Shown here: positions 1 to 64,000 of the stretch, in pieces
How the letters are laid out: each line of letters begins with the position of its first letter
How positions within the stretch are numbered: the stretch's first letter is position 1
Assembly: GCA_012112355.1 (NCBI GenBank)
Contig: GCA_012112355.1_3028.1
DNA from: a phage
Direction: 5' to 3' (one strand)
Length of the DNA stretch: 64,000 bases
Translations under genes and position numbers: made by a program
The notes under the pieces: generated by a model
Told to the model about the DNA's origin: nothing
Databases searched by the model: none
What the model saw: the letters and a program-made list of their open reading frames with translations, nothing else

Positions 1-518
1 ATATCTTTTATAGCTACAATATCTGACTCTGTGATGATAGAATATAAATCTTCCAGTTCTTTTTCATTTAAGTCTTCAACTGGAATGCTTTCCCCGTTAG
101 CATGAATCGTTTCTATGCATGATACTATCATGTGGGCTATATTTTTATCATCAAAAATTTTAGGGTATCGGAATTTAATTTTAATGTCACCCAGTGTATA
201 CCAGAGGTCTTCTGGTGCATCTATTTGTGTATGTAATAGATTTATATGGGTTGGTATTTCAGTTCCACAGGTGCACTTCCAGGAGTTTTCGTGATTAACT
301 TCACCAAGAGAATGTGCCCATAAATGAATCAACAATAGTTCTGATTCTTGGCGGTTTAAATCTTTTGCATTTGTGCAGTCTTTGATTAGCTTTTTAACAA
401 TTACTTCTACGGAACCATTATTTTTGGCAGTAATAAGTTCTAGATATTCTTTAAGCGTGAATGCGCGACAATTGATTATTTTAGAACCAACTCTCACATT
501 AAATTTGTATTCATACAT
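1..518 (-). CDS. 26: baseplate hub subunit gp26, N-terminal part (3' end runs off window start)
   Basis: Minus-strand ORF from AAGGAG-spaced ATG near 518 to window edge ([20 protein letters not shown]...); divergent to gene 51 as in T4; not in ORF track because truncated. Confidence 0.6.
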
Positions 519-539
519 ATTTAGCTCCTTTATTTATCA

Positions 540-551
540 TATTTATAAATA
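540..551. promoter_or_regulatory. divergent T4 late promoters (TATTTATAAATA reads TATAAATA on both strands) for genes 26 and 51
   Basis: TATAAATA motif on both strands in the 50-bp gap between divergent genes. Confidence 0.6.
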
Positions 552-568
552 GAATAAAAGGAGCATCT

Positions 569-1318
569 ATGGCAAACATTATTCGTTGTAAATTACCAGA
601 TGGTGTTCATCGTTTTAAACCATTTACGGTAGAAGATTATCGAGATTTTTTGTTAGTTCGAAACGATATAGAACATCGGTCACCACAAGAACAAAAAGAA
701 ATAATTGCTGATTTAATTGCCGATTATTTTGGAGACTATCCGAAGACTTGGCAACCATTTATATTTTTGCAGGTATTTGTAGGGTCAATAGGTAAAACTA
801 AAGTACCGGTCACATTTGTATGTCCAAAATGTAAAAAAGAAAAGACAGTTCCATTTGAAATATATCAAAAAGAATTAAAGGAACCTGTTTTTGATGTAGC
901 TAATGTTAAAATTAAATTAAAGTTTCCTTCTGAGTTTTATGAAAATAAAGCAAAGATGATTACTGAAAATATTCATTCTGTTCAAGTAGATGAAATATGG
1001 TATGATTGGAAGGAAATTAGCGAGTCCAGTCAAATAGAACTAGTTGATGCCATCGAGATAGAAACATTAGAAAAAATTCTCGATGCAATGAATCCTATTA
1101 ATTTAACTCTACATATGTCATGCTGTAATAAGTACATTAAAAAATACACTGATATAGTAGATGTGTTTAAGCTATTAGTTAACCCAGATGAAATATTTAC
1201 TTTTTATCAAATTAATCACACACTCGTAAAAAGTAATTATAGCTTAAATTCAATAATGAAAATGATTCCTGCCGAGCGCGGATTCGTATTAAAACTGATT
1301 GAGAAGGATAAACAATAA
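569..1318 (+). CDS. 51: baseplate hub assembly protein gp51
   Basis: 249 aa, SD AAAGGAG; position and size match T4 gp51. Confidence 0.8.
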
Positions 1319-2490
1319 TGAGTATGTTGCAACGCCCCGGATATCCAAATCTCAGCGTTAAATTATTTGATAGCTACGACGCTTGGAGTAATAATAGATT
1401 TGTTGAATTAGCTGCTACTATTACCACATTAACTATGCGGGATTCTCTTTATGGACGAAATGAAGGAATGCTGCAGTTTTATGATTCTAAAAATATCCAC
1501 ACAAAAATGGATGGAAATGAAATAATTCAAATTTCTGTAGCTAATGCAAACGATATTAATAATGTTAAAACACGAATTTATGGATGCAAGCATTTTTCCG
1601 TGTCAGTAGATTCAAAAGGTGATAACATCATTGCTATTGAATTGGGAACTATTCATTCTATAGAAAATCTTAAATTTGGTAGACCATTTTTCCCTGATGC
1701 AGGTGAATCTATAAAAGAAATGCTTGGTGTCATTTATCAGGATCGCACATTATTAACTCCAGCAATAAATGCTATAAATGCTTATGTTCCTGATATTCCA
1801 TGGACTAGCACATTTGAAAACTATTTGTCATATGTAAGAGAAGTTGCTCTAGCTGTAGGAAGCGACAAATTTGTATTTGTATGGCAAGACATCATGGGAG
1901 TTAACATGATGGACTATGATATGATGATAAATCAAGAACCATATCCAATGATTGTCGGCGAGCCATCTTTAATAGGTCAATTCATCCAAGAATTAAAATA
2001 TCCATTAGCATATGATTTCGTTTGGTTGACTAAATCGAATCCTCACAAACGTGACCCAATGAAAAATGCTACTATCTATGCGCATTCATTTTTAGATTCT
2101 TCATTGCCAATGATTACTACGGGAAAGGGCGAAAACTCTATTGTAGTGTCAAGGTCAGGTGCTTATTCTGAAATGACTTATAGGAATGGCTATGAAGAAG
2201 CTATTCGTCTTCAAACTATGGCGCAATACGATGGCTATGCTAAATGTTCTACTGTCGGTAATTTTAACTTGACTCCTGGTGTTAAAATTATTTTTAATGA
2301 TAGTAAAAACCAATTTAAAACAGAATTTTACGTTGATGAAGTTATCCATGAATTATCCAATAATAATTCAATAACTCATCTATATATGTTCACTAATGCA
2401 ACGAAACTGGAAACAATAGACCCAGTTAAGGTTAAAAATGAATTTAAATCTGATACTACCACTGAAGAAAGTAGTTCTTCCAATAAGTAA
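1318..2490 (+). CDS. 27: baseplate hub subunit gp27
   Basis: 390 aa; ATGA overlap with gene 51; matches T4 gp27 size and order. Confidence 0.9.
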
Positions 2491-2971
2491 TAAAGAAGTT
2501 TCTATTCCTAAAATGGGTCTTAAACATTATAACATTTTAAAAGATGTTAAAGGTCCTGATGAAAATTTAAAACTTCTTATTGATTCTATTTGTCCGAATT
2601 TATCACCGGCAGAAGTTGATTTCGTTTCTATTCATTTATTGGAATTTAATGGAAAGATTAAATCTCGTAAAGAAATAGATGGCTATACTTATGACATTAA
2701 TGATGTCTATGTATGCCAAAGATTGGAATTTCAATACCAAGGAAATACATTTTATTTTAGACCTCCTGGAAAATTTGAACAATTTTTAACGGTGAGCGAT
2801 ATGTTATCTAAATGCTTGCTTAAGGTCAACGATGAAGTTAAAGAAATTAATTTTCTTGAGATGCCAGCATTCGTTTTAAAATGGGCAAATGATATTTTTA
2901 CAACTTTAGCAATTCCTGGCCCTAATGGTCCAATAACCGGAATTGGCAATATTATTGGATTATTTGAATGA
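2438..2971 (+). CDS. 28: baseplate hub distal subunit gp28
   Basis: 177 aa as T4 gp28; overlaps 3' end of gene 27. Confidence 0.8.
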
Positions 2972-4740
2972 AAAAGCCACAAGAAATGCAAACGATGCGT
3001 AGAAAAGTTATTTCAGATAATAAACCAACACAGGAAGCGGCTAAATCCGCTTCTAACACTTTATCTGGACTTAACGATATATCTACGAAATTGGATGATG
3101 CTCAAGCTGCTTCTGAATTAATTGCTCAAACTGTCGAAGAAAAATCGAATGAAATAATTGGAGCAATTGACAATATAGAAAGCGCAGTGAGTGATACTAC
3201 TGCTGGTTCTGAGTTAATTGCTGAAACTGTCGAAATTGGCAATAATATTAATAAAGAAATCGGTGAATCGCTCGGAAGTAAATTAGATAAATTAACGAGT
3301 TTACTCGAGCAAAAAATCCAGACAGCCGGAATTCAACAAACAGGAACTAGTTTAGCTACGGTTGAAAGCGCTATTCCTGTTAAAGTTGTTGAGGACGATA
3401 CAGCTGAATCTGTGGGTCCTTTATTACCGGCTCCTGAAGCAGTTAATAATGATCCTGATGCTGATTTTTTCCCTACCCCTCAGCCAGTTGAACCTAAACA
3501 AGAATCGCCAGAAGAAAAACAGAAAAAAGACGCATTTAACTTAAAATTATCTCAAGCTTTAGATAAATTAACAAAGACTGTTGATTTTGGATTTAAGAAA
3601 TCCATTTCAATTACTGATAAAATATCAAGCATGCTATTTAAGTATACCGTTAGTGCTGCTATTGAAGCTGCTAAAATGACTGCAATGATATTGGCTGTTG
3701 TTGTTGGAATAGATCTGCTGATGGTTCATTTCAAATATTGGTCAGATAAATTTTCGCAGGCTTGGGATTTGTTTAGTACAGACTTTACTAAATTCTCTAG
3801 CGAAACCGGAACATGGGGTCCTTTATTACAGAGCATCTTTAGTTCTATTGATGAAATTAAAAAATTCTGGGAAGAGGGAGATTGGGGCGGTTTGACGGTA
3901 GCTATTGTAGAAGGGCTTGGAAAGGTTCTTTATAATTTAGGAGAACTTATTCAGCTTGGAATGGCTAAATTATCTGCTGCAATTCTTCGAGTCATTCCTG
4001 GCATGAAGGATACCGCTGATGAAGTAGAAGGAAGAGCACTAGAAAATTTCCAAAATTCTACTGGAGCATCTCTCAATAAAGAAGACCAGGAAAAAGTTGC
4101 AAATTATCAAGATAAACGAATGAACGGAGACCTTGGTCCGATAGCAAAAGGATTAGATAAAATTGCTAATTGGAAAACTCGTGCATCTAACTGGATTCGT
4201 GGCGTTGATAATAAAGAAGCATTGACAACCGATGAAGAACGCGCAGCAGAAGAAGAAAAATTAAAGCAACTTTCACCTGAAGAAAGAAAAAATGCTTTAA
4301 TGAAGGCTAATGAAGCCCGTGCCGCGATGATTCGTTTTGAAAAATATGCTGATTCAGCTGATATGAGTAAAGACTCAACGGTTAAATCAGTTGAAGCTGC
4401 CTATGAAGACCTTAAAAAACGGATGGATGACCCGGATTTAAATAATTCACCGGCAGTTAAAAAAGAACTTGCTGCTAGATTTTCTAAAATTGATGCTACT
4501 TATCAAGAGCTCAAGAAAAATCAGCCTAATGCCAAACCTGAAACTTCTGCTAAATCGCCAGAAGCAAAACAAGTCCAGGTAATAGAAAAGAACAAAGCAC
4601 AGCAAGCTCCTGTTCAACAAGCATCTCCTTCGATCAATAATACTAATAATGTTATTAAGAAAAATACTGTCGTTCATAATATGACACCCGTAACGAGCAC
4701 GACTGCTCCTGGTGTATTTGATGCGACTGGAGTTAATTAA
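2968..4740 (+). CDS. 29: baseplate hub / tail length determinator gp29
   Basis: 590 aa, same length and position as T4 gp29. Confidence 0.9.
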   Translation: MKKPQEMQTMRRKVISDNKPTQEAAKSASNTLSGLNDISTKLDDAQAASELIAQTVEEKSNEIIGAIDNIESAVSDTTAGSELIAETVEIGNNINKEIGESLGSKLDKLTSLLEQKIQTAGIQQTGTSLATVESAIPVKVVEDDTAESVGPLLPAPEAVNNDPDADFFPTPQPVEPKQESPEEKQKKDAFNLKLSQALDKLTKTVDFGFKKSISITDKISSMLFKYTVSAAIEAAKMTAMILAVVVGIDLLMVHFKYWSDKFSQAWDLFSTDFTKFSSETGTWGPLLQSIFSSIDEIKKFWEEGDWGGLTVAIVEGLGKVLYNLGELIQLGMAKLSAAILRVIPGMKDTADEVEGRALENFQNSTGASLNKEDQEKVANYQDKRMNGDLGPIAKGLDKIANWKTRASNWIRGVDNKEALTTDEERAAEEEKLKQLSPEERKNALMKANEARAAMIRFEKYADSADMSKDSTVKSVEAAYEDLKKRMDDPDLNNSPAVKKELAARFSKIDATYQELKKNQPNAKPETSAKSPEAKQVQVIEKNKAQQAPVQQASPSINNTNNVIKKNTVVHNMTPVTSTTAPGVFDATGVN

Positions 4741-4748
4741 GGAATAAT

Positions 4749-5843
4749 ATGGCAATTGTTAAAGAAATAACTGCTGATTTAATTAAAAAGTCCGGTGAGA
4801 AAATTTCAGCCGGACAGAGTACTAAATCAGAAGTAGCAACTAAAACATACACTGCCCAGTTTCCAACTGGGCGTGCTAGTGGTAATGACACTACAGGGGA
4901 CTTCCAGGTAACAGATCTATATAAGAATGGATTATTATTTACTGCATACAATATGTCATCTAGGGATTCTGGAAGTCTTAGATCGATGAGATCTAACTAC
5001 TCTTCTTCATCTTCGAGTATTTTAAGTACAGCTAGAAACACTATTAGTAGTACAGTATCAAAACTATCAAATGGATTAATATCAAACAATAATTCAGGAA
5101 CAATAAGTAAAGCTCCTGTCGCAAACATTCTTTTACCGAGATCTAAATCTGACGTTGATACATCATCACATAGATTTAATGATGTTCAAGAAAGTCTTAT
5201 CAGCAGAGGTGGAGGTACTGCTACTGGTGTGTTAAGTAATATTGCTTCAACTGCAGTATTTGGGGCACTGGAAAGTATAACACAAGGTATAATGGCTGAT
5301 AATAATGAACAGATTTATACGACAGCCAGAAGTATGTATGGTGGTGCTGAGAATAGAACTAAAGTGTTTACATGGGATTTGACTCCACGTTCAACAGAAG
5401 ATTTGATGGCTATTATCAATATCTATCAATATTTTAACTATTTTTCTTATGGTGAAACGGGCAAATCTCAATATGCTGCTGAAATAAAGGGGTATTTGGA
5501 TGATTGGTATCGTTCTACGTTAATTGAACCTTTATCTCCGGAAGACGCAGCTAAAAATAAAACACTATTTGAGAAAATGACATCGAGCTTAACTAACGTT
5601 CTAGTAGTTTCAAACCCGACAATTTGGATGGTGAAAAACTTTGGTGCAACATCTAAGTTTGATGGAAAAACGGAAATATTTGGTCCATGCCAAATACAGA
5701 GCATCAGATTTGATAAAACACCTAATGGTAACTTTAACGGATTAGCTATTGCTCCAAACCTCCCTAGTACATTTACTCTCGAGATTACTATGAGAGAAAT
5801 TATCACGTTAAACCGTGCTTCTTTATATGCGGGGACTTTTTAA
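4749..5843 (+). CDS. 48: baseplate tail-tube junction protein gp48
   Basis: 364 aa, T4 order. Confidence 0.9.
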   Translation: MAIVKEITADLIKKSGEKISAGQSTKSEVATKTYTAQFPTGRASGNDTTGDFQVTDLYKNGLLFTAYNMSSRDSGSLRSMRSNYSSSSSSILSTARNTISSTVSKLSNGLISNNNSGTISKAPVANILLPRSKSDVDTSSHRFNDVQESLISRGGGTATGVLSNIASTAVFGALESITQGIMADNNEQIYTTARSMYGGAENRTKVFTWDLTPRSTEDLMAIINIYQYFNYFSYGETGKSQYAAEIKGYLDDWYRSTLIEPLSPEDAAKNKTLFEKMTSSLTNVLVVSNPTIWMVKNFGATSKFDGKTEIFGPCQIQSIRFDKTPNGNFNGLAIAPNLPSTFTLEITMREIITLNRASLYAGTF

Positions 5844-6808
5844 TGTATTCTTTAGAGGAATTTAATAATCAAGCAATAAACGCAGATTTCCAACGTAATA
5901 ATATGTTTAGCTGCGTTTTTGCAACAACTCCATCAACTAAAAGCTCTTCGTTGATAAGTTCAATTAGCAACTTTTCTTATAATAACTTGGGCCTAAATTC
6001 AGATTGGTTAGGATTAACTCAAGGTGATATTAATCAGGGAATTACTACGCTAATTACAGCTGGCACACAAAAACTGATAAGAAAATCAGGGGTTAGTAAA
6101 TATCTTATTGGTGCCATGAGTCAACGTACAGTTCAAAGTTTATTAGGCTCATTTACAGTTGGTACATATTTAATTGACTTCTTTAACATGGCATATAACT
6201 CATCTGGATTGATGATATACTCTGTAAAAATGCCAGAGAATAGATTATCCTATGAAACTGACTGGAATTATAATTCTCCTAATATTCGTATAACTGGGAG
6301 AGAATTAGACCCTTTGGTTATTTCATTTAGAATGGATTCAGAAGCTTGTAACTATCGTGCAATGCAAGACTGGGTTAACTCTGTTCAAGACCCAGTAACT
6401 GGACTGCGTGCTTTGCCGCAAGATGTCGAGGCAGATATTCAGGTTAATCTTCATTCTCGCAATGGATTGCCTCATACTGCGGTGATGTTCACCGGATGCA
6501 TTCCAATATCAGTGAGCGCTCCTGAGTTATCATATGATGGAGATAACCAAATAACTACATTTGACGTTACTTTTGCGTATAGAGTGATGCAGGCTGGAGC
6601 AGTTGATAGGCAAGCTGCGCTTGAATGGCTTGAATCTGCTGCTATAAATGGTATTCAAAGCGTTCTCGGAAATAGTGGAGGTGTTACTGGACTATCTAAT
6701 TCGCTTTCACGACTCAGTAGATTAGGGGGAACTGCAGGAAGCATTTCAAACATTAATACTATGACAGGAATTGTCAATTCGCAAAGTAAAATATTAGGAG
6801 CAATATAA
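5843..6808 (+). CDS. 54: baseplate tail-tube initiator gp54
   Basis: 321 aa, ATGA overlap with gene 48. Confidence 0.9.
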   Translation: MYSLEEFNNQAINADFQRNNMFSCVFATTPSTKSSSLISSISNFSYNNLGLNSDWLGLTQGDINQGITTLITAGTQKLIRKSGVSKYLIGAMSQRTVQSLLGSFTVGTYLIDFFNMAYNSSGLMIYSVKMPENRLSYETDWNYNSPNIRITGRELDPLVISFRMDSEACNYRAMQDWVNSVQDPVTGLRALPQDVEADIQVNLHSRNGLPHTAVMFTGCIPISVSAPELSYDGDNQITTFDVTFAYRVMQAGAVDRQAALEWLESAAINGIQSVLGNSGGVTGLSNSLSRLSRLGGTAGSISNINTMTGIVNSQSKILGAI

Positions 6809-6811
6809 CAA

Positions 6812-6831
6812 TGGGGACCTTTCGGTCCCCA
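6812..6831. terminator. bidirectional stem-loop terminator between convergent gene 54 and early ORF
   Basis: GGGGACC-TTTC-GGTCCCC hairpin flanked by A/T runs on both sides. Confidence 0.7.
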
Positions 6832-6836
6832 TATTT

Positions 6837-7127
6837 TTATTTACGGAATGAAATAAAAGCAGCAACTGAAGCAACTAAACTGTCTTCAATATAAACCTCA
6901 ATTTTTACCGGAGCTTCTGACTCAAATTTACCTGTTACTACACCTTGGAAAATACTTTCAGTCTGTTCTGGCTTTGAAAAATTTTCAGAAGGAAAAATTC
7001 CGAACTTTTTATCTGTTCCAAAAATTTTGATAAATTCATCGTAAACTGCTTCATTAAAAGCATTATCAGCAGGAATAACGCCTTCAACTACAAGTTCTTG
7101 ACCTAAAAAGCGCAAAGAAGATTTCAT
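6837..7127 (-). CDS. hypothetical early protein
   Basis: 96-aa ORF, SD GAGGA, preceded by early promoter. Confidence 0.6.
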   Translation of the reverse strand: MKSSLRFLGQELVVEGVIPADNAFNEAVYDEFIKIFGTDKKFGIFPSENFSKPEQTESIFQGVVTGKFESEAPVKIEVYIEDSLVASVAAFISFRK

Positions 7128-7154
7128 TTTGTGTTCCTCATGTTATGTCAGTAA

Positions 7155-7190
7155 GATTACTATAACACAACACGAGGAACTTGTAAACTA
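7155..7190 (-). promoter_or_regulatory. T4-type early promoter (-35 GTTTAC, -10 TATAGT)
   Basis: GTTTAC..17-18 nt..TATAGT with conserved leader CTTACTGACATAACATGAGGA; -35 overlaps stop codon of upstream gene. Confidence 0.7.
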
Positions 7191-9245
7191 CATTTTGAAC
7201 TTTTTAGACATTCCGTTGATGTTAACCAAAGAAGCCAAGATTTGAGAAACTTCGTTTTCCTCTTCTTTTGATTCTTCTACGAGGAATTGATTAAACCCAG
7301 CCATTGGACGAACTTCGCCAGTTTCCATTAGATGATCGCCATCATATACCGATTCTTCTAATTGTTCAGAAGGAGGAACGATTGTGCCTTCGATTAGATA
7401 CTTGTTATAAGCAGTTTCTTTCATCATGTACGTGCTTACTTTATTAATCTTCAACAAAATTCCACGCGGTAGAATAACTTCAGCTTCTGATGGAAATCCT
7501 GATAAATGACCTGGAACGATAACTTTGATTCGCTCAGCCCCTTTAATTACCATACCTACGCTAGTTTCAGCATCTTCATTAGCATATGCAGAATGACTGC
7601 CCATATGCATTAAATCTTCAGCATCAACAGAACCTTCTCCTTCACCAGAAAATACTGCGCCGGAATCATCTAGAGCCATATAGTTTTTACCATGCTCACC
7701 GAAGATATTTGGTTTAAGCGATGTTGATACGAAGTTCTTGAAATAAAACATTTTATTTTCAATATTATGACGTAAAGTTTTAAAGGTAACTTCTTGTCCA
7801 CGATAAAGCGTAGTTCCTGGAGGAAGAACTGAACCTTTGGCAAAGGCAGAATCCATTGTCTCGATGTGTTTAATAGCTCGTTCCATGTATTCTTCACGGG
7901 TAGAATCTGGTTTACCCAAGAGGAACGAGTTCATTTCAACATATGAATCTGCACAATAATCTTCAATTACATCAGACTCAGCCTGAGTTAATCCTTTTGG
8001 AGTTACTTCGGTGCTTGCGTATTCATATGCCCGAGCAGCAGATTCATTAATCAATTTATAAATGCTATTCATGACAAATTGAATAATAGCTACTTTTTCG
8101 TCTGGCGTGGCTTTAGAACCTTTAACTAAATCATTGATAATTTTCTTAATAACATCAAAGCTATTAGAAATATTAATGTCAGCAAGATCGCTTAAAATTT
8201 TATCAGTTTTATAATCAAAGAATTCTTTATTCTTTAAATATTCTTGAGAACCTTGATATGTTATATCGCTCTGCAGCTTGATAGATGGATCGCGTAAACG
8301 TGCATGGGCCAATGCAATATGATTTCGGAAGTTTTCTAGTTCATAATCGTTAGATTTAAAACGAGAAGCACTTCTCATACCACCGATAGCTCCTTTGCTA
8401 AAGTTTGAACCAATCTGAATAACACCAGAGTTCATTGGTCCTTCTGCTTTATATACAGGAACTTTAGATTCAAACTCTTGATATTTCTTGGCAGCGAAGC
8501 TATCACCCTGAAGTGAAGCATCGACAGTAGAATATTGAGCTTGTGCTGCTAATCGACGACTAATTTTAGTTTTCTGAATAACAGCTTGATCCGTGCGCTT
8601 ATCATTTTCTAAGGCAATAGAAGCAGCAACAGCAACAGCTTTAGGAACAGCATTACCTGTTTTAACATCTACATAAACATCACCAACCTTTGATTCAACT
8701 TTTGTGAATAACTCAGTTGAAATAGGAGGTACACCTGGAATGTCTTCTAAATTGGCATTTTTACGGTAAACCATAATATATGCATACTTTTTATCATAAT
8801 CCCAGATTTCCTTTAAAAGAACATATCGACCTGCTCCTTTAGTACGTACTAAACGGTCAGCAATAACTTGCATTTGACGAGCTGCGCCATTTGTTTTACT
8901 TTTTAGTACGCGGAATAAGCATGCATCAATTTTATACTGTTTCATTGTTTGAAGAGCAGTATCAAAAACAGCATTAATGACGCCAATTGGATTTCCACCC
9001 AAGTTTTTAAGCTTAACTAATGATAGTTTCTCATTAACACCTATCATTACGATATGCATCATTTTGTCGCCTGGCTTAACGTTTTTATTCGTATCACCGC
9101 CAGAGGTGTATGTACAAAATCTAAATCCAGGAAGCACGCTTTCTTCACCGGCTTGAATAGCAAAAATTTGTGGTATTTTATGCTTAGGATTTAAGTTAAC
9201 AACCGGCGCCGAAGCGCCGTCAAATAATTCTGTAATAAGTTCCAT
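7188..9245 (-). CDS. Alt-like ADP-ribosyltransferase paralog (second copy)
   Basis: 685 aa; N-terminus MELITELFD and internal blocks shared with adjacent alt; C-terminal Y-R, FVSTSL, EAEVILPRG motifs. Confidence 0.8.
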   Translation of the reverse strand: MELITELFDGASAPVVNLNPKHKIPQIFAIQAGEESVLPGFRFCTYTSGGDTNKNVKPGDKMMHIVMIGVNEKLSLVKLKNLGGNPIGVINAVFDTALQTMKQYKIDACLFRVLKSKTNGAARQMQVIADRLVRTKGAGRYVLLKEIWDYDKKYAYIMVYRKNANLEDIPGVPPISTELFTKVESKVGDVYVDVKTGNAVPKAVAVAASIALENDKRTDQAVIQKTKISRRLAAQAQYSTVDASLQGDSFAAKKYQEFESKVPVYKAEGPMNSGVIQIGSNFSKGAIGGMRSASRFKSNDYELENFRNHIALAHARLRDPSIKLQSDITYQGSQEYLKNKEFFDYKTDKILSDLADINISNSFDVIKKIINDLVKGSKATPDEKVAIIQFVMNSIYKLINESAARAYEYASTEVTPKGLTQAESDVIEDYCADSYVEMNSFLLGKPDSTREEYMERAIKHIETMDSAFAKGSVLPPGTTLYRGQEVTFKTLRHNIENKMFYFKNFVSTSLKPNIFGEHGKNYMALDDSGAVFSGEGEGSVDAEDLMHMGSHSAYANEDAETSVGMVIKGAERIKVIVPGHLSGFPSEAEVILPRGILLKINKVSTYMMKETAYNKYLIEGTIVPPSEQLEESVYDGDHLMETGEVRPMAGFNQFLVEESKEEENEVSQILASLVNINGMSKKFKM

Positions 9246-9248
9246 GAT

Positions 9249-11345
9249 TTATCCTTGAACGAACTTGTAAGGCATGTTTGCAATATCTATGCAAGACGCA
9301 ATAATTCCAAGAGATGATTCTACTTTTTGTTTAACATTTGATGAAACAAATGATGCAAAGTCAACTCTGTCTTCTATTTCAATATCACCTGTCATTGCAA
9401 CTACTTCACCAGTTTCCATTAGACGGTCACCGTCATAAATTACCGATTCGGTGAGTTCTTCGGTGGTCATAACTTCAGCTTGAATGAGTTTTGTATTATT
9501 AGACGTGGTTCCGTCATTATTAGAAGCATCAGTTATTTTATTAACTTTGACCATCAATCCACGTGGTAGAATAACTTCAGCTTCTGTTGCTATTCCGAGA
9601 CTTCCTGGATATACAACATTAACTTTATGAGCTCCATCAATTGCCCATCCTATTTGAACTTTAACGTATTCAGGATTTTCTTTATACGCTCTTATTTCGT
9701 TTGGATTAATAGTTATTCCTTCTTCATTTTTATCAACTGTCAATTCATTACGAGCTTCTGGTTCTAAAAGACCAATACCAGCATGTGTAATTCCAAAACG
9801 TCCAAAAATGATAGGAGTTAAAGAAGTAGATACAAAATTTCTGAAATAGAACACTTTATTTTTAACTAGTGCTTCGTATATAGGAGCAGTCATGCTTTGA
9901 GCACGATAAACTGTAATGCCTTCTGGTATACGGTCACCATTTTCAAAAGCTGAATCTAAGTTATTTATAGCAGATTCAATTTCTTTTTCACTCATTACAT
10001 CATATCGTTCTGGATTGTAACGACCCAAAAGAAGATTATTGATGTCAGTATATCCTGAACCACAATACTCTCTAATGCCGCGCTTTTGTGATGGAGTATA
10101 TTTAGAACCATCACGGGCAATAGTAATATCAATCATTGGACCTGCACCAATTCCAGAAAAACTATAAATCATTCGTTTGAGGAATTTAGTTTTTGCTGCG
10201 TTCCAGGAATTTTTAGTTATTTCTTCCCAGACTTCATCTGGCTGCCCTTTACGAGTTTTATTATGTTTATCAAGCCATTTATCTTTGTATTCTTCAAAGA
10301 ATTTATTAACAGCTGCTGCGTATTTCTCTAAACATTTTATTGAAGTAGTTGGTTCATTTTTAATCGCATTAAGAATTACATCTTTAATTTTTTCAGAAAC
10401 TTCATTAACCTCACTTTTTGAAAAGAATTTATAGTCATAATGAAGTTCATCTGCAGTTCCTTCAGCAATAATTTTTGCTGCCTTAGTTTTAGAAGCCAAT
10501 GAATTAATTCCAAGTTTCATTTCTTCTGCTTCGGGAATTAAAGGAGCGGTAGCAGGTTTATTGAAATTAGCTGCGGTAGATTCATACTTCTGGAATAATT
10601 CACTTTCAAATCTAGAAGATTCTAATGATTGACTTTGTGCAATTGCTCTACGGGAAATTTTAACTTTAACGATTACAGCTTGGTCAGAACGTTTATCATT
10701 TTCTTGCGCAATAGATGCAGCAATTGCCTCATTTTTAGTTACTTGAGCTCCAGTATCTTTATTGATATAAACATCACCGACCTTCGATTCAACTTTAGTA
10801 AAGAGCTCGGTACTAATTTCCGGAACTCCTGGAATGTCTTCTAGTGATACATTTTTGCGATGTATAAGAATATATGCATACTTTTTATCGTAATCCCAGA
10901 GTTCCTTAAGAAGGACGTATCTGCCACCTGAACGACTGCGGATAAGTCTATCAGCAATAAGTTGAATTTGACGAGCTTGACCAGCAGTTTTAGACTTAAG
11001 AATACGAAGCATACAGGCATCAATTTTATACTGACGCATCGTCTGCATCGCAACAGTAAAAACTGAATTGATGTAATTAATTGGGCTTGGACCGAGACCT
11101 TTTAATTTAGCAATTGAACCTTTAGCAGTTAATGTAAAAGGAACAATATGCATCATTTTATCGCCCATCTTTAAATCGCGATTAGTATCACCTCCAGATG
11201 TATAGGTACATAAACGAAAGCCTGGTTGTTCAATTGCGTCATCAACATGAACTGAAAAAATTTGTGGTATTTTCTTCTTTGGATTTAAGTTTGTAATCGG
11301 AAGAGTAGTATCTTCGTCAAATAATTCTGTAATGAGTTCCATCAT
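9249..11345 (-). CDS. alt: ADP-ribosyltransferase Alt (capsid-packaged, injected)
   Basis: 698 aa; N-terminus matches T4 Alt as recalled; R-S-E ART motifs; late promoter upstream. Confidence 0.9.
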   Translation of the reverse strand: MMELITELFDEDTTLPITNLNPKKKIPQIFSVHVDDAIEQPGFRLCTYTSGGDTNRDLKMGDKMMHIVPFTLTAKGSIAKLKGLGPSPINYINSVFTVAMQTMRQYKIDACMLRILKSKTAGQARQIQLIADRLIRSRSGGRYVLLKELWDYDKKYAYILIHRKNVSLEDIPGVPEISTELFTKVESKVGDVYINKDTGAQVTKNEAIAASIAQENDKRSDQAVIVKVKISRRAIAQSQSLESSRFESELFQKYESTAANFNKPATAPLIPEAEEMKLGINSLASKTKAAKIIAEGTADELHYDYKFFSKSEVNEVSEKIKDVILNAIKNEPTTSIKCLEKYAAAVNKFFEEYKDKWLDKHNKTRKGQPDEVWEEITKNSWNAAKTKFLKRMIYSFSGIGAGPMIDITIARDGSKYTPSQKRGIREYCGSGYTDINNLLLGRYNPERYDVMSEKEIESAINNLDSAFENGDRIPEGITVYRAQSMTAPIYEALVKNKVFYFRNFVSTSLTPIIFGRFGITHAGIGLLEPEARNELTVDKNEEGITINPNEIRAYKENPEYVKVQIGWAIDGAHKVNVVYPGSLGIATEAEVILPRGLMVKVNKITDASNNDGTTSNNTKLIQAEVMTTEELTESVIYDGDRLMETGEVVAMTGDIEIEDRVDFASFVSSNVKQKVESSLGIIASCIDIANMPYKFVQG

Positions 11346-11365
11346 ATCCTCTCTAGTGTTTATTC

Positions 11366-11373
11366 TATTTATA
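11366..11373 (-). promoter_or_regulatory. T4 late promoter TATAAATA for alt
   Basis: TATAAATA on minus strand about 20 nt upstream of alt ATG. Confidence 0.65.
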
Positions 11374-11378
11374 AAATT

Positions 11379-11396
11379 AAAGGCCCGAAGGCCTTT
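11379..11396 (-). terminator. stem-loop (CGAA tetraloop) terminator / RNA stability hairpin
   Basis: AAGGCC-CGAA-GGCCTT between small ORF and alt promoter. Confidence 0.5.
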
Positions 11397-11583
11397 AATA
11401 ATCTATTGGTAAGAGAGTACGATATATTTCAAACTTTGGACCTTTTTCATAGGCATCAAATGTTTCTGTGAATTTATTATAAGCATATGCATCTATAAAT
11501 TCAATCATAATTTGTGATACAGAAGTAGAAACATCTCCACCTTCTTTTTGAGCAACGACAATTGTTTCTAAGTAAGCTTTCAT
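11395..11583 (-). CDS. hypothetical protein
   Basis: 62-aa ORF, ATGA overlap with gene 30 stop. Confidence 0.55.
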   Translation of the reverse strand: MKAYLETIVVAQKEGGDVSTSVSQIMIEFIDAYAYNKFTETFDAYEKGPKFEIYRTLLPIDY

Positions 11584-13043
11584 AGACCAGTTACCTCATG
11601 AAAATCACCAAATACATCCTCGAATGTATTAGCTTTAGTTTTATCTTCACGTAAACGAATCGCAATTGGAAGAAATAATTTTACGTAATCAGTGCGGCCA
11701 TCAGATTTTAGCCAACCGTTGCATTCGCACTCTAGAATTTTTCCAATATAATAATTTTGGTTTTCCATAATGCGAGTACGGTCAAGTTCATGTGATTTTA
11801 CACCGGCTTTATCTTTTAAGCCTGAACCAGCATTTACTTTAATTTTTCCACACTCTGATTCAAGAATAAATCCACCTGCTTTAGTAGGGTCTTTACGGTG
11901 AGGATAAATTCCTACAATTTTTAAATCAACATCAATTACTTCTTTAAATTTATAGAGATTTTTTGAACGAGCATTTTCCCACAATCCATCGGTATTTTTG
12001 AGAATAATACCTTCAAGACCTTGGTCAATATATTTTTTATAAATTACCTTAGCTTCATCTAGGTTATTTACTACCTGGTTTTCAATTAAAATTACTTTAT
12101 CATATCCTGATGTCATTTGTTCTAGTTTAGAAAAACGTACATCATATTTTAAACGAAACGCCGGAAGACCGTATATTTCTACCAACGGGACATAATCCCA
12201 GACCTGAAACTTCATGCATTTGGCTTCTTTTTCGGAAATGGTTCCTTTTAAGGATTTATTGGCGATTCCATTAGAAGCAGTACGAGATTCCGCTACTTCG
12301 GCGAATTCTTTAGCTTTACTAATTTCAGGATAAGCATCAAAAAGAAAATCTAGGCCTTCTGGTTCCTTTTTAACTTGCTCATGGTATACCAATTCGCCAT
12401 CAATTAACACACCTTCTGGATGAATCTGGCGGGCTTCAGCAGTCATTTTGATTAATTCTTCCTTAAGAAGATCTAATCCTAGATATTCATTACCAGCTCG
12501 TGATAAAAGACGAACATCATCTAATTCATCGCCTCTAACTTCAGCAAAACACCGGGCTCCATCTGCTTTTAACTGTGCAAAGGCTGGAAATTTGATATTC
12601 TTACTAATGCCCTTTTCATCATAAGAACTTGCCAGCATTTGAGGTTGTTCAGGAATTAAACCTGGCCAAACTTTGTTTGCAATAGATACTGAAGCACCGC
12701 ATTCAAGGTCTCGCATCATCACTCGACGCAAAACTTCAACATCATCCTTTTTACCATCGGTGATATATCCAGTCAATTCCTCAATTGCAGCATTTCCGGT
12801 CAATTTCCGAGTAGCTAACGTGAATTCAATGAAGTCAAGCATATCGGTAAGAGTCAACATTCCAAAACTCTGGGTAGCAATACCCGGTTTAGGCCATTTC
12901 TTGATATAATACTGTAACCCACGAGAATAAGTCAGACGATATACTCGTTTAAGCAATTCATTATCTTTATTCTTTTCAAGAATTGCTTGCTTCTGCTTAG
13001 TTGAACCAATAGATGCTATTTCGTTTAGAATTTTAAGAATCAT
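11580..13043 (-). CDS. 30: ATP-dependent DNA ligase gp30
   Basis: 487 aa as T4 ligase; adenylation motif KADGARC. Confidence 0.95.
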   Translation of the reverse strand: MILKILNEIASIGSTKQKQAILEKNKDNELLKRVYRLTYSRGLQYYIKKWPKPGIATQSFGMLTLTDMLDFIEFTLATRKLTGNAAIEELTGYITDGKKDDVEVLRRVMMRDLECGASVSIANKVWPGLIPEQPQMLASSYDEKGISKNIKFPAFAQLKADGARCFAEVRGDELDDVRLLSRAGNEYLGLDLLKEELIKMTAEARQIHPEGVLIDGELVYHEQVKKEPEGLDFLFDAYPEISKAKEFAEVAESRTASNGIANKSLKGTISEKEAKCMKFQVWDYVPLVEIYGLPAFRLKYDVRFSKLEQMTSGYDKVILIENQVVNNLDEAKVIYKKYIDQGLEGIILKNTDGLWENARSKNLYKFKEVIDVDLKIVGIYPHRKDPTKAGGFILESECGKIKVNAGSGLKDKAGVKSHELDRTRIMENQNYYIGKILECECNGWLKSDGRTDYVKLFLPIAIRLREDKTKANTFEDVFGDFHEVTGL

Positions 13044-13309
13044 TGTTCATCCTTTAGAGTTTGGTTTACAGCTCTATTATAAATCAATTCATCATTAAGC
13101 TCAGTCAAAGACCTGTGGTACGTTGTTCTAACTTTATTTCCTTGCATCCAGTGCTTGACGTAAATGAAACCTTGCTCTACACATTTTTTAAAAATTCGTT
13201 CGTCTTTTTGAGCTTGGAATTCTGGATTGCATCTAAAAAATTGATTTACGTGACCGTAATCACGTGTAGTATTACCTTCATTTTCATAAATAGTGTGAAC
13301 GACAAACAT
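13040..13309 (-). CDS. hypothetical protein (T4 30.1 position)
   Basis: 89-aa ORF, overlapping stop/start. Confidence 0.6.
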   Translation of the reverse strand: MFVVHTIYENEGNTTRDYGHVNQFFRCNPEFQAQKDERIFKKCVEQGFIYVKHWMQGNKVRTTYHRSLTELNDELIYNRAVNQTLKDEQ

Positions 13310-14145
13310 TAGAATGCTCCTTGGAAAATATTATCACCACTAGTAGGTCTATTATACAAATACTCTATGCCACCGGGTTTAATATAGTTCCATGTCTGAA
13401 ACGGATGCGTCTGATATGGATGATATGGATTATAAGGATTAAATCCAGGAGTTCTCCAGGTAGTATTCCAACGAAAAGAATCGTTTTTAATCATCTTCTC
13501 GATTGCATCTTTTATAGCTTTTTCACTATCAAAACTTTCTTTATTTTCCTTTGGTGAAAAAAGCTTATTCTCTACATCATTCCATGTATAAACTCGCTGA
13601 GCGGTTTTTGGAATATTGTCACGCTCCCCTCGAGCCATCCAATAAACAGGAACATTTAATAATTCACTTGCATGATCGCAGTGGTGAGCGAGATCGTCAA
13701 TATAACAAATTACGTTATATTTCTCTTTTGCCTTTTTGAACAACTCTTCTTTTGAAGAATCATGACCACACATCAATACTTCTGAGAAGGCACCAGGAAA
13801 AAGAGCATTCAAATTAAATTGACGATTCAACAAAGCATCAATAGAATCACCCAATGCTGTAACAGCTACAAAATTATAATCTTCTTTTAATTTGTTAATT
13901 ACACACAGGGCATCTTTATATGGAGACAAATAGCGAATAAAATCTGAACGATTATACTTTTCGATTAATTTAACACCGAGTTCTTCATCGCAATTAAAGA
14001 GCTTACCAGGAGAAATAAATTTTTCGTCCTGAATCATTTTTAAAATATGTTCCAACGGAAGATTATATTTTTGGGCAAAATAAGGAAGGCCCGATTGCCA
14101 GCTTAAACACACCCCGTCAATATCAGTCAAAATAGTAGGCTTCAT
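13309..14145 (-). CDS. HAD-like hydrolase family protein (T4 30.2 position)
   Basis: 278 aa; N-terminal DxDG motif (LTDIDGV); Pro/Tyr/Asn-rich C-terminal tail. Confidence 0.65.
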   Translation of the reverse strand: MKPTILTDIDGVCLSWQSGLPYFAQKYNLPLEHILKMIQDEKFISPGKLFNCDEELGVKLIEKYNRSDFIRYLSPYKDALCVINKLKEDYNFVAVTALGDSIDALLNRQFNLNALFPGAFSEVLMCGHDSSKEELFKKAKEKYNVICYIDDLAHHCDHASELLNVPVYWMARGERDNIPKTAQRVYTWNDVENKLFSPKENKESFDSEKAIKDAIEKMIKNDSFRWNTTWRTPGFNPYNPYHPYQTHPFQTWNYIKPGGIEYLYNRPTSGDNIFQGAF

Positions 14146-14522
14146 AGAGAGTCTCTTAATAGGTTTAACACATCAATAAATTCAGCTTCGGTTAGTATTG
14201 TATCATCTTTTGTTAGACCACTAGCCATGCTGTGCTTCAAAACTTTTCCTTTCGAGGCTTGTAAGGCATCACGAAACCCCTTGTTTTGAATCGCTGCTTC
14301 AAAATATGCATTTGTGTACAACTCTTTCCACGCTGGTGAGTATCTTGAAAACGGAACTCCAAGCCAGAAGAGGGTCCCACGGTCCTGAGCTCTAGCATAA
14401 GACCTTCCAGCTTGTTGGGCGGCAAGCCCGGATAACCCAAATACACGACGTTGTTGTTCAACATTTTTCACCTTGCATCCTTGGAGGAATCCTTCGAGAC
14501 CTCCAAATTGAATACCATCCAT
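14142..14522 (-). CDS. hypothetical protein (T4 30.3 position)
   Basis: 126-aa ORF. Confidence 0.6.
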   Translation of the reverse strand: MDGIQFGGLEGFLQGCKVKNVEQQRRVFGLSGLAAQQAGRSYARAQDRGTLFWLGVPFSRYSPAWKELYTNAYFEAAIQNKGFRDALQASKGKVLKHSMASGLTKDDTILTEAEFIDVLNLLRDSL

Positions 14523-14592
14523 GATGAAAGGCCATTGGGCGAAATTACTTAATGCGCATGATGGCTATCTAAAATTGCTTCTAATCTCTAAC

Positions 14593-14799
14593 TCAGACAT
14601 TTTCAATACTTATAATTTCAACATCAGCCCAATGACCATAGCAAGGAAGACGAAATTCAACTGGCCAGTTAGGGTCCTTTTCTAATATAATAGACTTAAC
14701 TTGTGGTTCTTTATGTTCATCAGTATATGGATTTTTATCTGTTACTTTATATGTGACCTTAATGTACTGAATTCCAAAAATCTTATTAATTATATTCAT
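14593..14799 (-). CDS. hypothetical protein
   Basis: 68-aa ORF in 30.x array. Confidence 0.5.
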   Translation of the reverse strand: MNIINKIFGIQYIKVTYKVTDKNPYTDEHKEPQVKSIILEKDPNWPVEFRLPCYGHWADVEIISIENV

Positions 14800-14993
14800 A
14801 CTAATTCCTTTAATCCGTAAATAGGAGATAATTCATCACCCATACGAAGGTCTTCATTTCCATCTACCCAGGAAACAATATAAGCCTCTTTTATTTGAAC
14901 ACCACTCCATTTAAATGGAGGTAGAACCTTAGAAATTAATCCAGGTATACCAACTCCCTTTAATTCAACAGTTTGACCTAAAAAGAATTTCAT
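14796..14993 (-). CDS. hypothetical protein
   Basis: 65-aa ORF, overlapping start/stop. Confidence 0.5.
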   Translation of the reverse strand: MKFFLGQTVELKGVGIPGLISKVLPPFKWSGVQIKEAYIVSWVDGNEDLRMGDELSPIYGLKELV

Positions 14994-15280
14994 TAGAACC
15001 TCATCTGAAAACCGTGCGATTTAACATTACCACCGCCAATATCAGAAATGTTAATTTCACTCGCAATTGAAGGGTCAATGTCAATTTCACGATTGAGTTT
15101 AGTGATAGCTAAAGTATCACGCCCATTTACAGTACGGAACTCTAAAGGACATACTACATTAACGTAGTTTTTAATCGATTCACTGGTAGGTTGCAAATGA
15201 ACAGGAAGGTCTTTAGGCGCCTTTGAGAAAACCACTTCACAGAAATTTTTGCGGGTATCAAAATAAGTAGTCATAAACAT
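14993..15280 (-). CDS. hypothetical protein
   Basis: 95-aa ORF. Confidence 0.55.
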   Translation of the reverse strand: MFMTTYFDTRKNFCEVVFSKAPKDLPVHLQPTSESIKNYVNVVCPLEFRTVNGRDTLAITKLNREIDIDPSIASEINISDIGGGNVKSHGFQMRF

Positions 15281-15297
15281 AGTATTTTCCTCAGTAA

Positions 15298-15316
15298 GGG
15301 GCCGAAGCCCCTCATT
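15298..15316 (-). terminator. intergenic stem-loop (GGGGCC-GAAG-CCCC)
   Basis: GC hairpin between ORFs. Confidence 0.4.
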
Positions 15317-15321
15317 TTATT

Positions 15322-15687
15322 TTAAATATCAAATTCGTTAAGAACTACATCAAAGATTGCTTCAAGATGCTCAGGTTTAGCTCTGTTACTCAGAATATGA
15401 CGAATCCAAGTTTTAACCAGAAGCTTGCGATTAACGCCATTCCAGCAAGGATGAGTCCCTAAATCGCGTTGACGAAAATCATCATCCAGAGCGATTTTGA
15501 AGTTGGAACCTTCCATTGTGATTGAAACCGTGATACCGTTTTCAAATCGCATATAAACGTAGTTAGGAGTCATATACTGTTCAATTTCGCATACTGATCC
15601 ATTTTGATGTTTCCAAAGGCAAATAGTATCAATAGAACCTGCAATACTATTAGAAACATATTTACGTTCAAAGTTGATGTAGTTCAT
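15322..15687 (-). CDS. hypothetical protein
   Basis: Track ORF starts MENKM; first ATG lies in the conserved RBS GGAGAATAAAATG, so start placed at second ATG. Confidence 0.6.
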   Translation of the reverse strand: MNYINFERKYVSNSIAGSIDTICLWKHQNGSVCEIEQYMTPNYVYMRFENGITVSITMEGSNFKIALDDDFRQRDLGTHPCWNGVNRKLLVKTWIRHILSNRAKPEHLEAIFDVVLNEFDI

Positions 15688-15719
15688 TTTATTCTCCAAG
15701 ATGTTTAATTGCGGTACAG

Positions 15720-15755
15720 GTATATAATATCATATCCTGTACCAAAGTAAACAAT
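15720..15755 (-). promoter_or_regulatory. T4-type early promoter
   Basis: GTTTAC..17..TATTAT followed by TTGGAGAATAAAATG. Confidence 0.65.
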
Positions 15756-16087
15756 TATTTTACTAATTTCCAATGCTGCATGTCAAGTTTACCAACTTTT
15801 TTCATCTTCTCAATTAAGCGTTCGGCACGTTGGCGAGCTGTAACATAATACCATTCACCTAATTCATTTTGTTCAATTTTTCCAACGATTACTGTATTCA
15901 ATTCATAAATCCAACCAGTAAAGAAATTATGAACTTGAATTGTAAAGGTGAAATCTGTTCCCATACCTTCTGTTGTTTCTACTTCAATAATATCACCTTC
16001 AACTGCCATTAAGAACCACATAGTTTCATCATATTTACCATTGAAGCATTTAGTTTTAACTGCAGCGTTCAGATTAATCGTTTTCAT
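15755..16087 (-). CDS. hypothetical protein
   Basis: 110-aa ORF with AAGGAG RBS. Confidence 0.6.
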   Translation of the reverse strand: MKTINLNAAVKTKCFNGKYDETMWFLMAVEGDIIEVETTEGMGTDFTFTIQVHNFFTGWIYELNTVIVGKIEQNELGEWYYVTARQRAERLIEKMKKVGKLDMQHWKLVK

Positions 16088-16107
16088 TTTATTCTCCTTT
16101 GTTTGTG

Positions 16108-16146
16108 TAAGATAATACTATCACAAAGGAACCATACTGTAAACAA
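16108..16146 (-). promoter_or_regulatory. T4-type early promoter
   Basis: GTTTAC plus -10-like TAGTAT, then AAGGAGAATAAAATG. Confidence 0.6.
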
Positions 16147-16173
16147 CTTTATGCAATCTTTGGAAAATAAAAA

Positions 16174-16192
16174 AGGACTCCCGAAGGAGTCC
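16174..16192 (-). terminator. rho-independent terminator
   Basis: GGACTCC-CGAA/TTCG-GGAGTCC hairpin followed by T-run on minus strand. Confidence 0.65.
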
Positions 16193-16197
16193 TCAAC

Positions 16198-16374
16198 TTA
16201 TGCTTTCTGCTTACCAAAACGAGAAGCATCATCTCGAAGAACCGCACGTGCTCGGCGCATGATCTTCTCAACAGTTTGATTGATACGAGAGTTCGACCCA
16301 CGCTTGTAGCCAGCGCGTTTAGAATCACCAACTTTCTTTTCAACTGCTTTCTTTGCTTTAACTTGTTTTGCCAT
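16198..16374 (-). CDS. small highly basic protein (T4 30.9 position)
   Basis: Internal start MAKQVKAKKAVEKK.. of track ORF 16198..16416; very Lys/Arg rich. Confidence 0.5.
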   Translation of the reverse strand: MAKQVKAKKAVEKKVGDSKRAGYKRGSNSRINQTVEKIMRRARAVLRDDASRFGKQKA

Positions 16375-16619
16375 TATAAATTCTCTTTTAAATGAAAATG
16401 CAGGACTTATTGGCATTGCCTGCGCAAGCCCTCAAGGGGAACATAGGTTTTTGGATATTTAACGACCAGGATAACCATAAACCCGTCATCATTCACATTC
16501 AAGAGGTACACCGTAAAACTGCCGGGGTCTTAAAACTATAATGATTCGCAAATCATTAATCAGACAGTTCGACGGCTCCTCGATTTTAGCTCACACTAAG
16601 GCAGTGAATCTCCAATAAA

Positions 16620-16868
16620 TTACTTCAATGTTACCACAAAGTGACGAACTGCTTTTCGTGCAGCAGAAGCCAGAGGCTTAGCATACTTAAGTTCATCTTT
16701 TTCCTGGAGCTCAGCAGCTAATGCAGTTTGAGCAGGATTTAGATGTTTGAAATAACGCAGGATTTCAAGAGCTTCGGCTTCAACATCAATAGAAGCGCCA
16801 TAGTTTTCGTGACCATTATTCCATGCGTTTCGTTGCAGTTCAAGAGCGTGTTGTAATTGTTTAATCAT
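16620..16868 (-). CDS. rIII: lysis inhibition accessory protein RIII
   Basis: 82 aa, size and position as T4 rIII. Confidence 0.85.
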   Translation of the reverse strand: MIKQLQHALELQRNAWNNGHENYGASIDVEAEALEILRYFKHLNPAQTALAAELQEKDELKYAKPLASAARKAVRHFVVTLK

Positions 16869-17015
16869 TTAAAAATTCTCGTTAGAGATTAAAACTCGGT
16901 AGTCACGTTCTTCTGAATTTCATCTTCTTTCGACAGATCTCTCAGTTGTAGACTACCACATAGAATTGTTCGGTTAACTTATTATTCCGACACCCAATTC
17001 ATATTATTATTTATA

Positions 17016-17351
17016 TCACTTATAAAGACACGGAATAGCTTTATAGTGACAGGTAACAAATTTTTGTTTAATTTCTTTTGGCTGCTTAAGACCCAGAGCT
17101 ACAAAAGGATGCGGAACATTTCGAATTTGACCAACTGGAAGAGAAGTCAAATCACCAACTTCGCAGAAACCTTCAGGAACATCAGGACCGACAGAGTGAA
17201 CTACACATAGTTCAGGAACTTCACCTTGAACACGTTTACCGATAATAAGTCCTGATTCTGTAACTTCTTCATCACCGGCTTGTGCAGGTTCAGAAACTAA
17301 AATAACATATTCACCGACAGCACGAATTGGTAGCTGTTGTACTTCAGACAT
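17016..17351 (-). CDS. 31: co-chaperonin gp31 (GroES-like)
   Basis: 111 aa, matches T4 gp31 as recalled. Confidence 0.95.
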
Positions 17352-17364
17352 CGTTTTTCCTTTT

Positions 17365-17400
17365 TGTTAACAGATGAATTAATAATAACAAATAATTCTT
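17365..17400 (-). promoter_or_regulatory. T4 middle promoter (MotA box TGCTTTA plus -10 TATTAT) for gene 31
   Basis: AAATGCTTTAA with a -10-like hexamer about 12 nt downstream. Confidence 0.5.
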
Positions 17401-17407
17401 AAAGCAT

Positions 17408-17716
17408 TTATTTACCAATAAATTGGAGTAAATGCTCAACTTTCATACCATTAACGGAAATCAATTTGTCAATAGAAAAACCTCGCCATGCACCAAGCTC
17501 AACATCAAATACTGGAATCATGTCAGTAGATTCTTTCCGAGTAGATTCAGTCAATTTACCAGTTTGCATGGTTGGCATAAAGTCTGCATCACGAGTACCT
17601 TTCATAGTACGAATAGTACCATCAGACTTTTCAAAAACTACGTTTGAAATACCCATGGACAATTTAGTTTTCAAAATTTCACGAATTGCTACTTTTTGTT
17701 CAGTCGTCAATTTCAT
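17408..17716 (-). CDS. hypothetical protein (T4 31.1 position)
   Basis: 102-aa ORF. Confidence 0.65.
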   Translation of the reverse strand: MKLTTEQKVAIREILKTKLSMGISNVVFEKSDGTIRTMKGTRDADFMPTMQTGKLTESTRKESTDMIPVFDVELGAWRGFSIDKLISVNGMKVEHLLQFIGK

Positions 17717-17953
17717 TTATTTACCTATTACAGTTTTAATATGAGTTGTTCCACGTTCTTTAAGAGTGGAAAGCAACTTTTGGCATTTTTCTAAATCAGA
17801 TTTCCAACTATATGGCCTATCAATACAAACCCATTCTGACTTATAATACTGTTTCCATTTAGAGAAAAAATACTTCTTATACTCTATAGCAAATGAAATG
17901 TTCTCGTTAGAATAAGAACTAATTGCTGTGAGCTGTACCAAACGAAATTTCAT
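17717..17953 (-). CDS. hypothetical protein (T4 31.2 position)
   Basis: 78-aa ORF. Confidence 0.55.
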   Translation of the reverse strand: MKFRLVQLTAISSYSNENISFAIEYKKYFFSKWKQYYKSEWVCIDRPYSWKSDLEKCQKLLSTLKERGTTHIKTVIGK

Positions 17954-18534
17954 TATTCACCACAGAATTCGTTGATGTTTTCCCAGTTTAACTTATTCAA
18001 GTTTTTCTTAGGAACATTAAACACTTCAATACCTGCATTTCGCAGAATATCATCCCAGCCAGGTTTATTCTTATCATATGTTTCGCAATAAACCAGTTTT
18101 TTAATTCCAGATTGAGCTATGGCTTTTGCACAATCCGGACAAGGAGAAAGTGTTACATACATAGTAGCACCTTCAATTGAAGAACCGTTTCGTGCAGCAA
18201 ACAAAATTGCATTTAGTTCAGCATGAATTTCATTTTTAGACGACCATTCAGAGTGAGCGCTACGATGTTCTTTCGCCAAGACAAAACGATCAGTTGAACC
18301 AAACGATACACATTCAGGCTTATGACCTTGAATGATAGTATGTTTAGGTTTATTCAACAACCAACCTTGCTCAGCAGCATAATCACAGCAGTTCACACCA
18401 CCAGCAGGTGAACCATTATATCCGGTAGAAATAATACGTCCATTCTTTTCAATTACTGCTCCTACTTTCCAGGAGCAACATTTTGATTCTTGTGATACTA
18501 AATATGCAATTTGAAGTACTGTACTCGCTTTCAT
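17953..18534 (-). CDS. cd: dCMP deaminase
   Basis: 193 aa; zinc-binding deaminase motifs HAE and PCxxC. Confidence 0.95.
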   Translation of the reverse strand: MKASTVLQIAYLVSQESKCCSWKVGAVIEKNGRIISTGYNGSPAGGVNCCDYAAEQGWLLNKPKHTIIQGHKPECVSFGSTDRFVLAKEHRSAHSEWSSKNEIHAELNAILFAARNGSSIEGATMYVTLSPCPDCAKAIAQSGIKKLVYCETYDKNKPGWDDILRNAGIEVFNVPKKNLNKLNWENINEFCGE

Positions 18535-18869
18535 TTCATAATCACCAGATAAGCAGATTTAGCAGTTTCAACACGATAAATTTCGTGACGAAGTTTAGTT
18601 ATACTTTTAATAACAGAACTAATTATATTCTGCCCATCTTTAAAGCGGTTTTTCTTATCAATAAAAATTGCACCAGCCATCTTTTTGTGAAGCTCAACTG
18701 GATACTTCGTCACAATAATAGCATCATACACAGAAGGATGAATACTATTCACTAGAGTGTCATTCATTAAAGTTATTCTAATGAACTGTGCTGTGTCAGA
18801 GTCAAGCGCTCTATGATCGCCAGTATCATTTTCAAGACAATTATCAATTATATCAGTTAAATTCATCAT
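18531..18869 (-). CDS. hypothetical protein (cd.x array)
   Basis: 112-aa ORF. Confidence 0.6.
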   Translation of the reverse strand: MMNLTDIIDNCLENDTGDHRALDSDTAQFIRITLMNDTLVNSIHPSVYDAIIVTKYPVELHKKMAGAIFIDKKNRFKDGQNIISSVIKSITKLRHEIYRVETAKSAYLVIMK

Positions 18870-19102
18870 AGTACGCCATACACCCTTTGTGCTTCAACTA
18901 ATCCATCAAAATCCAATTTGAGATGTGTTATTTGGTCACCATCACCTGGATTCACAATTACTAATACTGAACGAGGAGTTTCGGTAATAACACGAACCGA
19001 TGTTTCTGGAAATCGTTCAGAAACCTTATTTACCAATTCCTGAGCAAATAGTTTAACTTTTTCTTGGAATTCTTTAACAGTAATTGGTTTTTCACTTAGC
19101 AT
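18866..19102 (-). CDS. hypothetical protein (cd.x array)
   Basis: 78-aa ORF with early promoter upstream. Confidence 0.55.
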   Translation of the reverse strand: MLSEKPITVKEFQEKVKLFAQELVNKVSERFPETSVRVITETPRSVLVIVNPGDGDQITHLKLDFDGLVEAQRVYGVL

Positions 19103-19129
19103 TGTGTTTTCCTCATTTGTTTTGGTAGA

Positions 19130-19164
19130 GCTATAATATCACAACTCTACCAAAAAGTAAACTA
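19130..19164 (-). promoter_or_regulatory. T4-type early promoter
   Basis: GTTTAC..17..TATTAT then SD GAGGAAAA. Confidence 0.65.
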
Positions 19165-19446
19165 TTAAATTGCCTTGAATTCTGATGTCTGTGATTCAAA
19201 GCGAATATCGCCTTTGATGACTAGCTCAGCATCAAGACCAAATACGACAATGATATGCGCGGAACCCGGATACAGCGTAATTGCAATAGAATCCACCTGG
19301 TCTGGAAGCAAAGTGTTCAATACATGAGTCACTTGAGCATGAATTCGAAGCTCGGCTGCGTTATCAAGCTTTTCAAACATATTATTAGCGATAATTTGAC
19401 TAAACACTACTTCTACGATTTTAGAATAAGTCGGAAACATATTCAC
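19165..19446 (-). CDS. hypothetical protein (cd.x array)
   Basis: 93-aa ORF. Confidence 0.55.
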   Translation of the reverse strand: MNMFPTYSKIVEVVFSQIIANNMFEKLDNAAELRIHAQVTHVLNTLLPDQVDSIAITLYPGSAHIIVVFGLDAELVIKGDIRFESQTSEFKAI

Positions 19447-19635
19447 CTCACATAATTTTCTTCAAGCCAATTAATAACATCCAACGCATTATCAAAAGTT
19501 GAACCATCTACTATGTCTTCTGTTTCATAATCAAGAATATCTAAGTCTACTCTTCCATCAACAATAGGCCATAAACAAAATAGATATTTCTTTTCTTTTT
19601 CAATTTTATCACAAAGTCGATAAATCTTTTCTATG

Positions 19636-19643
<8 letters not shown>
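19443..19643 (-). CDS. hypothetical protein (cd.x array)
   Basis: 66-aa ORF. Confidence 0.5.
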
Positions 19644-21054
<1,411 letters not shown>

Positions 21055-21058
<4 letters not shown>

Positions 21059-21285
21059 TTATTTTTCTCAACCAATGATTGAATATAATCATGCAGGTCT
21101 TTAGATGCTTTACCCCACTTATTTTGATATTCATTTTTAAGATTAGCCCGAGATTGAGCTAATAAAACATCATTAGTTGGAGGTAAAGATTCTAATCGTT
21201 GAATCTGACGTCCATAAATCATTGCAGCCATCTCAGATTCATAAATCAATCCTTTGAGATGTTCAAATTGATGCCATGAAATCAT
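21055..21285 (-). CDS. hypothetical protein
   Basis: 76-aa ORF. Confidence 0.5.
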
Positions 21286-21581
21286 TTACATTTATCCTCT
21301 TTTAGCTCTTGACGATAATAGCATATCATAGTTTTTTGGTCATGTACATATCGTTTTACATCATTAAGCCAAATACGAAATTCCTGGGAATCTTCAAATG
21401 GCATACCGACCCAAGCTTTACCATCAATAACTTTAACTTGCCAAGATAGTTTAGCTTCATCATATGACTTTATTTGTACAGGCCAATTAGGATGAACTGT
21501 TTCTTTCTTTACTTCTAGAGGCTTTGTCGAACAACCAACTAGAAGACCAATAGATAATATTACTGCTGATAGTTTAATCAT
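21282..21581 (-). CDS. putative o-spanin, outer-membrane lipoprotein (T4 pseT.2-like)
   Basis: 99 aa; signal peptide with lipobox LLVGC; adjacent to i-spanin candidate. Confidence 0.65.
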   Translation of the reverse strand: MIKLSAVILSIGLLVGCSTKPLEVKKETVHPNWPVQIKSYDEAKLSWQVKVIDGKAWVGMPFEDSQEFRIWLNDVKRYVHDQKTMICYYRQELKEDKCK

Positions 21582-21931
21582 TTAGAAAGGTCCTGGATGT
21601 CTTCTGCGAACTTGTTGAAGGAGTTGTTGATTTGTTTTTCAACCAATCCTGGCTTATGAGCCACCACATCCGCCTTCTTTGCATCTTTGCGCAGTTTTTC
21701 ATTTTCACGCTCAATAGCAGCAATCGCCTCACGATTTTTAGTATTCATCGCATCAATATAATTATACTGAATTCGCAAATTATTTAATGCTAAGGCGTTT
21801 TCATTGGCCGTTTTTGTAATTTCTACAACAGACGTTTCTAATCTTTCAATTTTATTTTTTAAAATTAAAGAAGTTCCGCCTAATGCAATTACAATTAATA
21901 GCAAACCTGCTGTCGTATTACTTAATTGCAT
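21578..21931 (-). CDS. putative i-spanin (T4 pseT.3-like)
   Basis: 117 aa; N-terminal TM segment then coiled-coil-like region. Confidence 0.65.
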   Translation of the reverse strand: MQLSNTTAGLLLIVIALGGTSLILKNKIERLETSVVEITKTANENALALNNLRIQYNYIDAMNTKNREAIAAIERENEKLRKDAKKADVVAHKPGLVEKQINNSFNKFAEDIQDLSK

Positions 21932-22428
21932 AAAGTTTTAATAACCTCTATAATATCGTCTTGAGAAAGACCGTTAATTAAAATATGATGTTCAGCTGGA
22001 GATTTAGAAATTTTAAAGCATGCCTCAACATCTTCTGCCATATCCGATGCACTACGATTTGGATTACTAATACCAAGGCGGTGTTTTCCCGTCAAAGGAT
22101 TAACGATGATATAGCATTTGCAGCTATTGATATGAACATTGGGTTGAGTCTGATTAATGAACACTTCACAATCATACTTAGCGAGTTGATTTTCTAAAAA
22201 GACTTTCATCTCTTCAACCGCATCAGGAAGCATATCACGGGCTTGCTCAAGACGACGATTTCGATATTCTTTAATGGTCGTTTTCCGCTTGACTTGTTTA
22301 GCTAAATCTTTCTTAAGATCAGTGATATATCCAACTCGACGATTTCCTTTGAATACAGAAATCCCATCTGTAGTATCACCGTATGCTTCAACGACCATTT
22401 CAGTAGTAATAAGTTGTAAATCCATCAT
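21922..22428 (-). CDS. alc: Alc, inhibitor of host transcription on dC-DNA
   Basis: 168-aa ORF (167 from second Met), position between rnlA and pseT as in T4. Confidence 0.85.
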   Translation of the reverse strand: MMDLQLITTEMVVEAYGDTTDGISVFKGNRRVGYITDLKKDLAKQVKRKTTIKEYRNRRLEQARDMLPDAVEEMKVFLENQLAKYDCEVFINQTQPNVHINSCKCYIIVNPLTGKHRLGISNPNRSASDMAEDVEACFKISKSPAEHHILINGLSQDDIIEVIKTLCN

Positions 22429-22449
22429 AAAGTCCTCATGTTATGTCAG

Positions 22450-22488
22450 TAAGATTACTGTAACACAACACGAGGGACTTGTAAACAG
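22450..22488 (-). promoter_or_regulatory. T4-type early promoter upstream of alc
   Basis: GTTTAC..TACAGT with the same leader as the promoter at 7155..7190. Confidence 0.7.
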
Positions 22489-22489
22489 C

Positions 22490-24077
<1,588 letters not shown>

Positions 24078-24083
24078 AATAAA

Positions 24084-24107
24084 ATGGGCCTTGTGGCCCA
24101 CTCCTTA
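24084..24107 (-). promoter_or_regulatory. stem-loop between SD AAGGAG and denA start (split RBS); also nrdB 3' hairpin
   Basis: TGGGCC-TTGT-GGCCCA lies between AAGGAG (overlapping nrdB stop) and the denA ATG. Confidence 0.45.
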
Positions 24108-25274
24108 AAAATATTTTTTAAAACTCATCATAACTTTATCATCAACATCATTATCAATCTGTGCTACAAGATAAGATGACAGTTCTACTTCTTGCGGTGC
24201 AGATTGAACATTATCAGAATTAAGATATTCACGAATCCAAGGATACGGATGTTTAACCGGAGCATCAGTAATTGGGCATGGAAGACCACACTGTTTCATA
24301 CGAGATACAGTTAAGTAATCAATAAAGCTCCACATGCTATTTGTATTTAATCCAGGAACATCGCCATCTTTAAATAAATGAACTGCCCAGTCTTTTTCTT
24401 GACGGTTAACTTCCATGAAAATATCAACTGCTTCTTGTTCACACTCTTGAGCAATTTTAACCCATTCATCACCATCAGTGCCAAGTTGAAGTTGACGAAT
24501 AATATATTGGGTGCCTTTAAGGTGAAGCTGCTCATCACGTGCAATGAACTTCATAATCTTGGCATTACCTTCCATGATTTCCATGTTCTTATGGAAGTTA
24601 AAGGTACACGCGAAAGATACATAAAAACGAATAGCTTCCAATGCGTTGATTACGTGCAGGCAGAGGTAAAGAGATTTCATTAGTGCTCGTTTAGTACATT
24701 CAACAACTTTGCCTAGCTCTTCTTTACGAAATCCTTCTGATAAAATTCCTTCATAATCTTCAACCGCATTCTGATATTCACGAGTCTTAACTAGAACGTC
24801 ATCATAATAACGACCAATAGATTCAGCACGTTTCATGATAGCTTTATCTAATACAATCTCATCAAATACCTTTGATGGATCAGTATAAAGATTTCGCATG
24901 ATATGAGTATATGAACGACTGTGAATAGTTTCACTAAAAGTCCATGTAGCAACCCATGTATCAAGGCTTGGGTCTGAAATTAATGACATAAGTACAGCAG
25001 ACGGTGCACGACCCTGAATGCTATCTAGAAGTGATTGATACTTCAGGTTATTAGTAAAAATATCTTGCTGATACTGAGGAAGCTTGTTAAATTGTGCAGC
25101 ATCCATCATCAAGTTTACTTCTTCAGGACGCCAGAAAAATGACAATTGCTTTTCGGTTAAATCTTCAAAAACTTTATGGCGTTGAATATCATAACGCGCA
25201 ATACCAAGACCTGAACCGAAGAACATAGGTTCTTTTAAAACATCAACTGGATTTGTATTAAAAACTGTGCTCAT
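24105..25274 (-). CDS. nrdB: ribonucleotide reductase small subunit NrdB (uninterrupted, no intron)
   Basis: 389-aa continuous ORF. Confidence 0.95.
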   Translation of the reverse strand: MSTVFNTNPVDVLKEPMFFGSGLGIARYDIQRHKVFEDLTEKQLSFFWRPEEVNLMMDAAQFNKLPQYQQDIFTNNLKYQSLLDSIQGRAPSAVLMSLISDPSLDTWVATWTFSETIHSRSYTHIMRNLYTDPSKVFDEIVLDKAIMKRAESIGRYYDDVLVKTREYQNAVEDYEGILSEGFRKEELGKVVECTKRALMKSLYLCLHVINALEAIRFYVSFACTFNFHKNMEIMEGNAKIMKFIARDEQLHLKGTQYIIRQLQLGTDGDEWVKIAQECEQEAVDIFMEVNRQEKDWAVHLFKDGDVPGLNTNSMWSFIDYLTVSRMKQCGLPCPITDAPVKHPYPWIREYLNSDNVQSAPQEVELSSYLVAQIDNDVDDKVMMSFKKYF

Positions 25275-25325
25275 AAATTTTCCGCTTAGTTAATAGATAG
25301 TGACTCGTCCATGAGTCAAATTATA

Positions 25326-27590
25326 TCATAATTTACAGGATGAACAATCTTCAGCTTTTGGAGTTTCTATTTCATAATCATCAGTACCAGAACCGTCACG
25401 TGTATTATGATAATAGAAATTTTTTCCGCCAAAATACCAAAAATACAAAAGGTCATCAATCATTATTGACATTGGAACCTTTCCTTTTGGAAAAATCTGC
25501 GGGTCATAATATGTATTCGCTGAAGCTGATTGACATACCCATTTAAGCATAATAGCTACTTGCGTAAGATAAGGTTTATTGCCTTTCTTAGCTAATTTCC
25601 ACGTATAATCATAGAGGTCTATGTTATGCTCAATATTGGGCACGACTTGATTAAAGGAGCCCTCTTTTGATTCTTTAACAGAGACTGGTCCACGTGGAGG
25701 CTCGATACCGTTTGTACTGTTAGAAACTTGGGAAGATGACTCACATGGCATAAGTGCTGATAATGTGCTATTACGGATGCCAAAGAGCTTAAGGTCTTCC
25801 CGCAGCGACGACCAGTCACAAACGTATTTTGGAGCTGCGATTTGGTCAATCTTTTTATTGTACCAGTCGATAGGTAATTCGCCTCGAGACCAACGAGTGT
25901 CTGAATAATATTCACAAGGTCCTTTTTCTTTGGCGAGCTTAATGGATGCTTTAATGAGTCCATATTGTAATCTCTCAAATAGTTCATGTGTTAAATCGTT
26001 AGCATCTTCATAAGAAGCAAAATTACTTGCCAGCCAAGCTGCATAGTTAGTAACACCTACACCAAGATTTCGACGCTTTTTAGCTTTTTCTGCTTCAGGA
26101 ACTGGATATCCTTGGTAATCCAAAAGATTATCAAGAGCACGAACTTGGACTTCTGCCAATTCATTAATTTTATCTTGGTCTTGCCAGTCAAAATTATCTA
26201 GTACGAATGCAGAGAGAGTACACAATCCAATTTCAGCATCAGGACTATTCACATCATTTGTTGGAATAGCAATTTCACAGCACAAGTTACTCTGACGAAT
26301 AGGTGCCTTTTCACGAATAAACGGAGTATAGTTATTCGTATTATCAATGAACTGTACATAAATCCTTGCTGTTCCTGAGCGTTCAGTCATGAGCAATTCA
26401 AATAGTTCACGGGCTTTAATACGCTTTTTACGAATATTAGGGTCTTTTTCTGCTGCTTCATATAATTCACGGAAACGGTCTTGGTCTTTAAAATAAGAAT
26501 AATAAAGCTCTCCGCCCATTTCATGGGGACTGAACAAAGTAATGTAATCGTTCTTTCCGAATCGTTCCATCATCAAATCATTCAGTTGAACACCATAATC
26601 CATGTGACGAATGCGGTTTTCTTCTACGCCTTTGTTATTTTTCAAAACAAGAAGATTTTCAACTTCCAAATGCCAAATAGGATAATAAGCAGTAGCAGCG
26701 CCGCCACGAATTCCACCCTGTGAACATGATTTAACTGCAGTCTGAAAATGTTTCCAAAAAGGAATAACACCGGTATGGCGTACTTCACCCATGCCAATCT
26801 TAGAACCTTCGGCACGAATCATACCAACGTTAATACCAATTCCAGCACGTTTGGAGATATATTCAACAATTGAAGCGGAAGCCTTATTGATAGACTTTAA
26901 TGAATCACCTGCCTCAATAACAACGCATGAACTAAACTGTCGAGTCGGAGTACGGCAACCAGCCATAATAGGAGTTGGCAATGAAATCTGTCGAGTAGAT
27001 ACTGCTTCATAAAAACGAATAACATGTTTTAATCTATCAACAGGTTCATCTTGATGCAATGCCATTCCAATAGTCATAAATGCAAACTGTGGAGTTTCAT
27101 AAATTTGACCAGTGGTTTTATCTTTAACTAGATATTTTTCTTTTAATTGCATCGCCCCGGAATAAGTAAATTCCATATCCCGCTCATGCTTAATTTTTGA
27201 TTCTAAAAATGTAATTTCTTCAGCAGAATATTTTGACAACAATTCAGGGTCATATTTACCTTCATTTACACAGTAAGAAATATGGTCAATAAATGAACGT
27301 GGTTCATACTGCCCGTAAACATGCTTACGAAGAGCAAACATTAAACACCGTGCAGCTACATATTGGTAATCAGGCTCTTCAGCCGAAATAGAATTCGCAG
27401 CAGCCTTAATTACAATGGTTTGAATGTCATCAGTTGTCATTCCATCACGGAGATATGATTTAATATTTTCATATAATTCATAAGGATCTACAGATGTTCC
27501 TTCAGCTGCCCAAGATAAAACTTTAATAATTTTTTGCGGGTCAAAGCTCTGAGAAACACCACTACTTTTGATAACATTAATTAATTGCAT
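25326..27590 (-). CDS. nrdA: ribonucleotide reductase large subunit NrdA
   Basis: 754 aa, C-terminal CxxC tail. Confidence 0.95.
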   Translation of the reverse strand: MQLINVIKSSGVSQSFDPQKIIKVLSWAAEGTSVDPYELYENIKSYLRDGMTTDDIQTIVIKAAANSISAEEPDYQYVAARCLMFALRKHVYGQYEPRSFIDHISYCVNEGKYDPELLSKYSAEEITFLESKIKHERDMEFTYSGAMQLKEKYLVKDKTTGQIYETPQFAFMTIGMALHQDEPVDRLKHVIRFYEAVSTRQISLPTPIMAGCRTPTRQFSSCVVIEAGDSLKSINKASASIVEYISKRAGIGINVGMIRAEGSKIGMGEVRHTGVIPFWKHFQTAVKSCSQGGIRGGAATAYYPIWHLEVENLLVLKNNKGVEENRIRHMDYGVQLNDLMMERFGKNDYITLFSPHEMGGELYYSYFKDQDRFRELYEAAEKDPNIRKKRIKARELFELLMTERSGTARIYVQFIDNTNNYTPFIREKAPIRQSNLCCEIAIPTNDVNSPDAEIGLCTLSAFVLDNFDWQDQDKINELAEVQVRALDNLLDYQGYPVPEAEKAKKRRNLGVGVTNYAAWLASNFASYEDANDLTHELFERLQYGLIKASIKLAKEKGPCEYYSDTRWSRGELPIDWYNKKIDQIAAPKYVCDWSSLREDLKLFGIRNSTLSALMPCESSSQVSNSTNGIEPPRGPVSVKESKEGSFNQVVPNIEHNIDLYDYTWKLAKKGNKPYLTQVAIMLKWVCQSASANTYYDPQIFPKGKVPMSIMIDDLLYFWYFGGKNFYYHNTRDGSGTDDYEIETPKAEDCSSCKL

Positions 27591-27907
27591 AAGTCCTCAA
27601 CTTGAAAATCGTCTTTAAACAATCGGTTAACTATATGAGCTATTATATCACCATGACACGGCTTTGGTTTACATGTGCATCCTAGCCTCATTCCACGTAA
27701 AGGCTCTAAATGTGCTTTAGTTATTTCTCCGGATTTAATTCGACGTATAAAATCTTTTTTGAATAATTCAATGGCAGCCTCCCGGCTGCCAGCATCTTTA
27801 CCGACGTAATTTCCCCAAAATGTACCACGGTGAATATTAACATCAAAGTCGGATTTATATTTATTCACTACCCGGCATAGACGGCCCACGCTGGAATAAT
27901 TCGTCAT
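27581..27907 (-). CDS. small Cys/His-motif protein of unknown function
   Basis: 108 aa; motif [15 protein letters not shown]; overlaps nrdA start by 10 nt. Confidence 0.55.
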
Positions 27908-28124
27908 ACTGTTTTTCCGTTAATACAGTAATATCATAGTAACAGTCAGAAGAAGTTTTAACTGTGGAAATTTTATTATCAAAATACTCACGAGTCATTT
28001 TATGAGTGTAGTATTTTTTACCATAAATGGTAATAGGCTGTTCTGGTCCTGGAACTTCTAACTCGCTTGGGTTAGGAAGTGTAAAAAGAACGGCACCAGA
28101 AGTATCTTTAAATCGTAAAATCAT
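27861..28124 (-). CDS. hypothetical protein
   Basis: Internal ATG after SD GAGGAT within track ORF 27861..28136. Confidence 0.5.
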
Positions 28125-28144
28125 ATATCCTCGCAATAATAAAA

Positions 28145-29005
28145 TTACACCGCCATCTTTCCTTTAATAGGAGGGTGTGATTCATAGTTGTTAAGAACAA
28201 AATTATGCGGCTTTGCGAATTGACTCAACCAAAATACCTGCGATTCTGTGTCCCATTCATCAAATTCATCTGGAAATTTTAATTGCAATTCGCATAAATC
28301 CATAGGTTCACGACGCAAAATTTCTTTACATTGCTCTACGTGATTCATATAGATATGAGTATTACCACCAGAAAATATCAAATCTCCGGGAATAAGATTA
28401 CACATCTTAGCTACAATATGCGTCAAGGCAGCGTACGAGGCAATGTTGAATGGCAAGCCCAAGAAAACATCTACACTTCTTTGGTACCACTGCAAATCCA
28501 AATAGCCATTACGCACATTAAACTGATAGAACATATGACAAGGCGGTAATGCCATATATTTAAGTTCAGCTGGATTCCACGCAGAAACAATTTGACGCCT
28601 ATCATTCGGCAGTTTTTTAATACGATCAATAACTTCTACAATTTGGTCTACACCGCCAAAATCACGCCATTGTTTTCCATAAATTGGACCAAGTTCACCG
28701 CTATGGTATCCTAAATCTTTTGCCTGATTTTCGTAATTTTCATCCCAAACTGTTTTGCCTTGGATTAATGAATCATGCTGAATTAATCGTAAATCATTGA
28801 CATTTGTGCTTCCTGACAAAAACCATATTAACTCAGCAATGCATGCATTCCAGGCGAGCTTTTTAGTTGTTACTGCAGGAAAACCTTTGGTTAAATCCCA
28901 ACGCAATTTAGTACCGAACAAAGCAATTGTTCCTGTGCCTGTTCGGTCATCGGTTTCATAACCATTTTCAAAAATGTCTTTAATTAAATCTTGGTATTGT
29001 TTCAT
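28145..29005 (-). CDS. td: thymidylate synthase (uninterrupted, no intron)
   Basis: 286-aa continuous ORF; active-site region PPCH. Confidence 0.95.
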
Positions 29006-29049
29006 TTAGTACCTTATATAAATTATAATACATTTTATGAAGCTAATAA

Positions 29050-29409
29050 TTAATACGGTTTAGCATCAAATTTTCTCTCAATTTCAGGCGTGAAATATAA
29101 TTCTTTACCGCGTTTGGAAAAACGACCAATAATATGATAATTATTCTCATCAAACGTGATATTGCCGATATCCATAGCTTTCAACCAAATATCGATATTT
29201 CTGTCAAGCTTTATATCAAAATTCCAATACGGAGAACTATTACCAAAAATACTGCAAGCGGATTCAGTGAAACAACTGCTATAAATTTTGTCTTTAGGAA
29301 CTATTAATTGATAGACGCCTTTAATAAACTGAGGACCTTGCCATTTTGGTTGTTTCGCGTCTTTTTCTAATAGAATAGGGTAATAATTAAAATTCATATT
29401 TTCCGCCAC
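29050..29409 (-). CDS. hypothetical protein inserted between frd and td
   Basis: 119-aa ORF (or 115 aa from the ATG four codons in). Confidence 0.55.
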   Translation of the reverse strand: MAENMNFNYYPILLEKDAKQPKWQGPQFIKGVYQLIVPKDKIYSSCFTESACSIFGNSSPYWNFDIKLDRNIDIWLKAMDIGNITFDENNYHIIGRFSKRGKELYFTPEIERKFDAKPY

Positions 29410-29417
29410 GTGTTATT

Positions 29418-30244
<827 letters not shown>

Positions 30245-30255
30245 ATTATCTCCTA

Positions 30256-30588
30256 TTAAAAAGGATCAGGAACATATCCACTAGCTTTAATCATTTTAAC
30301 TAATGTTACCATTCCTTTGTTAATTGCTTGTGAGATTTCATCAAAAACTTCATCATTAAAAAGTTCTAGCACACCCTTCTGAACTTTTAATTTACAGCCA
30401 ACAATTTCGTCATCGCCTATAGTAAATTCATTACCGCCAATTCCACCGAAAAACTTAATTACCCCAGTTAACTGTCTTCCACGAGAATATGGGTCATGTG
30501 ATAAAGTAATATGAGTCACCCCAGGTACAGTTTTAAATTGACAGCGAATGTTTACTTGAGAAATTCCAGTTACATGAATGTCAGACAT
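30256..30588 (-). CDS. hypothetical protein
   Basis: 110-aa ORF. Confidence 0.55.
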   Translation of the reverse strand: MSDIHVTGISQVNIRCQFKTVPGVTHITLSHDPYSRGRQLTGVIKFFGGIGGNEFTIGDDEIVGCKLKVQKGVLELFNDEVFDEISQAINKGMVTLVKMIKASGYVPDPF

Positions 30589-30598
30589 AATATTTTCC

Positions 30599-30841
30599 TC
30601 AAACAGACTTTTTCACAGTTTTCCAATCAGCTTTAAACTGATCAACATCAGAATGGTAAATCCAGAATCCTGCGCTTTCTCCATCCTCATAAAGAGGGCA
30701 TCCATCGCATTCATCTTCCCATCCCATATCACGCAAAAGACGTTCAGCTTTTTCAACGAGTTCAGAATCTTTACCGATGATATTAAAATACCATTTACCT
30801 CTAACTTCTGAATCTTTGATGCTCTGGCGTTGTAATCTCAT
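30599..30841 (-). CDS. hypothetical protein
   Basis: 80-aa ORF; RBS AAGGAGAATAAAATG; early promoter upstream. Confidence 0.55.
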   Translation of the reverse strand: MRLQRQSIKDSEVRGKWYFNIIGKDSELVEKAERLLRDMGWEDECDGCPLYEDGESAGFWIYHSDVDQFKADWKTVKKSV

Positions 30842-30861
30842 TTTATTCTCCTTAGTTGATA

Positions 30862-30898
30862 GGGTAATAGTATCACACTACTACCCTTCTGTAAACTA
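30862..30898 (-). promoter_or_regulatory. T4-type early promoter cassette
   Basis: GTTTAC (overlapping upstream stop TAG) ..TACTAT.. conserved leader CTATCAACTAAGGAG. Confidence 0.65.
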
Positions 30899-31258
30899 CT
30901 TTTTGAAAGTTTTTCGCAAAAGTTCAATGATTTCATCTACATTGTTTTCGTCAACAATGCAGTGAATTTTTGTTACGCCAGAAACCTTGTCTTCTATTTC
31001 ATCTTCAGAAGTCGGTTCTTTATACTCACGAAAACAATGAAATTCATCTTCGCAGACGTTGAAGTAAAAATGCTTTCCATTGGCGCATTCTACGTGTTTT
31101 ACTACTTTAAATCCATCAGCAAAGAAAACTTCTTTAACTTCAAACCATCCGCCATTTTCTTGAATAGCTTTAACTATTAATGAATTAGAACGCGGGCGAT
31201 AATTAATAAATGTATCAATAAGTCTTGGAACAAGTTCGTACTTTTTATCAATATACAT
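30896..31258 (-). CDS. hypothetical protein
   Basis: 120-aa ORF. Confidence 0.55.
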   Translation of the reverse strand: MYIDKKYELVPRLIDTFINYRPRSNSLIVKAIQENGGWFEVKEVFFADGFKVVKHVECANGKHFYFNVCEDEFHCFREYKEPTSEDEIEDKVSGVTKIHCIVDENNVDEIIELLRKTFKK

Positions 31259-31277
31259 TATGTTTTCCTCATTTTAA

Positions 31278-31296
31278 TAGGGGCTTGATAGCCCCT
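31278..31296 (-). terminator. intergenic stem-loop
   Basis: AGGGGCT-TGAT-AGCCCCT hairpin. Confidence 0.4.
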
Positions 31297-31302
31297 CGAT
31301 AA

Positions 31303-31533
31303 TTACTGTTCAATCAATCCCATGTAAAATTCTGCATCTTCAGCATCCATACCATCACAGTATTCATTAGCCATAAATCGTTCAAGAACTTCTAAAGGAC
31401 CTTCAATAACAATAGAAAAATTGCAATAATTGGGATCATCATGAATACTTGTGATACTAAGTTCAGGATAACGATTACGAATAATTTCTTCAATATATTC
31501 AAAATCAACGATGTCAATATCAACTTTAGCCAT
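31303..31533 (-). CDS. hypothetical protein
   Basis: Start at internal MAKVDIDIV; track ORF extends upstream through the promoter cassette. Confidence 0.5.
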
Positions 31534-31562
31534 ATTGTTTTCCTCTTTAATCATCAGCAGTA

Positions 31563-31635
31563 TTGCCGATAGTTGTATAGTACCACAGTATGCTTTGGTT
31601 GTAAACCGTTTTGTGAAAAAATTTTTGAAATAAAA
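31563..31635 (-). promoter_or_regulatory. T4-type early promoter cassette with A/T-rich UP region (copy 1 of near-identical pair)
   Basis: GTTTAC..TACTAT plus leader; about 70 nt nearly identical to 48915..48988. Confidence 0.7.
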
Positions 31636-31639
31636 AAAG

Positions 31640-31660
31640 GGGACCTCTAAGGTCCCCAAT
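31640..31660 (-). terminator. rho-independent terminator downstream of gene 32
   Basis: GGGGACC-TCTAA-GGTCCCC plus T-run on minus strand. Confidence 0.75.
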
Positions 31661-31679
31661 TAATTAGTAATATAATCTA

Positions 31680-32588
31680 TTAAAGGTCATTCAAAAGGTC
31701 ATCCAGGTCCGTGTCATCAGCACTAGATGAACTACCAGAGCTTGAGCTCATAAAATCATCTTCAGTTTTTGTATTGAAGTCATCAACATTGAATGCATCC
31801 AAATCATCAGCAACTTTATCAGCTTTCTTAGCAGCAGTTGCAGCGGCACCGCCCATCACAGCAGTTCCCATGACTTGACCGAATTTAGTGCTCAGTTCTT
31901 CAAATGATTTGAATTTATCTTTAGAAGTCATTTCAGAAAGGTCAACCATTTGTTCGAACAGTTCTTTCTGGAAAGATTCATCGTCAATGTTTGGAATCGC
32001 AGATTGATTCAGGAATTTAGATTCATCGTAGTTACTAAATCCAGAAACTTGTTTAACTTTCAGTACAAAGTTAGCACCTTCCCACGGACAAGTTACATCA
32101 ACCGGAGTTTCGCCCATTTCAACATCAACCGCAATCATCGCGTTGATTTTATCCCAGATTTTCTTACCGAAACGATATTTAAATACTTTACCTTCGTTTT
32201 CTGGAGCAGCTGGGTCTTTTACAACAAGAATGTTAGCCCAGTAAGAAGTTTTACGTTTAACAAGACCGTATTCTTTATTGTCAGTGTTGTACAAATCATT
32301 TTTATTGATGTACTGACATACTGGACAAGAATCGTAATCACCGTGGGTGGATGAACAGTTTTCAATATACCATTTACCATTTTTCTTGAAACCGTGATTT
32401 ACAAGAATTGCGAATGGTGCTTGTTCATCATTTTTAGACGGAAGAAAACGAATTACTGCTTGACCGTTACCCGCATTGTCGAGTTTCAGTTTCCACTCGC
32501 CTTTATCTTCAGAAGAAAAACCACCTTTATTTCCAGCCAGTTTAGCCATTTGCGCAGCGAGTTCAGCAGTAGATTTACGTTTAAACAT
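31680..32588 (-). CDS. 32: single-stranded DNA-binding protein gp32
   Basis: 302 aa; acidic Ser/Asp C-terminal tail; matches T4 gp32. Confidence 0.95.
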
Positions 32589-32690
32589 TTTTATTTCCTT
32601 TTTTAATTTAATTAACAGTTGGTGCTATGACGATGTATGACCTCATAGCTGGTCAGTGAGATAATTATAATTTATTTATAATAAGCAATT
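32589..32690 (-). promoter_or_regulatory. gene 32 leader: MotA-box middle promoter, late promoter TATAAATA, long 5' UTR (site of the gp32 translational operator in T4)
   Basis: TTGCTTAT box and TATAAATA on minus strand about 90 nt upstream of ATG. Confidence 0.5.
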
Positions 32691-33342
32691 AATACTTACA
32701 AGATTTCACAGTTTCAATAAAAACTTTTTTAGCTTCCTGTGAATCGATATTTAAAATTTTTCTATAAGCTTTTAACTTTATAGAATAATTGTTCCAAACT
32801 AAATTATTAGTCTGTTCATCATGTTTATCAATTATATTTAAAAACGAATCAAGCAAGATAAACGTCTCAAACGAAATTATGTTCGATTGCAGAAGTTTAA
32901 AAATATAACTTGATTGAACTTTTGGATTATACTCAAAGATTTCTTTAAAAGCAGAAACTTCAACTTTTTTACTAAAATAGTAAATATTGCGAATATCTTC
33001 TTCAAACTTAAATTTAATTTGTTTTAAGCGTCCGATATATTCACGATAAAACACAAGTGCATCAGCGTCAGAGATGTCACCAATCCAAGCATCTTGGTTA
33101 GCAACAAGATTGCTTATAAAAATTAAAGCAAGTTCCTTTAATTTATATTTTTCTGATAACTTCTGGAAAAAATACTTATCCCTTCGCTTTTGATAAGCGG
33201 CATCAGACACCCGCATGCACCAATTATACTTAATTACATCATACTTTCCATTCATATGTTGTTTTATCATTAAGTATAATTTATAAACTGATTTACCATC
33301 AATATATCTTTCACCACCAGCAGGCATGCGGAGTTTAATCAT
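32689..33342 (-). CDS. 59: helicase loader gp59
   Basis: 217 aa as T4 gp59. Confidence 0.9.
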   Translation of the reverse strand: MIKLRMPAGGERYIDGKSVYKLYLMIKQHMNGKYDVIKYNWCMRVSDAAYQKRRDKYFFQKLSEKYKLKELALIFISNLVANQDAWIGDISDADALVFYREYIGRLKQIKFKFEEDIRNIYYFSKKVEVSAFKEIFEYNPKVQSSYIFKLLQSNIISFETFILLDSFLNIIDKHDEQTNNLVWNNYSIKLKAYRKILNIDSQEAKKVFIETVKSCKY

Positions 33343-33677
33343 AGTAGAAAATCTAATGTATTAGTTTTTTCACAACGAACAACAGAAGGACGTAAAAGAT
33401 TTTCGTCAATAGCTTCTGACTGAATTTTTTCAATTATACCCGAAGGAATAAATTTAGCAAATTGAGTTTCAGGAATAGAATTTTCTTCTAAGAATGCTGT
33501 TGTAGCTTCAAGATAACTCATTCCAAATTCTTCTACCATTTTTTCAATAATAAATCCATTTTCTTGACGATCGAGAAGCTTTGCTATTTCATCCTTTTCT
33601 TTCTTGATTGAAAGTTCTTTTTCTGAAAGACCGGTCTCATCGACCGGACGAATATCATTTAGAGAAAACTGTGTCAT
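33339..33677 (-). CDS. 33: late transcription co-activator gp33
   Basis: Internal start MTQFSLND gives 112 aa. Confidence 0.85.
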   Translation of the reverse strand: MTQFSLNDIRPVDETGLSEKELSIKKEKDEIAKLLDRQENGFIIEKMVEEFGMSYLEATTAFLEENSIPETQFAKFIPSGIIEKIQSEAIDENLLRPSVVRCEKTNTLDFLL

Positions 33678-33924
33678 AAAGTTCAACTACCTCTTCAGTT
33701 TCAGCTTCAAACACATCACGGTTATCTTTATGATACAAAGCTAATAGACGATTAAACATCTTACCATCAACGCCAAGTTCATCTTTAGCACGAATTCGAA
33801 TATCTTTAATCAGTTCATTATAACCGGAAATTTTCAGTTTATGATCAGATGCTTCTTTAATAAATTTAGCCAAGTCTTCGCCATGGATAGCTTCATCAAA
33901 TTTAACCATTTCTTTTTTAGCCAT
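33655..33924 (-). CDS. dsbA: dsDNA-binding protein DsbA
   Basis: 89 aa, T4 order. Confidence 0.8.
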   Translation of the reverse strand: MAKKEMVKFDEAIHGEDLAKFIKEASDHKLKISGYNELIKDIRIRAKDELGVDGKMFNRLLALYHKDNRDVFEAETEEVVELYDTVFSK

Positions 33925-33932
33925 TATTCACC

Positions 33933-34850
33933 TCAAAATTCATTAATGCTATTAGTTAATTTAGAAAGACCCGCTTTTACAAAATATGAATAAATTTTGC
34001 CACGCGGTGGTAATTTATATGAATTATAGTAATTCACAATGTTTGAAGCAATATTATCAGGAATATAATCAAAATCAATTAGAACTAAATTTTCTTTATA
34101 ACGATTATATTCAGATTCTGTGAGAAGCACCTTAGCTTGCTCACGGTCATTAGCAATAGCTTCAACGATTGAAGTTTTCATTGAAGGAGTTCGTTCACCT
34201 TCAACTCTGGTAAACCAAAAGTCAGATCGTACTTTAACTGAAGCAACGTTATCCTTTTTGTCGCCTTTAAGGATTTTAGTCATACAGTCAATTTCAGCAG
34301 AACCGCTTTTAATTTTAACCCATTTCTTGTGCATCGGTGACCATTGCTTAACATTTGGGTATTTGTGAAGCTGTGTAAAGTCACCATCCGACGAAATGAT
34401 TAAAATCTTATGTCCTTCTAAAGAGAACTTTTTAACAAGAACAGCAATGTGGTCATCTGCTTCATACTTATCAATATCCATAACAATGTATGGCATATAA
34501 GCTTTTAATTCATCTATAACTTTATGGCTGGATTCAAAATAACCTTCCCAGTCCCAAGTAGATTCTTCTCGTGCTTTTCCACGGTTTTTCTTATAATAAT
34601 AGGCGAAATCACGACGCCAATATCCAGATTTCGCGTTATCAATACACAGTACAATTTTAGTGTATCCAAGCGTTTTTGCTTTTTTGACATTAAACTTAAT
34701 TGAGTTCAATATCAAATGACGAACCATTGATAAATTAATTTTTTCTTTATCTGGGAAGTTTACTAAAGCAGTTGAAAGCGCAATTTGACTAAAGTCAATA
34801 AAGCAAATTCCTTCTTTGTAATCTTCATCCAGCATCATTTCTAAATCCAT
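33933..34850 (-). CDS. rnh: RNase H (5'-3' exonuclease, FEN family)
   Basis: Internal start MDLEMML gives 305 aa. Confidence 0.9.
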   Translation of the reverse strand: MDLEMMLDEDYKEGICFIDFSQIALSTALVNFPDKEKINLSMVRHLILNSIKFNVKKAKTLGYTKIVLCIDNAKSGYWRRDFAYYYKKNRGKAREESTWDWEGYFESSHKVIDELKAYMPYIVMDIDKYEADDHIAVLVKKFSLEGHKILIISSDGDFTQLHKYPNVKQWSPMHKKWVKIKSGSAEIDCMTKILKGDKKDNVASVKVRSDFWFTRVEGERTPSMKTSIVEAIANDREQAKVLLTESEYNRYKENLVLIDFDYIPDNIASNIVNYYNSYKLPPRGKIYSYFVKAGLSKLTNSINEF

Positions 34851-34877
34851 ATGAACCTCGTTCAATTAGTGAGATTT

Positions 34878-34910
34878 CTATTATATACCATCCAAATCTT
34901 AAAGTAAACA
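34878..34910 (-). promoter_or_regulatory. T4-type early promoter for rnh
   Basis: GTTTAC..18..TATATAAT then GAGG SD. Confidence 0.6.
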
Positions 34911-34912
34911 AG

Positions 34913-34920
34913 TATAAATA
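34913..34920 (+). promoter_or_regulatory. T4 late promoter TATAAATA for gene 34
   Basis: TATAAATA about 35 nt upstream of gene 34 ATG. Confidence 0.7.
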
Positions 34921-34954
34921 CTTATTATTGAAAACACAATAGGAGCCCGGGAGA

Positions 34955-37900
34955 ATGGCCGAGATTAAAAGAAAGTTCAGAGCAGAAGACGGTCTGGACG
35001 CAGGTGGTGATAAAATAATCAACGTAGCTTTAGCTGATCGTACCGTAGGAACTGACGGTGTTAACGTTGATTACTTAATTCAAGAAAACACAGTTCAACA
35101 ATATGATCCAACTCGTGGATATTTAAAAGATTTTGTAATCATTTATGATAACCGCTTTTGGGCTGCTATAAATGATATTCCAAAACCAGCAGGAGCTTTT
35201 AATAGCGGACGCTGGAGAGCATTACGTACCGATGCTAACTGGATTACGGTTTCATCTGGTTCATATCAATTAAAATCTGGTGAAGCTATTTCGGTTAACA
35301 CTGCAGCTGGAAATGACATCACGTTTACTTTACCATCTACTCCAATTGATGGTGATACTATCGTTCTCCAAGATATTGGAGGAAAACCTGGAGTTAACCA
35401 AGTTTTAATTGTAGCTCCAGTGCAAAGTATTGTAAACTTTAGAGGTGAACAAGTACGTTCAGTACTAATGACTCATCCAAAGTCACAGCTAGTTTTAATT
35501 TTTAGTAATCGTCTGTGGCAAATGTATGTTGCTGATTATAGTAGAGAAGCTATAGTTGTAACACCAGCGAATACTTATCAAGCGCAATCCAACGATTTTA
35601 TCGTACGTAGATTTACTTCTGCTGCACCAATTAATATTAAACTTCCGAGATTTGCTAATCATGGCGATATTATTAATTTCGTCGATTTGGATAAATTAAA
35701 TCCTCTTTATCATACAATTGTTACTACATACGATGAAACGACTTCAGTACAAGAAGTTGGAACTCATTCCATTGAAGGCCGTACATCAATTGACGGTTTC
35801 TTGATGTTTGATGATAATGAGAAATTGTGGAGATTGTTTGACGGGGATAGTAAAGCACGTTTACGCGTTATAACAACTAATTCTAATATTCGTCCAAATG
35901 AAGAAGTTATGGTATTTGGTGCGAATAACGGAACAGCTCAGACAATTGAACTTCAGCTTCCGACTGATATTTCTGTTGGTGATACTGTTAAAATTTCCAT
36001 GAATTACATGAGAAAAGGACAAACAGTTAAAATCAAAGCTGCCGGTGAAGATAAAATTGCTTCTTCGGTTCAATTGTTGCAATTCCCAAAACGCTCAGAA
36101 TATCCACCTGAAGCTGAATGGGTTACAGTTCAAGAATTAGTTTTTAACGGTGAAACTAATTATGTTCCAGTTTTACAACTTGCTTATATAGAAGATTCTG
36201 ATGGAAAATACTGGGTTGTGCAACAAAATGTTCCAACCGTAGAAAGAGTAGACTCTTTAAATGATTCTACTAGAGCAAGATTAGGCGTAATAGCTTTAGC
36301 TACACAAGCTCAAGCTAATGTCGATTTAGAAAATTCTCCACAAAAAGAATTAGCAATTACTCCAGAAACGTTAGCTAATCGTACTGCTACTGAAACTCGT
36401 AGAGGTATTGCAAGAATAGCAACTACTGCCCAAGTGAATCAGAACACCACATTCTCTTTTGCAGATGACCTTATCATTACTCCTAAAAAGCTGAATGAAA
36501 GAACTGCTACAGAAACTCGCAGAGGTGTCGCAGAAATTGCTACACAACAGGAAACTAATACAGGTACTGATGATACTACAATCATCACTCCTAAAAAGCT
36601 TCAAGCTCGTCAAGGTTCTGAATCATTATCTGGTATTGTAACTTTTGTATCTACTGCAGGTGCTACTCCGGCTTCTAGCCGCGAATTAAATGGTACCAAC
36701 GTTTATAATAAAAACACTAATAATTTAGTTGTTTCACCTAAAGCTTTGGATCAGTATAAAGCTACTCCAACGCAACAAGGTGCAGTAATTTTAGCAGTTG
36801 AAAGTGAAGTAATTGCTGGACAAAGTCAGCAAGGATGGGCAAATGCTGTTGTAACGCCAGAAACGTTACATAAAAAGACATCAACTGATGGAAGAATTGG
36901 TTTAATTGAAATTGCTACGCAAAGTGAAGTTAATACAGGAACTGATTATACTCGTGCAGTCACTCCTAAAACTTTAAATGACCGTAGAGCAACTGAAAGT
37001 TTAAGTGGTATAGCTGAAATTGCTACACAAGTTGAATTCGACGCAGGCGTCGACGATACTCGTATCTCTACACCATTAAAAATTAAAACCAGATTTAATA
37101 GTACTGATCGTACTTCTGTTGTTGCTCTATCTGGATTAGTTGAATCAGGAACTCTCTGGGACCATTATACCCTTAATATTCTTGAAGCAAATGAGACACA
37201 ACGTGGTACACTTCGTGTAGCTACACAAGTTGAAGCTGCTGCAGGAACACTAGATAATGTTTTAATAACTCCTAAAAAGCTTTTAGGTACTAAATCTACT
37301 GAAGCACAGGAAGGTGTTATTAAAGTTGCAACTCAGTCTGAAACTGTGACTGGAACGTCGGCAAATACTGCTGTATCTCCAAAAAATTTAAAATGGATTG
37401 TGCAGAGTGAACCTACTTGGGCAGCTACTACTGCAATAAGAGGTTTTGTTAAAACTTCATCCGGTTCTATTACATTCGTTGGTAATGATACAGTTGGTTC
37501 AACACAACCTTTAGAATCATATGAAAAAAATAGCTATGCTATATCTCCATATGAATTAAACCGTGTACTTGCTAACTATTTGCCATTGAAAGCTAAAGCC
37601 GTAGATAGTAATTTATTGGATGGTCTAGATTCATCTCAGTTCATTCGTAGGGACATTGCACAGACGGTTAATGGTTCACTAACCTTAACCCAACAAACGA
37701 ATCTGAGTGCCCCTCTTGTATCATCTAGTACTGCTACGTTCGGTGGATCAGTTTCAGCAAATAGTACATTAACTATTTCTAATACTGGAACGACTTCTTC
37801 TCGATTTACATTTGAGAAAGGTCCTGCTTCTGGTAGTAATGCTGATTCTGCATTGTATGTTCGTGTATGGGGTAATAAGTACAGCGGCGGTTCTGATGTA

Positions 37901-38827
37901 ACTCGTGCAACGATTATAGAATTCTCTGATGCTACCGGCTCTCATTTCTATTCTCAAAGAGATACGTCAAATAATGTGTTGTTCAACATTTCAGGTACGA
38001 TGCAATCAGTCAACGCTAACGTTCGTGGTGTTCTGAACGTTACAGGTGTCTCAACGTTTAATAGTTCAGTTACAGCCAATGGTGAATTCATTAGCAAGTC
38101 TGCAAATGCTTTCAGAGCAATAAACGGTGATTATGGATTCTTTATCAGGAATGATGGCGGCAGCACATATTTTATGCTTACTGCATCCGGTGATCAGACC
38201 GGTGGATTTAATGGATTACGTCCATTATCAATTAATAATCAATCCGGTCAGATTACAATTGGTGAAGGCTTAATCATTGCCAAAGGTGCTACTATAAATT
38301 CTGGCGGTTTGACTGTTAACTCGAGAATTCGTTCTCAGGGTACTAAAACATCTGATTTATATACCCGTGCGCCAACATCTGATACTGTAGGATTCTGGTC
38401 AATTGATATTAACGATTCAGCCACTTATAACCAGTTCCCAGGTTATTTTAAAATGGTTGAAAAAACTAATGAAGTGACTGGGCTTCCATACTTAGAACGT
38501 GGCGAAGAAGTTAAATCTCCTGGTACATTGACTCAGTTTGGTAATACACTTGATTCGCTTTACCAAGATTGGATTACTTATCCAACGACGCCAGAAGCGC
38601 GTACCACTCGCTGGACCCGTACATGGCAGAAAACTAAAAACTCTTGGTCAAGTTTTGTTCAGGTATTTGACGGAGGTAACCCTCCTCAACCATCTGATAT
38701 TGGCGCTTTACCATCTGATAATGCTACAATGGGGAATCTTACTATTCGTGATTTCTTACGAATTGGTAATGTTCGCATTATTCCTGACCCAGTGAATAAA
38801 ACTGTTAAATTTGAATGGGTTGAATAA
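34955..38827 (+). CDS. 34: long tail fibre proximal subunit gp34
   Basis: 1290 aa; repeated TPKKL/ATQ motifs. Confidence 0.95.
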   Translation: MAEIKRKFRAEDGLDAGGDKIINVALADRTVGTDGVNVDYLIQENTVQQYDPTRGYLKDFVIIYDNRFWAAINDIPKPAGAFNSGRWRALRTDANWITVSSGSYQLKSGEAISVNTAAGNDITFTLPSTPIDGDTIVLQDIGGKPGVNQVLIVAPVQSIVNFRGEQVRSVLMTHPKSQLVLIFSNRLWQMYVADYSREAIVVTPANTYQAQSNDFIVRRFTSAAPINIKLPRFANHGDIINFVDLDKLNPLYHTIVTTYDETTSVQEVGTHSIEGRTSIDGFLMFDDNEKLWRLFDGDSKARLRVITTNSNIRPNEEVMVFGANNGTAQTIELQLPTDISVGDTVKISMNYMRKGQTVKIKAAGEDKIASSVQLLQFPKRSEYPPEAEWVTVQELVFNGETNYVPVLQLAYIEDSDGKYWVVQQNVPTVERVDSLNDSTRARLGVIALATQAQANVDLENSPQKELAITPETLANRTATETRRGIARIATTAQVNQNTTFSFADDLIITPKKLNERTATETRRGVAEIATQQETNTGTDDTTIITPKKLQARQGSESLSGIVTFVSTAGATPASSRELNGTNVYNKNTNNLVVSPKALDQYKATPTQQGAVILAVESEVIAGQSQQGWANAVVTPETLHKKTSTDGRIGLIEIATQSEVNTGTDYTRAVTPKTLNDRRATESLSGIAEIATQVEFDAGVDDTRISTPLKIKTRFNSTDRTSVVALSGLVESGTLWDHYTLNILEANETQRGTLRVATQVEAAAGTLDNVLITPKKLLGTKSTEAQEGVIKVATQSETVTGTSANTAVSPKNLKWIVQSEPTWAATTAIRGFVKTSSGSITFVGNDTVGSTQPLESYEKNSYAISPYELNRVLANYLPLKAKAVDSNLLDGLDSSQFIRRDIAQTVNGSLTLTQQTNLSAPLVSSSTATFGGSVSANSTLTISNTGTTSSRFTFEKGPASGSNADSALYVRVWGNKYSGGSDVTRATIIEFSDATGSHFYSQRDTSNNVLFNISGTMQSVNANVRGVLNVTGVSTFNSSVTANGEFISKSANAFRAINGDYGFFIRNDGGSTYFMLTASGDQTGGFNGLRPLSINNQSGQITIGEGLIIAKGATINSGGLTVNSRIRSQGTKTSDLYTRAPTSDTVGFWSIDINDSATYNQFPGYFKMVEKTNEVTGLPYLERGEEVKSPGTLTQFGNTLDSLYQDWITYPTTPEARTTRWTRTWQKTKNSWSSFVQVFDGGNPPQPSDIGALPSDNATMGNLTIRDFLRIGNVRIIPDPVNKTVKFEWVE

Positions 38828-38835
38828 GAGGTATT

Positions 38836-39951
38836 ATGGAAAAATTTATGACAGAGTTTGGACAAGGATATGTCCAAACGCCGTTTTTATCGGAAAGCAA
38901 TTCAGTAAGATATAAAATAAGCATAGCGGGTTCTTGCCCGCTTTCTACAGCAGGACCATACGTTAAATTTCAGGATAATCCTGTAGGAAATCAAACATTT
39001 AGCGCAGGCCTTCATTTAAGAGTTTTTGACCCTTCCACCGGAGCATTAGTTGATAGTAAATCATATGCTTTTTCGACTTCAAATGATACTACATCAGCTG
39101 CCTTTGTTAGTTTCATGAATTCTTTGACGAATAACAGACTTGTTGCTATATTAACTAGTGGAAAGGTTAATTTTCCTCCTGAAGTAGTATCTTGGTTAAG
39201 AACCGCAGGAACGTCTGCCTTTCCATCTGACTCTATATTGTCAAGATTTGACGTATCATATGCTGCTTTTTATACTTCTTCTAAAAGAGCTATCGCATTA
39301 GAGCATGTTAAATTAAGTAATAGAAAAAGCACAGATGATTATCAAACTATTTTAGATGTTGTATTTGACAGTTTAGAAGACGTAGGAGCTACCGGGTTTC
39401 CAAGAAGAACGTATGAAAGTGTTGAGCAATTTATGTCAGCCGTTGGTGGAACTAATAACGAAATTGCGCGTCTACCAACTTCAGCTGCTATAAGTAAATT
39501 ATCTGATTATAATTTAATTCCTGGAGATGTTCTTTATCTTAAAGCCCAGTTATATGCTGATGCTGATTTACTTGCTCTTGGAACTACAAATATATCTATC
39601 CGTTTTTATAATGCATCTAACGGATATATTTCTTCAACACAAGCTGAATTTACTGGGCAAGCTGGGTCATGGGAATTAAAGGAAGATTATGTAGTTGTTC
39701 CAGAAAATGCAGTAGGATTTACGATATATGCACAGAGAACTGCTCAAGCGGGACAAGGCGGTATGCGAAATTTAAGCTTTTCTGAAGTATCAAGAAACGG
39801 CGGCATTTCAAAACCTGCTGAATTTGGCGTCAATGGTATTCGTGTTAATTATATCTGTGAATCTGCTTCACCTCCGGATATAATGGTACTTCCTACACAA
39901 GCATCGTCTAAAACTGGTAAAGTGTTTGGGCAAGAATTTAGAGAAGTATAA
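38836..39951 (+). CDS. 35: long tail fibre hinge protein gp35
   Basis: 371 aa. Confidence 0.9.
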   Translation: MEKFMTEFGQGYVQTPFLSESNSVRYKISIAGSCPLSTAGPYVKFQDNPVGNQTFSAGLHLRVFDPSTGALVDSKSYAFSTSNDTTSAAFVSFMNSLTNNRLVAILTSGKVNFPPEVVSWLRTAGTSAFPSDSILSRFDVSYAAFYTSSKRAIALEHVKLSNRKSTDDYQTILDVVFDSLEDVGATGFPRRTYESVEQFMSAVGGTNNEIARLPTSAAISKLSDYNLIPGDVLYLKAQLYADADLLALGTTNISIRFYNASNGYISSTQAEFTGQAGSWELKEDYVVVPENAVGFTIYAQRTAQAGQGGMRNLSFSEVSRNGGISKPAEFGVNGIRVNYICESASPPDIMVLPTQASSKTGKVFGQEFREV

Positions 39952-39956
39952 ATTGA

Positions 39957-39974
39957 GGGAGCCTTCGGGTTCCC
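39957..39974 (+). terminator. stem-loop terminator after gene 35
   Basis: GGGAGCC-TTCG-GGTTCCC followed by T-run. Confidence 0.65.
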
Positions 39975-39982
39975 TTTTTCTT

Positions 39983-39990
39983 TATAAATA
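39983..39990 (+). promoter_or_regulatory. T4 late promoter TATAAATA for gene 36
   Basis: TATAAATA about 25 nt upstream of ATG. Confidence 0.7.
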
Positions 39991-40013
39991 CTATTAAAAT
40001 AAAGGGGCATACA

Positions 40014-40676
40014 ATGGCTGATTTAAAAGTAGGTTCAACAACCGGAGGCTCTGTCATTTGGCATCAAGGAAATTTTCCATTGAATCCAGCCGGTGACGAT
40101 GTACTCTATAAATCATTTAAAATATATTCAGAATATAATAAACCGCAAGCTGCTGATAACGATTTCGTTTCTAAAGCTAATGGTGGTACTTACGCCGCGA
40201 CTGTTCGATTTAATGGAGGAGTACATGTTCCTACTATAGGTAGTAGTCAACAGTGCGGTGTTTATCCAGGTAACGGTGATGCAGCTACCTTTGCTATGGC
40301 AAATATTGACATCGTTTCGTGGAATGGTATTGGTTTTAAATCATCACAAGGTTCAGCAGACCGAACTGTTGTAATTAATGCACGTAATGGTGATATTAGT
40401 ACAAAAGGCGTTATGACAGCAGTAGGTCAAATAAGAAGTAATGCAGTTGCTCCTGTAGCAGCAAATGACCTTACTCGAAAAGATTATGTTGATGGAGCAA
40501 TAAATACTGTTACGGCAAATGCGGATTCTAGAGTTTTCCGTAAAGGAGACACTATGACTGGAAACTTAACCGCACCAAACTTTTTCTCGCAGAATCCTGC
40601 ATCTCAACCTTCACACGTTCCACGATTTGACCAAATCGTAATTAAGGATTCTGTTCAAGATTTCGGCTATTATTAA
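40014..40676 (+). CDS. 36: long tail fibre distal connector gp36
   Basis: 220 aa. Confidence 0.9.
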   Translation: MADLKVGSTTGGSVIWHQGNFPLNPAGDDVLYKSFKIYSEYNKPQAADNDFVSKANGGTYAATVRFNGGVHVPTIGSSQQCGVYPGNGDAATFAMANIDIVSWNGIGFKSSQGSADRTVVINARNGDISTKGVMTAVGQIRSNAVAPVAANDLTRKDYVDGAINTVTANADSRVFRKGDTMTGNLTAPNFFSQNPASQPSHVPRFDQIVIKDSVQDFGYY

Positions 40677-40684
40677 GAGGACTT

Positions 40685-43600
40685 ATGGCTACTTTAAAAC
40701 AAATACAATTTAAAAGAAGCAAAACCGCAGGTGCACGTCCTGCTGCTTCAGTATTAGCCGAAGGTGAATTGGCTATAAACTTAAAAGATAGAACAATTTT
40801 TACTAAAGATGATTCAGGAAATATCATCGATTTAAGCATTTCTACTGGTGGTAATATCAGTGGAAATATAACTCAAACTGGAGATTATTTACAGAACGGT
40901 ACATATAATCTCAATGGAAATCAGTTTGTTTATGCAGGAAAATATATTGAATTTTTACCTAAAACAGCTGGTAATGGTGCGTGGGCAAATCAACACCTAA
41001 ATAAAGCTCCTATCTTTACAGATTTAAGTTCAACTACTTCTGTTTCAGAATACCATCCGCTGATTAAACAACGCTATAAAGATGGAACTTTTTCTGCTGG
41101 TACATTAGTAAACGAAGGTAGTTTTAAATTCCATTATATTGATGAAACCGGGACTTCAAAATACTGGACTTTTAATCGAAACGGTAATTTCATCGTAGAT
41201 TCTGGTAGTATTGAAGTTCGTGCTGGTAATATTTCCGCTTCAGGCAATATTAACTCTGCTAATGGTATTATCACCGGTCCTGAAATTGTTACTAAAAATA
41301 TTAATTTCAGTACAAAAACATTTGTAGCTAATGCTAACATTGGATATGATTGGGTTTCTTTACCTACTTGGGTTTATAACCCACCGGCTGATGGTTCTGA
41401 TAATACTACTAACGGTTTAAACTATTTGCGTAAATTGCGTGCATCAAGTGCATCAAGTATTTTCCATGAAATTGCTGATTGTCGAAAAGGCAAGCCACAA
41501 GAAATTTCTTGGTGGACAGGTGTAGGCCCGGAATCTTTCCAATGGGCGTTTGATACCTCCGGTCGTATTACTGCAGGTAAATCTATTTCGGTAGGTCTTC
41601 CTGATAATGGTACAAATGGACGTTATCCTTTAGATTCTGCGATTTCTATAGGTATTGCAATTGGTGATAACGACACCGGTATTAAATGGGTCCGCGACGG
41701 TGTTATTGATTTCATGGCTAACGGTATTTCATCTGCTACTATTTTGAATAACGGTATTAACAGTACTAAAAAATTGATGGTCGGTTATAGTCGAGATTCC
41801 GGTTCTACTTGGGATTACCCAAATAACAACCAAGCAATGTTTACTGCGCGTACCGATGTTGATGGTAATAATAACGGCGATGGACAGACTCATATCGGTT
41901 ATAGCAGCAATGCCAAGATGTATCACTATTTCCGTGGTACAGGTCGTATGTCCGTTAATATGGGCGATGGACTTCTTGTTGAGCCTGGCATTTTGGATAT
42001 TAAAACTGGTTCAAATTCGTTAAATTTGCGTGCTGATGGTACCATAGCTTCTGTTCAAACGTTAAAACTTAATAATGGATTATATTTTAATGGTGATGGA
42101 ACTAATGCTTCTCTAGTTTTTAAAGCAGCTTCAGGTATTGATGGCACTAAGCAAATCATGTGGGAAGGCGGTACACGAGCAGGTCAGAATAAGAGTTATG
42201 TAACTGTTAAAGCATGGGGTAATTCATTTAACGCATCCGGCGATCGTAATCGTGAAACAGTTTTTGAAGTTAGTGACGGGCAAGGATATTATTTTTATTC
42301 ACAGCGTATGGCTCCAAGTGGCTCTGAAACTACTGGGCCTGTTGTAACCCAGTTCAATGGACAAGTTAATGCTAGAGGAAGTATTATTACTGACGGAAGT
42401 TTTAAAGTTAATGGATTAAGCACTTTAGTCGGTAATGTTACTATGTCTAACGGTTTGTTTGTCCAAGGTGGTTCTTCTATTACTGGACAAGTTAAAATTG
42501 GTGGAACAGCTGATGCATTAAGAATTTGGAATGCTGAATACGGGGCTATTTTCCGTCGTTCTGAAGCGGCATTGCATATTATCCCGACTCCTAAAGATGC
42601 TGGAGAATCAGGTGGAATAAGCAATCTCCGTCCATTAAGTATTAGTCTTAATAATGGTATGGTACAAATGCGCCATTCTGTCACGTTAGGCGATGATGGC
42701 GCTGGCGGTAATATGATTACTGTGGACAATGATAACAAACTTGTTGTTGTTACTAGTCATAGTCGTATTTCTCCTAATTACCGTATGCAGGTAGGACAAG
42801 CAGCTTATATTGATGCTGAATGTACTGACACCGTTCGCCCGGCCGGCGCAGGCTCTTTTGCTTCCCAAAATAATGAAAATGTCCGTGCTCCGTTCTATAT
42901 GAATATTAATAGAACTGATACTAGCACATATGTTCCTATTTTAAAACAGCGATATGTTCAAGGTAACAGCTGTTATTCGTTAGGCACTTTAATTAATGGT
43001 GGTAACTTTAGAGTTCATTATCATGAAGGTGGAGACGGAAGCTCAACAGGCGCAGTTATAAAAGATTTAGGCTGGGAATTTAACAAAAACGGTGATTTTT
43101 ACTCTCCTGGTAAATTAGGTGCTGGTGCGGTTCGTATTGGTACTGACGGTAATATCACGGGCGGTTCATTACCTAACTTTGCTAACTTGAACTTGACATT
43201 AGACCGTAAAGTCAATACCCGAATGGTTTCTTATTCAGGTACTGGCGGTTGGTATAAATTAGCCACTGTAACAATGCCACAATCCACTTCAACCGTCACA
43301 TTCGAAATTGCTGGTGGTAATGGATATAATGTCAACATCCCACACCAATGCGTTACTTCGAAAATCGTTTTAAGAACTTCGAACAATAACCCGAAAGGTA
43401 TTAACGCTGTTGTTTGGTCGATGGATACCGATCAGGGTATTAAGAATGTTGCAACGGTTAATACATCAGGCGATGTTTATGACATCTATGTAAACGTTGG
43501 TACTTATGCTCAGGCGTTAGCAGTTTCTTATTATGCTACTCCTAATGCTACCATTAATCAGATATTTGCAACGGACCAACCGGGTGCAACAGAAACTGCG

Positions 43601-44656
43601 GTTGAACTTCCTGAGACGGCTATTCAAGGACAGGTTGCTAGTGTTCTGAACAACTTGGCTCCTACCCCTAACGGTGTGAAGCGTTATGAAGCCGATTCTG
43701 AAATAGCTATTAATAGCCAAACCGGTATTCGTATCAGAAGCAATGCCGATAAAACTGGTTCTGTGGCTACAATGTTACGAAATGACGGTGGCAGTTTTTA
43801 TATTCTGTTTACAGATAAAAATGCCACCGATGGCGCAGCAACTGTTAATGGTGATTGGAATAGTAAACGTCCTTTCGCAATTAACTTAACAACCGGCGAA
43901 GTGATGATGAATAATGGCATAGCTGTTCGCAGCGCTGCTTTATTCTATAATAGCATAAACGTCAAAGATAATGGTTCTATTAACTTTGATAAATCAGGTG
44001 CTAACCCGAGAAATATGAGAATATTTCATGCTGGCGATGCTTCTCGCGGTAACCGTATTGAAATTGCCGATGAAACTAACTATATTGCTTACTTTGAAAA
44101 AACTCCAGGTGGAGCTAACCGCTTTGTAGTAAATAATGCTACTGTAGCTGGTATTAATCAAACAAATTCATTTGGTATTAATATCAATAACGCACTTGGT
44201 GGAAATAGTATAGCATTTGGTGATAGCGATACTGGTATTAAGCAAAATGGCGATGGATTATTAGACATATATGCGAACAGCGTACAAGTATTCCGTTTCC
44301 AAAACGGTGATTTGTACTCATATAAAAATATAAATGCTCCAAACGTTTATATTCGTTCTGATATTCGCTTAAAATCTAATTTCAAACCTATCGAAAATGC
44401 ACTTGATAAAGTTGAAAAACTCAATGGTGTCATTTATGATAAAGCTGAATACATCGGTGGAGAGGCAATTGAAACTGAAGCGGGTATTGTAGCTCAAACG
44501 TTACAAGACGTTTTACCAGAAGCCGTCCGTGAAACAGAAGACAGCAAGGGTAATAAAATACTCACTGTTTCTTCTCAAGCCCAGATTGCTCTTCTGGTTG
44601 AAGCTGTGAAAACGCTTTCTTCTCGTGTAAAAGAACTTGAATCTAAACTTATGTAA
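40685..44656 (+). CDS. 37: long tail fibre distal subunit gp37 (T2-type, with C-terminal chaperone domain)
   Basis: 1323 aa; N-terminus MATLKQIQFKRSK; C-terminus diverges from T4. Confidence 0.9.
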   Translation: MATLKQIQFKRSKTAGARPAASVLAEGELAINLKDRTIFTKDDSGNIIDLSISTGGNISGNITQTGDYLQNGTYNLNGNQFVYAGKYIEFLPKTAGNGAWANQHLNKAPIFTDLSSTTSVSEYHPLIKQRYKDGTFSAGTLVNEGSFKFHYIDETGTSKYWTFNRNGNFIVDSGSIEVRAGNISASGNINSANGIITGPEIVTKNINFSTKTFVANANIGYDWVSLPTWVYNPPADGSDNTTNGLNYLRKLRASSASSIFHEIADCRKGKPQEISWWTGVGPESFQWAFDTSGRITAGKSISVGLPDNGTNGRYPLDSAISIGIAIGDNDTGIKWVRDGVIDFMANGISSATILNNGINSTKKLMVGYSRDSGSTWDYPNNNQAMFTARTDVDGNNNGDGQTHIGYSSNAKMYHYFRGTGRMSVNMGDGLLVEPGILDIKTGSNSLNLRADGTIASVQTLKLNNGLYFNGDGTNASLVFKAASGIDGTKQIMWEGGTRAGQNKSYVTVKAWGNSFNASGDRNRETVFEVSDGQGYYFYSQRMAPSGSETTGPVVTQFNGQVNARGSIITDGSFKVNGLSTLVGNVTMSNGLFVQGGSSITGQVKIGGTADALRIWNAEYGAIFRRSEAALHIIPTPKDAGESGGISNLRPLSISLNNGMVQMRHSVTLGDDGAGGNMITVDNDNKLVVVTSHSRISPNYRMQVGQAAYIDAECTDTVRPAGAGSFASQNNENVRAPFYMNINRTDTSTYVPILKQRYVQGNSCYSLGTLINGGNFRVHYHEGGDGSSTGAVIKDLGWEFNKNGDFYSPGKLGAGAVRIGTDGNITGGSLPNFANLNLTLDRKVNTRMVSYSGTGGWYKLATVTMPQSTSTVTFEIAGGNGYNVNIPHQCVTSKIVLRTSNNNPKGINAVVWSMDTDQGIKNVATVNTSGDVYDIYVNVGTYAQALAVSYYATPNATINQIFATDQPGATETAVELPETAIQGQVASVLNNLAPTPNGVKRYEADSEIAINSQTGIRIRSNADKTGSVATMLRNDGGSFYILFTDKNATDGAATVNGDWNSKRPFAINLTTGEVMMNNGIAVRSAALFYNSINVKDNGSINFDKSGANPRNMRIFHAGDASRGNRIEIADETNYIAYFEKTPGGANRFVVNNATVAGINQTNSFGININNALGGNSIAFGDSDTGIKQNGDGLLDIYANSVQVFRFQNGDLYSYKNINAPNVYIRSDIRLKSNFKPIENALDKVEKLNGVIYDKAEYIGGEAIETEAGIVAQTLQDVLPEAVRETEDSKGNKILTVSSQAQIALLVEAVKTLSSRVKELESKLM
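44355..44653 (+). other. gp37 C-terminal intramolecular chaperone / autoproteolytic domain (S74-like)
   Basis: Motif YIRSDIRLKSNFKPIE...LNGVIYD and coiled-coil tail ending KELESKLM. Confidence 0.6.
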
Positions 44657-44657
44657 A

Positions 44658-44676
44658 AGAGGGCTTCGGCCCTCTA
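44658..44676 (+). terminator. stem-loop after gene 37
   Basis: AGAGGGC-TTCG-GCCCTCT hairpin. Confidence 0.55.
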
Positions 44677-44686
44677 AGGATTTTTA

Positions 44687-45472
44687 ATGGCAATTGTAGG
44701 TGTTCCTGGCTGGATTGGTGAATCTGCCGTGAATGAAACTGGACAACGTTGGATGGATGCTGCAATGAGAGCAGTCCGTGTTTCAGTTCCCGGTTGGATG
44801 AGCTCAATGGCCGGACAATCTAAAGAAGTATATTATAGCATTGGTGCTAGTAATTCTTATAATAAAGATACATTAATAAACTGGATAAAAGCCCAAGGCA
44901 GTACTCCTGTTGTTATTACTATTACAGGAAATATTGTTTCTCGATCTACTGGTGTTCCATGCTTAGATTTTCCTAGCTCATTAACTAATGCATACGTGAC
45001 ACTTAATATCAATTCAGGAGTGCATGTTTGGGGCCGTGGCGGGAATGGCGGAAATAACTCTGCCGGTGGAGCAGGAGGAACTGCAATAAATAATGGAATT
45101 GGAACTAGATTGCGTATTAACAACAATGGTGTTATCGCAGGAGGCGGTGGCGGCGGTGGAGGCGGATATTATTCTCCTTTTTCACAAATGAAATTGACTT
45201 TTGGCGGTGGCGGCGGTCGTCCATTTGGTGCTGCTGGCGGGTCTGCTAATATGGAACAGGGCGCTACTGCTGGTACTATTTCTGCACCTGGTAAAGGGTC
45301 TGTCAATGGTATCTATAATGGCGGGAATGGCGGTGATGCTGGTGCCGCAGGTGGTAAATGTAATATTCGTGGGCAAGGATCAGAATATAACGGCGGCGCG
45401 GCCGGTAAAGCTGTTACTGGTAATGCTCCAACTTGGACTAAGGTTGGTACAATATATGGTTCAAGAGTATAA
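44687..45472 (+). CDS. 38: tail fibre tip adhesin gp38 (T2-type)
   Basis: 261 aa; conserved N-terminal domain then glycine-rich motifs including a run of 9 Gly. Confidence 0.85.
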   Translation: MAIVGVPGWIGESAVNETGQRWMDAAMRAVRVSVPGWMSSMAGQSKEVYYSIGASNSYNKDTLINWIKAQGSTPVVITITGNIVSRSTGVPCLDFPSSLTNAYVTLNINSGVHVWGRGGNGGNNSAGGAGGTAINNGIGTRLRINNNGVIAGGGGGGGGGYYSPFSQMKLTFGGGGGRPFGAAGGSANMEQGATAGTISAPGKGSVNGIYNGGNGGDAGAAGGKCNIRGQGSEYNGGAAGKAVTGNAPTWTKVGTIYGSRV

Positions 45473-45504
45473 TTTTTGAATAAATATCCTTAAAAGGAGG
45501 GTCT

Positions 45505-46161
45505 ATGGCAGCACCTAGAATATCATTTTCGCCCTCTGATATTCTATTTGGTGTTCTAGATCGCTTGTTCAAAGATAACGCTACTGGGAAGGTTCTTGCT
45601 TCCCGGGTAGCTGTCGTAATTCTTTTATTTATGATGGCGATTGTTTGGTATAGGGGAGATAGTTTCTTTGAGTACTATAAGCAATCAAAGTATGAAACAT
45701 ACAGTGAAATTATTGAAAAGGAAAGAAATGCACGCTTTGAATCTGTCGCCCTGGAACAACTCCAGATAGTTCATATATCATCTGAGGCAGACTTTAGTGC
45801 GGTGTATTCTTTCCGCCCTAAAAACTTAAACTATTTTGTTGATATTATAGCATACGAAGGAAGATTACCTTCAACAATAACTGAAAAATCACTTGGAGGA
45901 TATCCTGTTGATAAAACTATGGATGAATATATAGTTCATTTAAATGGACGTCATTATTATTCTGACTCAAAATTTGCTTTTTTACCAACTAAAAAGCCTA
46001 CTCCCGAAATAAACTACATGTACAGTTGTCCATATTTTAATTTGGATAATATCTATGCTGGAACGATAACCATGTACTGGTATAGAAATGATCATATAAG
46101 TAATGACCGCCTTGAATCAATATGCGCTCAGGCGGCCAGAATATTAGGAAGGGCTAAATAA
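45505..46161 (+). CDS. t: holin T
   Basis: 218 aa; N-terminal TM segment; matches T4 holin. Confidence 0.95.
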   Translation: MAAPRISFSPSDILFGVLDRLFKDNATGKVLASRVAVVILLFMMAIVWYRGDSFFEYYKQSKYETYSEIIEKERNARFESVALEQLQIVHISSEADFSAVYSFRPKNLNYFVDIIAYEGRLPSTITEKSLGGYPVDKTMDEYIVHLNGRHYYSDSKFAFLPTKKPTPEINYMYSCPYFNLDNIYAGTITMYWYRNDHISNDRLESICAQAARILGRAK

Positions 46162-46434
46162 TTATTTGTTCGTATACATCTCTAGATATCGATATACACC
46201 CTCAAAACCCTCGTTGAATTCGTCGATGAGGGTTTTCTTATCTTCTTGAGTTAATTCAGAAACAATTTTACGGAATGAATTCTGATTTAATTTTCTACCT
46301 TCATGCGTTACTCCAATCTCATTCAGAAATGCAATAAAATTAGCACGATTCTCAACAATATCTTCTCTGGAAAATTTAATCAAAATAGACGCAACAGTAA
46401 TAATTTCACGAACTGTATCAATGTTTTTATTCAT
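46162..46434 (-). CDS. asiA: anti-sigma70 factor AsiA
   Basis: 90 aa, matches T4 AsiA as recalled. Confidence 0.95.
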   Translation of the reverse strand: MNKNIDTVREIITVASILIKFSREDIVENRANFIAFLNEIGVTHEGRKLNQNSFRKIVSELTQEDKKTLIDEFNEGFEGVYRYLEMYTNK

Positions 46435-46446
46435 TAACTATACCAC

Positions 46447-46599
46447 TCAATTAGTTGACTTTGTTATAATATCATCAGACGCTTGATTTGTAAACTGGTC
46501 TGTGTTATTTTCTTCAAAAATTTTTTCTACGAATTCCTTGAACGACTTACGTTCCTGAGCTACATTATGCTCGATTACTTTTTCAAGATTATGACTCAT
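46447..46599 (-). CDS. small hypothetical protein (50 aa), contains the asiA early promoter
   Basis: ATGA overlap with arn stop; MSHNLEKVIEHNVAQERK..; not in ORF track (below 60 aa). Confidence 0.4.
   Translation of the reverse strand: MSHNLEKVIEHNVAQERKSFKEFVEKIFEENNTDQFTNQASDDIITKSTN
46460..46496 (-). promoter_or_regulatory. T4-type early promoter for asiA
   Basis: GTTTAC..17..TATTAT. Confidence 0.6.
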
Positions 46600-46874
46600 T
46601 CGAAATAATCTTCAATTTCATAATCATGGACGTAAATCATTATAGTTTTTAATACATCATCAATACTTTTTCCTGGAGCTGGAATTACGTAGAAATATCC
46701 TGCTTTTGAGAGGTCTTTATAAGTTCCAATCAAGAAATCATTATTCTCAAGATGTAGTTCTTCAACTAATTCATTAACAATTGAATGGTATAGGTTTGGT
46801 AGAAACTTATATAGCTTTTCTAGAATATCAATTTTGATTGTGTATTGAACCACGGATTGAGAATCAATAATCAT
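46596..46874 (-). CDS. arn: Arn, anti-restriction protein (McrBC inhibitor)
   Basis: 92 aa, position next to asiA as in T4. Confidence 0.8.
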   Translation of the reverse strand: MIIDSQSVVQYTIKIDILEKLYKFLPNLYHSIVNELVEELHLENNDFLIGTYKDLSKAGYFYVIPAPGKSIDDVLKTIMIYVHDYEIEDYFE

Positions 46875-46957
46875 AGACCTTCCCCTTATGTTTCTGTTTG
46901 CGATTAGATTCTTTAAACGCTTTCTTCTTATCCTTATGAACAGAAGCTTTATTAAAA

Positions 46958-47176
46958 TTATGTTTTGCGACTAAATTGTTCATAGTGCTGAATTACCTCT
47001 CTCAAACATTTGCATGTGAATGAAAACTTTTTAGCTACACCACATTCAAATATATGTTCTCTTAAATCGTGTGTATCCGTATATCCCATCTCAACAATAA
47101 AATGCCGTATTAGATTTTTATCTTTATCATTGAGAGAATTAAAATAATCAGATTTTGAATTAATTTCCCTGGCCAA
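46958..47176 (-). CDS. hypothetical protein
   Basis: 72-aa ORF. Confidence 0.45.
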   Translation of the reverse strand: MAREINSKSDYFNSLNDKDKNLIRHFIVEMGYTDTHDLREHIFECGVAKKFSFTCKCLREVIQHYEQFSRKT

Positions 47177-47456
47177 ATTGAATCACCTTCAGTTGACGTT
47201 TTAATTCTTTTATCATTTCTTCGTTCATCGCAATATAAAGATCGCGTAAAGCAGGTTTTAGCATGTCATTTATTATAGAACTAAATGGACATACATAATC
47301 TTTTCCTACGAGCTTTTTGGTGAATTCCATATCACAGAACTTAAATCCCGGCTCATTGGTATAAATTCCCCAATTAGTTGACATCATTTTATTGGCATAT
47401 TCTAGTGCCTGGATTTGATTCATAATTCCATCAATTTGAAACTTTTTAATATTCAT
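47160..47456 (-). CDS. hypothetical protein
   Basis: 98-aa ORF. Confidence 0.5.
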   Translation of the reverse strand: MNIKKFQIDGIMNQIQALEYANKMMSTNWGIYTNEPGFKFCDMEFTKKLVGKDYVCPFSSIINDMLKPALRDLYIAMNEEMIKELKRQLKVIQFGQGN

Positions 47457-47917
47457 TAGTAAAGGTCCTCAGAGTAAAGTTCTTTTTCATTACCACCACG
47501 TTCAATACGTACTTGTCCAGCGTAAGTTGCAATAATCATTGCTTCTTCACGTGTCCAATAATTACTATATTGGTCAATAAACCCTTGGTCATCATCACAA
47601 ACTTGTTGAGTAACTAATTGAGGTTTAACTACATCTAAAACTTCTGCCATATCTTTAGAATAATGACGAGCACCTGGAATAATAAGAGTTCGTCCATCTT
47701 TTAATTTAAAACGGTTGGCTGCGCAGACAATTCGTCGTTGATACTTTTGGTTTTCATCCCAATACAGAGTCTGCCAACAGATTTCAGGAACTTCGTCTAA
47801 AACATTTTGTTCTGTATATTCACCACCGTAAGAAGCTAATTTAGCAGCCAGACTTTCCGGAGTCTCACGCGACAAAGCTTTATCTAACAGAGCTAAACGT
47901 TCTTTAAAAGTTTTCAT
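47456..47917 (-). CDS. hypothetical protein
   Basis: 153-aa ORF. Confidence 0.55.
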
Positions 47918-48243
47918 TTAAACCATTCCTTAATACGTTGCCAAATAGATTTTTGTGCTTGTTTATTTACACCAATCGAACGAATAACCGGTTGTGACTG
48001 CTGATATTCTTTATAATCTTCTTTATAGATTTCGTAAGCTGCATCAACAAATGAACTGATCGCTGCCATGTAGTTTTTACGAAGGCCAAATGGCGCGTCA
48101 TTATTTTCACGAATAACCGTATATTGGCCTGCTTTAATCTTTACGATAGTTCCAAGATAAGCTCCATGATACCAGATGTCCCAACCCTCTTGGGTAGGTT
48201 CTGCACAACGACGAAGTTCATTAACAATTTCTAACTTGTTCAT
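47914..48243 (-). CDS. hypothetical protein
   Basis: 109-aa ORF. Confidence 0.55.
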
Positions 48244-48253
48244 TATTTATTCC

Positions 48254-48889
48254 TCACAGTTCAGATGCTACAGTGATTACTGCTTCAATGTTTTCTACCG
48301 AGCGTTTAATGTCAAGATACACATTACCGTTTTTAGCGATTTTACATGACATTCCGATGTCAGTAAATTTCTGAATATGATGTTCCATCATTTTGTATCC
48401 AAAAATTCGCATGTTTCCATTGTTGTTAATTTCAAAATTACGAATTCCGTGAGTGCGTTTTTCTAAAATGGCAAGATAATTACTACGATAAGTTTCAACC
48501 TTTTTAAGAACAAATCCATTTTCATCTAAAAGTTTTAACATGAGGTCTTTATCTTCTTCCATATCGGAAGTAATCTCGCGAGCTTTACGAGTTGCTCGTT
48601 TTTTCAGTAGTTCCGGAGCATTTTCCTGTGCATATAAAGTTGCTGCATTTGAAATAATATCCTGAGCTTCACCAGTAATGATTAATCCATCACCAGATTT
48701 CTCCACCAGGCCTTTTTTAATCAATACCCCAATATTACTATTAACTACTGCGTTACCTAAATCTGGATGCACCTCACGAACTTCTGCAGCTGTAATGAAA
48801 TCTTTCTTAGCAATAGTAATTAAAATCGCAGCAGTTTTTTCATTCAGAACATCGTTAGAAGCTTTGATGATGTAAGTTACTTTAGACAT
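48254..48889 (-). CDS. motA: middle transcription activator MotA
   Basis: 211 aa, matches T4 MotA as recalled. Confidence 0.95.
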   Translation of the reverse strand: MSKVTYIIKASNDVLNEKTAAILITIAKKDFITAAEVREVHPDLGNAVVNSNIGVLIKKGLVEKSGDGLIITGEAQDIISNAATLYAQENAPELLKKRATRKAREITSDMEEDKDLMLKLLDENGFVLKKVETYRSNYLAILEKRTHGIRNFEINNNGNMRIFGYKMMEHHIQKFTDIGMSCKIAKNGNVYLDIKRSVENIEAVITVASEL

Positions 48890-48914
48890 TTTCTAATCTC
48901 CGTAATTCTGTATC

Positions 48915-48988
48915 AGTAGTTGATAGTTGTATAGTACCACAGTATGCTTTGGTTGTAAACCGTTTTATGAAAAAATTTTTGAAATAAA
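48915..48988 (-). promoter_or_regulatory. T4-type early promoter cassette for motA (copy 2 of near-identical pair)
   Basis: Nearly identical over about 70 nt to 31563..31635, including UP region. Confidence 0.7.
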
Positions 48989-48989
48989 A

Positions 48990-49010
48990 AAGGGAGAGCC
49001 GAGGCTCTCC
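48990..49010 (-). terminator. rho-independent terminator
   Basis: GGGAGAGCC-GA-GGCTCTCCC plus T-run on minus strand. Confidence 0.7.
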
Positions 49011-49016
49011 CTAAAA

Positions 49017-49166
49017 TTACTGCATGACTGTGATAACTGTCATGATAACACGTTGAATGCCGAACGCAAGAAGACCTCCTGCTACGGCTGGAACAACACC
49101 TACCCCCGCTAGTAAAATGCCGCCAGATACTAATGCAGCGCTTGTAATACCAATGAATGGACTCAT
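49017..49166 (-). CDS. small hydrophobic peptide (49 aa)
   Basis: ATGA overlap with gene 52 stop; MSPFIGITSAALVSGGILLAGVGVV..; predicted membrane. Confidence 0.4.
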   Translation of the reverse strand: MSPFIGITSAALVSGGILLAGVGVVPAVAGGLLAFGIQRVIMTVITVMQ

Positions 49167-50491
49167 TTGATTTCCTCTAAATCTTTAGTGTATTCTGTAA
49201 CTACATCAGTAGTTTTCCAATATTCGTTTTCTTCTTTTTTAGCTTTAGCTTCTTCAGCAAGTTTCTTTGCTTCATCAGAAGTCATATGAAAAATATTCAT
49301 TCCAACTAGTTTATCAACATAAGAAGAATACATCTCAATTTTAGAAAGTTCTTCGGTCAGTTCTTTACGAGTTTTACCCTGTACAACAATTTCACCTGAA
49401 ATTACTTTCTTAATGAAATGCGCCTTGGCAAAGGCTAAACGAAATGCTGATTCAGTTTCTTTGATTTTGTTATCAATTCGTTTTTGGACATAAGTTTTAC
49501 GAACTTCAACGAAGTCTTTGATTAAATCAACTACGTTATCGTAAACTTGTAGCTTTCCTTTCTCATTAATAACGGTAATATTTTGGGAACGACGCTCAAT
49601 CAACCCGAAGTCTTTCATAATTTTTGCATGGCGTTCTTCTTCATTATCGCTCAAAGAATATTCTTTACGGAATTTAACTTTAAAGCCAAAGCCATGCTCA
49701 CCACAAGCATCATCCCACGTAATGAAGCCTTTATCTTCAAGTGGGTCTAAGATTTTACTCACATAAGTTTCACGATCATACTTATACGGAATCTCAGTGA
49801 TATGCATTTGAGTTCGTGAAGTAAACTTGTATGTTCCACGAATTTCATATTGCCCATCAATCTCAACGACTTCACCACGAAATTCTGGGAATTCTACCTT
49901 CGGTTTAGTTACTTTCTTTCCTTGAAGAGCTTGCAGTACAGCTTTCTTGACAGAAGAAACACTATGAGGAAGAATGTAAGTTGCATAACCAGTTGCAATA
50001 CCGGAAACACCATTAAGAAGAACAGTAGGAATAATAGGCAAATAGAAAGCAGGCGGAATGTGTTCTTTATCTTGATGTACTGGAGCATATTCAGTATCTT
50101 TATATACGTTATAGAAATTTTTACTTACACGAGCAAAAATATAACGACTAGCTGCTGCCTTTTGGACAGTACGAGAACCGAAGTTTCCTTGACCATCTAA
50201 CAAAGGAAAGTTATTATTCCAAGTATTAGCCATCAAAGCCCCTGCATCTTGTGCAGAGTTTTCACCATGGTGATATCCAAGGTCCGCTACACCACCTGCA
50301 ATAGAAGCAAGTTTGTGAAACTTATCTTTATTTCCTCGTGCCAAATCAAGAGCTCGAGCAATAACAAATCGTTGAACTGGCTTAAATCCATCAATCATAT
50401 TTGGAATAGCACGATTTTCAACCGTGTACATAGCATAAGCCAATGCTTCATTATCAATGATACTTTTTAAATCGCGATTATTCAGTTGCAT
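49163..50491 (-). CDS. 52: DNA topoisomerase II medium subunit gp52 (GyrA-like)
   Basis: 442 aa. Confidence 0.95.
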   Translation of the reverse strand: MQLNNRDLKSIIDNEALAYAMYTVENRAIPNMIDGFKPVQRFVIARALDLARGNKDKFHKLASIAGGVADLGYHHGENSAQDAGALMANTWNNNFPLLDGQGNFGSRTVQKAAASRYIFARVSKNFYNVYKDTEYAPVHQDKEHIPPAFYLPIIPTVLLNGVSGIATGYATYILPHSVSSVKKAVLQALQGKKVTKPKVEFPEFRGEVVEIDGQYEIRGTYKFTSRTQMHITEIPYKYDRETYVSKILDPLEDKGFITWDDACGEHGFGFKVKFRKEYSLSDNEEERHAKIMKDFGLIERRSQNITVINEKGKLQVYDNVVDLIKDFVEVRKTYVQKRIDNKIKETESAFRLAFAKAHFIKKVISGEIVVQGKTRKELTEELSKIEMYSSYVDKLVGMNIFHMTSDEAKKLAEEAKAKKEENEYWKTTDVVTEYTKDLEEIK

Positions 50492-50495
50492 AAAT

Positions 50496-50636
50496 TTACC
50501 ATACTAGTGAATGTAGTGCCATAATAACATCAGAAATGAAAAGCACGACTTGAATCAATCCGAACATTACTCCATAATATAGTGCTACTAATAAAGTAGC
50601 AAGGGCTAATGAATAGCCCAAGATTTTCTTAATCAT
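50496..50636 (-). CDS. small hydrophobic peptide (46 aa)
   Basis: MIKKILGYSLALATLLVALYYG..; not in ORF track. Confidence 0.4.
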   Translation of the reverse strand: MIKKILGYSLALATLLVALYYGVMFGLIQVVLFISDVIMALHSLVW

Positions 50637-50787
50637 TAGTAGATAACAACACAAATGTTAAATATGCACACATACCCTGAGCTAAAGCTTGCGAAAACAC
50701 ACTGCTAGCATCGATACAGATAGTTAAAACACATGCTACTATCCAACAAATAAATGAAATAACTCCTAATAATTTTGCAATATTCAT
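50629..50787 (-). CDS. ac: Ac-like small membrane protein (acriflavine sensitivity)
   Basis: 52 aa hydrophobic; position between 52 and stp as in T4. Confidence 0.55.
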   Translation of the reverse strand: MNIAKLLGVISFICWIVACVLTICIDASSVFSQALAQGMCAYLTFVLLSTND

Positions 50788-50794
50788 ATTTTCC

Positions 50795-50875
50795 TCACTG
50801 GCGTCCGAAGACGCCTTTAGTTTTAAGATTATTACGATAGAACTGCATCACGTGTTCGTTGTGGAAATTACTCAT
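50795..50875 (-). CDS. stp: Stp peptide (26 aa; in T4 releases the PrrC anticodon nuclease from EcoprrI)
   Basis: [26 protein letters not shown] matches T4 Stp as recalled; start overlaps ndd stop. Confidence 0.8.
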
Positions 50876-51333
50876 TAATATGCCTGCAAAACGAATTTAA
50901 AGTTATCAGCCAACATACGGTTCATTTCTTCAAGTGTTTGATACTCGGAATGATGATTACGGGTAAACGCCAAAGCTAACTGACCTTTACCAAATCCTGT
51001 CGTCAGAGGTTTCATCTTAGAAGCAGGCAGATAAAATACTGTGTATACCATATTGTTATTTGCAATAGTACGTGCAAGCTGAGACCGACGTTGACGAATA
51101 TGACTTAGAACTGCACTGAATCCTTGCTTAGAACGCTGATTACCTACATAAAATCGTGCAGACACACATGGATTACTAAATGGACGACCATCTAATTTAC
51201 TTACTAAAAAGTAAAATCCAGGTTTAGACAAAATGTCTTTGTGTGGAGTTCCCAAAAACCACTCACCGCCCTTGATTGTACCAATAACAGTAGCGCCTGC
51301 ATCATTTAGATCAGTAACAGCCATATATTTCAT
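50875..51333 (-). CDS. ndd: nucleoid disruption protein Ndd
   Basis: Internal start [13 protein letters not shown] with SD GAGGAAA gives 152 aa. Confidence 0.9.
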
Positions 51334-51393
51334 TTTAATTTCCTCTAAATTATTTTCTACTCCAAGGCCGCATGAATACATACGGCCGATAAA

Positions 51394-51609
51394 TTAATCG
51401 TCGCAGTCGACGCTCAATTCCCAGAATTCTTCTACGGTATAAGTTTCAGTATCATTTTCAATACAGAAACGTTCATTACTATTATTTGCTAAAGTAGCAT
51501 TAACTGTCGGTTTCTCGCTAGTGCTCTTAAGAGGTGAAATACGAATTAACTGATCACCATTATCTAAACAGAAAATTTCACCAACTTTTACATCTTTAAA
51601 ACTTTTCAT
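51394..51609 (-). CDS. hypothetical protein
   Basis: 71-aa ORF. Confidence 0.5.
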   Translation of the reverse strand: MKSFKDVKVGEIFCLDNGDQLIRISPLKSTSEKPTVNATLANNSNERFCIENDTETYTVEEFWELSVDCDD

Positions 51610-51724
51610 AATTCACCTCAAGGAGTATAAAATCCAAATGCAGTTGTTGACCATCCCATCCAATATGGGAAATTTGCACCAATGTAAAACATGAGAATAT
51701 AAAACCAACCACTCAGCAAATTCA

Positions 51725-51943
51725 TCATTTTACACCATTCCAAATTGTTTCAACCACAGATTTTAAACCATTTTGATGAATATCCATTCCGACTACCGCC
51801 ATCAAATAGATTCCAACTACAACTGAACCTAAGGCAAAAATCAGCATGAAAATGAATAAAGCCGGAAAAATATTATCGAAAAACCATTCAATAAATGTAA
51901 AAGCACTACGTTTACGCTTCATATTTTCCTCACATAAATCCAA
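51725..51943 (-). CDS. hypothetical membrane protein
   Basis: 72 aa with hydrophobic core. Confidence 0.5.
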   Translation of the reverse strand: MDLCEENMKRKRSAFTFIEWFFDNIFPALFIFMLIFALGSVVVGIYLMAVVGMDIHQNGLKSVVETIWNGVK

Positions 51944-52043
51944 AATAAGCGTTTAATACATCAATCATTAAAACGATTGGGAATATACTCAAAACTATTA
52001 GTATTATAACTACATTCCATATAGCTTTAATAATCTTTTTCAT
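51930..52043 (-). CDS. small hydrophobic peptide (37 aa)
   Basis: Internal start MKKIIKAIWNVVIILIV after SD GGAGGAA and early promoter. Confidence 0.35.
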   Translation of the reverse strand: MKKIIKAIWNVVIILIVLSIFPIVLMIDVLNAYFGFM

Positions 52044-52054
52044 TTTCTGTTCCT

Positions 52055-52092
52055 CCGTAGTTGATAGGGTAATAGTACCACGGAAGAACAGT
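52055..52092 (-). promoter_or_regulatory. T4-type early promoter cassette
   Basis: GTTTAC..TACTAT with conserved leader. Confidence 0.6.
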
Positions 52093-52286
52093 CTTGTAAA
52101 CAACTTTTTTAAAAATATTCGTAATAAATGTGAATACCAACTACTACCGCTGAAACCTGTGCAACCCACCACGCACAAGCAATAAGTACAGAATTCAAAA
52201 TTTTCATAATAACCTCATCACAAAAGTAAATGTTAAACAAATTACTGGAATACTAATTAACCAAACAAAACACCACCATAATGAAC

Positions 52287-52550
52287 TCATAGCTCAATCT
52301 CAGCGATTTTCATTTCATTACTATTAATAGCCTCTTTAAGACTATCTGAAAGAATTACATTCCAGTGGTCATTCATATGACCATTAACTAAGCGTGTAAT
52401 TTCTTCAGGAGTTGAAAAATAAGGCTGATCAGACTCCCAATGCGATAATCCTAAGCGAGTATAAATCATGCCTTCATCATCGCTCGAATATTCAACTGAC
52501 ACAAACTCATCAGTTATTTTATGTTTAGCGTAATAAAATTTAAATTTCAT
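52287..52550 (-). CDS. hypothetical protein
   Basis: Track ORF starts MENKM; start placed at second ATG after GGAGAATAAA. Confidence 0.55.
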   Translation of the reverse strand: MKFKFYYAKHKITDEFVSVEYSSDDEGMIYTRLGLSHWESDQPYFSTPEEITRLVNGHMNDHWNVILSDSLKEAINSNEMKIAEIEL

Positions 52551-52581
52551 TTTATTCTCCAAATCCGTATCAGTAGTTGAT

Positions 52582-52618
52582 AGTTGTATAGTACCACGGT
52601 CCTTGTGGTATGTAAACC
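52582..52618 (-). promoter_or_regulatory. T4-type early promoter cassette
   Basis: GTTTAC..TACTAT plus leader CAACTACTGATACGG and a small CCACGG/CCGTGG hairpin. Confidence 0.65.
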
Positions 52619-52634
52619 GTTTTGTGAAAAAATT

Positions 52635-53192
52635 TTAAATGGAAAGATACCATCCGTTGTAGTTGCTTTTTCTTACAACCTTACGAAGGTCTTCTCTGTC
52701 ACCGATGAACTTCGGAGTGTACTGGATGACACCTGGATGAATTTCTTTAGTGTTGAATATAATTATACAGTCAGCGACTTGATGATTTAGAATGGGCCCT
52801 AAATTTATTCCAGAACCATATGGATACTCTCCGCTGCATCCCGTTGTTACCGAAATCCAACGCGAGTCAGTTTGATGTGTTTTGACTTCTACACGAAGCC
52901 CGCAATATTTTGGATGCGCTAAAACATCCCATGCATACGTGTACGGATCATCGACATTTTCTTGGCCTTTATTGACATATCCGCTTAGCCAATCTGCCAC
53001 AAAAAACTCTGCGTACACAGCGATACGGCATCTTTCGATAACTTCTGCTTTATCCTGGTTCGGGTTTTGTTTTAAAGAGTATCTTGCTGTATCAGCAATT
53101 TTGACCTTCATTTCACTAGTCAAGTCACTGTTCGATAGGGTAAATGTCGGAATCTGAAATAGTCTCTGTAAACCCGGATTCGTTTTCTGCAT
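52635..53192 (-). CDS. denB: endonuclease IV DenB
   Basis: 185 aa, position between ndd and rIIB as in T4. Confidence 0.8.
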   Translation of the reverse strand: MQKTNPGLQRLFQIPTFTLSNSDLTSEMKVKIADTARYSLKQNPNQDKAEVIERCRIAVYAEFFVADWLSGYVNKGQENVDDPYTYAWDVLAHPKYCGLRVEVKTHQTDSRWISVTTGCSGEYPYGSGINLGPILNHQVADCIIIFNTKEIHPGVIQYTPKFIGDREDLRKVVRKSNYNGWYLSI

Positions 53193-53237
53193 TTAAACTT
53201 TCCTTTATGTCGGAATCATAATTTCTCTTAAAACAAA

Positions 53238-53252
53238 AGGGCCGAAGCCCTT
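53238..53252 (-). terminator. stem-loop terminator
   Basis: GGGCC-GAAG-CCC hairpin with T-run on minus strand. Confidence 0.55.
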
Positions 53253-53255
53253 ATT

Positions 53256-53450
53256 TTATTTGAATTGTGCGATTCTTTTCTCTAGACACTCAGCATAAGA
53301 TTTCATTGAGATGAACTGCGAAAGTAGCAGTTCTTGCTCAACTGCGTTAACTGTTAGAAACTTTGCGCTTTCTAAAAATTTGCTCAGTGCATTAATTTTG
53401 AGCATTAATTGATCGTATTCTTCTTTTACTCGTGCTTGATAACCTAACAT
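53256..53450 (-). CDS. hypothetical protein
   Basis: 64-aa ORF. Confidence 0.5.
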   Translation of the reverse strand: MLGYQARVKEEYDQLMLKINALSKFLESAKFLTVNAVEQELLLSQFISMKSYAECLEKRIAQFK

Positions 53451-53482
53451 AATTTTCCTTAATATGATAAGGGCCGAAGCCC

Positions 53483-54421
53483 TTATTTAAATTGTTCAGT
53501 AACGTCTTCAACTACTTCGTATTGGCAGGTACGCATTTTAGCATCGTTGTAATCAATCGGAATTGATACTACATCGCGTGGATGTACTTTAACTTTTACA
53601 ACTCGGCTGGTTGAACCACCGAAGTGACGAATATAAGATTTAGAACACACATGCAGACCACGAGAACAAGTTTGTGTATCATCGTCATTCACACGAGTAC
53701 GCGGCATTTTAACTACTTTACCCGGACTGTTATCAAAGGTGTTTGAGTGACAGTCAAAGTAATTGCTGCGAACTACTTTCCAAGCATAGAAGTAACCATC
53801 TTCTGTAATTTCAATATCGTTTGCTACCAAGAAATCAAAGAGTCGAGATACCGCTTTTTGGCTTGGGTTTTCCAGCAGATTTTCCAAGAACGGAAAATAA
53901 AATTCAAAGTTTTCGCCTTTTTCCATCGAGTCAAGAATACGATCAACCAAACCAGACCGCAATTCGATATTTTGATAGAACAAGCTTCCACCTTCAATTC
54001 GAACATCGCCGGAAATATATTTTTCAACAGCACGGCGAACATTAATTTTTTGTGCAGCTTCTTCCAGCTTATCCGCTACAAGCAGATTAAGAATTTCCTG
54101 GAAGTTTGAATGAGTATTAGGAGTTGCGTTATAAGTTACACCGTCAACAGTAATTGAAATGAATTTTTTAGATGCATTCCAAATAATGTCAGATTTAGCA
54201 ACTGGAGCAATAACTGCATCGCTATTAACTTTAATTGTAATATCACCGCTAATAGTAACTTTAGAGCGTTTAGCTTCTTCAGCATTTTTCAAAACACGAC
54301 GAATTGTGTCAACCGATACACCTTGCCAATCAGCCAATTCCTGTTGGGTGTAATTACCACTTGAATACAGCTTAACAATTTCAGCTTGTTCGTTTTTGGT
54401 CAGGCATTTAATATTGTACAT
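53483..54421 (-). CDS. rIIB: RIIB (lysis inhibition / Rex sensitivity)
   Basis: 312 aa. Confidence 0.95.
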   Translation of the reverse strand: MYNIKCLTKNEQAEIVKLYSSGNYTQQELADWQGVSVDTIRRVLKNAEEAKRSKVTISGDITIKVNSDAVIAPVAKSDIIWNASKKFISITVDGVTYNATPNTHSNFQEILNLLVADKLEEAAQKINVRRAVEKYISGDVRIEGGSLFYQNIELRSGLVDRILDSMEKGENFEFYFPFLENLLENPSQKAVSRLFDFLVANDIEITEDGYFYAWKVVRSNYFDCHSNTFDNSPGKVVKMPRTRVNDDDTQTCSRGLHVCSKSYIRHFGGSTSRVVKVKVHPRDVVSIPIDYNDAKMRTCQYEVVEDVTEQFK

Positions 54422-54432
54422 AATTTTCCTTA

Positions 54433-56610
54433 TTAGGCCGCAAGGGCCTTCATAGTTTTAGCGATTTGGGAAACTTCATCATCACTTAAAGAGTTGCGAT
54501 AACCGATGAAGTCGGAAACAATACGGAATTTCTTGGTAAACTCAGCAACCATTTTATCACTATTTTTTGAAGCATTACGTGATAATTCATCAAAGAGATT
54601 AGTTACTGTCCAGATATCATGACCGATGGTATCTTTTCCACCATTGAAATACACACCGCGTAATGAACTAACCATATTACCAAGTCGTGTATATTCTTCA
54701 GAAACTTCATCTGTACTGAAGTACTTCATCATAAAATCTAGTTCAGGATACTTGATAATTTTATCAATATATCGTTGAGCTGAACTTGAATAACCTACAT
54801 ACTTATCATAATCTACATCATCAAAAGCATCTACATATAAATCACGTAAAGCTTCAAAAATACATTGGCACTGACCAAGCTCTTTTACCTTTTTCTGCAA
54901 AAGCGGACGAATAACATAAAATTCATTAATGCCAATAAGATTAGCCATACGAATCAAAATATTCATAGATGGATGACAAAGCGATGTAGTACCATCCATA
55001 GAGAAAATATCAGAACGATGCATATACGCTACATACCCAGTAATTTCATCTGCTTCTGATGTGAGCGTAAATAATTCCTCTTTTTCCCAGCGCCCGTCTT
55101 TAATTTCAAACTTAAATGCTGTAGCAGCTTTAGGACGAGGAGCTTTACTTTTAACTATCTTTGGAATATAGCTTTTAACTAAAGCTTCAATTTCTGACAA
55201 ATAATGAATGTTAACTTCATCACTTTCAAACATCGCCATAATATCAGGAAGCAAATCAATCTGCGATTCTACTTCTGGATTAATAAACAGAAGGCGTTCG
55301 TTGTGATGAATATTCAAAGTGTTATTAAATTCACTATCATCTAACGCATGTGCTAATCCACGGACAATATTAACACGATTTTTAATATTATCAATAACGA
55401 TATTAATTTTTGTTGCATTAATACCAAACAGACGATAACTTGATGCAACGGCTGAAGTTTCATGACTTTGCTTAATGCGCTTCAGTCGAGGGTCAAGATT
55501 TACTTCATACACAACTCCTGCATTGCATAACTTACTATCAGGTTCAAACATGCTCTGCATTTTCTTATATGACAGATTTTTAGTCGTGAATTTGACTGAA
55601 TTACTAATCATATAATCTCGAGCAGAATACCCCATCTTCATCAATTCACGATATGTATGACGAGGAGATGTAGATTCTTTAAATCGTTTTACATCTTCAT
55701 TAAATGCTTTCTCACTGAGTTCTTTAACTCGTTCAATGATATTTTTACGAGTGCGATCATCTAGTGAAAGAGCCTCGCGAGATGGAGCAATATCAAGTGA
55801 ACCCATTGGAAACTTAATGTAATTCACTTCATTGCGAATGCTTAGCCAGTTACGGTCTCTAATAACACCATCGATAGGATAAACAATACCGCCATAGATA
55901 GCATATAATCCACCACGATCAGGCCAGTATCTTTCTGGATTTACACCATAATAATCATCAAAATCAGGAAAATAATCAATTTCGCGGTCAAGACCATTAA
56001 TGATAGCCAAATCTTTGAACGGTCGCATGATATAAGAAACTTCATAAGCAAAGTTTCTAAAGTCTTTTTCTTCAACTGGAACTACGATTTCAATACCAGT
56101 TTTATCATCTGGACCCATTTCTTTTACGAATGTAGGTTTAATCTGTGGGCCATCACCATCCATGTAAGCTACATAACCACGAATTTCACCTTTATGATAA
56201 GAAGTAATACTAAATGTATCAGTATAACTAAACGGAGATTTAGAACCTAACCCAAATCCGCCAATGAAATCGTTAGATTCAGCCTTAGATGAACTGAAGT
56301 ATGAATTATACAAACCAGGAGAATTATCATCACCCTGAATATCAAAATCACTCATACCCGGACCAAAATCTCGACAAACAAATCGTGGATCTAATCGTCC
56401 TGGAACTTGAATGATAAATTTTTCAGGATTTCCATTAAGTGCATGAGCATCAATCATGTTAGTAATCAATTCACGGACTACTGCGCGAATCTTGTTTGTA
56501 TACAAATCAGATGATAGAATTTTAAATACTTTAGGATTTGCTGCGATGCTAAATGCTTTTGATTTAGAACCATTACCAAGAATTGTTTCTTTTTCAGTGG
56601 TGATAATCAT
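54433..56610 (-). CDS. rIIA: RIIA (GHKL ATPase-like N-terminal domain)
   Basis: 725 aa; Bergerat-fold N box [10 protein letters not shown]. Confidence 0.95.
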
Positions 56611-56620
56611 AATTTCCTCA

Positions 56621-56824
56621 TTAATTCATATTACGTTTAATAACTTCAGCAACTTCTAGTAGTTCATCTTTAGTTGCGGTGTCGGATTGAATTTTATCTC
56701 TAATATCCTTAAAGCGGTTTTTAAATTCTTCGGCTTCTCCCATATCGAAAAAGCGTTGAATGATTCTATATTCTCGATGAACTGCTTTATCAAAAAGTTC
56801 TAAATTTACTTTATATGATTTCAT
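56621..56824 (-). CDS. hypothetical protein (T4 rIIA.1 position)
   Basis: 67-aa ORF with early promoter upstream. Confidence 0.55.
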
Positions 56825-56844
56825 TCCAATATCCTCATTTGCCC

Positions 56845-56880
56845 AATTAATTATACCACATCCTTGTGGTAAAGTAAACT
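56845..56880 (-). promoter_or_regulatory. T4-type early promoter
   Basis: GTTTAC (overlapping gene 39 stop) ..17.. TATAAT. Confidence 0.7.
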
Positions 56881-58699
56881 ACTGGCTCATCCATTCTTTA
56901 CGAAGGTCAGCATTATCTCCCATGAGCATTTCAAAAAGCTCTTTCCAGTTCTCAGGAAGTTTAACAACATCATATACCGGATTTTGAATCATCTCACGAT
57001 ATTCAGATTTTTCCAAAGAGCCAAGTCCCTTAATATAACGGATGCTATGTTTAGGTAGAGCATCTTTAGCACTCTCATATTCAGCGACTGTATAAAACCA
57101 TTCTTGTTTTTTACCGACCTGAGCGATGATTACAGGAGTTTTGACAAAGCGAATTCTTCCTTGCTCAAACAATTCTGGCCAATTACTAAAAAATCCGAGC
57201 AGAGAAGGATAAATGCTTCCTAGACCATCATGGTCAGCATCAGTCATAATAGCGATATTATGATAATTCAAGTTTTCAGCTTTTTCACCGAGAACTAATC
57301 CAGTGATTGCGCAAATATCAAATAGTTCTTTGTTTTTAAGCATATCTGCATAAGACATACCCCAACTGTTGAGAACTTTACCACGTAATGGATAACCACC
57401 ATGAAGTTCTTTATCACGAACATCAATAAGATATCCGATAGCAGAATCACCCTCAGTCAAGAAAAGAGTAGTGTCAGCATCTTTACCGCAAAGATTCGCT
57501 TTGATATGTTTATGAACCTTAGCTTTAGAAGCCTTTTTAGCTGCTTTAGTTTCTGCTGCTTTTTCTGCCGCCAATTTACGAGCCAAAGCAGCTTCGATAA
57601 TCGGCATTAGAATTGCTTCATTATTTAGAATAGCGCGTGAAATCTTTTTAGCATCAAGTTGAATATGACTACGGATTTCACCAAATGGAGAAGTCAAACG
57701 CTCTTTAGTTTGAGAATCAAATCGCATGTTTTTCATATCACGAACAAACATAACGATAGTCAAACATTCTTTGACACGTGCTTTAGTTACATCAATTTTG
57801 AACTTACGTTTGATTTGTGGAATAAGGTCTTCACAAATATCATCCATAACACAGTCAATGTGATGGCCACCATTCTTAGTGTGAATGTTATTGACGTACG
57901 TCAACTGACGAAAACCATCCGGTGAACGACCAACCGCAATAGAACAATTTTCTTGTTCTTGAACAATAGCATGTTCATCATACTGTCGTGCATATTTCTT
58001 AAAATTGCCCTGAACCTTTTTACCATTAAAGGTAAATTGAATATCAGGATAAACAACAGCAAGTGTTTGGAGACGATCTAGTGTAATGTCAAGATAAACT
58101 TGGGACAGCTCATTAGTTTCAAATGACATAAAATCAGGAATGAAAGTAACACGGGTTCCTTTCCATTTTCCAGGAATATCTTCCCATGATTTATTTTCCA
58201 TGCCGTTTGAACAACGAACTACAATATTATTTTGACCATCACCAGTTTCACCGACAAACATCACAGAAAAAATGTTTGTCAAACTAGAACCAACACCATT
58301 CATACCGCCAGTGACGCGTTCTTTATCATCACCGAAGTTACCACCCGCTTTTGGAATAGTCCAAGCAGCAACTGGACCAGGAATTTCTTCACCGGTAGGT
58401 GTTTTAACCATCGCTTGTGGAATACCGCGACCGTTATCTTCAACTGTTACCTGATTATTTTTAATGGTAACATTAATTTTATTCGCGAATTTAAACTTAG
58501 TACGAATACCTTCATCGACTGAGTTATCGATAATTTCATCAATAAGCTTAACAAGACCAGGTACATACTGAACACTTTCCCATTTACCAAACAGAAAGCG
58601 CTCATGCATTTCATTAGCAGAAGAGCCAATGTACATGCCACTACGCTTTTTGATATGTTCAATATCGCTCAGAATTTTAATTTCATTCTTAATCATCAC
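56879..58699 (-). CDS. 39: DNA topoisomerase II large subunit gp39, intact (covers T4 genes 39 plus 60)
   Basis: 606-aa continuous ORF; GHKL ATPase plus TOPRIM (LTEGDSA). Confidence 0.95.
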   Translation of the reverse strand: MMIKNEIKILSDIEHIKKRSGMYIGSSANEMHERFLFGKWESVQYVPGLVKLIDEIIDNSVDEGIRTKFKFANKINVTIKNNQVTVEDNGRGIPQAMVKTPTGEEIPGPVAAWTIPKAGGNFGDDKERVTGGMNGVGSSLTNIFSVMFVGETGDGQNNIVVRCSNGMENKSWEDIPGKWKGTRVTFIPDFMSFETNELSQVYLDITLDRLQTLAVVYPDIQFTFNGKKVQGNFKKYARQYDEHAIVQEQENCSIAVGRSPDGFRQLTYVNNIHTKNGGHHIDCVMDDICEDLIPQIKRKFKIDVTKARVKECLTIVMFVRDMKNMRFDSQTKERLTSPFGEIRSHIQLDAKKISRAILNNEAILMPIIEAALARKLAAEKAAETKAAKKASKAKVHKHIKANLCGKDADTTLFLTEGDSAIGYLIDVRDKELHGGYPLRGKVLNSWGMSYADMLKNKELFDICAITGLVLGEKAENLNYHNIAIMTDADHDGLGSIYPSLLGFFSNWPELFEQGRIRFVKTPVIIAQVGKKQEWFYTVAEYESAKDALPKHSIRYIKGLGSLEKSEYREMIQNPVYDVVKLPENWKELFEMLMGDNADLRKEWMSQ

Positions 58700-58747
58700 T
58701 TATCCTCGTTTGGTTTCGGGAATATTATACTCCGGTAATCATAAAGC

Positions 58748-58768
58748 TAAAGGCCCGAAGGCCTTTTA
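58748..58768 (-). terminator. stem-loop terminator
   Basis: AAAGGCC-CGAA-GGCCTTT with T-run. Confidence 0.6.
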
Positions 58769-59035
58769 TTTAAAACGAATAGTTGAATCCTTAAAGAACA
58801 GCCCAGAACATACTGTTCCTTCTACTTTCTGCCCGGTAGGTCCAATAGCACGAAATCCAGTATGTTGGAAATCATTTTCAGAGCAACCGAACCAGTTATA
58901 TCCAGTGATTTCAATATTAGTAAAACCACTTGAAGACAAAACTTTAGTTGCATTATCAGCATCAGTACATCCTACTAAAAACACTGCTAATACTAATGCT
59001 GCGATAGAACGATTAATATATTTCATAATTTTCAC
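58766..59035 (-). CDS. putative lipoprotein
   Basis: 89 aa; signal peptide with lipobox LVGC. Confidence 0.55.
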   Translation of the reverse strand: MKIMKYINRSIAALVLAVFLVGCTDADNATKVLSSSGFTNIEITGYNWFGCSENDFQHTGFRAIGPTGQKVEGTVCSGLFFKDSTIRFK

Positions 59036-59409
59036 TTAAATTTAATGGCTTGAAGAAGACTAATAACTCTCAAGCGGCTTCTTTCATCTTTAACTGTAAA
59101 AGAAAGAGGATCGCCAGATTTCATAGTGATAGTGCATTCAAAATCAAAATCTTCTGTAACTTCTTCGAATAGGTCAAATTCTTCATCATAAATTAGAACA
59201 TTACTCTGAAAACTGTGAAGAATTTTTCCATCATTTCCAGATGCTGTACTAATCATTGTGACATTATTACCTTTCATATCTTCAACGATAAATTCGCTTG
59301 TAGATATTACATTACTAATAGAACCATTCCTATAAATAGCAGAAAATAGATATTTCTTTTCTTCACCTTCGCGAATGCGATATTTCTTACCGATTTTAAA
59401 CATAATCAC
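59032..59409 (-). CDS. hypothetical protein
   Basis: 125-aa ORF (GTG start in track; ATG two codons downstream). Confidence 0.5.
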   Translation of the reverse strand: MIMFKIGKKYRIREGEEKKYLFSAIYRNGSISNVISTSEFIVEDMKGNNVTMISTASGNDGKILHSFQSNVLIYDEEFDLFEEVTEDFDFECTITMKSGDPLSFTVKDERSRLRVISLLQAIKFK

Positions 59410-59582
59410 CCTTTAAGTAAGTCGTAAAATCCACCATTCACATGCTTAGGAGCAGAAGGCCGACGAGTAGACAGACGATGACATTTAGGGCAAACATCAT
59501 TTTCTCGTTCAGAAATCTTTTTAATTTTTTCATATTCATGCCCGCAATCTTCGGATTGGCATTTATAATCATACATTGGCAT
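59406..59582 (-). CDS. FmdB-like zinc-ribbon small protein (58 aa)
   Basis: MPMYDYKCQSEDCGHEYE...CPKCH: two CxxC pairs; not in ORF track. Confidence 0.5.
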   Translation of the reverse strand: MPMYDYKCQSEDCGHEYEKIKKISERENDVCPKCHRLSTRRPSAPKHVNGGFYDLLKG

Positions 59583-59584
59583 AA

Positions 59585-60010
59585 TTATTCCTTAAAATGT
59601 GCTTTCAACATCTGATACAAGGACCATGCCTGTTCATTATTTTCAATAGTAACTTTCATGACAGGAAATTCTGTGAAATCTTCTATTTGTTCTTGCTCTT
59701 TCTCTTCCTGCTCTTGCTCTTCGGCTGCCTGGTATGGATTTTCCACTTCATTAAAGAACTCAGCTTCGCTCGCTGAAAGCCAGATAAAATCTTCATCCAA
59801 AATATCTTTACCAGAAGATAACGCCAATTTTCCACTAGATGTCACAAGTTTAGTAGGACGACCAAGATAGTCAATATCTGTAACTCTAAAAGGTTCCATA
59901 CCTAAACGTCGTGCATAAATTCCGTTTTCAGTATGATATTTAATAAATTTTTCTTGAGCTTGTTTATTTTTAAATTGATACCATTTATTAACTTCAAATT
60001 TAATAGCCAT
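59585..60010 (-). CDS. hypothetical protein
   Basis: 141 aa with acidic Glu/Gln-rich segment. Confidence 0.55.
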
Positions 60011-60225
60011 TAATAAATTTCCTTCCAGTAAGTTGTTCCATCTTCAGTAATTTCACGAAATACACCATAAATTGGTTGTTTATCACCGACTTTCTCATAC
60101 ACATAAACCGAAGTCAAGTGAGTAAACTTAACGGTATGTTCCTTTTGAACCACTACCAAATCTGGATCAAATAATACATCTTCAAATTCGTCATTAGTGC
60201 AATTCTGAACAATTTTACGTTTCAT
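60010..60225 (-). CDS. hypothetical protein
   Basis: 71-aa ORF. Confidence 0.5.
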
Positions 60226-60238
60226 TACAATTTCCTCA

Positions 60239-60508
60239 TTAATTAAACAGTGGAGCGATACGTTTCAGAAGAGTAGCAGCACCTTTGGCGAATTTTACAT
60301 CATGAAAAACAGTTTCTTCTTCCGTTACAACACGAGCTTTAAAGTTTTCACAATCCCAATTTTTGCGAACAATCTTCAAAAGCTGCAGTAAATCTTTACA
60401 TTCAGCAATATCAATAACACATCCACGAGAATCTTCCATTATCGCACGATAACCATAAGCCATACCGTAATCGTTGAAAGATTGCTCGATGATAATTAAA
60501 TTTTCCAT
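60239..60508 (-). CDS. hypothetical protein
   Basis: Track ORF starts MENKM; start at second ATG. Confidence 0.55.
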   Translation of the reverse strand: MENLIIIEQSFNDYGMAYGYRAIMEDSRGCVIDIAECKDLLQLLKIVRKNWDCENFKARVVTEEETVFHDVKFAKGAATLLKRIAPLFN

Positions 60509-60532
60509 TTTATTCTCCAAGTTGTTTTCTGT

Positions 60533-60590
60533 ATCAGTAGTTGATATTGATATAGTACCATAATCAACTACTGATGTATATAGTTTTATG
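60533..60590 (-). promoter_or_regulatory. early promoter cassette with perfect 13-bp inverted repeat enclosing the -10 (PeSL-like)
   Basis: ATCAGTAGTTGAT..17 nt incl. TACTAT..ATCAACTACTGAT. Confidence 0.55.
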
Positions 60591-60615
60591 AAAAAATTTT
60601 AAACTTTATGCAAAT

Positions 60616-61035
60616 TTATGCTAAAGCTGCTTCGCACCATTTTTTAATTTGGAATTCAGGAACTACCATGAACTGGCCTGCAAAAACAATATTGTAGAGC
60701 TTGACACCATCTTCTACCCAACGGTCCGAAATAAAACCAGCGACTTGATTCGTTGTCCATGGAGTTCCATCTGTTGCTGCCGCAATTGTGAATTTATGGT
60801 CTTTTACAACTAAAACTGAAGAACAAAGTTTCCATTTAAATGCGCTTTCTTCTGGCTCAATGAACTGACTTGAGACATAACCAATGTTACCATCAGCGTC
60901 ACGAACTTTAACCTCGTTACGACCAAAAACTGGATCACTTACAGAAAGAACTTCAACCAGCTTTCCTGCAACTTTAGAACGAGAAGCAACGGATACATAT
61001 ACGTAATCACCAGTAGAGAGATTTACAATATTCAT
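60616..61035 (-). CDS. hypothetical protein, member 1 of tandem paralog triplet
   Basis: 139 aa; C-terminal motif DRWVEDGVKLYNIVFAGQFMVVPE. Confidence 0.6.
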   Translation of the reverse strand: MNIVNLSTGDYVYVSVASRSKVAGKLVEVLSVSDPVFGRNEVKVRDADGNIGYVSSQFIEPEESAFKWKLCSSVLVVKDHKFTIAAATDGTPWTTNQVAGFISDRWVEDGVKLYNIVFAGQFMVVPEFQIKKWCEAALA

Positions 61036-61044
61036 AATAATTCC

Positions 61045-61521
61045 TTAAGCTTTACGAGGAGAAGCATAACGAGTGATTTCAGATTCTTCAACAACCCGGA
61101 AGTCACCTAAGAATACGATATTGTATAGCTTTTTACCGTCTTCAATCCATTGGTCTGTGATGAAGCCACACATCCTATCAGTTTTACTTGGACCAGCGAA
61201 ATCATCAATATAATCGAATTCTTCATCAGTTACAAATTCAACGCCTTTACACAACGCCCATTTAAATTGTGCATTAGACTCAGTGGATTCAACTTCTTCA
61301 ACAGAAGTAAAATGAGAGCTAACACGAGTTTCCAGAAATTTAGGACTTACGTAAGCGTACTGAGTTTCAGTTTTTCCAGAACTAGGAATGATTCGAACTT
61401 TAACTTCTTTAACACGACCAGTACCATTAGTACGAAGTCCTACCACTTCAACTAGACGACCTGCAGCTTTAGAACGAGATGCAGATGATACACGCTTAAT
61501 TTCACCAATATTAATAATCAT
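61045..61521 (-). CDS. hypothetical protein, member 2 of tandem paralog triplet
   Basis: 158 aa; shares N-terminal SASRSK.AG.LVEV and C-terminal DQWIEDGKKLYNIVF motifs. Confidence 0.6.
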   Translation of the reverse strand: MIINIGEIKRVSSASRSKAAGRLVEVVGLRTNGTGRVKEVKVRIIPSSGKTETQYAYVSPKFLETRVSSHFTSVEEVESTESNAQFKWALCKGVEFVTDEEFDYIDDFAGPSKTDRMCGFITDQWIEDGKKLYNIVFLGDFRVVEESEITRYASPRKA

Positions 61522-61559
61522 AGTTATCTCTCACTTGTTAAAAAGATTTTATACTCCAC

Positions 61560-61596
61560 GGAACCATTATACTCTGGTCCCAAGAGTTTGTAAACT
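61560..61596 (-). promoter_or_regulatory. T4-type early promoter
   Basis: GTTTAC (overlapping upstream stop) ..TATAAT. Confidence 0.7.
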
Positions 61597-62032
61597 AGCT
61601 TACACGAACATTAATCACTGCGCTGCGAGGAACTACAGAGTACTCTCCAGCATGAACTACGTTCAGAAGTTCAACACCATCTTCAATCCACTGATCAGTC
61701 ACCCATCCACCCACAGGATTCGCGAATGGACGACGAATATAAACTGCCTTACACAGCAGATCAGTTGGATCTTCAGGTTTTTCAATTTCTGTCAATAGAC
61801 TAAAATCTTTTTCATAAATAATAAGCGGTGATACCATTCCATAATAGTTTCTAATTTCAATATACATCATACCGATAAGAATTCCGCTATTAACACTAAT
61901 AACAGTAAAAGGATATCCGCCAGTTAAACCAAGAAGTTCACAAAACTTATTATGAGCTGTATTAGACAGTACCGAAAAATTCTTAATTTCATCAAATTTT
62001 TTCAATTGATAAACAGCATTATTTTTAATCAT
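61595..62032 (-). CDS. hypothetical protein, member 3 of tandem paralog triplet
   Basis: 145 aa; C-terminal DQWIEDGVELLNVVHAGEYSVVPR. Confidence 0.6.
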   Translation of the reverse strand: MIKNNAVYQLKKFDEIKNFSVLSNTAHNKFCELLGLTGGYPFTVISVNSGILIGMMYIEIRNYYGMVSPLIIYEKDFSLLTEIEKPEDPTDLLCKAVYIRRPFANPVGGWVTDQWIEDGVELLNVVHAGEYSVVPRSAVINVRVS

Positions 62033-62042
62033 AATTTTCTCT

Positions 62043-62555
62043 TTAATCTAAGGTAATAAAGCCTTTTAATTCGGCATGGGATTTACGGAACATTACTTGG
62101 TGCCCGCCAATGATAACTTGATCATCTGGCACTTCATAAATCGCAATGTACATTCCACGTTCTTTTAAGTCTTCACGCTCTTCTCGAGTGAACCATCTCA
62201 TCATATCATATTCGCTAGAGAAAGCAAAATGATATAATGCAATAAACCACAATGGAATATAATTTTCAATTCGTGAATAATCTTTATTCCATTTAGTTTT
62301 AATAACATCATTAGCATTTTCAACTAATAACTTATCATCGTGTGGAATAGGAATACTTTCATGACTTTCATAATTATCGCTATGATGATGAAATGATGAT
62401 GAATTAATACCACAAAATTTTAACCAAGTTCGAGTTTTCATAGAATCAAATCCACGATAAGGAGTCGATTGGACGCATAACTCTTGCCTAATTTTCATTA
62501 TACCACTATCATCATTTAGCGCATTAAATGATGATTCAACACGATAAATTTTCAT
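62043..62555 (-). CDS. hypothetical protein
   Basis: 170-aa ORF with early promoter upstream. Confidence 0.55.
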   Translation of the reverse strand: MKIYRVESSFNALNDDSGIMKIRQELCVQSTPYRGFDSMKTRTWLKFCGINSSSFHHHSDNYESHESIPIPHDDKLLVENANDVIKTKWNKDYSRIENYIPLWFIALYHFAFSSEYDMMRWFTREEREDLKERGMYIAIYEVPDDQVIIGGHQVMFRKSHAELKGFITLD

Positions 62556-62577
62556 TTTATTATCCTCAGTAGCTATG

Positions 62578-62613
62578 GTGTTATAGTACCATAACTAACC
62601 GAGGAAGTAAACA
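62578..62613 (-). promoter_or_regulatory. T4-type early promoter cassette
   Basis: GTTTAC..TACTAT then GAGGATAATAAAATG. Confidence 0.65.
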
Positions 62614-62618
62614 ACTTT

Positions 62619-63302
62619 TTATCGTTTTGTTGGAAGAGACAGAGGATCGCATTCTTCCTCTGATGGAGCGTCTTCAAGACCCATAGCATAGCGCAAAGCA
62701 TACTTCATCATCAGGATGTCTTTCGCACAGTCATGAATGGAATCATGCGCAACGAATCCATTTAAAGTTCCCTTTGGAAGAGGACACGTGGTCATATCAC
62801 GAACAAGTAGAAGTGCTTCAATTCTAGTACGAATGTCGCGTTGATTCCAGAATTTACATGGTTCTAACTTAAATGTGTCAAGCTCATTCTCAGAAACGCC
62901 GTTAAGACGTTGAATATCGCGAATGAGATCGACTAAAATTGGAAAATCAAACGACATTCCACGGCACCAGCCTTGAGATTTCCAAGGATCGATATTATGC
63001 GCATTGATGTAATCATTAAATTTTGCAATACCATCGATAGTGCTTACATCTTCATCGGATGGTGCAATATTTTTTCTAGCTTCAGGAGATTGATTCTTCC
63101 ACCATTCAATAGTGCTTTTAGTAAAAAGACGATGTCCTTTTTGGCTTTTTAAATCAAATTTGATTTTAATGCCACGTGAAACTAATTCATCAAATGTTTC
63201 AACAACTTCCGGGTTAGGGTCAAAAGCAATTACAGCCAAATCAATAACAGCTGCTTTTTCACCGCTTCCCATTGTTTCAAAATCTATAATAAAATCAAAC
63301 AT
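62619..63302 (-). CDS. dexA: exonuclease A (DEDD-type 3'-5' exonuclease)
   Basis: 227 aa; N-terminal IIDFET acidic motif. Confidence 0.85.
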   Translation of the reverse strand: MFDFIIDFETMGSGEKAAVIDLAVIAFDPNPEVVETFDELVSRGIKIKFDLKSQKGHRLFTKSTIEWWKNQSPEARKNIAPSDEDVSTIDGIAKFNDYINAHNIDPWKSQGWCRGMSFDFPILVDLIRDIQRLNGVSENELDTFKLEPCKFWNQRDIRTRIEALLLVRDMTTCPLPKGTLNGFVAHDSIHDCAKDILMMKYALRYAMGLEDAPSEEECDPLSLPTKR

Positions 63303-63559
63303 TAAACTTTCCTCGCTAAATCGCGAATTTGGCCTACAGTATAGTCTTGAATATAAACTTTATTAATAGGCTCATCAATAAATTTTGCCATAGATTCAAT
63401 ATCTTTTTGTATCTCTTTAAGACTGTATACTATCTTTGAAGCTTTTTCGCGAATAGTAATATTTTCAGGACCTGGATTTTCTTCAATGACAGCTTTAACA
63501 TTTGTCATAAGAGATTTAAACTGGTACCAACTCAACTCAATCATTAATAATCGCCTCAT
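63302..63559 (-). CDS. hypothetical protein
   Basis: 85-aa ORF. Confidence 0.5.
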   Translation of the reverse strand: MRRLLMIELSWYQFKSLMTNVKAVIEENPGPENITIREKASKIVYSLKEIQKDIESMAKFIDEPINKVYIQDYTVGQIRDLARKV

Positions 63560-63797
63560 AAAGATAGCTAATTTCGCCTAAAACGTAATCATTGATTGTA
63601 ACAGTTTTCACTTCACCGCAAAAGAATTCTAACGCAATTAAATCTCGTTCAATTTCTTCTAATTGAAGCATCAACTTATTAGATTCAATTTTTACAGTTT
63701 CACGATTTTTACCATGAGCAATTTCATAAATTTCGCTCACTTTATCTTGAAGCAGATAAAACTGATCTTTAGTTATTTCCACGAATAGCTTCCTCAA
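63537..63797 (-). CDS. hypothetical protein
   Basis: 86-aa ORF; track start is TTG, GTG after GAGGAAG is the likelier start. Confidence 0.45.
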   Translation of the reverse strand: MRKLFVEITKDQFYLLQDKVSEIYEIAHGKNRETVKIESNKLMLQLEEIERDLIALEFFCGEVKTVTINDYVLGEISYLYEAIIND

Positions 63798-64000
63798 ATT
63801 TAATTAGTAATTTACAGACACTTTCATCTAGTGTAATTACCGTATCTGTATTACTGTGATATGATTGTTTTTCAATTCGTTTAATTGCTAATATAGTATC
63901 ACTTATAAGATAAAGCTTATGAAGGAGCTCAGCTCCTGTTACCATAACATCGAGATTATCTTGCTTATTAGTATGCTTCCTTATACCATCTATTAGACGA
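63769..64000 (-). CDS. hypothetical protein, C-terminal part (5' end outside window)
   Basis: Open minus-strand frame from window edge to TAA near 63769. Confidence 0.35.
   Translation of the reverse strand, partial: RLIDGIRKHTNKQDNLDVMVTGAELLHKLYLISDTILAIKRIEKQSYHSNTDTVITLDESVCKLLIKFEEAIRGNN

Follow-up and report, generated by a model that had tools for sequence, protein, structure and literature searches.

Two full-length genes for Alt-like ADP-ribosyltransferases (ARTs) lie next to each other in the 64,000-nucleotide stretch of phage DNA analysed here (contig GCA_012112355.1_3028.1; hereafter the window). This raises the question of whether their products, which we call AltA and AltB, bring the same activity to the host twice over or act on different host targets. 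The window comes from a Tequatrovirus (T-even) genome, in which the genes follow the order DNA ligase/alt.1, AltA, AltB, alt.-3/gene 54 on the strand opposite to that of the baseplate genes; the same gene order is seen in T4, T2, Dhakavirus, Gaprivervirus, Mosigvirus and Jiaodavirus. A first-pass annotation made from the letters alone had read the locus as a diverged Alt-like pair with intact catalytic residues and a single late promoter, and this core reading is upheld by alignment, by Pfam and PHROG matches, by fold prediction and by the gene order shared with T4 alt.

The list of open reading frames gives an upstream ORF at 9249..11345(-), 698 aa in length and beginning MMELITELFD, and a downstream ORF at 7188..9245(-), 685 aa in length and beginning MELITELFD. 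Both are intact on the minus strand and 3 nt apart, as had been claimed: the AltA TAA at 9251-9249 is followed by ATC and then by the AltB ATG at 9245-9243. The accompanying claim that both proteins begin MELITELFD holds for AltB, whereas the AltA ORF yields MELITE only from its second ATG. This second ATG, at 11342, is the likely start codon of AltA, giving a protein of 697 aa, because T4 Alt and all annotated homologs begin with MELITE and because a GAGG Shine-Dalgarno sequence sits 5 nt from it. The parts of the two genes are as follows:

9249..11342 (-): AltA, predicted Alt-family ADP-ribosyltransferase, 697 aa and stop (PF03496, phrog_802, alignments)
11325-11342 (-): AltA propeptide, residues 1-6
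10629-11324 (-): AltA N domain, residues 7-238
10107-10628 (-): AltA variable helical region, residues ~239-412
9465-10106 (-): AltA ART core, residues ~413-626, with R480, S505-T-S507 (9822-9830) and E587-x-E589 (9558-9584)
within 9444-9458 (-): AltA gp21-type site L-T-E632; the C-terminal propeptide runs on to 9252
7188..9245 (-): AltB, predicted Alt-family ADP-ribosyltransferase, 685 aa and stop (PF03496, phrog_802, AF2/Foldseek, dN/dS)
9228-9245 (-): AltB propeptide, residues 1-6
8532-9227 (-): AltB N domain, residues 7-238
8010-8531 (-): AltB variable helical region, residues ~239-412
7368-8009 (-): AltB ART core, residues ~413-626, with R482, S507-T-S509 (7719-7727) and E587-x-E589 (7461-7487)
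within 7350-7364 (-): AltB gp21-type site L-E-E631; the C-terminal propeptide runs on to 7191

The two proteins are paralogs, as first proposed: BLASTP aligns them at 41% identity over 719 columns (E 1e-157), and all the shared blocks quoted in the first-pass annotation are seen. The phrog_802 profile covers both end to end (E 4e-272 for AltA and 3e-255 for AltB), and both match PF03496 (ADPrib_exo_Tox) well above its gathering cut-off of 23.4 bits, with 128.9 bits (E 1.9e-37) for AltA and 72.8 bits (E 3.1e-20) for AltB. A precomputed Pfam list assigns PF26846 (Tevenvirinae_ADPRT) together with PF03496 to the clusters of AltB (P0001) and AltA (P0070), and a separate local Pfam profile search of the two proteins returned no match to PF26846. 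Both fit the Tevenvirinae Alt layout of an N-terminal PF26846 domain followed by an ART domain in a total of ~620-710 aa; PF03496 is also present in 56 of the 60 representatives that have the N domain. The catalytic motifs are found in both, namely VYR480, S505-T-S507 and E587-A-E589 in AltA, and LYR482, S507-T-S509 and E587-A-E589 in AltB, so that the second copy, for which loss of the catalytic Arg, Ser or Glu would have spoken against an active enzyme, has all three on alignment. In AltB numbering R482, S507, S509, E587 and E589 are invariant in a 22-sequence alignment, and the R, STS and ExE motifs occur in 18 of 18 full-length Alt proteins, save for conservative changes of the middle STS residue in two (S-A-S and S-C-S).

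AltB is predicted by its AF2 model to adopt the ART fold (pLDDT 74 overall, 80-92 in large stretches of the helical and ART portion, and 56-75 in the STS–ExE insert, which is the most divergent region). Foldseek searches of the PDB with this model recovered Vis, Certhrax, CDTa, C3bot, VIP2 and iota Ia (E 5e-7 to 2e-4, probability 1.0), with TM values of 0.53-0.65 relative to single-domain ARTs (Vis, C3, 8za7), and a PDB profile search retrieved the same group of toxin ARTs. The Alt proteins share the catalytic fold and the R / STS / (E/Q)xE motifs with these R-S-E toxins of PF03496 (C3 exoenzymes, VIP2, iota-toxin Ia, CDTa, Certhrax and Vis) at a sequence identity of only 14-20%. Unlike the toxins, they possess a ~50-residue insert between STS and ExE, a ~170-residue helical region and an N domain of their own of ~230 residues, and they are delivered by the phage head rather than by secretion or a binary-toxin pore. 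Their motifs place both window proteins among the Alt-family mono-ADP-ribosyltransferases of the R-S-ExE, C3/VIP2-like clade, with all catalytic and NAD-site motifs kept. Arginine is the usual acceptor for ExE members of this clade, and the presence of ExE rather than QxE fits arginine specificity.

The signals for expression around the pair are:

11379..11396 (-): hairpin AAAGGCC-TTCG-GGCCTTT, then AATTTT, directly 3' of the alt.1 stop codon (read from the sequence)
11366..11373 (-): T4-type late promoter box TATAAATA, exact match, 23 nt 5' of the AltA start codon
9252..9256 (-): Shine-Dalgarno AAGGA for AltB, in the last AltA codons, 6 nt before the AltB ATG (read from the sequence)
6811..6832 (no strand assigned): bidirectional hairpin terminator between alt.-3 and gene 54 (terminator scan)

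The first hairpin, which a consensus terminator scan missed, looks like a terminator that would stop transcripts from upstream shortly before they reach the alt late promoter. The late promoter was originally placed before the upstream copy only. The box at 11373-11366 stands; an exact TATAAATA is also found ~30 nt 5' of the first alt gene in T4, T2, L001, L009, SHFML-11, SP18 and KPV15, and in L004 and L005 it lies ~2.1 kb 5' of AltB, compatible with the same site. It is absent from Dhakavirus dhaeg and from the Mosigvirus locus. The exclusivity needs a qualification, since a second exact TATAAATA occurs inside AltA at 9969-9962(-), 717 nt before the AltB ATG. We judge this internal copy to be coincidental, because it is produced by the codons for A-I-N-N and because it is missing in L004 and L005, where AltB is 99% identical and 4 kb of upstream flank was available; octamers of this type number 10 in the window against 8.7 expected by chance. 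The terminator scan found no terminator-like sites on the coding strand between AltA, AltB and alt.-3, the first being that at 6832-6811, which is likely to mark the 3' end of the late alt transcript. AltA and AltB are thus predicted to form a two-gene late operon with one common late promoter and a separate ribosome-binding site for AltB.

The first-pass annotation had the divergence of the two proteins concentrated between and after the catalytic motifs, and the alignment agrees: identity is 55-82% in the N-terminal 240 aa, 17-27% in columns 241-440 and 9-17% in the STS–ExE insert. Taken by domain, the ART cores are 33% identical and the helical region before them 17%, whereas the N domain of AltB is 67% identical to that of AltA and T4 Alt. 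Phylogenetic trees of the two parts have different topologies. In the ART-domain tree the A-type and B-type sequences form separate clades, each with 100% bootstrap, and the window AltA and Dhakavirus AltA are sisters (100%); B-type orthologs are likewise present in Dhakavirus, where AltA has an A-type and AltB a B-type cassette, just as in the window. In the N-domain tree the Tequatrovirus A and B copies all fall together (100%), and the Alt N domains of SP18, Dhakavirus and Biquartavirus are grouped by genus and not by copy. Hence the N-terminal ~240 aa cluster by phage genus, and the helical and catalytic cassette by A- or B-type lineage across genera. The A and B cassettes appear from these trees to be old, separate lineages common to at least two genera. 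AltA and AltB are each under purifying selection, which is strong in AltB: against five orthologs its dN/dS is 0.03-0.05 at dS 0.11-0.20 (0.02-0.06 in the ART core).

Comparison with T4 Alt (gpAlt, 682 aa, an NAD+--arginine ADP-ribosyltransferase) points to the same modularity. The T4 locus (ligase - alt.1 - alt - ... - alt.-3 - gene 54), its late promoter and the protein layout of propeptide, N domain, helical region, R-S-ExE ART core and C-terminal propeptide are those of the window. AltA and T4 Alt are 98-100% identical over residues 1-240, 94% in the C-terminal propeptide and 88-100% in the last 100 alignment columns, against ~30% (11-35%) in the helical region and 64% (30-81%) in the ART core; the DNA of the two genes is unalignable over window positions 10535-10107. 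Because dS is high in the centre (1.1-2.0) and low in the flanks (0.14-0.15), AltA is best regarded as a recombinant allele relative to T4 alt. High identity does not run through the gene from end to end, as it would in strict orthology; AltA is positionally orthologous to T4 alt, but with a different cassette. AltB is 41-44% identical to T4 Alt overall and 33% in the ART core, and the T4 effector cassette is in neither window protein. In the phage collection, at a core identity of at least 95%, the T4-type core is present in 160 records and the window-type in 316. The targets of T4 Alt include Arg265 of RNA polymerase alpha, translation factors and the MazF toxin; to our knowledge, RNA polymerase alpha Arg265 and the other Alt targets are known only for the T4 cassette.

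The tandem pair is not new, being the majority state in Tequatrovirus and already annotated in ~400 related phage genomes. A survey of one versus two alt copies, as had been proposed, found the full-length second copy to be common and T4 to be the exception: 397 public phage records, T2 among them, carry an AltB with an identity of 95% or higher, for which the usual annotation is "Alt-like ... (x2)". Two or three such genes in tandem are also seen in Dhakavirus, Gaprivervirus and Biquartavirus, and Krischvirus has alt and a short ART; the copy number ranges from one (Mosigvirus Shf125875, Jiaodavirus KPV15) up to three (LHE83). The altA/altB genes of Shigella phage SP18 (Gaprivervirus), the Dhakavirus dhaeg pair and the LHE83 triplet are tandem full-length Alt paralogs at the same locus that were already annotated or discussed, as are ORF187c and alt of the Biquartavirus 44RR (Nolan et al. 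2006, PMC1524935).

In T4 the position of AltB is occupied by alt.-1 and alt.-2, which match AltB residues 1-54 and 55-116 almost exactly. They consist of residues 1-54, a frameshift, residues 55-116 and then a 1,699-bp deletion between 9-bp CTAAAAAGT repeats, both copies of which are present in the window:

8898..8906 (-): upstream CTAAAAAGT copy (direct repeat of 9 bp), bounding the 1,699-bp T4-type deletion on its left
7199..7207 (-): downstream copy of CTAAAAAGT, right end of the T4-type deletion

PHROGs 23015 and 15247, with profiles of 61 and 67 positions that fit the sizes and positions of alt.-1 and alt.-2, give stronger matches to AltB (E 2e-40 and 3e-38) than to AltA (1e-21 and 2e-19). 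These T4 genes have been annotated as 'an old duplication of the first part of gene alt'; given the frameshift and the repeat-flanked deletion they derive from a deleted full-length AltB and not from a partial duplication, and are a decayed AltB pseudogene. The same deletion junction is common to 91 records (T4 and 90 others), including slur08, which has the window-type AltA. AltB is therefore dispensable in some settings, having been lost in T4 and ~90 other sequenced phages by one shared deletion.

Taken together, we consider it likely that the locus is a late operon of two injected paralogous ARTs, each with its own host targets, in which exchangeable cassettes are mounted on phage-specific delivery parts. 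By analogy with T4 Alt, each protein would enter the prohead core via its conserved N-terminal region, have both ends trimmed by gp21 (cleavage after (L/I)-x-E, first at residue 6 and then at a site ~55-65 residues before the C-terminus), stay in the DNA-filled head and be injected with the DNA. Each enzyme would then ADP-ribosylate its own set of host proteins, with the helical region and ART core (residues ~240-625) serving as the exchangeable effector cassette, and the N-terminal ~240 aa and C-terminal propeptide as the phage-specific delivery parts. The ARTT loop is a known specificity determinant in C3/iota-type ARTs, and at position -3 relative to ExE it has an aromatic residue (F/Y/Y) in the three distinct B-type sequences, as against I/P/H/Q in the A-type. 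Judging by this position and the overall divergence, the A and B cassettes probably differ in the range of targets they modify, and their separate lineages, the ARTT-loop difference and purifying selection on both are compatible with different targets.

Alternatively, the copies might be redundant duplicates with the same targets (RNA polymerase alpha and other Alt substrates), AltB providing an extra injected dose or a back-up. They are indeed alike in architecture, catalytic motifs and processing sites; T4 alt itself is non-essential (PMC9026906), and the loss of AltB in T4 and 90 other records without obvious penalty, which shows that it is unneeded on common laboratory hosts, is also compatible with redundancy. 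Such copies should, however, homogenise or vanish, yet the diverged pair is kept in ~75% of genomes. The low identity of the ART cores and helical regions, the retention of both cassette clades in at least two genera, purifying selection on each protein and the class-specific ARTT-loop difference likewise count against this explanation, which we regard as unlikely.

Packaging of both proteins into heads was first proposed from their shared N-terminus. In T4, Alt is present in the head at about 40 copies and is cleaved by gp21 at ITE-6 and LTE-619 (PMC5694885, PMC9026906), both sites having been mapped by mass spectrometry (PMC5694885). Equivalent gp21-type motifs are present in AltA (I-T-E6 and L-T-E632) and in AltB (I-T-E6 and L-E-E631, as L-E-E|S), where a conserved YDGDxLMETGE propeptide follows the second site, and 17 of 18 full-length family members have (L/I)-x-E at both homologous sites, the N-terminus of JSE being ambiguous. 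These motifs and the C-terminal propeptide lend packaging support beyond the N-terminus, and by motif conservation and the T4 Alt analogy AltB would be present in virions, cleaved, injected and catalytically active. Literature searches turned up neither experiments on what the second Alt copy does nor virion proteomics of a two-copy phage. That AltB is instead made late and not injected, acting late in the producing cell or as a part of the prohead core or scaffold with secondary ART activity, seems quite unlikely: it keeps both gp21 motifs and the C-terminal propeptide where they were mapped in T4 Alt, its N domain closely resembles that of packaged AltA/T4 Alt, and T4 builds normal heads without AltB. 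That AltB is a decaying or catalytically dead paralog heading for the T4 state, as the frameshifted and deleted remnant in 91 records and its lower Pfam score might suggest, is most improbable in view of its intact ORF, the invariant Arg, STS and ExE, its low dN/dS, the 397 records with near-identical orthologs and the B-type orthologs of Dhakavirus.

[quoted passage not shown] Like Alt, they combine a conserved N-terminal targeting part with variable cargo, are non-essential and are polymorphic among T-even phages (PMC9026906). Their targeting sequence is ~10 residues long, whereas Alt combines a propeptide of 6 residues with a conserved domain of 230 residues and a further propeptide at the C-terminus.

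The window is a stretch of a Tequatrovirus (T-even) genome, and its two adjacent minus-strand genes for Alt-family ADP-ribosyltransferases (ARTs), AltA upstream and AltB downstream, lie in the following setting:

4749-5843, plus strand: baseplate gene 48 (ORF list)
5843-6808, plus strand: baseplate gene 54 (ORF list)
6811-6832, both strands: bidirectional hairpin, the first terminator-like site on the coding strand after AltA and AltB
6837-7127, minus strand: alt.-3, 96 aa (DUF5498, phrog_1739)
7187..7159, minus strand: sigma-70/T4-early-like promoter in the AltB/alt.-3 intergenic region (TTTACA-17 nt-TATAGT, preceded by a TG)
7188-9245, minus strand: AltB, 685-aa ORF (ORF list, Pfam)
9249-11342 or 11345, minus strand: AltA, 697- or 698-aa ORF (ORF list, Pfam)
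11373-11366, minus strand: T4-type late box TATAAATA, after the alt.1 hairpin and before AltA
11395-11583, minus strand: alt.1, 62 aa (Pfam PF24647 Phage_blade, E 7.5e-29)
11580-13043, minus strand: DNA ligase gp30 (ORF list, Pfam)

The minus-strand genes are transcribed in the order gp30, alt.1, AltA, AltB and alt.-3. Annotated T-even genomes have the same gene order and call the two long ORFs alt_1/alt_2 or "Alt-like RNA polymerase ADP-ribosyltransferase (x2)". Phage_blade is a recently created Pfam family, and the alt.1/ligase stop-codon overlap is 4 nt.

The proposal of the first-pass annotation that the two ORFs are clear paralogs is borne out by an identity of 41% over 719 columns (E 1e-157). 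Both proteins lie far above the curated cut-off of PF03496 (ADP-ribosyltransferase exoenzyme) and both match phrog_802 end to end; NCBIfam gave no match. The catalytic-region motifs are indeed kept in both, with the catalytic Arg, S-T-S and E-x-E found in AltA and AltB and the key residues invariant across a 22-sequence family alignment. The upstream ORF of 698 aa stands as an ORF, but its true start is most likely the second ATG (11342, 697 aa), because T4 Alt and all annotated homologs begin with MELITE and the six-residue propeptide mapped in T4 ends at ITE-6. The reading of a tandem Alt-like pair is likewise sound, but it is unremarkable as sequence evidence, since hundreds of public genomes already have these genes, named as Alt-like; Nolan et al. 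2006 (PMC1524935) and the T4 annotation had also pointed out the duplication before. The present analysis adds counts of intact and deleted AltB copies, the precise derivation of T4 alt.-1/alt.-2, evidence for purifying selection on AltB, and a domain-level mosaic structure.

The 3-nt gap between the ORFs is seen in the sequence, and the AltB ribosome-binding site AAGGA falls within the final AltA codons. As previously noted, a late box precedes the upstream copy, and the terminator scan found no terminator-like site on the coding strand ahead of the 6811-6832 hairpin; the simplest reading is that AltA and AltB are carried on one late transcript. We rejected a second exact TATAAATA (9969-9962, minus strand), inside AltA, as a dedicated late promoter for AltB, because it is missing from two compared phage loci (L004 and L005), both of which include 4 kb upstream of a 99%-identical AltB, and because the window has the octamer at chance level; this internal copy is the product of the codons A-I-N-N. 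A GC-rich hairpin with a T-run (11379-11396, minus strand) adjoins the late box at 11366-11373, forming a compact terminator-promoter junction between alt.1 and alt.

The distribution of AltB was best captured in the GenBank phage collection, a far richer source of its relatives than IMG/VR, a scan of which yielded five loci only. Of the GenBank phage records, 412 match the 4.8-kb locus at 95-99% identity and 344 have at least 80% of it as a single block; AltB is at least 95% identical in 397. T4 has a single full alt followed by two short ORFs, alt.-1 and alt.-2, which the T4 record takes to be an old duplication of the first part of alt. Comparison with AltB identifies them as decayed AltB: residues 1-54 match exactly, followed by a frameshift, residues 55-116, and then the last 20 nt of AltB. 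The jump occurs at a 9-bp direct repeat, CTAAAAAGT, whose copies in the window are at 8906-8898 and 7207-7199, which makes the loss a microhomology-flanked deletion of 1,699 bp. A 91-nt probe over the T4 junction was fully covered in 91 phage records, and a further approximately 395 matched one half only or both halves separately, in agreement with the 397 records having AltB. Phage slur08 carries the same deletion junction beside a window-type AltA, its remnant having an extra stop codon. The survey of T-even genomes for one versus two alt copies thus shows the two-copy state to be that of the Tequatrovirus majority. T4 is a minority deletion allele, with about 400 intact AltB copies against 91 deleted.

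The intact AltB shows evidence of purifying selection: against five orthologs (dS 0.11-0.20) its dN/dS is 0.03-0.05 for the whole gene and 0.02-0.06 for the ART core. An AlphaFold2 model of AltB from a 22-sequence alignment has a mean pLDDT of 74 (80-92 for much of the helical region and ART), with predicted disorder limited to two propeptides and short loops. Foldseek searches of the PDB with this model recovered at probability 1.0 only R-S-E ARTs (Vis, Certhrax, CDTa, C3bot, VIP2 and iota Ia). A sequence search of the PDB with AltB alone gave no match, and a profile search of PDB sequences recovered the same R-S-E group with the ART part of AltB only.

T4 Alt is an internal head protein (~40 copies) which the prohead protease gp21 cuts after ITE-6 (PMC5694885, PMC9026906), a second cut after LTE-619 having been found by mass spectrometry (PMC5694885). 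The (L/I)-x-E motif occurs at both homologous positions, followed by a conserved YDGDxLMETGE tail, in 17 of 18 full-length family members, the N-terminus of Krischvirus JSE being ambiguous. In AltB the candidate gp21 sites are ITE-6 and LEE-631, which supports the view that it would be processed and packaged like Alt.

Alt copy number at the locus ranges from one to three among relatives. Dhakavirus dhaeg has two copies (686 and 707 aa), Gaprivervirus SP18 has altA and altB as annotated, and Biquartavirus 44RR has ORF187c and alt, a full-length duplication (Nolan et al. 2006, PMC1524935). A diverged metagenomic Tequatrovirus-like contig (L009) codes for 697- and 694-aa copies, and Krischvirus JSE for alt and a 274-aa ART. 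Dhakavirus LHE83 has three tandem Alt-family genes (5254-9849 and across the record origin), of 694 aa, 681 aa and a third beginning MENLNEVFDKSDKK, whereas Mosigvirus Shf125875 and Jiaodavirus KPV15 have one.

To compare domains we used bootstrapped neighbour-joining trees and region-by-region identities, and these were strongly discordant between the N domain and the ART core. In the N-domain tree (residues 7-238) every Tequatrovirus copy, whether A or B, falls into a single clade (100%), with A-B identities of 67% in the window and 65% in dhaeg, as against 42-47% across genera. The ART-core tree has two clades, each with 100% support: A-type (window A, T4, L009 A, dhaeg A and Mosigvirus) and B-type (window B, L009 B and dhaeg B). 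Within the A-type clade, window A pairs with Dhakavirus A (85% identity) rather than with T4 Alt. On these alignments, the discordance indicates that Alt is made up of a genus-specific N-terminal module and an older, apparently exchangeable effector cassette, with junctions near residues 240 and 625. The likeness of the N domains within a genome reflects either old homogenisation or conversion, or separate duplications in which the cassette was later replaced; a recent conversion event is ruled out, since dS between the A and B N domains is 1.4-2.0 and their longest identical run is 21 nt.

AltA itself is a mosaic relative to T4 Alt. Identity is 98-100% over residues 1-240 and 94% in the C-terminal propeptide, but ~30% in the helical region (255-410), where the DNA is unalignable, and 64% in the ART core. 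Synonymous divergence rises from 0.14-0.15 in the flanks to 2.0 in one central part and 1.1 in the other, a contrast that points to recombination, rather than local fast evolution, as the probable origin of the AltA centre. Cores at least 95% identical to the window type occur in 316 records of the phage collection and those of the T4 type in 160, and either core type is found with an intact AltB (the window, with the window type; SHFML-11) or with an AltB remnant (slur08, T4).

The ARTT loop of C3 and iota-type toxins adds to substrate recognition. The residue at position -3 from E-x-E, which in a profile alignment lines up with the C3 ARTT-loop tyrosine, is F, Y and Y in three distinct B-type sequences and I, P, H or Q in the A-type; moreover, the helical region (~170 residues) and the STS-ExE insert (~50 residues) are essentially unrelated between A and B. 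Because of these differences it is plausible that the A and B cassettes have different target spectra. Among the known T4 Alt targets, as cited in three papers, are RNA polymerase alpha, the toxin MazF and translation factors (PMC9503650, PMC5512222, PMC10286901). Literature searches on alt.-2, AltA/AltB, virion proteomics and T2/T6 returned nothing specific on a characterised second Alt copy.

A broader interpretation, which we hold to be rather unlikely, is that Alt is a modular injected-effector system combining a phage-specific delivery part with swappable cassettes, the B-type being a distinct effector. The N-terminal ~240 aa and the two propeptides would form the delivery part, and helical-plus-ART cassettes would recombine between T-even genera, in a manner likened to the cassette exchange of polymorphic toxins. 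By analogy with the inactivation of MazF by T4 Alt, the B-type cassette might possibly be a counter-defence enzyme, in which case the presence or absence of AltB would contribute to differences in host range or defence sensitivity among T2, T4 and T6-like phages.

T4 Alt is a textbook injected phage enzyme. T4 is, however, atypical: about three-quarters of the Tequatroviruses sequenced, T2 among them, encode, and may inject, two different enzymes of the Alt type, and some relatives encode three. Host take-over by ADP-ribosylation is known from one cassette of one phage. If the A and B targets differ, T4-based models would miss part of the earliest host modification by most T-even phages, including many in development for therapy against E. 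coli and Shigella. The natural T4-type deletion and the mosaic alleles offer ready-made comparisons (T4 with SHFML-11; slur08 with the window phage).

An exhaustive search of 1.84 billion representatives recovered the N domain in 69 proteins only, nearly all of 600-712 aa with the domain N-terminal, and PF03496 was present in 56 of 60 scanned; in sequence searches, then, the N domain occurs almost solely together with an ART. For this domain the exhaustive search was better than the word-indexed homolog search, which with the N domain alone as query returned five fragments only, probably a word-index effect. Beyond Alt homologs, Foldseek with the AltB N-domain model against BFVD recovered large uncharacterised proteins from other myoviruses, at E 1e-4 to 1e-10 and in many cases at high rmsd; some carry Zeta-toxin, deaminase or ParB/Srx labels. 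These matches, significant yet loose, are to N-terminal parts of proteins from Erwinia phiEa2809, Dickeya RC-2014, Shigella MK-13, Vibrio VP-1 and Kuja, Aeromonas phiA8-29 and Agrobacterium Atu_ph07, and one is annotated as a Zeta-toxin domain protein. A weaker lead from this model is that the Alt N-domain fold may also head large Ackermannviridae-like and jumbo phage proteins with other cargo domains; if so, it would be a general head-delivery domain, perhaps a shared head-protein or ejection-protein module. Shorter proteins with the Alt N domain are found in Salmonella phage Melville (323 aa), Escherichia phage HY03 (484 aa), Citrobacter phage CF1 (392 aa) and Acinetobacter phage Henu6 (a 'split' 472 aa), and the precomputed Pfam lists of two such records (Melville/P0122 and P0121) are without an ART domain. 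Split genes, further decay or an N-domain-only type of protein could each account for them.

Downstream of AltB, the promoter at 7187..7159 overlaps a strong RNA hairpin (7180-7133, minus strand; -27.5 kcal/mol, z -5.8, with none of 200 shuffles equally stable), and the alt.-3 Shine-Dalgarno GAGGAA lies within its 3' arm. Read-through transcripts from alt would contain both hairpin arms, hiding the alt.-3 ribosome-binding site, and a transcript begun at this promoter would be free of the 5' arm. This arrangement suggests that alt.-3 protein is made from a separate early transcript rather than from late alt mRNA. The CmdTAC paper, which we set aside as evidence on the ARTs, its subject being this neighbouring gene, reports that C-terminal extension mutations in the T4 homolog of alt.-3 allow T4 to escape the CmdTAC defence system by preventing the degradation of CmdA by ClpP (Vassallo et al. 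2024, bioRxiv 10.1101/2024.02.24.581662).

Follow-up and report, generated by a model that had tools for sequence, protein, structure and literature searches.

Candidate RNA-structure modules, shuffled among relatives and shared with unrelated phages, in the rIII–30.9 spacer of a T4-type phage

The rIII–30.9 spacer of a T4-type phage is an array of RNA-structure modules 245 nt long, found in mRNA sense on the minus strand at 16375..16619 of the window (the whole stretch of 64,000 nucleotides of phage DNA that was analysed, a Tequatrovirus genome). Its best explanation, to which a probability of roughly 0.6 is assigned, is that small noncoding modules, each folding independently, are co-transcribed as an array and would act as accessory RNA domains. 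Judged by comparison of sequences, it is very likely that these are sense-strand structures under selection, and that they are modular, mobile, single-copy and noncoding. Across relatives each module can be seen to be separable: modules are gained, lost, truncated, nested and reordered.

The spacer lies in a minus-strand block with gene 31 (17016-17351), the rIII ORF (16620..16868, stop codon TAA at 16620-16622), 30.9 (16198-16374, 58 aa, with its ATG at 16372-16374) and 30.8 (15755-16087). It corresponds to 130541-130784 of T4 NC_000866, where there is no annotation. The spacer is 100% identical to that of Yersinia phage phiD1 and about 99% identical to that of T4. A total of 771 phage records match it, each in a single place, and the 801 bases around it show 99% identity to many T-even phages. 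Some depositors annotate short ORFs of 34, 62 or 72 aa at this position. The first-pass annotation had described the gap as the longest without an ORF, and this is true for the minus-strand block at about 7-35 kb when ATG-initiated ORFs of at least 45 aa are considered. The ORF-free length is 203 nt if an in-frame upstream ATG at 16416 is counted, and the runner-up stretch has 147 nt. The 72-aa form of 30.9 that would begin at 16416 is not conserved beyond Tequatrovirus, and a 1-nt indel breaks its frame in Mosigvirus; the 58-aa start at 16374 therefore stands.

The gap had also been called more GC-rich than its flanks. With 40.0% GC it exceeds the window (35.7%) and the neighbouring intergenic regions (32-34%), but not the flanking genes (rIII, 41.0%; 30.9, 44.1%). 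A downstream terminator that had been placed at 16174..16192 was confirmed as a terminator-like hairpin at 16173-16194, 3' of 30.9, with a 9-bp stem followed by TTTTTATTTT. In a scan of 15700-17400 this was the nearest terminator-like site, and no promoter- or terminator-like site was detected within 16375-16619. A MotA-box middle promoter at GGGCTTG was considered and set aside since, by eye, there is no acceptable -10 element.

Folded in its entirety, the gap is not unusual (z = -1.57). Among its segments only A2 is unusually stable, with an MFE of -25.9 kcal/mol (z = -2.68; 3/200 shuffles). Module A2 (16495..16584, minus strand) is a 90-nt rod of four stacked helices with 25 bp. These are P1 (GAGG/CCUC, 16578-16581 with 16503-16506), P2 (GCCGU/ACGGU), P3 (GAACUGUC/GGCAGUUU) and, at the tip of the rod, P4 (UAAUGAUU/AAUCAUUA, 16539..16558) with the RNA loop UGCG. 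P4 is the inverted repeat that had been given 7 bp and a 5-nt loop in the first-pass annotation; it actually has 8 bp and a 4-nt loop, reading TAATGATT-CGCA-AATCATTA on the plus strand. Perfect repeats of at least 8 bp occurred in 42 of 2000 dinucleotide shuffles and those of at least 7 bp in 170. Because about 2% of shuffles match it, the inverted repeat taken alone is only mildly unusual.

The pairing within A2 is well maintained among related phages. For 17 distinct sequences, 99.0% of the pair cells are standard, compared with 28-59% when the partners are slid. Double-sided changes occur in 8 of the 25 pairs (24 cells), values that were reached in 0/500 shuffles, although the counts come from related sequences, so that one inherited change is scored repeatedly (the A2 covariance model has an effective sequence number of 1.15). 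In P4, half of the 8 pairs have changed on both sides, e.g., AUGAUU/AAUCAU to UCGAUU/AAUCGG. Of the A2 pairs, two are G·U in every sequence and one is often U·G. Since an invariant G·U pair is a C·A mismatch on the opposite strand, the A2 structure belongs to the sense strand. The suggestion of a candidate structured RNA is thus supported, with the inverted repeat as the apical helix of the A2 rod. The feature as a whole is nonrandom, and larger and less ordinary than that annotation had supposed. The alignment for compensatory changes that had been recommended as a check yielded these double-sided pair changes, and the adjoining B1 pseudoknot covaries as well.

A2 is itself composite. P3 and P4 are missing from PP01, Ozark and locus L039, and PP01 and Ozark retain the A2 base only. 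In Klebsiella phage pzk-kv8, P3 and P4 occur alone upstream of rIII, in the rIII leader. A2 is therefore a nested pair of modules. A covariance model of A2 (R2) finds a single copy in the 64-kb window.

Module B1 (16438..16492, minus strand) is an H-type pseudoknot of about 50 nt. Stem 1 pairs GAC (16485-16487) with GUC (16464-16466) and includes an inner GG/CC; stem 2 pairs the loop GGUU (16473-16476) with AACC (16446-16449). The conserved linker between the stems is CGUUAAAUAUCCAAAA. Two stem-1 pairs are unpaired in 0/26 sequences while their identity varies: pair 7-29 is UA in 14, AU in 11 and GC in 1, and pair 8-28 is CG in 17, GC in 6 and UA in 3. The stem-2 core pair is GC in 18, AU in 5 and GU in 3. 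Overall, 79% of the cells are paired compared with at most 61% when the alignment is slid, and the covariation score is 0.304 versus at most 0.154. As for A2, these counts are from related sequences, in which one inherited change is scored repeatedly. Stem 2 has 4 bp in the window (GGUU/AACC) versus 7-9 bp in other genera, where it has been found as GUUGGUU/AACCAAC, CAAGGUU/AAUCUUG, UUGUGAG/CUCACAA and UUAGUAGUU/AACUACUAA. The covariance model of B1 (R1) also detects one copy in the 64-kb window (64.8 bits).

The structures predicted for A1, K and B2 have weaker support than those of A2 and B1, and that of A1 is tentative. Module A1 (16584..16619, minus strand) is a possible hairpin directly after the rIII stop codon. 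It would occupy about 16590-16608, with UUCAC, a 9-nt loop and GUGAG, followed by CUAAAA. Compensatory changes can be recognized by eye, from A-U to G-C in Mosigvirus-type phages and from C-G to U-A in L032. There is no thermodynamic signal for A1 (z = 0.07). The first 8 nt of A1 and a few further bases match a phage tRNA-Gln. A likeness of A1 to the type I-F CRISPR repeat (TTCACTGCC...GCTAAGAAA) was also considered and set aside as unsupported; the hairpin register is different and there was no match to the Rfam CRISPR-DR models.

Module K (16425..16442, minus strand) is the conserved motif GUUCCCCUUGAGGGCUUG, with the general form GUACCCUUNGAGGRCUUG and a predicted mini-hairpin of 3-4 bp. 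It is kept across genera but beside differing modules, and in L027, L029, L035 and L047 it is immediately 3' of the rIII stop codon. Module B2 (16400..16423, minus strand) is a hairpin in which GCAGG and CCUGC enclose a 14-nt loop (CAAUGCCAAUAAGU). Together, K and B2 sit just before the 30.9 ribosome-binding site. The B2 stem is swapped for GAACUGG/CCAGUUC in L024 and L039, and the B2 position before this ribosome-binding site is taken in other genera by stable hairpins that are unrelated to it (D, E or C'). The MFE fold has a competing pairing of K with the B2 loop, and the K+B2 segment folded as a single piece (16375-16441) gives z = -0.75. The A/U-rich translation-initiation region of 30.9 follows (16375..16399, minus strand; AUUUUCAUUUAAAAGAGAAUUUAUA). 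Here a small leader hairpin, UUUUCA/AGAGAA, is predicted to mask the Shine-Dalgarno-like GAGA.

The arrangement of these modules varies greatly. Spacers were collected at 40 loci by way of the rIII protein and at other loci, which gave 41 distinct spacers of 120-430 nt. They can be described with a vocabulary of blocks consisting of A1, A2, B1, K, C (45 nt), X (137 nt) and a 30.9-proximal hairpin (B2, D, E or C'). Alignment of close relatives shows clean presence and absence of blocks. For example, RB32 is missing the first 125 nt (A1 and A2), while T6 has an extra 45-nt module C between A2 and B1. In SHFML-26 an insert of about 150 nt (154 nt) with module X is found between A2 and B1, at the junction used by C in T6. 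X is a multi-helix RNA that is absent from the window but represented in 407 phage records, and T4 has neither X nor C. The order of modules differs as well: A1-A2-B1-K-B2 in the window, B1-A1-X-K-D in L032, K-B1-C in L027 and X-B1-K-D in L030. In distant T4-like phages the spacer is absent, and rIII abuts 30.9 or another gene. Modules X and D also show compensatory base-pair changes.

Sequence conservation is unevenly distributed over this region. When compared with Dhaka-/Mosigvirus-type relatives, the flanking genes have 72-84% identity (61-69% at third codon positions) and the modules 88-97%, with A2 at 96-97%, B1 at 88-92% and K+B2 at 88-91%. Such values would be consistent with either purifying selection or active exchange of the modules. 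The high identity of A2 may partly come from recent recombination rather than constraint. A dispersed repeat family was ruled out, as the modules are single-copy in each genome and undispersed by both blastn-short and the covariance models R1 and R2.

Relatives of the modules have also been detected in phages that are not T4-like, in several cases between tRNA genes. In Phapecoctavirus phiWec188, tRNA-Gln and tRNA-Pro are separated by a diverged A1-A2-C cassette (77% identity), which takes up their whole spacer. The R2 score of this copy is 84.5 bits, and about 80 records contain a cassette of the phiWec188 type at 90% identity or more. A near-identical A1 hairpin is found in a Phapecoctavirus tRNA cluster (L113), and a Vibrio phage (L116) has an A1 hairpin, identical to the Phapecoctavirus copy at 31 of 32 positions, in a 450-nt noncoding region upstream of the terminase gene. 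A 55-kb contig that is unrelated and not T4-like has B1 (61 bits, E = 2e-14) as the spacer that separates tRNA-Asp from tRNA-Pro; candidate portal- and terminase-like ORFs were recognized in it by eye. A pattern scan for B1 in viral_contigs returned mainly T4-like contigs and added one tRNA-cluster case, and the same scan of a metagenome gave mainly chance matches in coding DNA. In phi92-type Justusliebigviruses, the whole A1-A2-B1-K-B2 array together with the 3' part of rIII occurs between tRNA-Gly and tRNA-Gln. This 332-bp insert is circularly permuted relative to T4 (the gap, then the 3' part of rIII) and flanked by a 13-nt direct repeat, TTTATTGGAGATT. The same 13 nt pre-exist at the 5' end of tRNA-Gln in insert-free relatives, e.g., PaulScherrer. 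A small circular intermediate would be expected to leave just this combination of circular permutation and direct repeat. The location in tRNA clusters could simply reflect a tolerance of noncoding insertions there. From the genomes compared, the modules are evidently dispensable in some lineages and independent of any particular neighbour gene.

A covariance search of Rfam 15, which had been proposed as a check, gave only sub-threshold, chance-level matches for the spacer; the queries included 16360-16630 (271 nt), 15500-17500 and the L024 and L032 spacers. One candidate, Atu_C8 at 16159-16242, was discarded because it was below threshold and owed its score to the 30.9 terminator. Matching no described Rfam family, the fold families of the modules are regarded as new. 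No E. coli homologue was found by blastn among 5,426 genomes. The rIII–30.9 spacer is not mentioned in the T4 reviews of 2010, the T4 omics literature or the work on RIII that was consulted. Driukas and Nivinskas reportedly dealt with the expression of rIII and 30.9 in 2003. According to a 2010 review, no riboswitch or trans-acting RNA had been characterised in T4 (PMC3014915), and searches of the literature turned up no later account of the spacer. A catalogue published in 2023 lists some 10,000 candidate structured RNAs from viruses (PMC10690425), and some of the spacer modules may be anonymously present among them.

Several systems are nonetheless informative for comparison. T4 rnaC and rnaD (species 1 and 2) are structured RNAs in the tRNA cluster that derive from a longer transcript. 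Relatives of the spacer modules likewise sit in the tRNA clusters of other phages; in T4-type phages, however, the modules lie inside an mRNA operon and their discrete RNAs are putative. No sequence similarity was detected between the spacer modules and rnaC or rnaD. The promoter-early stem-loop (PeSL) elements are a second case, and mini-circles are said to have been reported for them by Arbiol et al. in 2010. Like PeSLs, the spacer modules are small, mobile noncoding cassettes of T4-like phages that have a stem-loop and mark sites of indels, and the form of the phi92 insertion is what a mini-circle intermediate would leave. A PeSL consists of a terminator stem-loop and a strong early sigma-70-type promoter, with many copies per genome (PMC4122927, Comeau 2014), whereas the spacer has no promoter- or terminator-like site and its modules are single-copy with complex folds (rod and pseudoknot). 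B2 was examined as a PeSL-type terminator and rejected, having a 5-bp stem, a 14-nt loop and an interrupted U-tract.

B1 has some likeness to the pistol ribozyme, and both are phage-associated. The first hairpin of each has 5 bp with its loop pseudoknotted to a segment about 15-17 nt downstream, and CACGUUAAAUA comes right after this hairpin in both. At that site the B1 of L024 reads UCCACGUUAAAUG and pistol env25 reads CCACGUUAAAUAG (PMC6101554). In pistol, P2 and P3 enclose a junction of fixed length with a GU cleavage site (PMC4604425). B1, in contrast, has neither the P2/P3 substrate domain nor a fixed GU cleavage junction, and it is followed by K in the window, by A1 in L032, by tRNA-Pro in L052 and by unrelated sequence in L027. 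The Rfam pistol model gave no match at E <= 10 on the window regions or the L024 and L032 spacers. B1 was therefore rejected as a pistol ribozyme: it has the 5' half of the fold but is without P2, P3 or a cleavage strand.

Leader structures are well represented in T4, e.g., the gene 32 pseudoknot and the hairpins of e, soc, 49 and I-TevI (PMC3014915). As in these operators, a pseudoknot or hairpin in the spacer is upstream of an A/U-rich initiation region and a Shine-Dalgarno-like sequence is predicted to be covered; the spacer modules differ in that they are also found away from ribosome-binding sites. The B1 model did not match the gene 32 leader of the same window (about 32589-32688). We know of no repressor protein for 30.9. 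B2 shares several features with DUF2815 RNA (RF03084), a phage-associated hairpin with ...AAGUCC in the 3' loop, an A-rich ribosome-binding site and AUG next. This was the best Rfam match in the gap, with 14.5 bits against a gathering score of 41.2 (E = 4.9). No DUF2815 RNA match was obtained for the L024 variant of B2, which looks better. We regard this likeness as fortuitous or, at best, as distant. Sites for RegB, which call for an unpaired GGAG in the consensus GG*AGRAYARAA (PMC3014915), were also sought. The two candidates, GGAGAUUCACU in A1 and GGAGCCGUCGA in A2, misfit this consensus, and the leading GG of the A2 motif is paired in P1.

Of the alternatives to an accessory RNA array, a decayed protein-coding or tRNA gene, the gene remnant of the first-pass annotation, has very little probability. 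The depositor-annotated short ORFs (34, 62 and 72 aa) and the bases that A1 has in common with a phage tRNA-Gln would fit such a pseudogene, but each of the six frames of the spacer has several stop codons, every frame on both strands has at least two stops in nearly all 41 variants, and relatives are separated by single-base, frame-breaking indels. Spacer ORFs had no match in Pfam or PHROGs. ARAGORN identified no tRNA genes in the window or in L001-L003, local alignment of the gap to 15 phage tRNAs stayed at chance level (z <= 1.3), and an intact gene at the spacer position was present in none of the 41 related loci. Selfish or hitch-hiking DNA is another unlikely source, although less remote than a pseudogene. 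Functionless cassettes of this kind would be spread by recombination in co-infection, through microhomology or mini-circles. The circularly permuted phi92-type insertion at a pre-existing 13-nt repeat (TTTATTGGAGATT) and the presence/absence polymorphism among close relatives are what such cassettes would produce. Nevertheless, the compensatory changes tolerate G·U on one strand only, which indicates selection on RNA pairing and not on DNA. The single-copy, undispersed occurrence of the modules, their better conservation compared with flanking coding sequence, and the fact that about 80 Phapecoctavirus-type records keep a copy despite its divergence (77% identity) also speak against a functionless cassette.

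The two remaining explanations concern how structured modules would work. It is possible, though less likely, that they are purely cis elements of the mRNA with no trans function, which protect the 3' end of rIII and/or supply processing sites for RNase E, RNase III or RegB and so uncouple the two genes; translation of 30.9 would be set by B2 and the leader. The modules are always sense-oriented in an operon, and their gap is without a promoter- or terminator-like site, as such elements would be. Some stable hairpin, of varying identity, is always directly upstream of the 30.9 ribosome-binding site, where the predicted leader hairpin covers GAGA, and module D adjoins the rIII ribosome-binding site in the window and that of 30.9 in other genera. 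However, A1, A2, C and B1 are also found elsewhere, including between tRNA genes, and these sites do not share a downstream gene. Because rIII abuts 30.9 in some T4-like phages and RB32 is without A1 and A2, neither rIII nor 30.9 needs the modules. The loops and linkers are conserved far past what a stabiliser hairpin requires, and both GGAG motifs misfit the RegB consensus, one of them being base-paired. Between a purely cis role in stability or processing and one as trans-acting accessory RNAs, the latter is somewhat favoured. In the strongest form of this trans reading, put forward here only tentatively, the spacer would be a landing pad for undescribed mobile ncRNA genes whose products are excised as stable small RNAs and have a conserved host target on which they act in trans. 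The A2 rod, X, C, D and the pistol-like B1 would then be a set moving between virulent phage families, often into tRNA operons; they might, for example, inhibit an RNase or an RNA-directed defence or act as a decoy for it, or be aptamers or ribozymes.

For the accessory RNA array that we prefer, the following sequence of events can be proposed. Lacking promoters and terminators of their own, the modules would be produced within a longer transcript, from which host RNases may release them as stable small RNAs. Those modules that lie between tRNAs must presumably be freed by tRNA processing. The released modules could bind a factor that enterobacterial and related hosts have in common, and the conservation of their loops and linkers suggests that such a shared partner recognizes them. 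A cis role before 30.9 is probable because a stable hairpin is always there and the leader hairpin covers GAGA, so that the B2 hairpin and the A/U-rich leader would act on 30.9 translation or transcript stability. The modules would then be dispensable accessories and not core regulators of the adjacent genes.

T4 is the best-studied virulent phage, and this spacer provides deletable candidates with defined folds. Natural knock-outs are available in RB32 (A1 and A2), PP01 (the A2 tip) and T4 itself (X and C), as are natural transplants in the tRNA clusters of other phage families. If the modules are merely stability or processing elements, a conserved, unannotated part of the T4 map will still have been explained. 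If they are functional RNAs, they would constitute new RNA families in hundreds of genomes of therapeutic-type coliphages and Klebsiella phages, and phages would be exchanging RNA-structure cassettes as they exchange genes. Should the spacer prove to be a landing pad for trans-acting ncRNA genes, these would be the first functional trans-acting RNAs of T4 besides tRNAs.

In the rIII–30.9 spacer, related phages carry RNA modules beyond those of the window. Module X, a multi-helix RNA of 135-144 nt, has been detected in SHFML-26 (L002, about 1012-1150), in L030, L032, L070 and in other loci, and is absent from the window. It lies between the four-helix rod A2 and the pseudoknot B1, or at other points of the rIII–30.9 spacer. 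One copy each is present in 407 phage records, which include phages of Escherichia, Klebsiella, Enterobacter and Citrobacter as well as other T4-like phages. Compensatory double changes were found in 13 of the 39 predicted pairs, and no Rfam family matches the module. Module C is a smaller element, a 45-nt hairpin with the inner stem CAGA/UCUG, replaced by CAGC/GCUG in other phages. It occurs in T2 and T6 (L003, about 1008-1052) and in L027, L035 and L047; T4 and the window lack it. The tRNA-cluster cassette of Phapecoctavirus (L113, about 705-760) also includes it.

Other parts of the spacer appear in quite different surroundings. For example, Vibrio phage 3.058.O has 450 nt of non-coding DNA upstream of its terminase gene (L116, about 670-1125), and these hold a hairpin of the tentative A1 type, almost identical to the coliphage version. 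In the phi92-type tRNA cluster there is an insertion (L119, phi92, 335-665; L056, 8380-8713) whose 332 bp comprise the rIII–30.9 spacer and the last 40 codons of rIII, the rIII part being annotated as gp113 'rIII'. This T4-derived block, circularly permuted, lies between the copies of a 13-nt direct repeat and looks like an integrated small circular recombination product. The same cassette, at 96.7% identity, is found in four 'Campylobacter phage' records of about 146 kb (A145, A150, C3 and A110a), which look like mislabelled coliphages. On the unrelated contig L052, where B1 lies between two tRNAs, a 473-aa protein is encoded close to the tRNA cluster (8936-10357, minus strand). From its sequence we suspect a putative vWA/TROVE-like (Ro-type) RNA-binding protein.

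The B2 hairpin together with the ribosome-binding site of 30.9 (window 16372-16432, minus strand) gives a weak Rfam match to the DUF2815 RNA motif, at 14.5 bits and E = 4.9 against a gathering score of 41.2. Common to both are the loop string AAGUCC and the order of hairpin, A-rich ribosome-binding site and AUG; the resemblance is probably due to chance. In public records of T4-like phages the spacer is labelled '1,4-alpha-glucan branching enzyme' in some cases, and in others ORFs of 34-62 aa are called within it, both annotation artefacts.

Between gene 31 and rIII, at 16898-16957 on the minus strand of the window, lies module D, a three-tier hairpin; Karam- and Slopek-type relatives have this module before 30.9, not before rIII. 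The outer tier is GGUAGUC...GACUACC, the middle tier CUGA/UCAG, and the inner tier AUCU-G-UC[GAAA]GA-AGAU, with a loop of the GNRA type. The fold has z = -1.99, and every tier shows covariation between genera (GGGAGC/GCUCCC, CCGA/UCGG and AACU/AGUU). Directly 3' of the gene 31 stop codon stands TATAAATA (window 17008-17015, minus strand), the T4 late-promoter consensus, so that late transcripts would begin just upstream of module D. Such transcripts would run through rIII and on into the rIII–30.9 spacer.

Follow-up and report, generated by a model that had tools for sequence, protein, structure and literature searches.

PeSL (promoter-early stem-loop) cassettes of T4-type phages had their anatomy defined by Arbiol et al. 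(Arbiol 2010, PMC2839356), and the class was later extended to the T4/PST pair with the consensus TTTACW-N17-TAYWAT (Comeau 2014, PMC4122927). The early promoters of T4, termed Pe, are defined as those fired right after infection by the unmodified host RNA polymerase, without phage protein synthesis, and they share a consensus that reaches past the hexamers to a UP element, a TGn motif and other regions (Hinton 2010, PMC2988021). A further arrangement is described for T4 e, soc, 49 and I-TevI, which are controlled through a promoter lying inside a hairpin (reviewed in PMC3014915). Recombination in T4 needs only short homology (Singer 1982, cited in PMC2839356).

Here we compare with these systems a pair of near-identical intergenic cassettes from a T4-like phage. 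Our explanation as a whole, to which we assign a probability of about 0.85, is that both would be T4-type early PeSL promoters whose near-identity would have arisen by short-patch ectopic gene conversion, from the motA promoter into the spacer of the frd.3 promoter.

The two cassettes and their setting

The window, by which we mean the whole 64,000-nt stretch of DNA analysed, is 95-99.8% identical to Tequatrovirus genomes and has the gene order 32/frd.3 and motA.1/motA in common with them; judged by its sequence, its source is a Tequatrovirus (T4-like) phage. Copy A is predicted to be the immediate-early promoter of the frd.3 unit, just past the gene 32 terminator, and copy B that of the motA unit, just past the motA.1 terminator, the promoter and terminator roles being assigned by orthology and consensus. 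Cassette A is bounded by the stop of gene 32 (31680) and the ATG of frd.3 (31533), cassette B by the stop of motA.1 (49017) and the ATG of motA (48889); their parts are as follows.

31639..31657, minus strand: predicted gene 32 intrinsic terminator hairpin, GGGGACC-TTAG-AGGTCCCC (read from sequence, RNA fold, Lutter annotation)
31632-31638, minus strand: T-run of the copy A terminator, T7 (read from sequence)
31568..31638, minus strand: copy A block, comprising T-run and A/T UP-like tract, -35, spacer, TGg and -10, and start region to about +10 (repeat search, alignment; promoter annotated at the orthologous Lutter site)
31601-31606, minus strand: copy A -35, GTTTAC (read from sequence)
31585..31599, minus strand: copy A spacer patch, 15 nt, ACCAAAGCATACTGT, motA-type (alignment of 10 relatives, record counts, Lutter mismatch cluster)
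31577-31582, minus strand: copy A -10, TACTAT, preceded by TGg (read from sequence)
31531-31533, minus strand: frd.3 ATG (read from sequence)
48991..49012 (49012-48986 including the T-run), minus strand: predicted motA.1 intrinsic terminator hairpin, AGGGAGAGC-CTCG-GCTCTCCCT, then T-run (hairpin scan, fold, annotation)
48922..48991, minus strand: copy B block, predicted motA early promoter and proposed spacer donor (repeat search; the identical T4 core carries -35/-10 annotation)
48955-48960, minus strand: copy B -35, GTTTAC (read from sequence)
48931-48936, minus strand: copy B -10, TACTAT (read from sequence)
48887-48889, minus strand: motA ATG (read from sequence)

Transcription from copy A is predicted to start near 31570. 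The gene 32 terminator hairpin folds with -15.2 kcal/mol in a 70-nt context, and that of motA.1, with 9 pairs of which 6 are G-C, with -21.1 kcal/mol. Existing annotation agrees with these assignments: phage Lutter carries a 'promoter' and a 'terminator' at the site orthologous to A, the 40-nt motA core of the T4 record Z48569 is identical to copy B and annotated minus_35_signal and minus_10_signal, and both KAW1E185 and NR1 have a 'terminator' annotated at the motA.1 site. Searching the full 64-kb window against Rfam returned no family at gathering score.

The initial annotation had read the two copies as PeSL cassettes, each beside a GC hairpin terminator, and on both points it is borne out: a GC hairpin with T-run, a predicted terminator, stands directly upstream of each copy, and both match the published T4/PST definition in consensus and in an upstream stem-loop. 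Both read TTTACA-N17-TACTAT; TTTTTTATTTCAAAAATTTTTTCAcAAAAC lies upstream of each, and the 35 nt upstream of the -35 are 77-80% A+T. The stop of the upstream gene lies at the 5' end of each cassette and the start of the downstream gene at its 3' end. As for indels and replacements, site A adjoins the variable frd.1-frd.3 region with its indels, and site B can hold an extra ORF. On these sequence features, A and B are an already-described kind of element, the PeSL cassettes of a T4-type phage. They share with that class the A/T-rich tract, the sigma-70-type early promoter with 17-nt spacing, the stem-loop and the Shine-Dalgarno and ATG of the downstream gene, and also the occurrence of many dispersed early-strand copies tied to indels and mosaic junctions between close relatives; the position of the stem-loop just upstream of the promoter, as in T4/PST, is matched exactly. 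The classic PeSL setting is a hyperplastic region, whereas the neighbours of A and B are core genes of replication and transcription. They belong equally to the T4 Pe class, with its 'uber' combination of UP, -35, TGn and -10: they have the GTTTAC -35, the TGn extended -10, the A/T UP element, further conserved positions, the early strand and T4 orthology, and nothing essential sets them apart; the frd.3 promoter carries a spacer allele other than that of T4.

The promoter family to which they belong stands out clearly in the window. GTTTAC-N17/18-TAnnnT has 16 matches on the minus strand and none on the plus strand, against 0.81 +/- 0.93 (maximum 4) in 200 first-order Markov simulations, and the longer pattern GTTTAC-N15-19-TAnnAT-N5-TATC has 5 against 0.00 expected. 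Fourteen of the 16 sites have a T4 ortholog with exact GTTTAC at the equivalent position, and one, 35437, which is antisense within gene 34, may be a chance match. Lists of T4 early promoters are reportedly to be found in Wilkens & Ruger 1996 and Miller et al. 2003. A generic sigma-70 scan yielded 74 sites against 73.2 in shuffles and did not set the region apart, so that only the T4-specific extended consensus carries signal. The extended module had initially been described at ten or more minus-strand intergenic sites; the number and strand hold (16 against 0.8 expected), although several sites fall within the 3' end of the preceding gene. The more detailed common features fared less well. 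TACTAT is the -10 at only 6 sites, the supposedly shared leader AACTATCAACTACTGATAC is exact at 2 and has two mismatches at a third, and a canonical hairpin terminator stands directly upstream of only 3 promoters (31606, 48960 and 16144); the ribosome-binding site GGAGAATAAAATG, said to be often present, does recur, at 5 sites.

Near-identity of the two copies

A repeat search aligned 31568-31643 with 48922-48997, on the same strand and 17,354 nt apart, at 96% identity over 76 nt. In gapped alignment this becomes a block of 70 nt interrupted by one C/T mismatch, TTTTTTATTTCAAAAATTTTTTCA[C/T]AAAACGGTTTACAACCAAAGCATACTGTGGTACTATACAACTATC, so the near-identity over about 70 nt claimed at the outset is upheld. 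The block begins at the upstream terminator's T-run and continues to +10, ending sharply where the leaders diverge, and on self-alignment the likeness thus reaches past the -35 and -10 hexamers. Among promoter pairs, A/B is the top outlier for overall identity (z = 5.0).

Likeness of this kind might be expected of functional convergence, in which A and B would simply be the two best fits to one extended consensus, with no transfer of sequence. T4 early promoters do share a consensus beyond the hexamers (PMC2988021), and that of 14 sites in the window agrees, retaining A/T upstream positions, TGTGg ahead of the -10 and part of the start region. The spacer, however, falls outside this consensus, with a mean identity of 34% over 105 promoter pairs, and yet is identical at 15 of 15 positions in A and B.

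Spacer alleles at the frd.3 site

In T4, the frd.3 and motA promoters share flanks and differ in the 15-nt spacer. The frd.3 spacer of T4 is different and palindromic, that of T2 is of a third type, and that of the window is motA-type; alignment of 10 relatives accordingly gave three block alleles at frd.3 inside near-identical flanks. Their frequencies were surveyed in the GenBank phage collection across about 470 relatives, by megablast with junction-specific queries of 43 and 53 nt and coverage thresholds. Allele c, specific to the site, was found at frd.3 in 321 records, T2 included; allele b, of the nrdC.10-promoter type, in 102, T4 included; and allele a, of the motA-promoter type and the one present in the window, in 43, these being record counts that include duplicate and laboratory-variant entries and do not count independent lineages. 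Queries of 66 nt, used at first, separated the alleles poorly, megablast extending across the mismatched spacer, and pattern scans of IMG/VR, in which T4-type contigs are few, gave only 3 and 2 loci. Assembly collapse is an unlikely source of the motA-type spacer at frd.3, because as many as 43 records carry it there.

At the motA site allele a occurs in 355 records, and at the nrdC.10 site allele b occurs in 330, including T2, whose frd.3 allele is c. Since alleles a and b are thus common at motA and nrdC.10, their home sites, transfer would have run from home site to frd.3, a direction that is drawn from allele frequencies and not from a rooted tree; the nrdC region of this phage lies outside the window. 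On the conversion reading, frd.3 has been overwritten by the motA core in about 9% of sequenced genomes and by the nrdC.10 core in about 22%.

A further comparison is with Lutter, which has allele b. Lutter and the window differ by 4 mismatches in about 700 nt downstream of the promoter and by 7 in just the one 50-nt bin containing the spacer; the spacer difference is a discrete patch. Replacement of the frd.3 spacer while its flanks stay near-identical points to short-patch ectopic gene conversion. Convergence fares badly against these data: frd.3 orthologs carry two other, unrelated spacers in 423 records inside the same flanks, and the change relative to Lutter is a clustered block instead of scattered substitutions. 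Allele alignment, record counts and the Lutter patch together effectively refute it, and we regard it as scarcely credible.

A second alternative is that a whole PeSL cassette moved, copy A being a transposed or duplicated motA cassette that arrived, for example, by way of a mini-circle. Excision and integration of mini-circles between PeSLs has been shown experimentally in RB49/phi1 (PMC2839356), and genomes of the GADU22 type have an entire promoter-flanked ORF inserted at site B. Yet copy A keeps a gene 32-type terminator, conserved in all relatives, together with its own leader and ribosome-binding site; the alleles differ only in the interior, with no extra gene or duplicated flank; and on both sides of the patch the window is near-identical to allele-b Lutter. 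Movement of the entire cassette is for these reasons unlikely.

The positions of the junctions bear on a third possibility, in which a dedicated recombinase or DNA-binding protein recognises the GGGG...CCCC stem-loop and brings about integron-like exchange. This was raised as speculation by Arbiol et al. (PMC2839356), and the cassettes A, B and T4 nrdC.10 do all have hairpins of a G-run and a C-run. The exchanged patch, however, lies about 40 nt downstream of the hairpin, which is itself unchanged, and hairpin sequences vary between sites and, at one site, between phages. Nor are the junctions fixed, falling within the spacer in PinkRuby, in the UP tract between PinkRuby and the window, and at the flanks of the spacer between Lutter and the window. 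A recombinase of this kind is highly improbable. The PinkRuby motA promoter is a chimera with its junction inside the spacer, which indicates that crossover points vary, as expected of homologous exchange; an exact donor for it was not found among the loci of relatives examined.

Two further observations bear on the conversion reading. The window holds a second near-identical pair, with 96% identity in a 54-nt stretch that begins with the -35 and ends with the Shine-Dalgarno:

7159..7188, minus strand: predicted early promoter paired with 22457-22486, with a strong -10-spanning hairpin (-27.5 kcal/mol, z -6.3)
22457..22486, minus strand: predicted early promoter, partner of 7159-7188, with hairpin (-25.7 kcal/mol, z -5.9; T4 ortholog 136336, upstream of alc)

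This pair (7188/22486) shows concerted substitution, both members reading aatctt in the window and both agtctt in T4. In the alignment of 10 relatives, variants of the terminator loop are incongruent with the spacer alleles, which fits either one conversion followed by spread through ordinary exchange between phages, or several independent conversions.

Proposed origin and working of the pair

We envisage the history of the pair in two layers. In the first, A, B and the T4 nrdC.10 promoter form one terminator-preceded subfamily, which has in common about 40 nt on its left side, namely T-run, UP tract and -35, and 17 nt on its right side (GGTACTATACAACTATC). In the second, the spacer of the motA promoter would have replaced that of the frd.3 site in the lineage of the window, the spacer being the only part that normally differs. 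As to enzymology, phage homologous recombination or copy-choice repair would be guided by the two conserved arms, though the right-hand arm, at only 17 nt, is short for a classical double crossover and counts against the scheme. The frd.3 site would be a repeated recipient, having taken the nrdC.10 spacer in T4 and about 100 other records and keeping a spacer found only at this site in most relatives. In T4 the gene for the homing endonuclease SegG presumably adjoins the gene 32 site, and we may speculate that double-strand breaks made by SegG near gene 32 contribute.

In operation, by analogy with T4, the host sigma-70 RNA polymerase would bind the UP tract, GTTTACA, TGn and TACTAT and fire at once after infection, while the upstream hairpin and T-run would stop incoming transcripts and so insulate each unit. 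This scheme of firing and insulation draws on what is established for T4 early promoters.

The proposed gene conversion between A and B resembles concerted evolution as generally described, in that a short block is replaced between non-allelic repeats with flanks conserved, paralogs have lineage-specific substitutions in common, and donor and recipient are clearly asymmetric; it differs in its repeat unit, a regulatory cassette some 70-100 nt long belonging to a lytic phage, and in its tract of only about 15-40 nt. The PeSL papers describe something else, in which nearby cassettes exchange genes by way of 0.4-1.4-kb mini-circles, whereas here a 15-nt spacer is replaced from a cassette 17 kb away (91 kb in T4) and no gene is moved. 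The words conversion, concerted and homogeni* are absent from PMC2839356.

Shuffling and proposed rearrangement at the sites

The proposal that the cassettes are sites of shuffling finds support at both copies, in addition to the footprint of past exchange between them. At A, the breakpoint of a mosaic between PinkRuby and the window falls inside the cassette, in the UP tract, mismatches resuming at 31622, and identity to T4 and T2 is about 85% downstream of A as against 95-99% in gene 32. At B, GADU22 has an extra ORF of 75 aa between two promoters with a repeated leader, and this ORF is present in 168 records.

A stronger claim had been that recombination between the copies could delete or invert the 17 kb between them, and with it the tail-fibre host-range module; the pair would then be an active substrate, biologically consequential, for deleting, inverting or mobilising this segment. 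A near-perfect repeat of 70 nt does exceed the short homology reported for T4 recombination (PMC2839356), and A and B have clearly swapped sequence in the past. Both copies, however, lie on the minus strand and are direct repeats, which makes inversion impossible. In principle, recombination between direct repeats of this length could yield a deletion and a 17.35-kb circle, but the interval contains 32, 59, 33, dsbA, rnh, 34-38, t, asiA and motA. Several of these genes, including 32, 33 and 34-38, are required for growth, as established by T4 genetics. A deletion product lacking them would be a dead end, and no route for exchange of a host-range module; a 17-kb duplication, for its part, would exceed the headful capacity of T4. 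The deletion junction (motA.1 terminator, promoter, frd.3 leader) was found in 0 of 503 records at a coverage of at least 80%, and the reciprocal junction (gene 32 terminator, promoter, motA leader) had no true instance in about 500 relatives. Three apparent matches to the latter, at 84% coverage, were rejected, since they reflect a third variant of the terminator at the usual motA locus; UFV-AREG1 has the terminator variant GGGGAGC-TTCG-GCTCCCC at motA.1-motA. The cassettes do not bound the tail-fibre genes either, lying about 3.3 kb from them on either side, and published mini-circles are of 0.4-1.4 kb and derive from nearby PeSLs (PMC2839356). An active role of the pair in such rearrangement is very unlikely.

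Implications

For the most part these results confirm the published model, in which cassettes of promoter and hairpin serve T4-type genomes both as expression signals and as recombination linkers. The modest new point, which is mentioned in neither PMC2839356 nor PMC4122927, is that cassettes would swap their own interiors over long distances. More generally, we think it likely that dispersed early cassettes of T4-type phages evolve in concert, by frequent short-patch ectopic conversion over 17-91 kb, with frd.3 as a recurrent recipient. If so, promoter cores move between sites as modules while the genes under their control stay put, and the frd.3 site, with its three alleles, offers an easy natural way of following ectopic recombination in phage populations.

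Pairs of near-identical promoters in such genomes would then be footprints of conversion rather than signs of shared regulation, and the strength or Alt-dependence of promoters could be reshuffled with every gene left in its place. Host range would be left untouched, the pair not mobilising the tail-fibre module. On the practical side, the frd.3 site is a convenient polymorphic marker, and repeats of 70-80 nt like A and B could confuse short-read assembly.

Other early promoters and their hairpins

The remaining family members with promoter-like features, predicted from consensus, orthology and folding, are as follows.

15724..15752, minus strand: early promoter with -10-spanning hairpin GGTACAGG..CCTGTACC (z -5.3; T4 ortholog 129918)
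16115..16144, minus strand: early promoter after a canonical terminator, GGACTCC-TTCG-GGAGTCC plus T-run (T4 ortholog 130310, upstream of 30.8)
19133..19162, minus strand: early promoter with -10-spanning hairpin (z -4.7; T4 ortholog between cd.3 and cd.2)
30867..30896, minus strand: early promoter upstream of frd.1, with -10-spanning hairpin GGGTA..TACCC (z -3.15)
34880..34909, minus strand: early promoter upstream of rnh that lacks a significant hairpin (T4 ortholog 150763)
46466..46495, minus strand: early promoter upstream of asiA, inside asiA.1 (T4 ortholog 161211)
52072..52101, minus strand: early promoter within a -10-spanning hairpin in which the GGAGG Shine-Dalgarno pairs with the spacer (-22.7 kcal/mol, z -4.8; T4 ortholog 166807)
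52588..52617, minus strand: closest relative of A and B, with the same UP tract and -10/+1 block, leader AACTATCAACTACTGATAC and ribosome-binding site GGAGAATAAAATG (repeat search, alignment)
56850..56879, minus strand: early promoter with a small CCAC..GTGG hairpin in the spacer (T4 ortholog 2458)
61566..61595, minus strand: early-promoter-like site (matching T4 core at 7215, upstream of motB)
62583..62612, minus strand: early promoter whose -10-spanning hairpin takes in the Shine-Dalgarno (-23.7 kcal/mol, z -6.0; T4 ortholog 8218)

The promoter at 52588..52617 also has a small CCAC..GTGG hairpin in its spacer, and its matching T4 core lies at 167086. At the cd.3/cd.2 site, a misc_feature of the T4 record refers to an early promoter 'Pe133295'.

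Folding of 13 promoters of the window gave 7 with a strong -10-spanning hairpin (z about -3.2 to -6.3), whose 5' arm precedes the predicted start and whose 3' arm falls in the leader, the Shine-Dalgarno being covered in 4. In the folding model, only read-through RNA from upstream would form these hairpins and hide the ribosome-binding site. The arrangement, predicted for 7 of the 13, resembles the control of T4 e, soc, 49 and I-TevI, although those genes use late promoters and the hairpin promoters of the window are early; A and B have no such hairpin and are preceded by a terminator instead. Hairpins overlapping the -10 are likewise a common subclass among the PeSLs of RB49/phi1, and the idea that they represent an undescribed feature is rejected, hairpins between or overlapping the boxes being already listed in PMC2839356 as the commonest PeSL subclasses. 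At the frd.1 promoter site, RB14 has a block-swapped core in which the hairpin is kept (GGCTAT..ATAGCC).

The paired cassettes and their genomic setting

The regions of both sites are 95-99.8% identical to Tequatrovirus (T4-like) genomes, and the early-transcribed strand of the window is the minus strand. Gene order, taken from the window's ORF positions and the annotation of T4, PinkRuby, RB14, T2 and ime09, begins on that strand with 52, motA.1, site B, motA, the arn genes and asiA; t, 38, 37, 36, 35 and 34 follow, all on the plus strand, and then rnh, dsbA, 33, 59, 32, site A, frd.3, frd.2, frd.1 and frd. Both sites are intergenic.

Site A, 31568-31638, minus strand: frd.3 early promoter after the gene 32 terminator, between the gene 32 stop (31680) and the frd.3 ATG (31533)
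Site B, 48922-48991, minus strand: motA early promoter after the motA.1 terminator, between the motA.1 stop (49017) and the motA ATG (48889)

The homing-endonuclease gene segG, which lies between 32 and 59 in T4, is absent from that position in the window (32589-32688). Between frd and frd.1, at 29999-30588, the window has two additional small ORFs (81 and 110 aa); T4 is without them and PinkRuby has both.

A repeat search of the window matched 31568-31643 to 48922-48997 at 96% identity over 76 nt, in direct orientation and 17,354 nt apart, and gapped alignment left a single mismatch in a 70-nt block, as the initial annotation had proposed. The shared block reaches from the T-run of the terminator to about +10, with a sharp end at the start of the frd.3 and motA leaders. 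A GC hairpin and T-run lie upstream of each copy (GGGGACC-TTAG-AGGTCCCC at A, AGGGAGAGC-CTCG-GCTCTCCCT at B), which bears out the terminators predicted there. Across 105 promoter pairs, identity averages 42% (sd 8%) over 100 nt and 34% in the spacer, the 15 nt between the -35 and the extended -10; A/B deviates most of all (z = 5), and no other pair reaches 100% in the spacer. Similarity is not limited to the -35/-10 hexamers but spans 70 nt, spacer included, and so the observation stands.

The window cassettes match the T4 early promoter class, defined by UP/-35/TGn/-10 plus further conserved positions (PMC2988021), and the composite promoter-early stem-loop (PeSL) cassettes first described in RB49/phi1 (PMC2839356) and later listed for T4/PST, where the consensus is TTTACW-N17-TAYWAT and the stem-loop lies immediately upstream of the promoter (PMC4122927). 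The record of phage Lutter annotates the promoter and terminator of site A as such, and T4 record Z48569 marks -35 and -10 on a motA promoter core that is the same as copy B across 40 nt. Sites A and B have every sequence feature that defines PeSLs and T4 early promoters, in support of the proposed PeSL interpretation. Earlier publications already cover this type of element, its role as a recombination linker and its occurrence in T4-like coliphages, and the finding is therefore already known. To this we make one addition, namely that the cassette interiors themselves appear to have been swapped between sites tens of kilobases apart, frd.3 being the receiving site more than once. Judged from sequence, our confidence is roughly 85%, both for the predicted promoter/terminator identity and for an origin of the pair by conversion.

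The promoter family in the window

Sixteen matches to GTTTAC-N17/18-TAnnnT lie on the minus strand and none on the plus strand, against a simulated chance expectation of 0.81 +/- 0.93; the initial annotation had suggested at least ten minus-strand sites with a common module. The T4 ortholog carries an exact GTTTAC at the equivalent position for 14 of the 16; site 35437, antisense in gene 34, may be a chance match. Parts of that description of the module were overstated. TACTAT is the -10 in six sites but not in the rest, and the shared 19-nt leader is exact at two sites and carries two mismatches at a third, beyond which it was overstated. The same applies to the ribosome-binding site GGAGAATAAAATG, said to be present often but occurring five times, and a canonical terminator lies directly upstream of three promoters only.

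A second near-identical pair (7135-7188 and 22433-22486, minus strand, 15.3 kb apart) is 96% identical over 54 nt, from the -35 through the Shine-Dalgarno. T4 carries the counterparts upstream of alt.-3 (123093) and of alc (136336). The sequence at +2 is aatctt in the two window copies and agtctt in the two from T4, a lineage-specific substitution common to the two promoters that we read as a sign of concerted evolution.

Folding of each promoter from the -35 to the start codon, with comparison to 200 shuffles, revealed two architectures. Strong hairpins spanning the -10 were predicted at seven promoters, named here by their -35-side coordinate (62612, 52101, 30896, 22486, 19162, 15752 and 7188), with energies of -16 to -27.5 kcal/mol and z scores of -3.2 to -6.3, and none of the 200 shuffles was as stable; promoter 16144 has a weaker example. 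Folding gave no such hairpin at A or B (z = -1.6 and +0.25), which have the upstream terminator in its place. The 5' arm lies in the untranscribed spacer and the 3' arm in the leader, where it covers the Shine-Dalgarno in four of the seven. The predicted hairpins would form solely in read-through RNA from upstream, and for that reason may block translation or attenuate read-through. They resemble the late-promoter cases of T4 e, soc, 49 and I-TevI. In RB49/phi1, the commonest PeSL subclasses have their stem-loop between the promoter boxes or overlapping them (PMC2839356), and most window promoters are thus PeSLs in the published sense. No Rfam families were found in the 64-kb window.

Probable exchange of promoter cores

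In T4, the frd.3 and motA promoters have in common a left arm of about 40 nt (T-run, UP tract and -35) and a right arm of 17 nt (the -10/+10 block), whereas the 15-nt spacers between them differ (GCATAAAGCTTTATG at frd.3, CCAAAGCATACTGTG at motA). Alignment of the frd.3 site from ten relatives resolved three block alleles in otherwise near-identical flanks.

Spacer alleles at the frd.3 promoter. Counts, from junction-specific queries against 50,697 GenBank phage records, are of database records and not of independent lineages.
Allele; type; examples; records
a; motA-type; window, PinkRuby, RB14; 43
b; palindromic T4 type; T4, Lutter, ime09; 102
c; T2 type; T2 and three IMG/VR contigs; 321

Counted in the same way, the motA leader follows allele a in 355 records and the nrdC.10 leader follows allele b in 330, T4 itself and T2 among the latter; allele c is essentially confined to the frd.3 site, at about one place per record. 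With allele b at both frd.3 and nrdC.10, T4 has a near-identical pair of its own, about 91 kb apart. The element at these two T4 promoters (L001 2347-2368 and L015 6356-6377, respectively) may be a protein-binding site or a mere small stem-loop.

In the roughly 700 nt that follow the promoter, Lutter (allele b) and the window (allele a) show four mismatches, against seven in the single 50-nt bin that holds the spacer. The spacer change has the form of a discrete patch, and block replacement is indicated by the alignment. We conclude that the frd.3 promoter core was in all probability replaced on two or more occasions, from two distinct remote donors, and that the window carries what appears to be the motA-derived version; allele frequencies suggest transfer from donor to frd.3. 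The process would be short-patch ectopic gene conversion via the conserved arms, with an enzymology that, from known T4 biology, could be homologous recombination or synthesis-dependent repair. Short homology suffices for T4 recombination (cited in PMC2839356). The 2010 PeSL paper (PMC2839356) makes no mention of conversion or concerted evolution.

Other promoters bear what look like further traces of exchange, among them the substitution shared by 7188 and 22486. The PinkRuby motA promoter (L009 about 19770-19817) is a chimera whose junction lies within the spacer, the motA-type left half AACCAAAGCAT being followed by TCCATGGTACTATTACCCTATC, a sequence similar to the ndd-region and frd.1 promoters; none of the loci retrieved contained an exact donor. 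At the RB14 frd.1 promoter (L010 about 1800-1831), the spacer and start block (AACGGGCTATGGTAATGA..AGCCTTATC) are wholly unlike those of other relatives (AGAAGGGTAGTAGTGTGA..TACCCTATC). The inverted repeat across the -10 is kept in both versions of what reads as another promoter-core block swap.

Mosaicism and the proposed rearrangement

Comparison with five relatives places a mosaic boundary at site A. Gene 32 matches each of them at 95-99%; immediately past A on its downstream side, T4 and T2 drop to about 85% and PinkRuby climbs to 99.6-100%, and further on, at 30000-30500, there are indels. The PinkRuby switch lies inside the cassette, with four mismatches over 30600-31621 and divergence resuming at 31622.

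No identity switch was found at site B in the same five relatives. In GADU22 (L014 1146-1612), the motA.1 terminator and motA are separated by a 75-aa ORF (MKFKIENEIV...) with an early promoter on either side; the two promoters have the leader CTATCAAATAAATGAACTGAAAC in common, and the upstream one has the palindromic nrdC.10/T4-frd.3 core. The ORF is absent from the window and occurs in 168 records, once per genome, at about 161-165 kb (the motA region) where numbering is standard; phages of Klebsiella, Citrobacter and Enterobacter have more divergent versions (57-71% identity). Its presence or absence at site B matches the insertion/deletion pattern predicted by the PeSL model. The arn.4/arn.3 stretch at 47650-48150 is 76-86% identical to all five relatives between flanks of 96-99%; it is a diverged allele of a small early gene that follows closely on motA.

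The initial annotation also proposed that the pair could mediate a 17-kb REARRANGEMENT affecting host range. Inversion is excluded because both copies are on the same strand, from which recombination can excise or duplicate the interval but never invert it. The interval contains 32, 59, 33, dsbA, rnh, 34-38, t, asiA, the arn genes and motA, several of which are essential in T4, so that a deletion product would be non-viable; a 17-kb duplication would exceed T4 headful capacity. Among about 500 genomes searched, the deletion junction was present in 0 of 503 records at >=80% coverage, the best matches beginning at the T-run and being ordinary frd.3 sites, and no true reciprocal junction was found. 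Three apparent reciprocal matches were rejected as a third terminator variant at the normal motA locus. Deletion is accordingly not supported. Nor is the host-range role, since the cassettes lie about 3.3 kb from gene 34 and, on the other side, about 3.4 kb from gene 38 and do not delimit the tail-fibre module. Rare A/B junction molecules in lysates are possible; nothing ties them to a change of host range.

Other repeats

A tandem pair of about 2.1-kb units (families D1, D4, D5, D12 and D18) occupies about 7300-11500, at T4's alt position, with 71-94% identity and start-to-start spacing of 2091-2097. The phage seems to carry two full-length Alt-like ADP-ribosyltransferase paralogs there; T4 has duplication remnants only, alt.-1 and alt.-2, according to a note in its record. 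Short GC hairpins (AAGGGCCGAAGCCCTT and AAAGGCCCGAAGGCCTTT) are repeated at 53222-53262 and 53454-53494 and at 11366-11399 and 58736-58769, with 78-85% identity between copies, and look like bidirectional terminators reused at several intergenic sites. Within gene 34, in-frame short direct repeats at 36359-37281 (families D6 and D10; 27-35 nt, 66-80% identity, spacings in multiples of 3) presumably encode repeated structural motifs of gp34, the proximal tail-fibre protein.

Follow-up and report, generated by a model that had tools for sequence, protein, structure and literature searches.

MotB of bacteriophage T4 is a protein with tight, nanomolar and non-specific DNA binding that co-purifies with H-NS and StpA (PMC6070864, PMC7827196). 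It alters the footprint of H-NS, is toxic when over-produced and doubles burst size (PMC6070864). Patterson-West et al. 2021 reported that MotB and MotB.1 have a common conserved C-terminal domain and different N-terminal domains, proposed that one gene may stem from duplication of the other, and noted several phages with more than one copy (PMC7827196). In their classification, MotB proper constitutes Category 1 and MotB.1 Category 2, and Table S6 of the same paper records two MotB and one MotB.1 in phages such as RB51, Sf24 and JS09, and four members in RB69 (PMC7827196). Deletion of T4 motB.1 produced no phenotype (PMC12152347), and Kim et al. 2025 described the N-terminal domain of MotB.1 as an LSm-like barrel that is common to GoF and Frd.2 (PMC12152347). 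These two papers, PMC7827196 and PMC12152347, are the only ones in the full-text literature in which motB.1 was found.

The locus analysed here lies in a stretch of phage DNA of 64,000 nucleotides, referred to as the window. A preliminary description made from the letters alone had singled out three consecutive minus-strand ORFs of 139, 158 and 145 aa, whose coordinates it gave exactly. These ORFs very probably represent a three-member MotB family (MotB.1, MotB and a second MotB copy) of early genes, arranged in two pairs between dexA/motB.2 and cef in a Tequatrovirus of the Bas41/RB3 type. The observation of the trio is correct but ordinary: these are described MotB/MotB.1 small host-takeover proteins, and the family, its common domain, its duplication and its three-gene form are already known from Pfam, PHROGs, RefSeq product names and the 2021 paper. 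The three are not single-copy conserved genes of known function, the case that the preliminary description had named as a refutation, but both the family and its multi-copy state had been published. What the present analysis adds are by-products, namely the length of T4 motB.1, the fold of the common domain and the existence of natural chimeras.

Gene order, paralogy and identity of the proteins

Bases 60200-62700 of the window are of Tequatrovirus type, with 99.7% identity to Escherichia phage FriedrichZschokke (Bas41) and 95-98% identity to JLBYU24, RB3, RB27 and GiZh. The features of the region, from dexA to goF, are as follows.

62619-63302, minus strand: dexA, the upstream-most listed gene of the region
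62563-62612, minus strand: candidate early promoter, GTTTAC (62612-62607), N18, TACTAT (62588-62583)
62043-62555, minus strand: motB.2 homolog, 170 aa; PHROG 1106; homologous to T4 motB.2
61595-62032, minus strand: MotB.1 ortholog, 145 aa; PHROG 2333 and PF17613
61566-61595, minus strand: T4-type early promoter GTTTAC-N18-TATAAT, the first G of which is the last base of the MotB.1 TAG stop
61045-61521, minus strand: MotB ortholog, 158 aa; PF17613 and PHROG 1671
60616-61035, minus strand: second MotB copy ("MotB-like"), 139 aa; PF17613 and PHROG 1671
60533-60575, minus strand: strong hairpin on the 3' side of the array; outer stem of 13 bp, perfectly paired
60239-60520, minus strand: 93-aa ORF between the 139-aa gene and cef
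60010-60225, minus strand: cef
59585-60010, minus strand: goF, about 1.6 kb downstream of the MotB.1 gene

The synteny of this region was compared with T4, RB3, GiZh, Sf25, Manna and Aplg8; in T4, the 139-aa gene is absent and the 93-aa ORF has an internal deletion. The hairpin at 60533-60575 has a predicted RNA folding energy of -22.3 kcal/mol (z = -5.5; none of 200 shuffled sequences folds as well), and its sequence is kept in T4 directly after motB. The 170-aa motB.2 homolog, whose own homolog in L005 matches Pfam PF26820 (Phage_T4_Y00F), has no PF17613 match and is thus not a paralog of the trio.

Pairwise BLASTP with composition-adjusted statistics relates all three proteins to one another. 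The 139- and 158-aa proteins align end to end with 40% identity (E=1e-29), the 158- and 145-aa proteins align at E=8e-13, and the 139- and 145-aa proteins at E=2e-11, with 17 of 32 residues identical within the C-terminal block. Against Pfam PF17613 "motB" (Modifier of transcription), for which the gathering threshold is 25 bits, the 158-, 139- and 145-aa proteins score 147, 72.1 and 32.7 bits, respectively, all above that threshold; the match of the 158-aa protein covers profile positions 1-158 of 162, and that of the 145-aa protein is confined to the C-terminal block at residues 104-139. PHROG 1671 ("MotB-like transcriptional regulator") is matched by the 158-aa protein with 230 bits and by the 139-aa protein with 173 bits, while the 145-aa protein matches PHROG 2333 with 229 bits and PHROG 1671 secondarily. 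All three contain the C-terminal core G-[FW]-[IV]-[ST]-D-[QR]-W-[IV]-E-D-G-x-x-L-[YL]-N-[IV]-V, and an alignment of 21 diverse C-terminal domains of the family contains ten invariant columns, with D, W, E, G, L, N, V and G among them. The 139- and 158-aa proteins additionally have the N-terminal motif VS.ASRSK.AG.LVEV (VSVASRSKVAGKLVEV and VSSASRSKAAGRLVEV), which had been noticed beforehand and is visible in the three-way alignment. The 145-aa protein is without this motif (V-S-x-x-S-R-S-K-x-A-G-x-L-V-E-V) and has a different head, that of the MotB.1 branch.

By these comparisons, the three ORFs are identified as true paralogs of the MotB/MotB.1 family. That the block might be shared through composition or chance is contradicted by the composition-adjusted E-values, which range from 1e-29 to 2e-11, by three scores above a curated Pfam gathering threshold, and by the ten columns that stay invariant over the 21 diverse domains; its probability is practically nil. 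The common C-terminal block in the preliminary description is hence borne out by alignment, BLASTP and PF17613, and the same holds, on BLASTP, PF17613 and genome comparison, for its view of the locus as a tandem array of paralogs; the early region in which they lie is plastic and non-essential.

Judged by the PF17613 profile, synteny and promoter, the MotB ortholog is the 158-aa protein; a correspondence of one ORF to T4 MotB had been raised as a point to check. Its gene occupies the position of T4 motB between motB.1 and cef and retains the promoter and 5' leader, and the closest record names its homolog "modifier of transcription MotB". The protein has the same two-domain layout as T4 MotB, with a basic KOW/SH3-like N-terminal domain containing SRSKAAG, an acidic linker and the C-terminal domain (residues 86-158, bases 61048-61266). 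Nevertheless, the two proteins are only 48% identical, and the pI of T4 MotB is 9.2, compared with 6.0 for the 158-aa and 5.4 for the 139-aa protein of the window; T4 has a single copy, whereas the window has two.

The 145-aa protein is assigned by sequence similarity as a full-length MotB.1 ortholog, with 80% identity to the 143-aa MotB.1 of re-sequenced T4; RB3 labels its homolog "dexA.-2; motB.1". Like T4 MotB.1, it is encoded between motB.2 and motB and has an LSm-like head and a MotB-type tail. Its LSm/SH3-like N-terminal domain consists of a helix and then a bent beta-sheet, and the MotB-family tail comprises residues 88-145 (bases 61598-61771). [quoted passage not shown]

A further difference from T4 lies in the reference annotation, in which the MotB.1 tail is missing, whereas the window gene is intact. 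The T4 reference motB.1 product (NP_049627) has 119 aa and its gene contains an extra G that is absent from all other T4 records listed; because of this one base, the reference MotB.1 is without most of the conserved tail. A programmed +1 frameshift at the extra G was considered and rejected, as the other listed T4 records simply do not have the base. Read from those records, the true T4 MotB.1 would be a protein of 143 aa. The truncated sequence appears to have been used for the published gene synthesis and structure prediction. For workers on T4 early genes, the practical value is that the reference genome mis-annotates MotB.1.

The 139-aa protein is identified from sequence and position as a second MotB copy that is absent from T4. 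RB68 and PP01 each have a "MotB-like transcriptional regulator" to which it is 100% identical, and Aplg8 labels its homolog "similar to motB and RB32ORF010c; RB69ORF010c"; in RB69 (RB69ORF010c), RB68 and PP01, this same gene likewise stands downstream of motB. Its identity to T4 MotB is about 37%, and it shares the two-domain layout of MotB, except that the acidic linker is missing and the N-terminal domain is non-basic; the C-terminal domain comprises residues 66-139 (bases 60619-60840). By tblastn, an ortholog with at least 80% identity occurs in 208 of the 774 phage records with a MotB match (about 27%), Mosigvirus-type phages included. It is always the second place in the record, and the other 566 records contain only the approximately 37%-identical MotB proper. 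In the comparison that the preliminary description had called for, copy number thus varies among T4-like genomes.

The 139-aa gene might alternatively be regarded as a redundant, decaying motB duplicate without a function of its own, given that T4 and about 73% of the phage records with a MotB match do not have it and that the basic N-terminal charge and the acidic linker have been lost. This reading is very improbable and is largely refuted by the purifying selection acting on the gene (dN/dS of about 0.05), which also retains an intact ORF in every locus examined, a good Shine-Dalgarno sequence, coupling to motB, and orthologs at or above 80% identity in the 208 records, those of Mosigvirus type among them.

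Promoters and transcription layout

The promoter at 61595-61566 lies upstream of motB (the 61045 gene) and scores 11/12 in a sigma-70 scan. Its exact pattern, GTTTAC-N18-TATAAT, occurs three times in 64 kb compared with 0.11 occurrences expected, and the site is identical in T4 and annotated at the same place in GiZh and wV7. Between the motB stop and the start of the 139-aa gene there are 9 nt; this gene has a Shine-Dalgarno sequence of its own, and the sigma-70 scan detected no promoter for it. Further upstream, 10 nt separate the stop of the 170-aa ORF from the start of the 145-aa ORF, and the same scan found no GTTTAC/TATAAT site directly upstream of the latter. The preliminary description had attributed an early promoter overlapping the preceding stop to each of two genes, at 61045 and 61595; this is true of motB at 61045, and there is none upstream of the gene at 61595. 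The promoter evidence thus points to a single canonical early promoter within the array, located upstream of motB.

A second, candidate early promoter at 62612-62583 starts 6 nt after the dexA stop and has a TG extended -10, with a score of 8/12 that is below the scan threshold in the window. The site is 99% conserved in T4, RB3, Sf25 and Manna; its -10 is TATTAT in RB3, Sf25 and Manna, and TACTAT in T4 as in the window. It is embedded in a hairpin at 62605-62563 with a predicted RNA folding energy of -24.4 kcal/mol (z = -5.1), the 3' arm of which pairs with the Shine-Dalgarno sequence GAGGA of the 170-aa ORF. On this layout, the array is best described as two putative gene pairs, motB.2 with motB.1 and motB with motB-like. 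The former pair would be placed behind the weak promoter-like site after dexA, and the latter would be served by the canonical early promoter.

Fold of the common C-terminal domain and a proposed function

AlphaFold2 (AF2) models based on the family alignment were obtained for the 139-aa protein (pLDDT 89.4, pTM 0.79) and the 145-aa protein (pLDDT 85.4), and both are all-beta with two domains. In the 145-aa model, residues 1-83 form a helix followed by strands, and the C-terminal domain spans residues 96-141. At the end of each domain in both models, a three-residue helix is set between a strand and the last strand. This arrangement is a hallmark of SH3-like barrels, while the barrel of an OB-fold has five strands and, between the third and the fourth, a helix. 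Neither AF2 model has such a helix, and the models therefore suggest an SH3/Tudor-like barrel for the C-terminal domain, in place of the OB-fold published for it. The published fold of this domain in the MotB family may thus be mis-assigned.

According to the alternative, the domain is an OB-fold (cold-shock-like) DNA binder through which all three paralogs bind DNA or RNA. It draws on HHpred matches to the eIF5A C-terminal OB domains 1BKB and 2EIF (PMC7827196), and the five-strand all-beta composition would fit either fold. In the models, however, the strand 3-4 helix is missing and the three-residue helix precedes the last strand, and the domain, in which the invariant residues are D, W, E, G, L and N, has a neutral to acidic charge. 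Taken together, this makes an OB-fold possible but rather doubtful.

Sequence and structure searches characterize the MotB family as narrow. A profile of the C-terminal domain, run against 1.84 billion representative proteins, recovered only 38 clusters. Small phage-type proteins make up about 28 of them; the other matches are weaker, concern large repetitive proteins (E = 1e-8 to 1e-4 over stretches of about 25 residues) and are probably spurious. No relative of known function was present among these 1.84 billion representatives, and no PDB chain scored below E = 0.5 with either the C-terminal-domain or the full-length profile. The significant matches of a BFVD structure search were all T4-like phage proteins, namely members of the family and a few proteins with a KOW annotation. 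Structure searches were run with the whole two-domain models rather than with the C-terminal domain alone. The models resemble tandem SH3-like "royal family"/KOW modules such as Spt5 KOW6-7, the 53BP1 tandem Tudor and Kin17, at 7-20% identity; this is a resemblance of fold only and not evidence of common function.

The distribution of charge differs between the domains. MotB proper has a basic KOW-like head in each of its subgroups (net charge +5 to +7), the 139-type head has a net charge of about -1, and the common C-terminal domain one of about 0 to -4. The available functional data concern T4 MotB, which is 48% identical to, and far more basic than, the MotB of the window. A predicted C-terminal beta-barrel of about 57-75 residues is common to all three proteins and is fused to different heads, KOW/SH3-like in MotB and the second copy and LSm-like in MotB.1. 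Net charge and fold are consistent with nucleic-acid binding being supplied by the basic KOW-like head of MotB, and the neutral or acidic C-terminal barrel may, by the same two features, act as a common interaction or oligomerisation module. The paralogs would then bring different heads to one target during take-over of the host nucleoid. More specifically, the barrel could be SH3/Tudor-like rather than an OB-fold DNA-binding domain and serve as a common module for docking or hetero-oligomerisation, with H-NS/StpA filaments or the other paralogs as conceivable partners, which would make the family a set of adaptors with basic KOW-like, non-basic KOW-like and LSm-like heads; this is a tentative proposal, based on the models, and is considered unlikely. 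If it were true, the functions of the single basic MotB of T4 would be split between copies in two-copy phages, and the published negative results for T4 MotB.1, obtained with a synthetic gene, would have come from a protein without this module.

Selection and recombination at the locus

Selection was estimated by the pairwise Nei-Gojobori method, gene by gene, between the window and six to seven other phages. Median dN/dS values are 0.05 for the 139-aa copy, 0.27 for motB, 0.27 for motB.1, 0.30 for motB.2 and 0.23 for goF, and 0.03 and 0.02 for cef and dexA, respectively; no pair exceeds a gene-wide value of 0.39. In all seven phages of the comparison, the amino-acid identity of the 139-aa copy is at least 99%, which makes it strongly conserved. 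The trio is less constrained than dexA and cef, yet gene-wide positive selection is not supported. The host-driven diversifying selection that the preliminary description had considered typical of such arrays accordingly finds no support in the gene-wide pairwise values of 0.05-0.27 in the trio, well below 1.

An arms-race locus, in which host-driven positive selection would keep the paralogs diverse, for instance against variable defence or nucleoid proteins, accords with the plasticity of the region, as seen in the absence of the 139-aa gene and the internal deletion of the 93-aa ORF in T4. MotB alleles also diverge by as much as 52% in phages with flanking sequences of 85-95% identity, and dN/dS of motB, motB.1 and motB.2 is about ten-fold above that of dexA or cef. 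Such a process is nonetheless quite improbable: gene-wide dN/dS of the paralogs lies at 0.05-0.32 in every usable pair, the 139-aa copy is nearly invariant across seven phages, and the divergent alleles have saturated dS (1.4-1.5), so that they represent old lineages exchanged by recombination instead of rapidly evolving ones. None of the five proteins analysed, moreover, matched a PADLOC defence model at E <= 0.1.

Saturated dS characterizes the divergent pairs, such as the window MotB with that of T4 (48% identity) and the window MotB.1 with that of Aplg8 (57%). Because of this saturation, the divergent alleles are read as old cassettes that have been exchanged between conserved flanks. The diversity of the locus is a mosaic of whole-allele swaps and inter-copy crossover. 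In the interpretation preferred here, the array would evolve by duplication, whole-allele replacement and unequal crossover in the conserved block, under purifying selection.

It was also considered whether T4 motB arose through a deletion that fused the two copies seen in the window. In blastn, the 158-aa gene aligns with the 5' part of T4 motB and the 139-aa gene with the 3' end; the extension to the 139-aa gene arises because conserved intergenic DNA carries the alignment. A comparison in 20-codon bins revealed no switch between the copies (3' end, 0.55 vs 0.58 nucleotide identity), and the fusion was rejected for T4.

Natural chimeras, which are direct evidence that the copies recombine, were found among other members of the family. 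The protein P0034 is of the 158-type up to the DQWVEDG core and of the 139-type beyond it, the switch in P0036 falls at FKW, where the C-terminal domain starts, and P0104 joins a T4-type head to a 139-type tail. In distant family members, a KOW-type head is joined to a MotB.1-type tail. The natural chimeras would single out the conserved block as a hot spot of recombination with an effect on copy number. On the contig with P0036, MotB is encoded by one gene only, flanked by a MotB.1-like gene and cef.

An extra base in motB.1 of the T4 reference

The T4 reference record (NC_000866.4 / AF158101.6) carries a single extra G in motB.1 (GATTGGAAG vs GATTGAAG), the gene at the following position in the T4 locus L001.

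L001:1792-2151 (NC_000866.4 7291-7650): T4 motB.1 with the extra G, compared with window 61595-61720

This base shortens the reference MotB.1 to 119 aa, ending in ...WVTDQWIGRWR*, so that the C-terminal domain loses its conserved core. It is absent from motB.1 in 13 further T4 or near-identical records (KJ477684-6, MT984581, HM137666, OL964735/45, MZ375356, OZ209023/57, OZ035787, RB55 and RB59), all of which encode 143 aa; by contig count, the 143-aa form occurs on 256 and the 119-aa form on 2. NC_000866.4 was the source for the synthesised motB.1 of Kim et al. 2025 (PMC12152347), who give a 13.8-kDa monomer for MotB.1, and we infer that the truncated protein probably underlies both the plasmid and the AlphaFold work of that study.

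Predicted hairpins around the array

Three hairpins are predicted on the minus strand.

62563-62612 (-): promoter-like GTTTAC-N18-TACTAT inside a strong hairpin, dexA-motB.2 intergenic region
61553-61587 (-): hairpin enclosing the motB early promoter, with TATAAT in the loop
60533-60575 (-): hairpin whose outer stem is perfectly paired over 13 bp, directly 3' of the 139-aa gene

The dexA-motB.2 hairpin (-24.4 kcal/mol, z = -5.1 by RNA fold) lies in a region 99% conserved in T4, RB3, Sf25 and Manna, and in the predicted fold its 3' arm pairs with the Shine-Dalgarno GAGGA of the 170-aa ORF. In transcripts reading through from dexA, the ribosome site of this ORF would be sequestered in the hairpin, and transcripts begun at the internal promoter-like site would leave it unsequestered. 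A similar arrangement is described for T4 gene e.

The hairpin at the motB early promoter (-21.5 kcal/mol, z = -2.8) is followed about 10 nt downstream by a CUUUUU run; motB.1 transcripts may be weakly terminated or processed there. No U-run is present 3' of the hairpin at 60533-60575 (z = -5.5), the identical sequence of which follows motB in T4. The 13-mer TTATGGTACTATA occurs both in the loop of this hairpin and in the dexA-motB.2 element.

Flanking genes and deletion remnants

60239-60520 (-): 93-aa ORF flanked by the 139-aa gene and cef, compared with L001:983-1154

Intact copies of the 93-aa ORF, with strong conservation (dN/dS 0.05), are found in Bas41, RB3, Sf25, Manna and REP1; the ORF matches no Pfam family and is assigned to phrog_3720 (unknown function). 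What T4 retains of the ORF is limited to the first 7 codons and the last ~17, out of frame; T4 has no counterpart of window 60301-60498.

The motB.2 homolog (62043-62555, minus strand) shows a median 67% amino-acid identity between phages (dN/dS 0.30), a divergence comparable to that of the MotB genes. It shows no homology to the MotB family, and the label 'transcriptional regulator' in several records looks like annotation carry-over.

The metagenomic 43-aa protein P0279, noted alongside locus L005, joins the first 13 residues of MotB.2 to the last ~30 of MotB.1 (MKIYRVESSFSIL|DYEDGVELLNVVHAGDFSVVPRSAVVAILN) and is the mark of a deletion joining motB.2 to motB.1. Patterson-West et al. 2021 (PMC7827196) mention a 29-aa peptide of RB69 that may be a remnant of this kind too.
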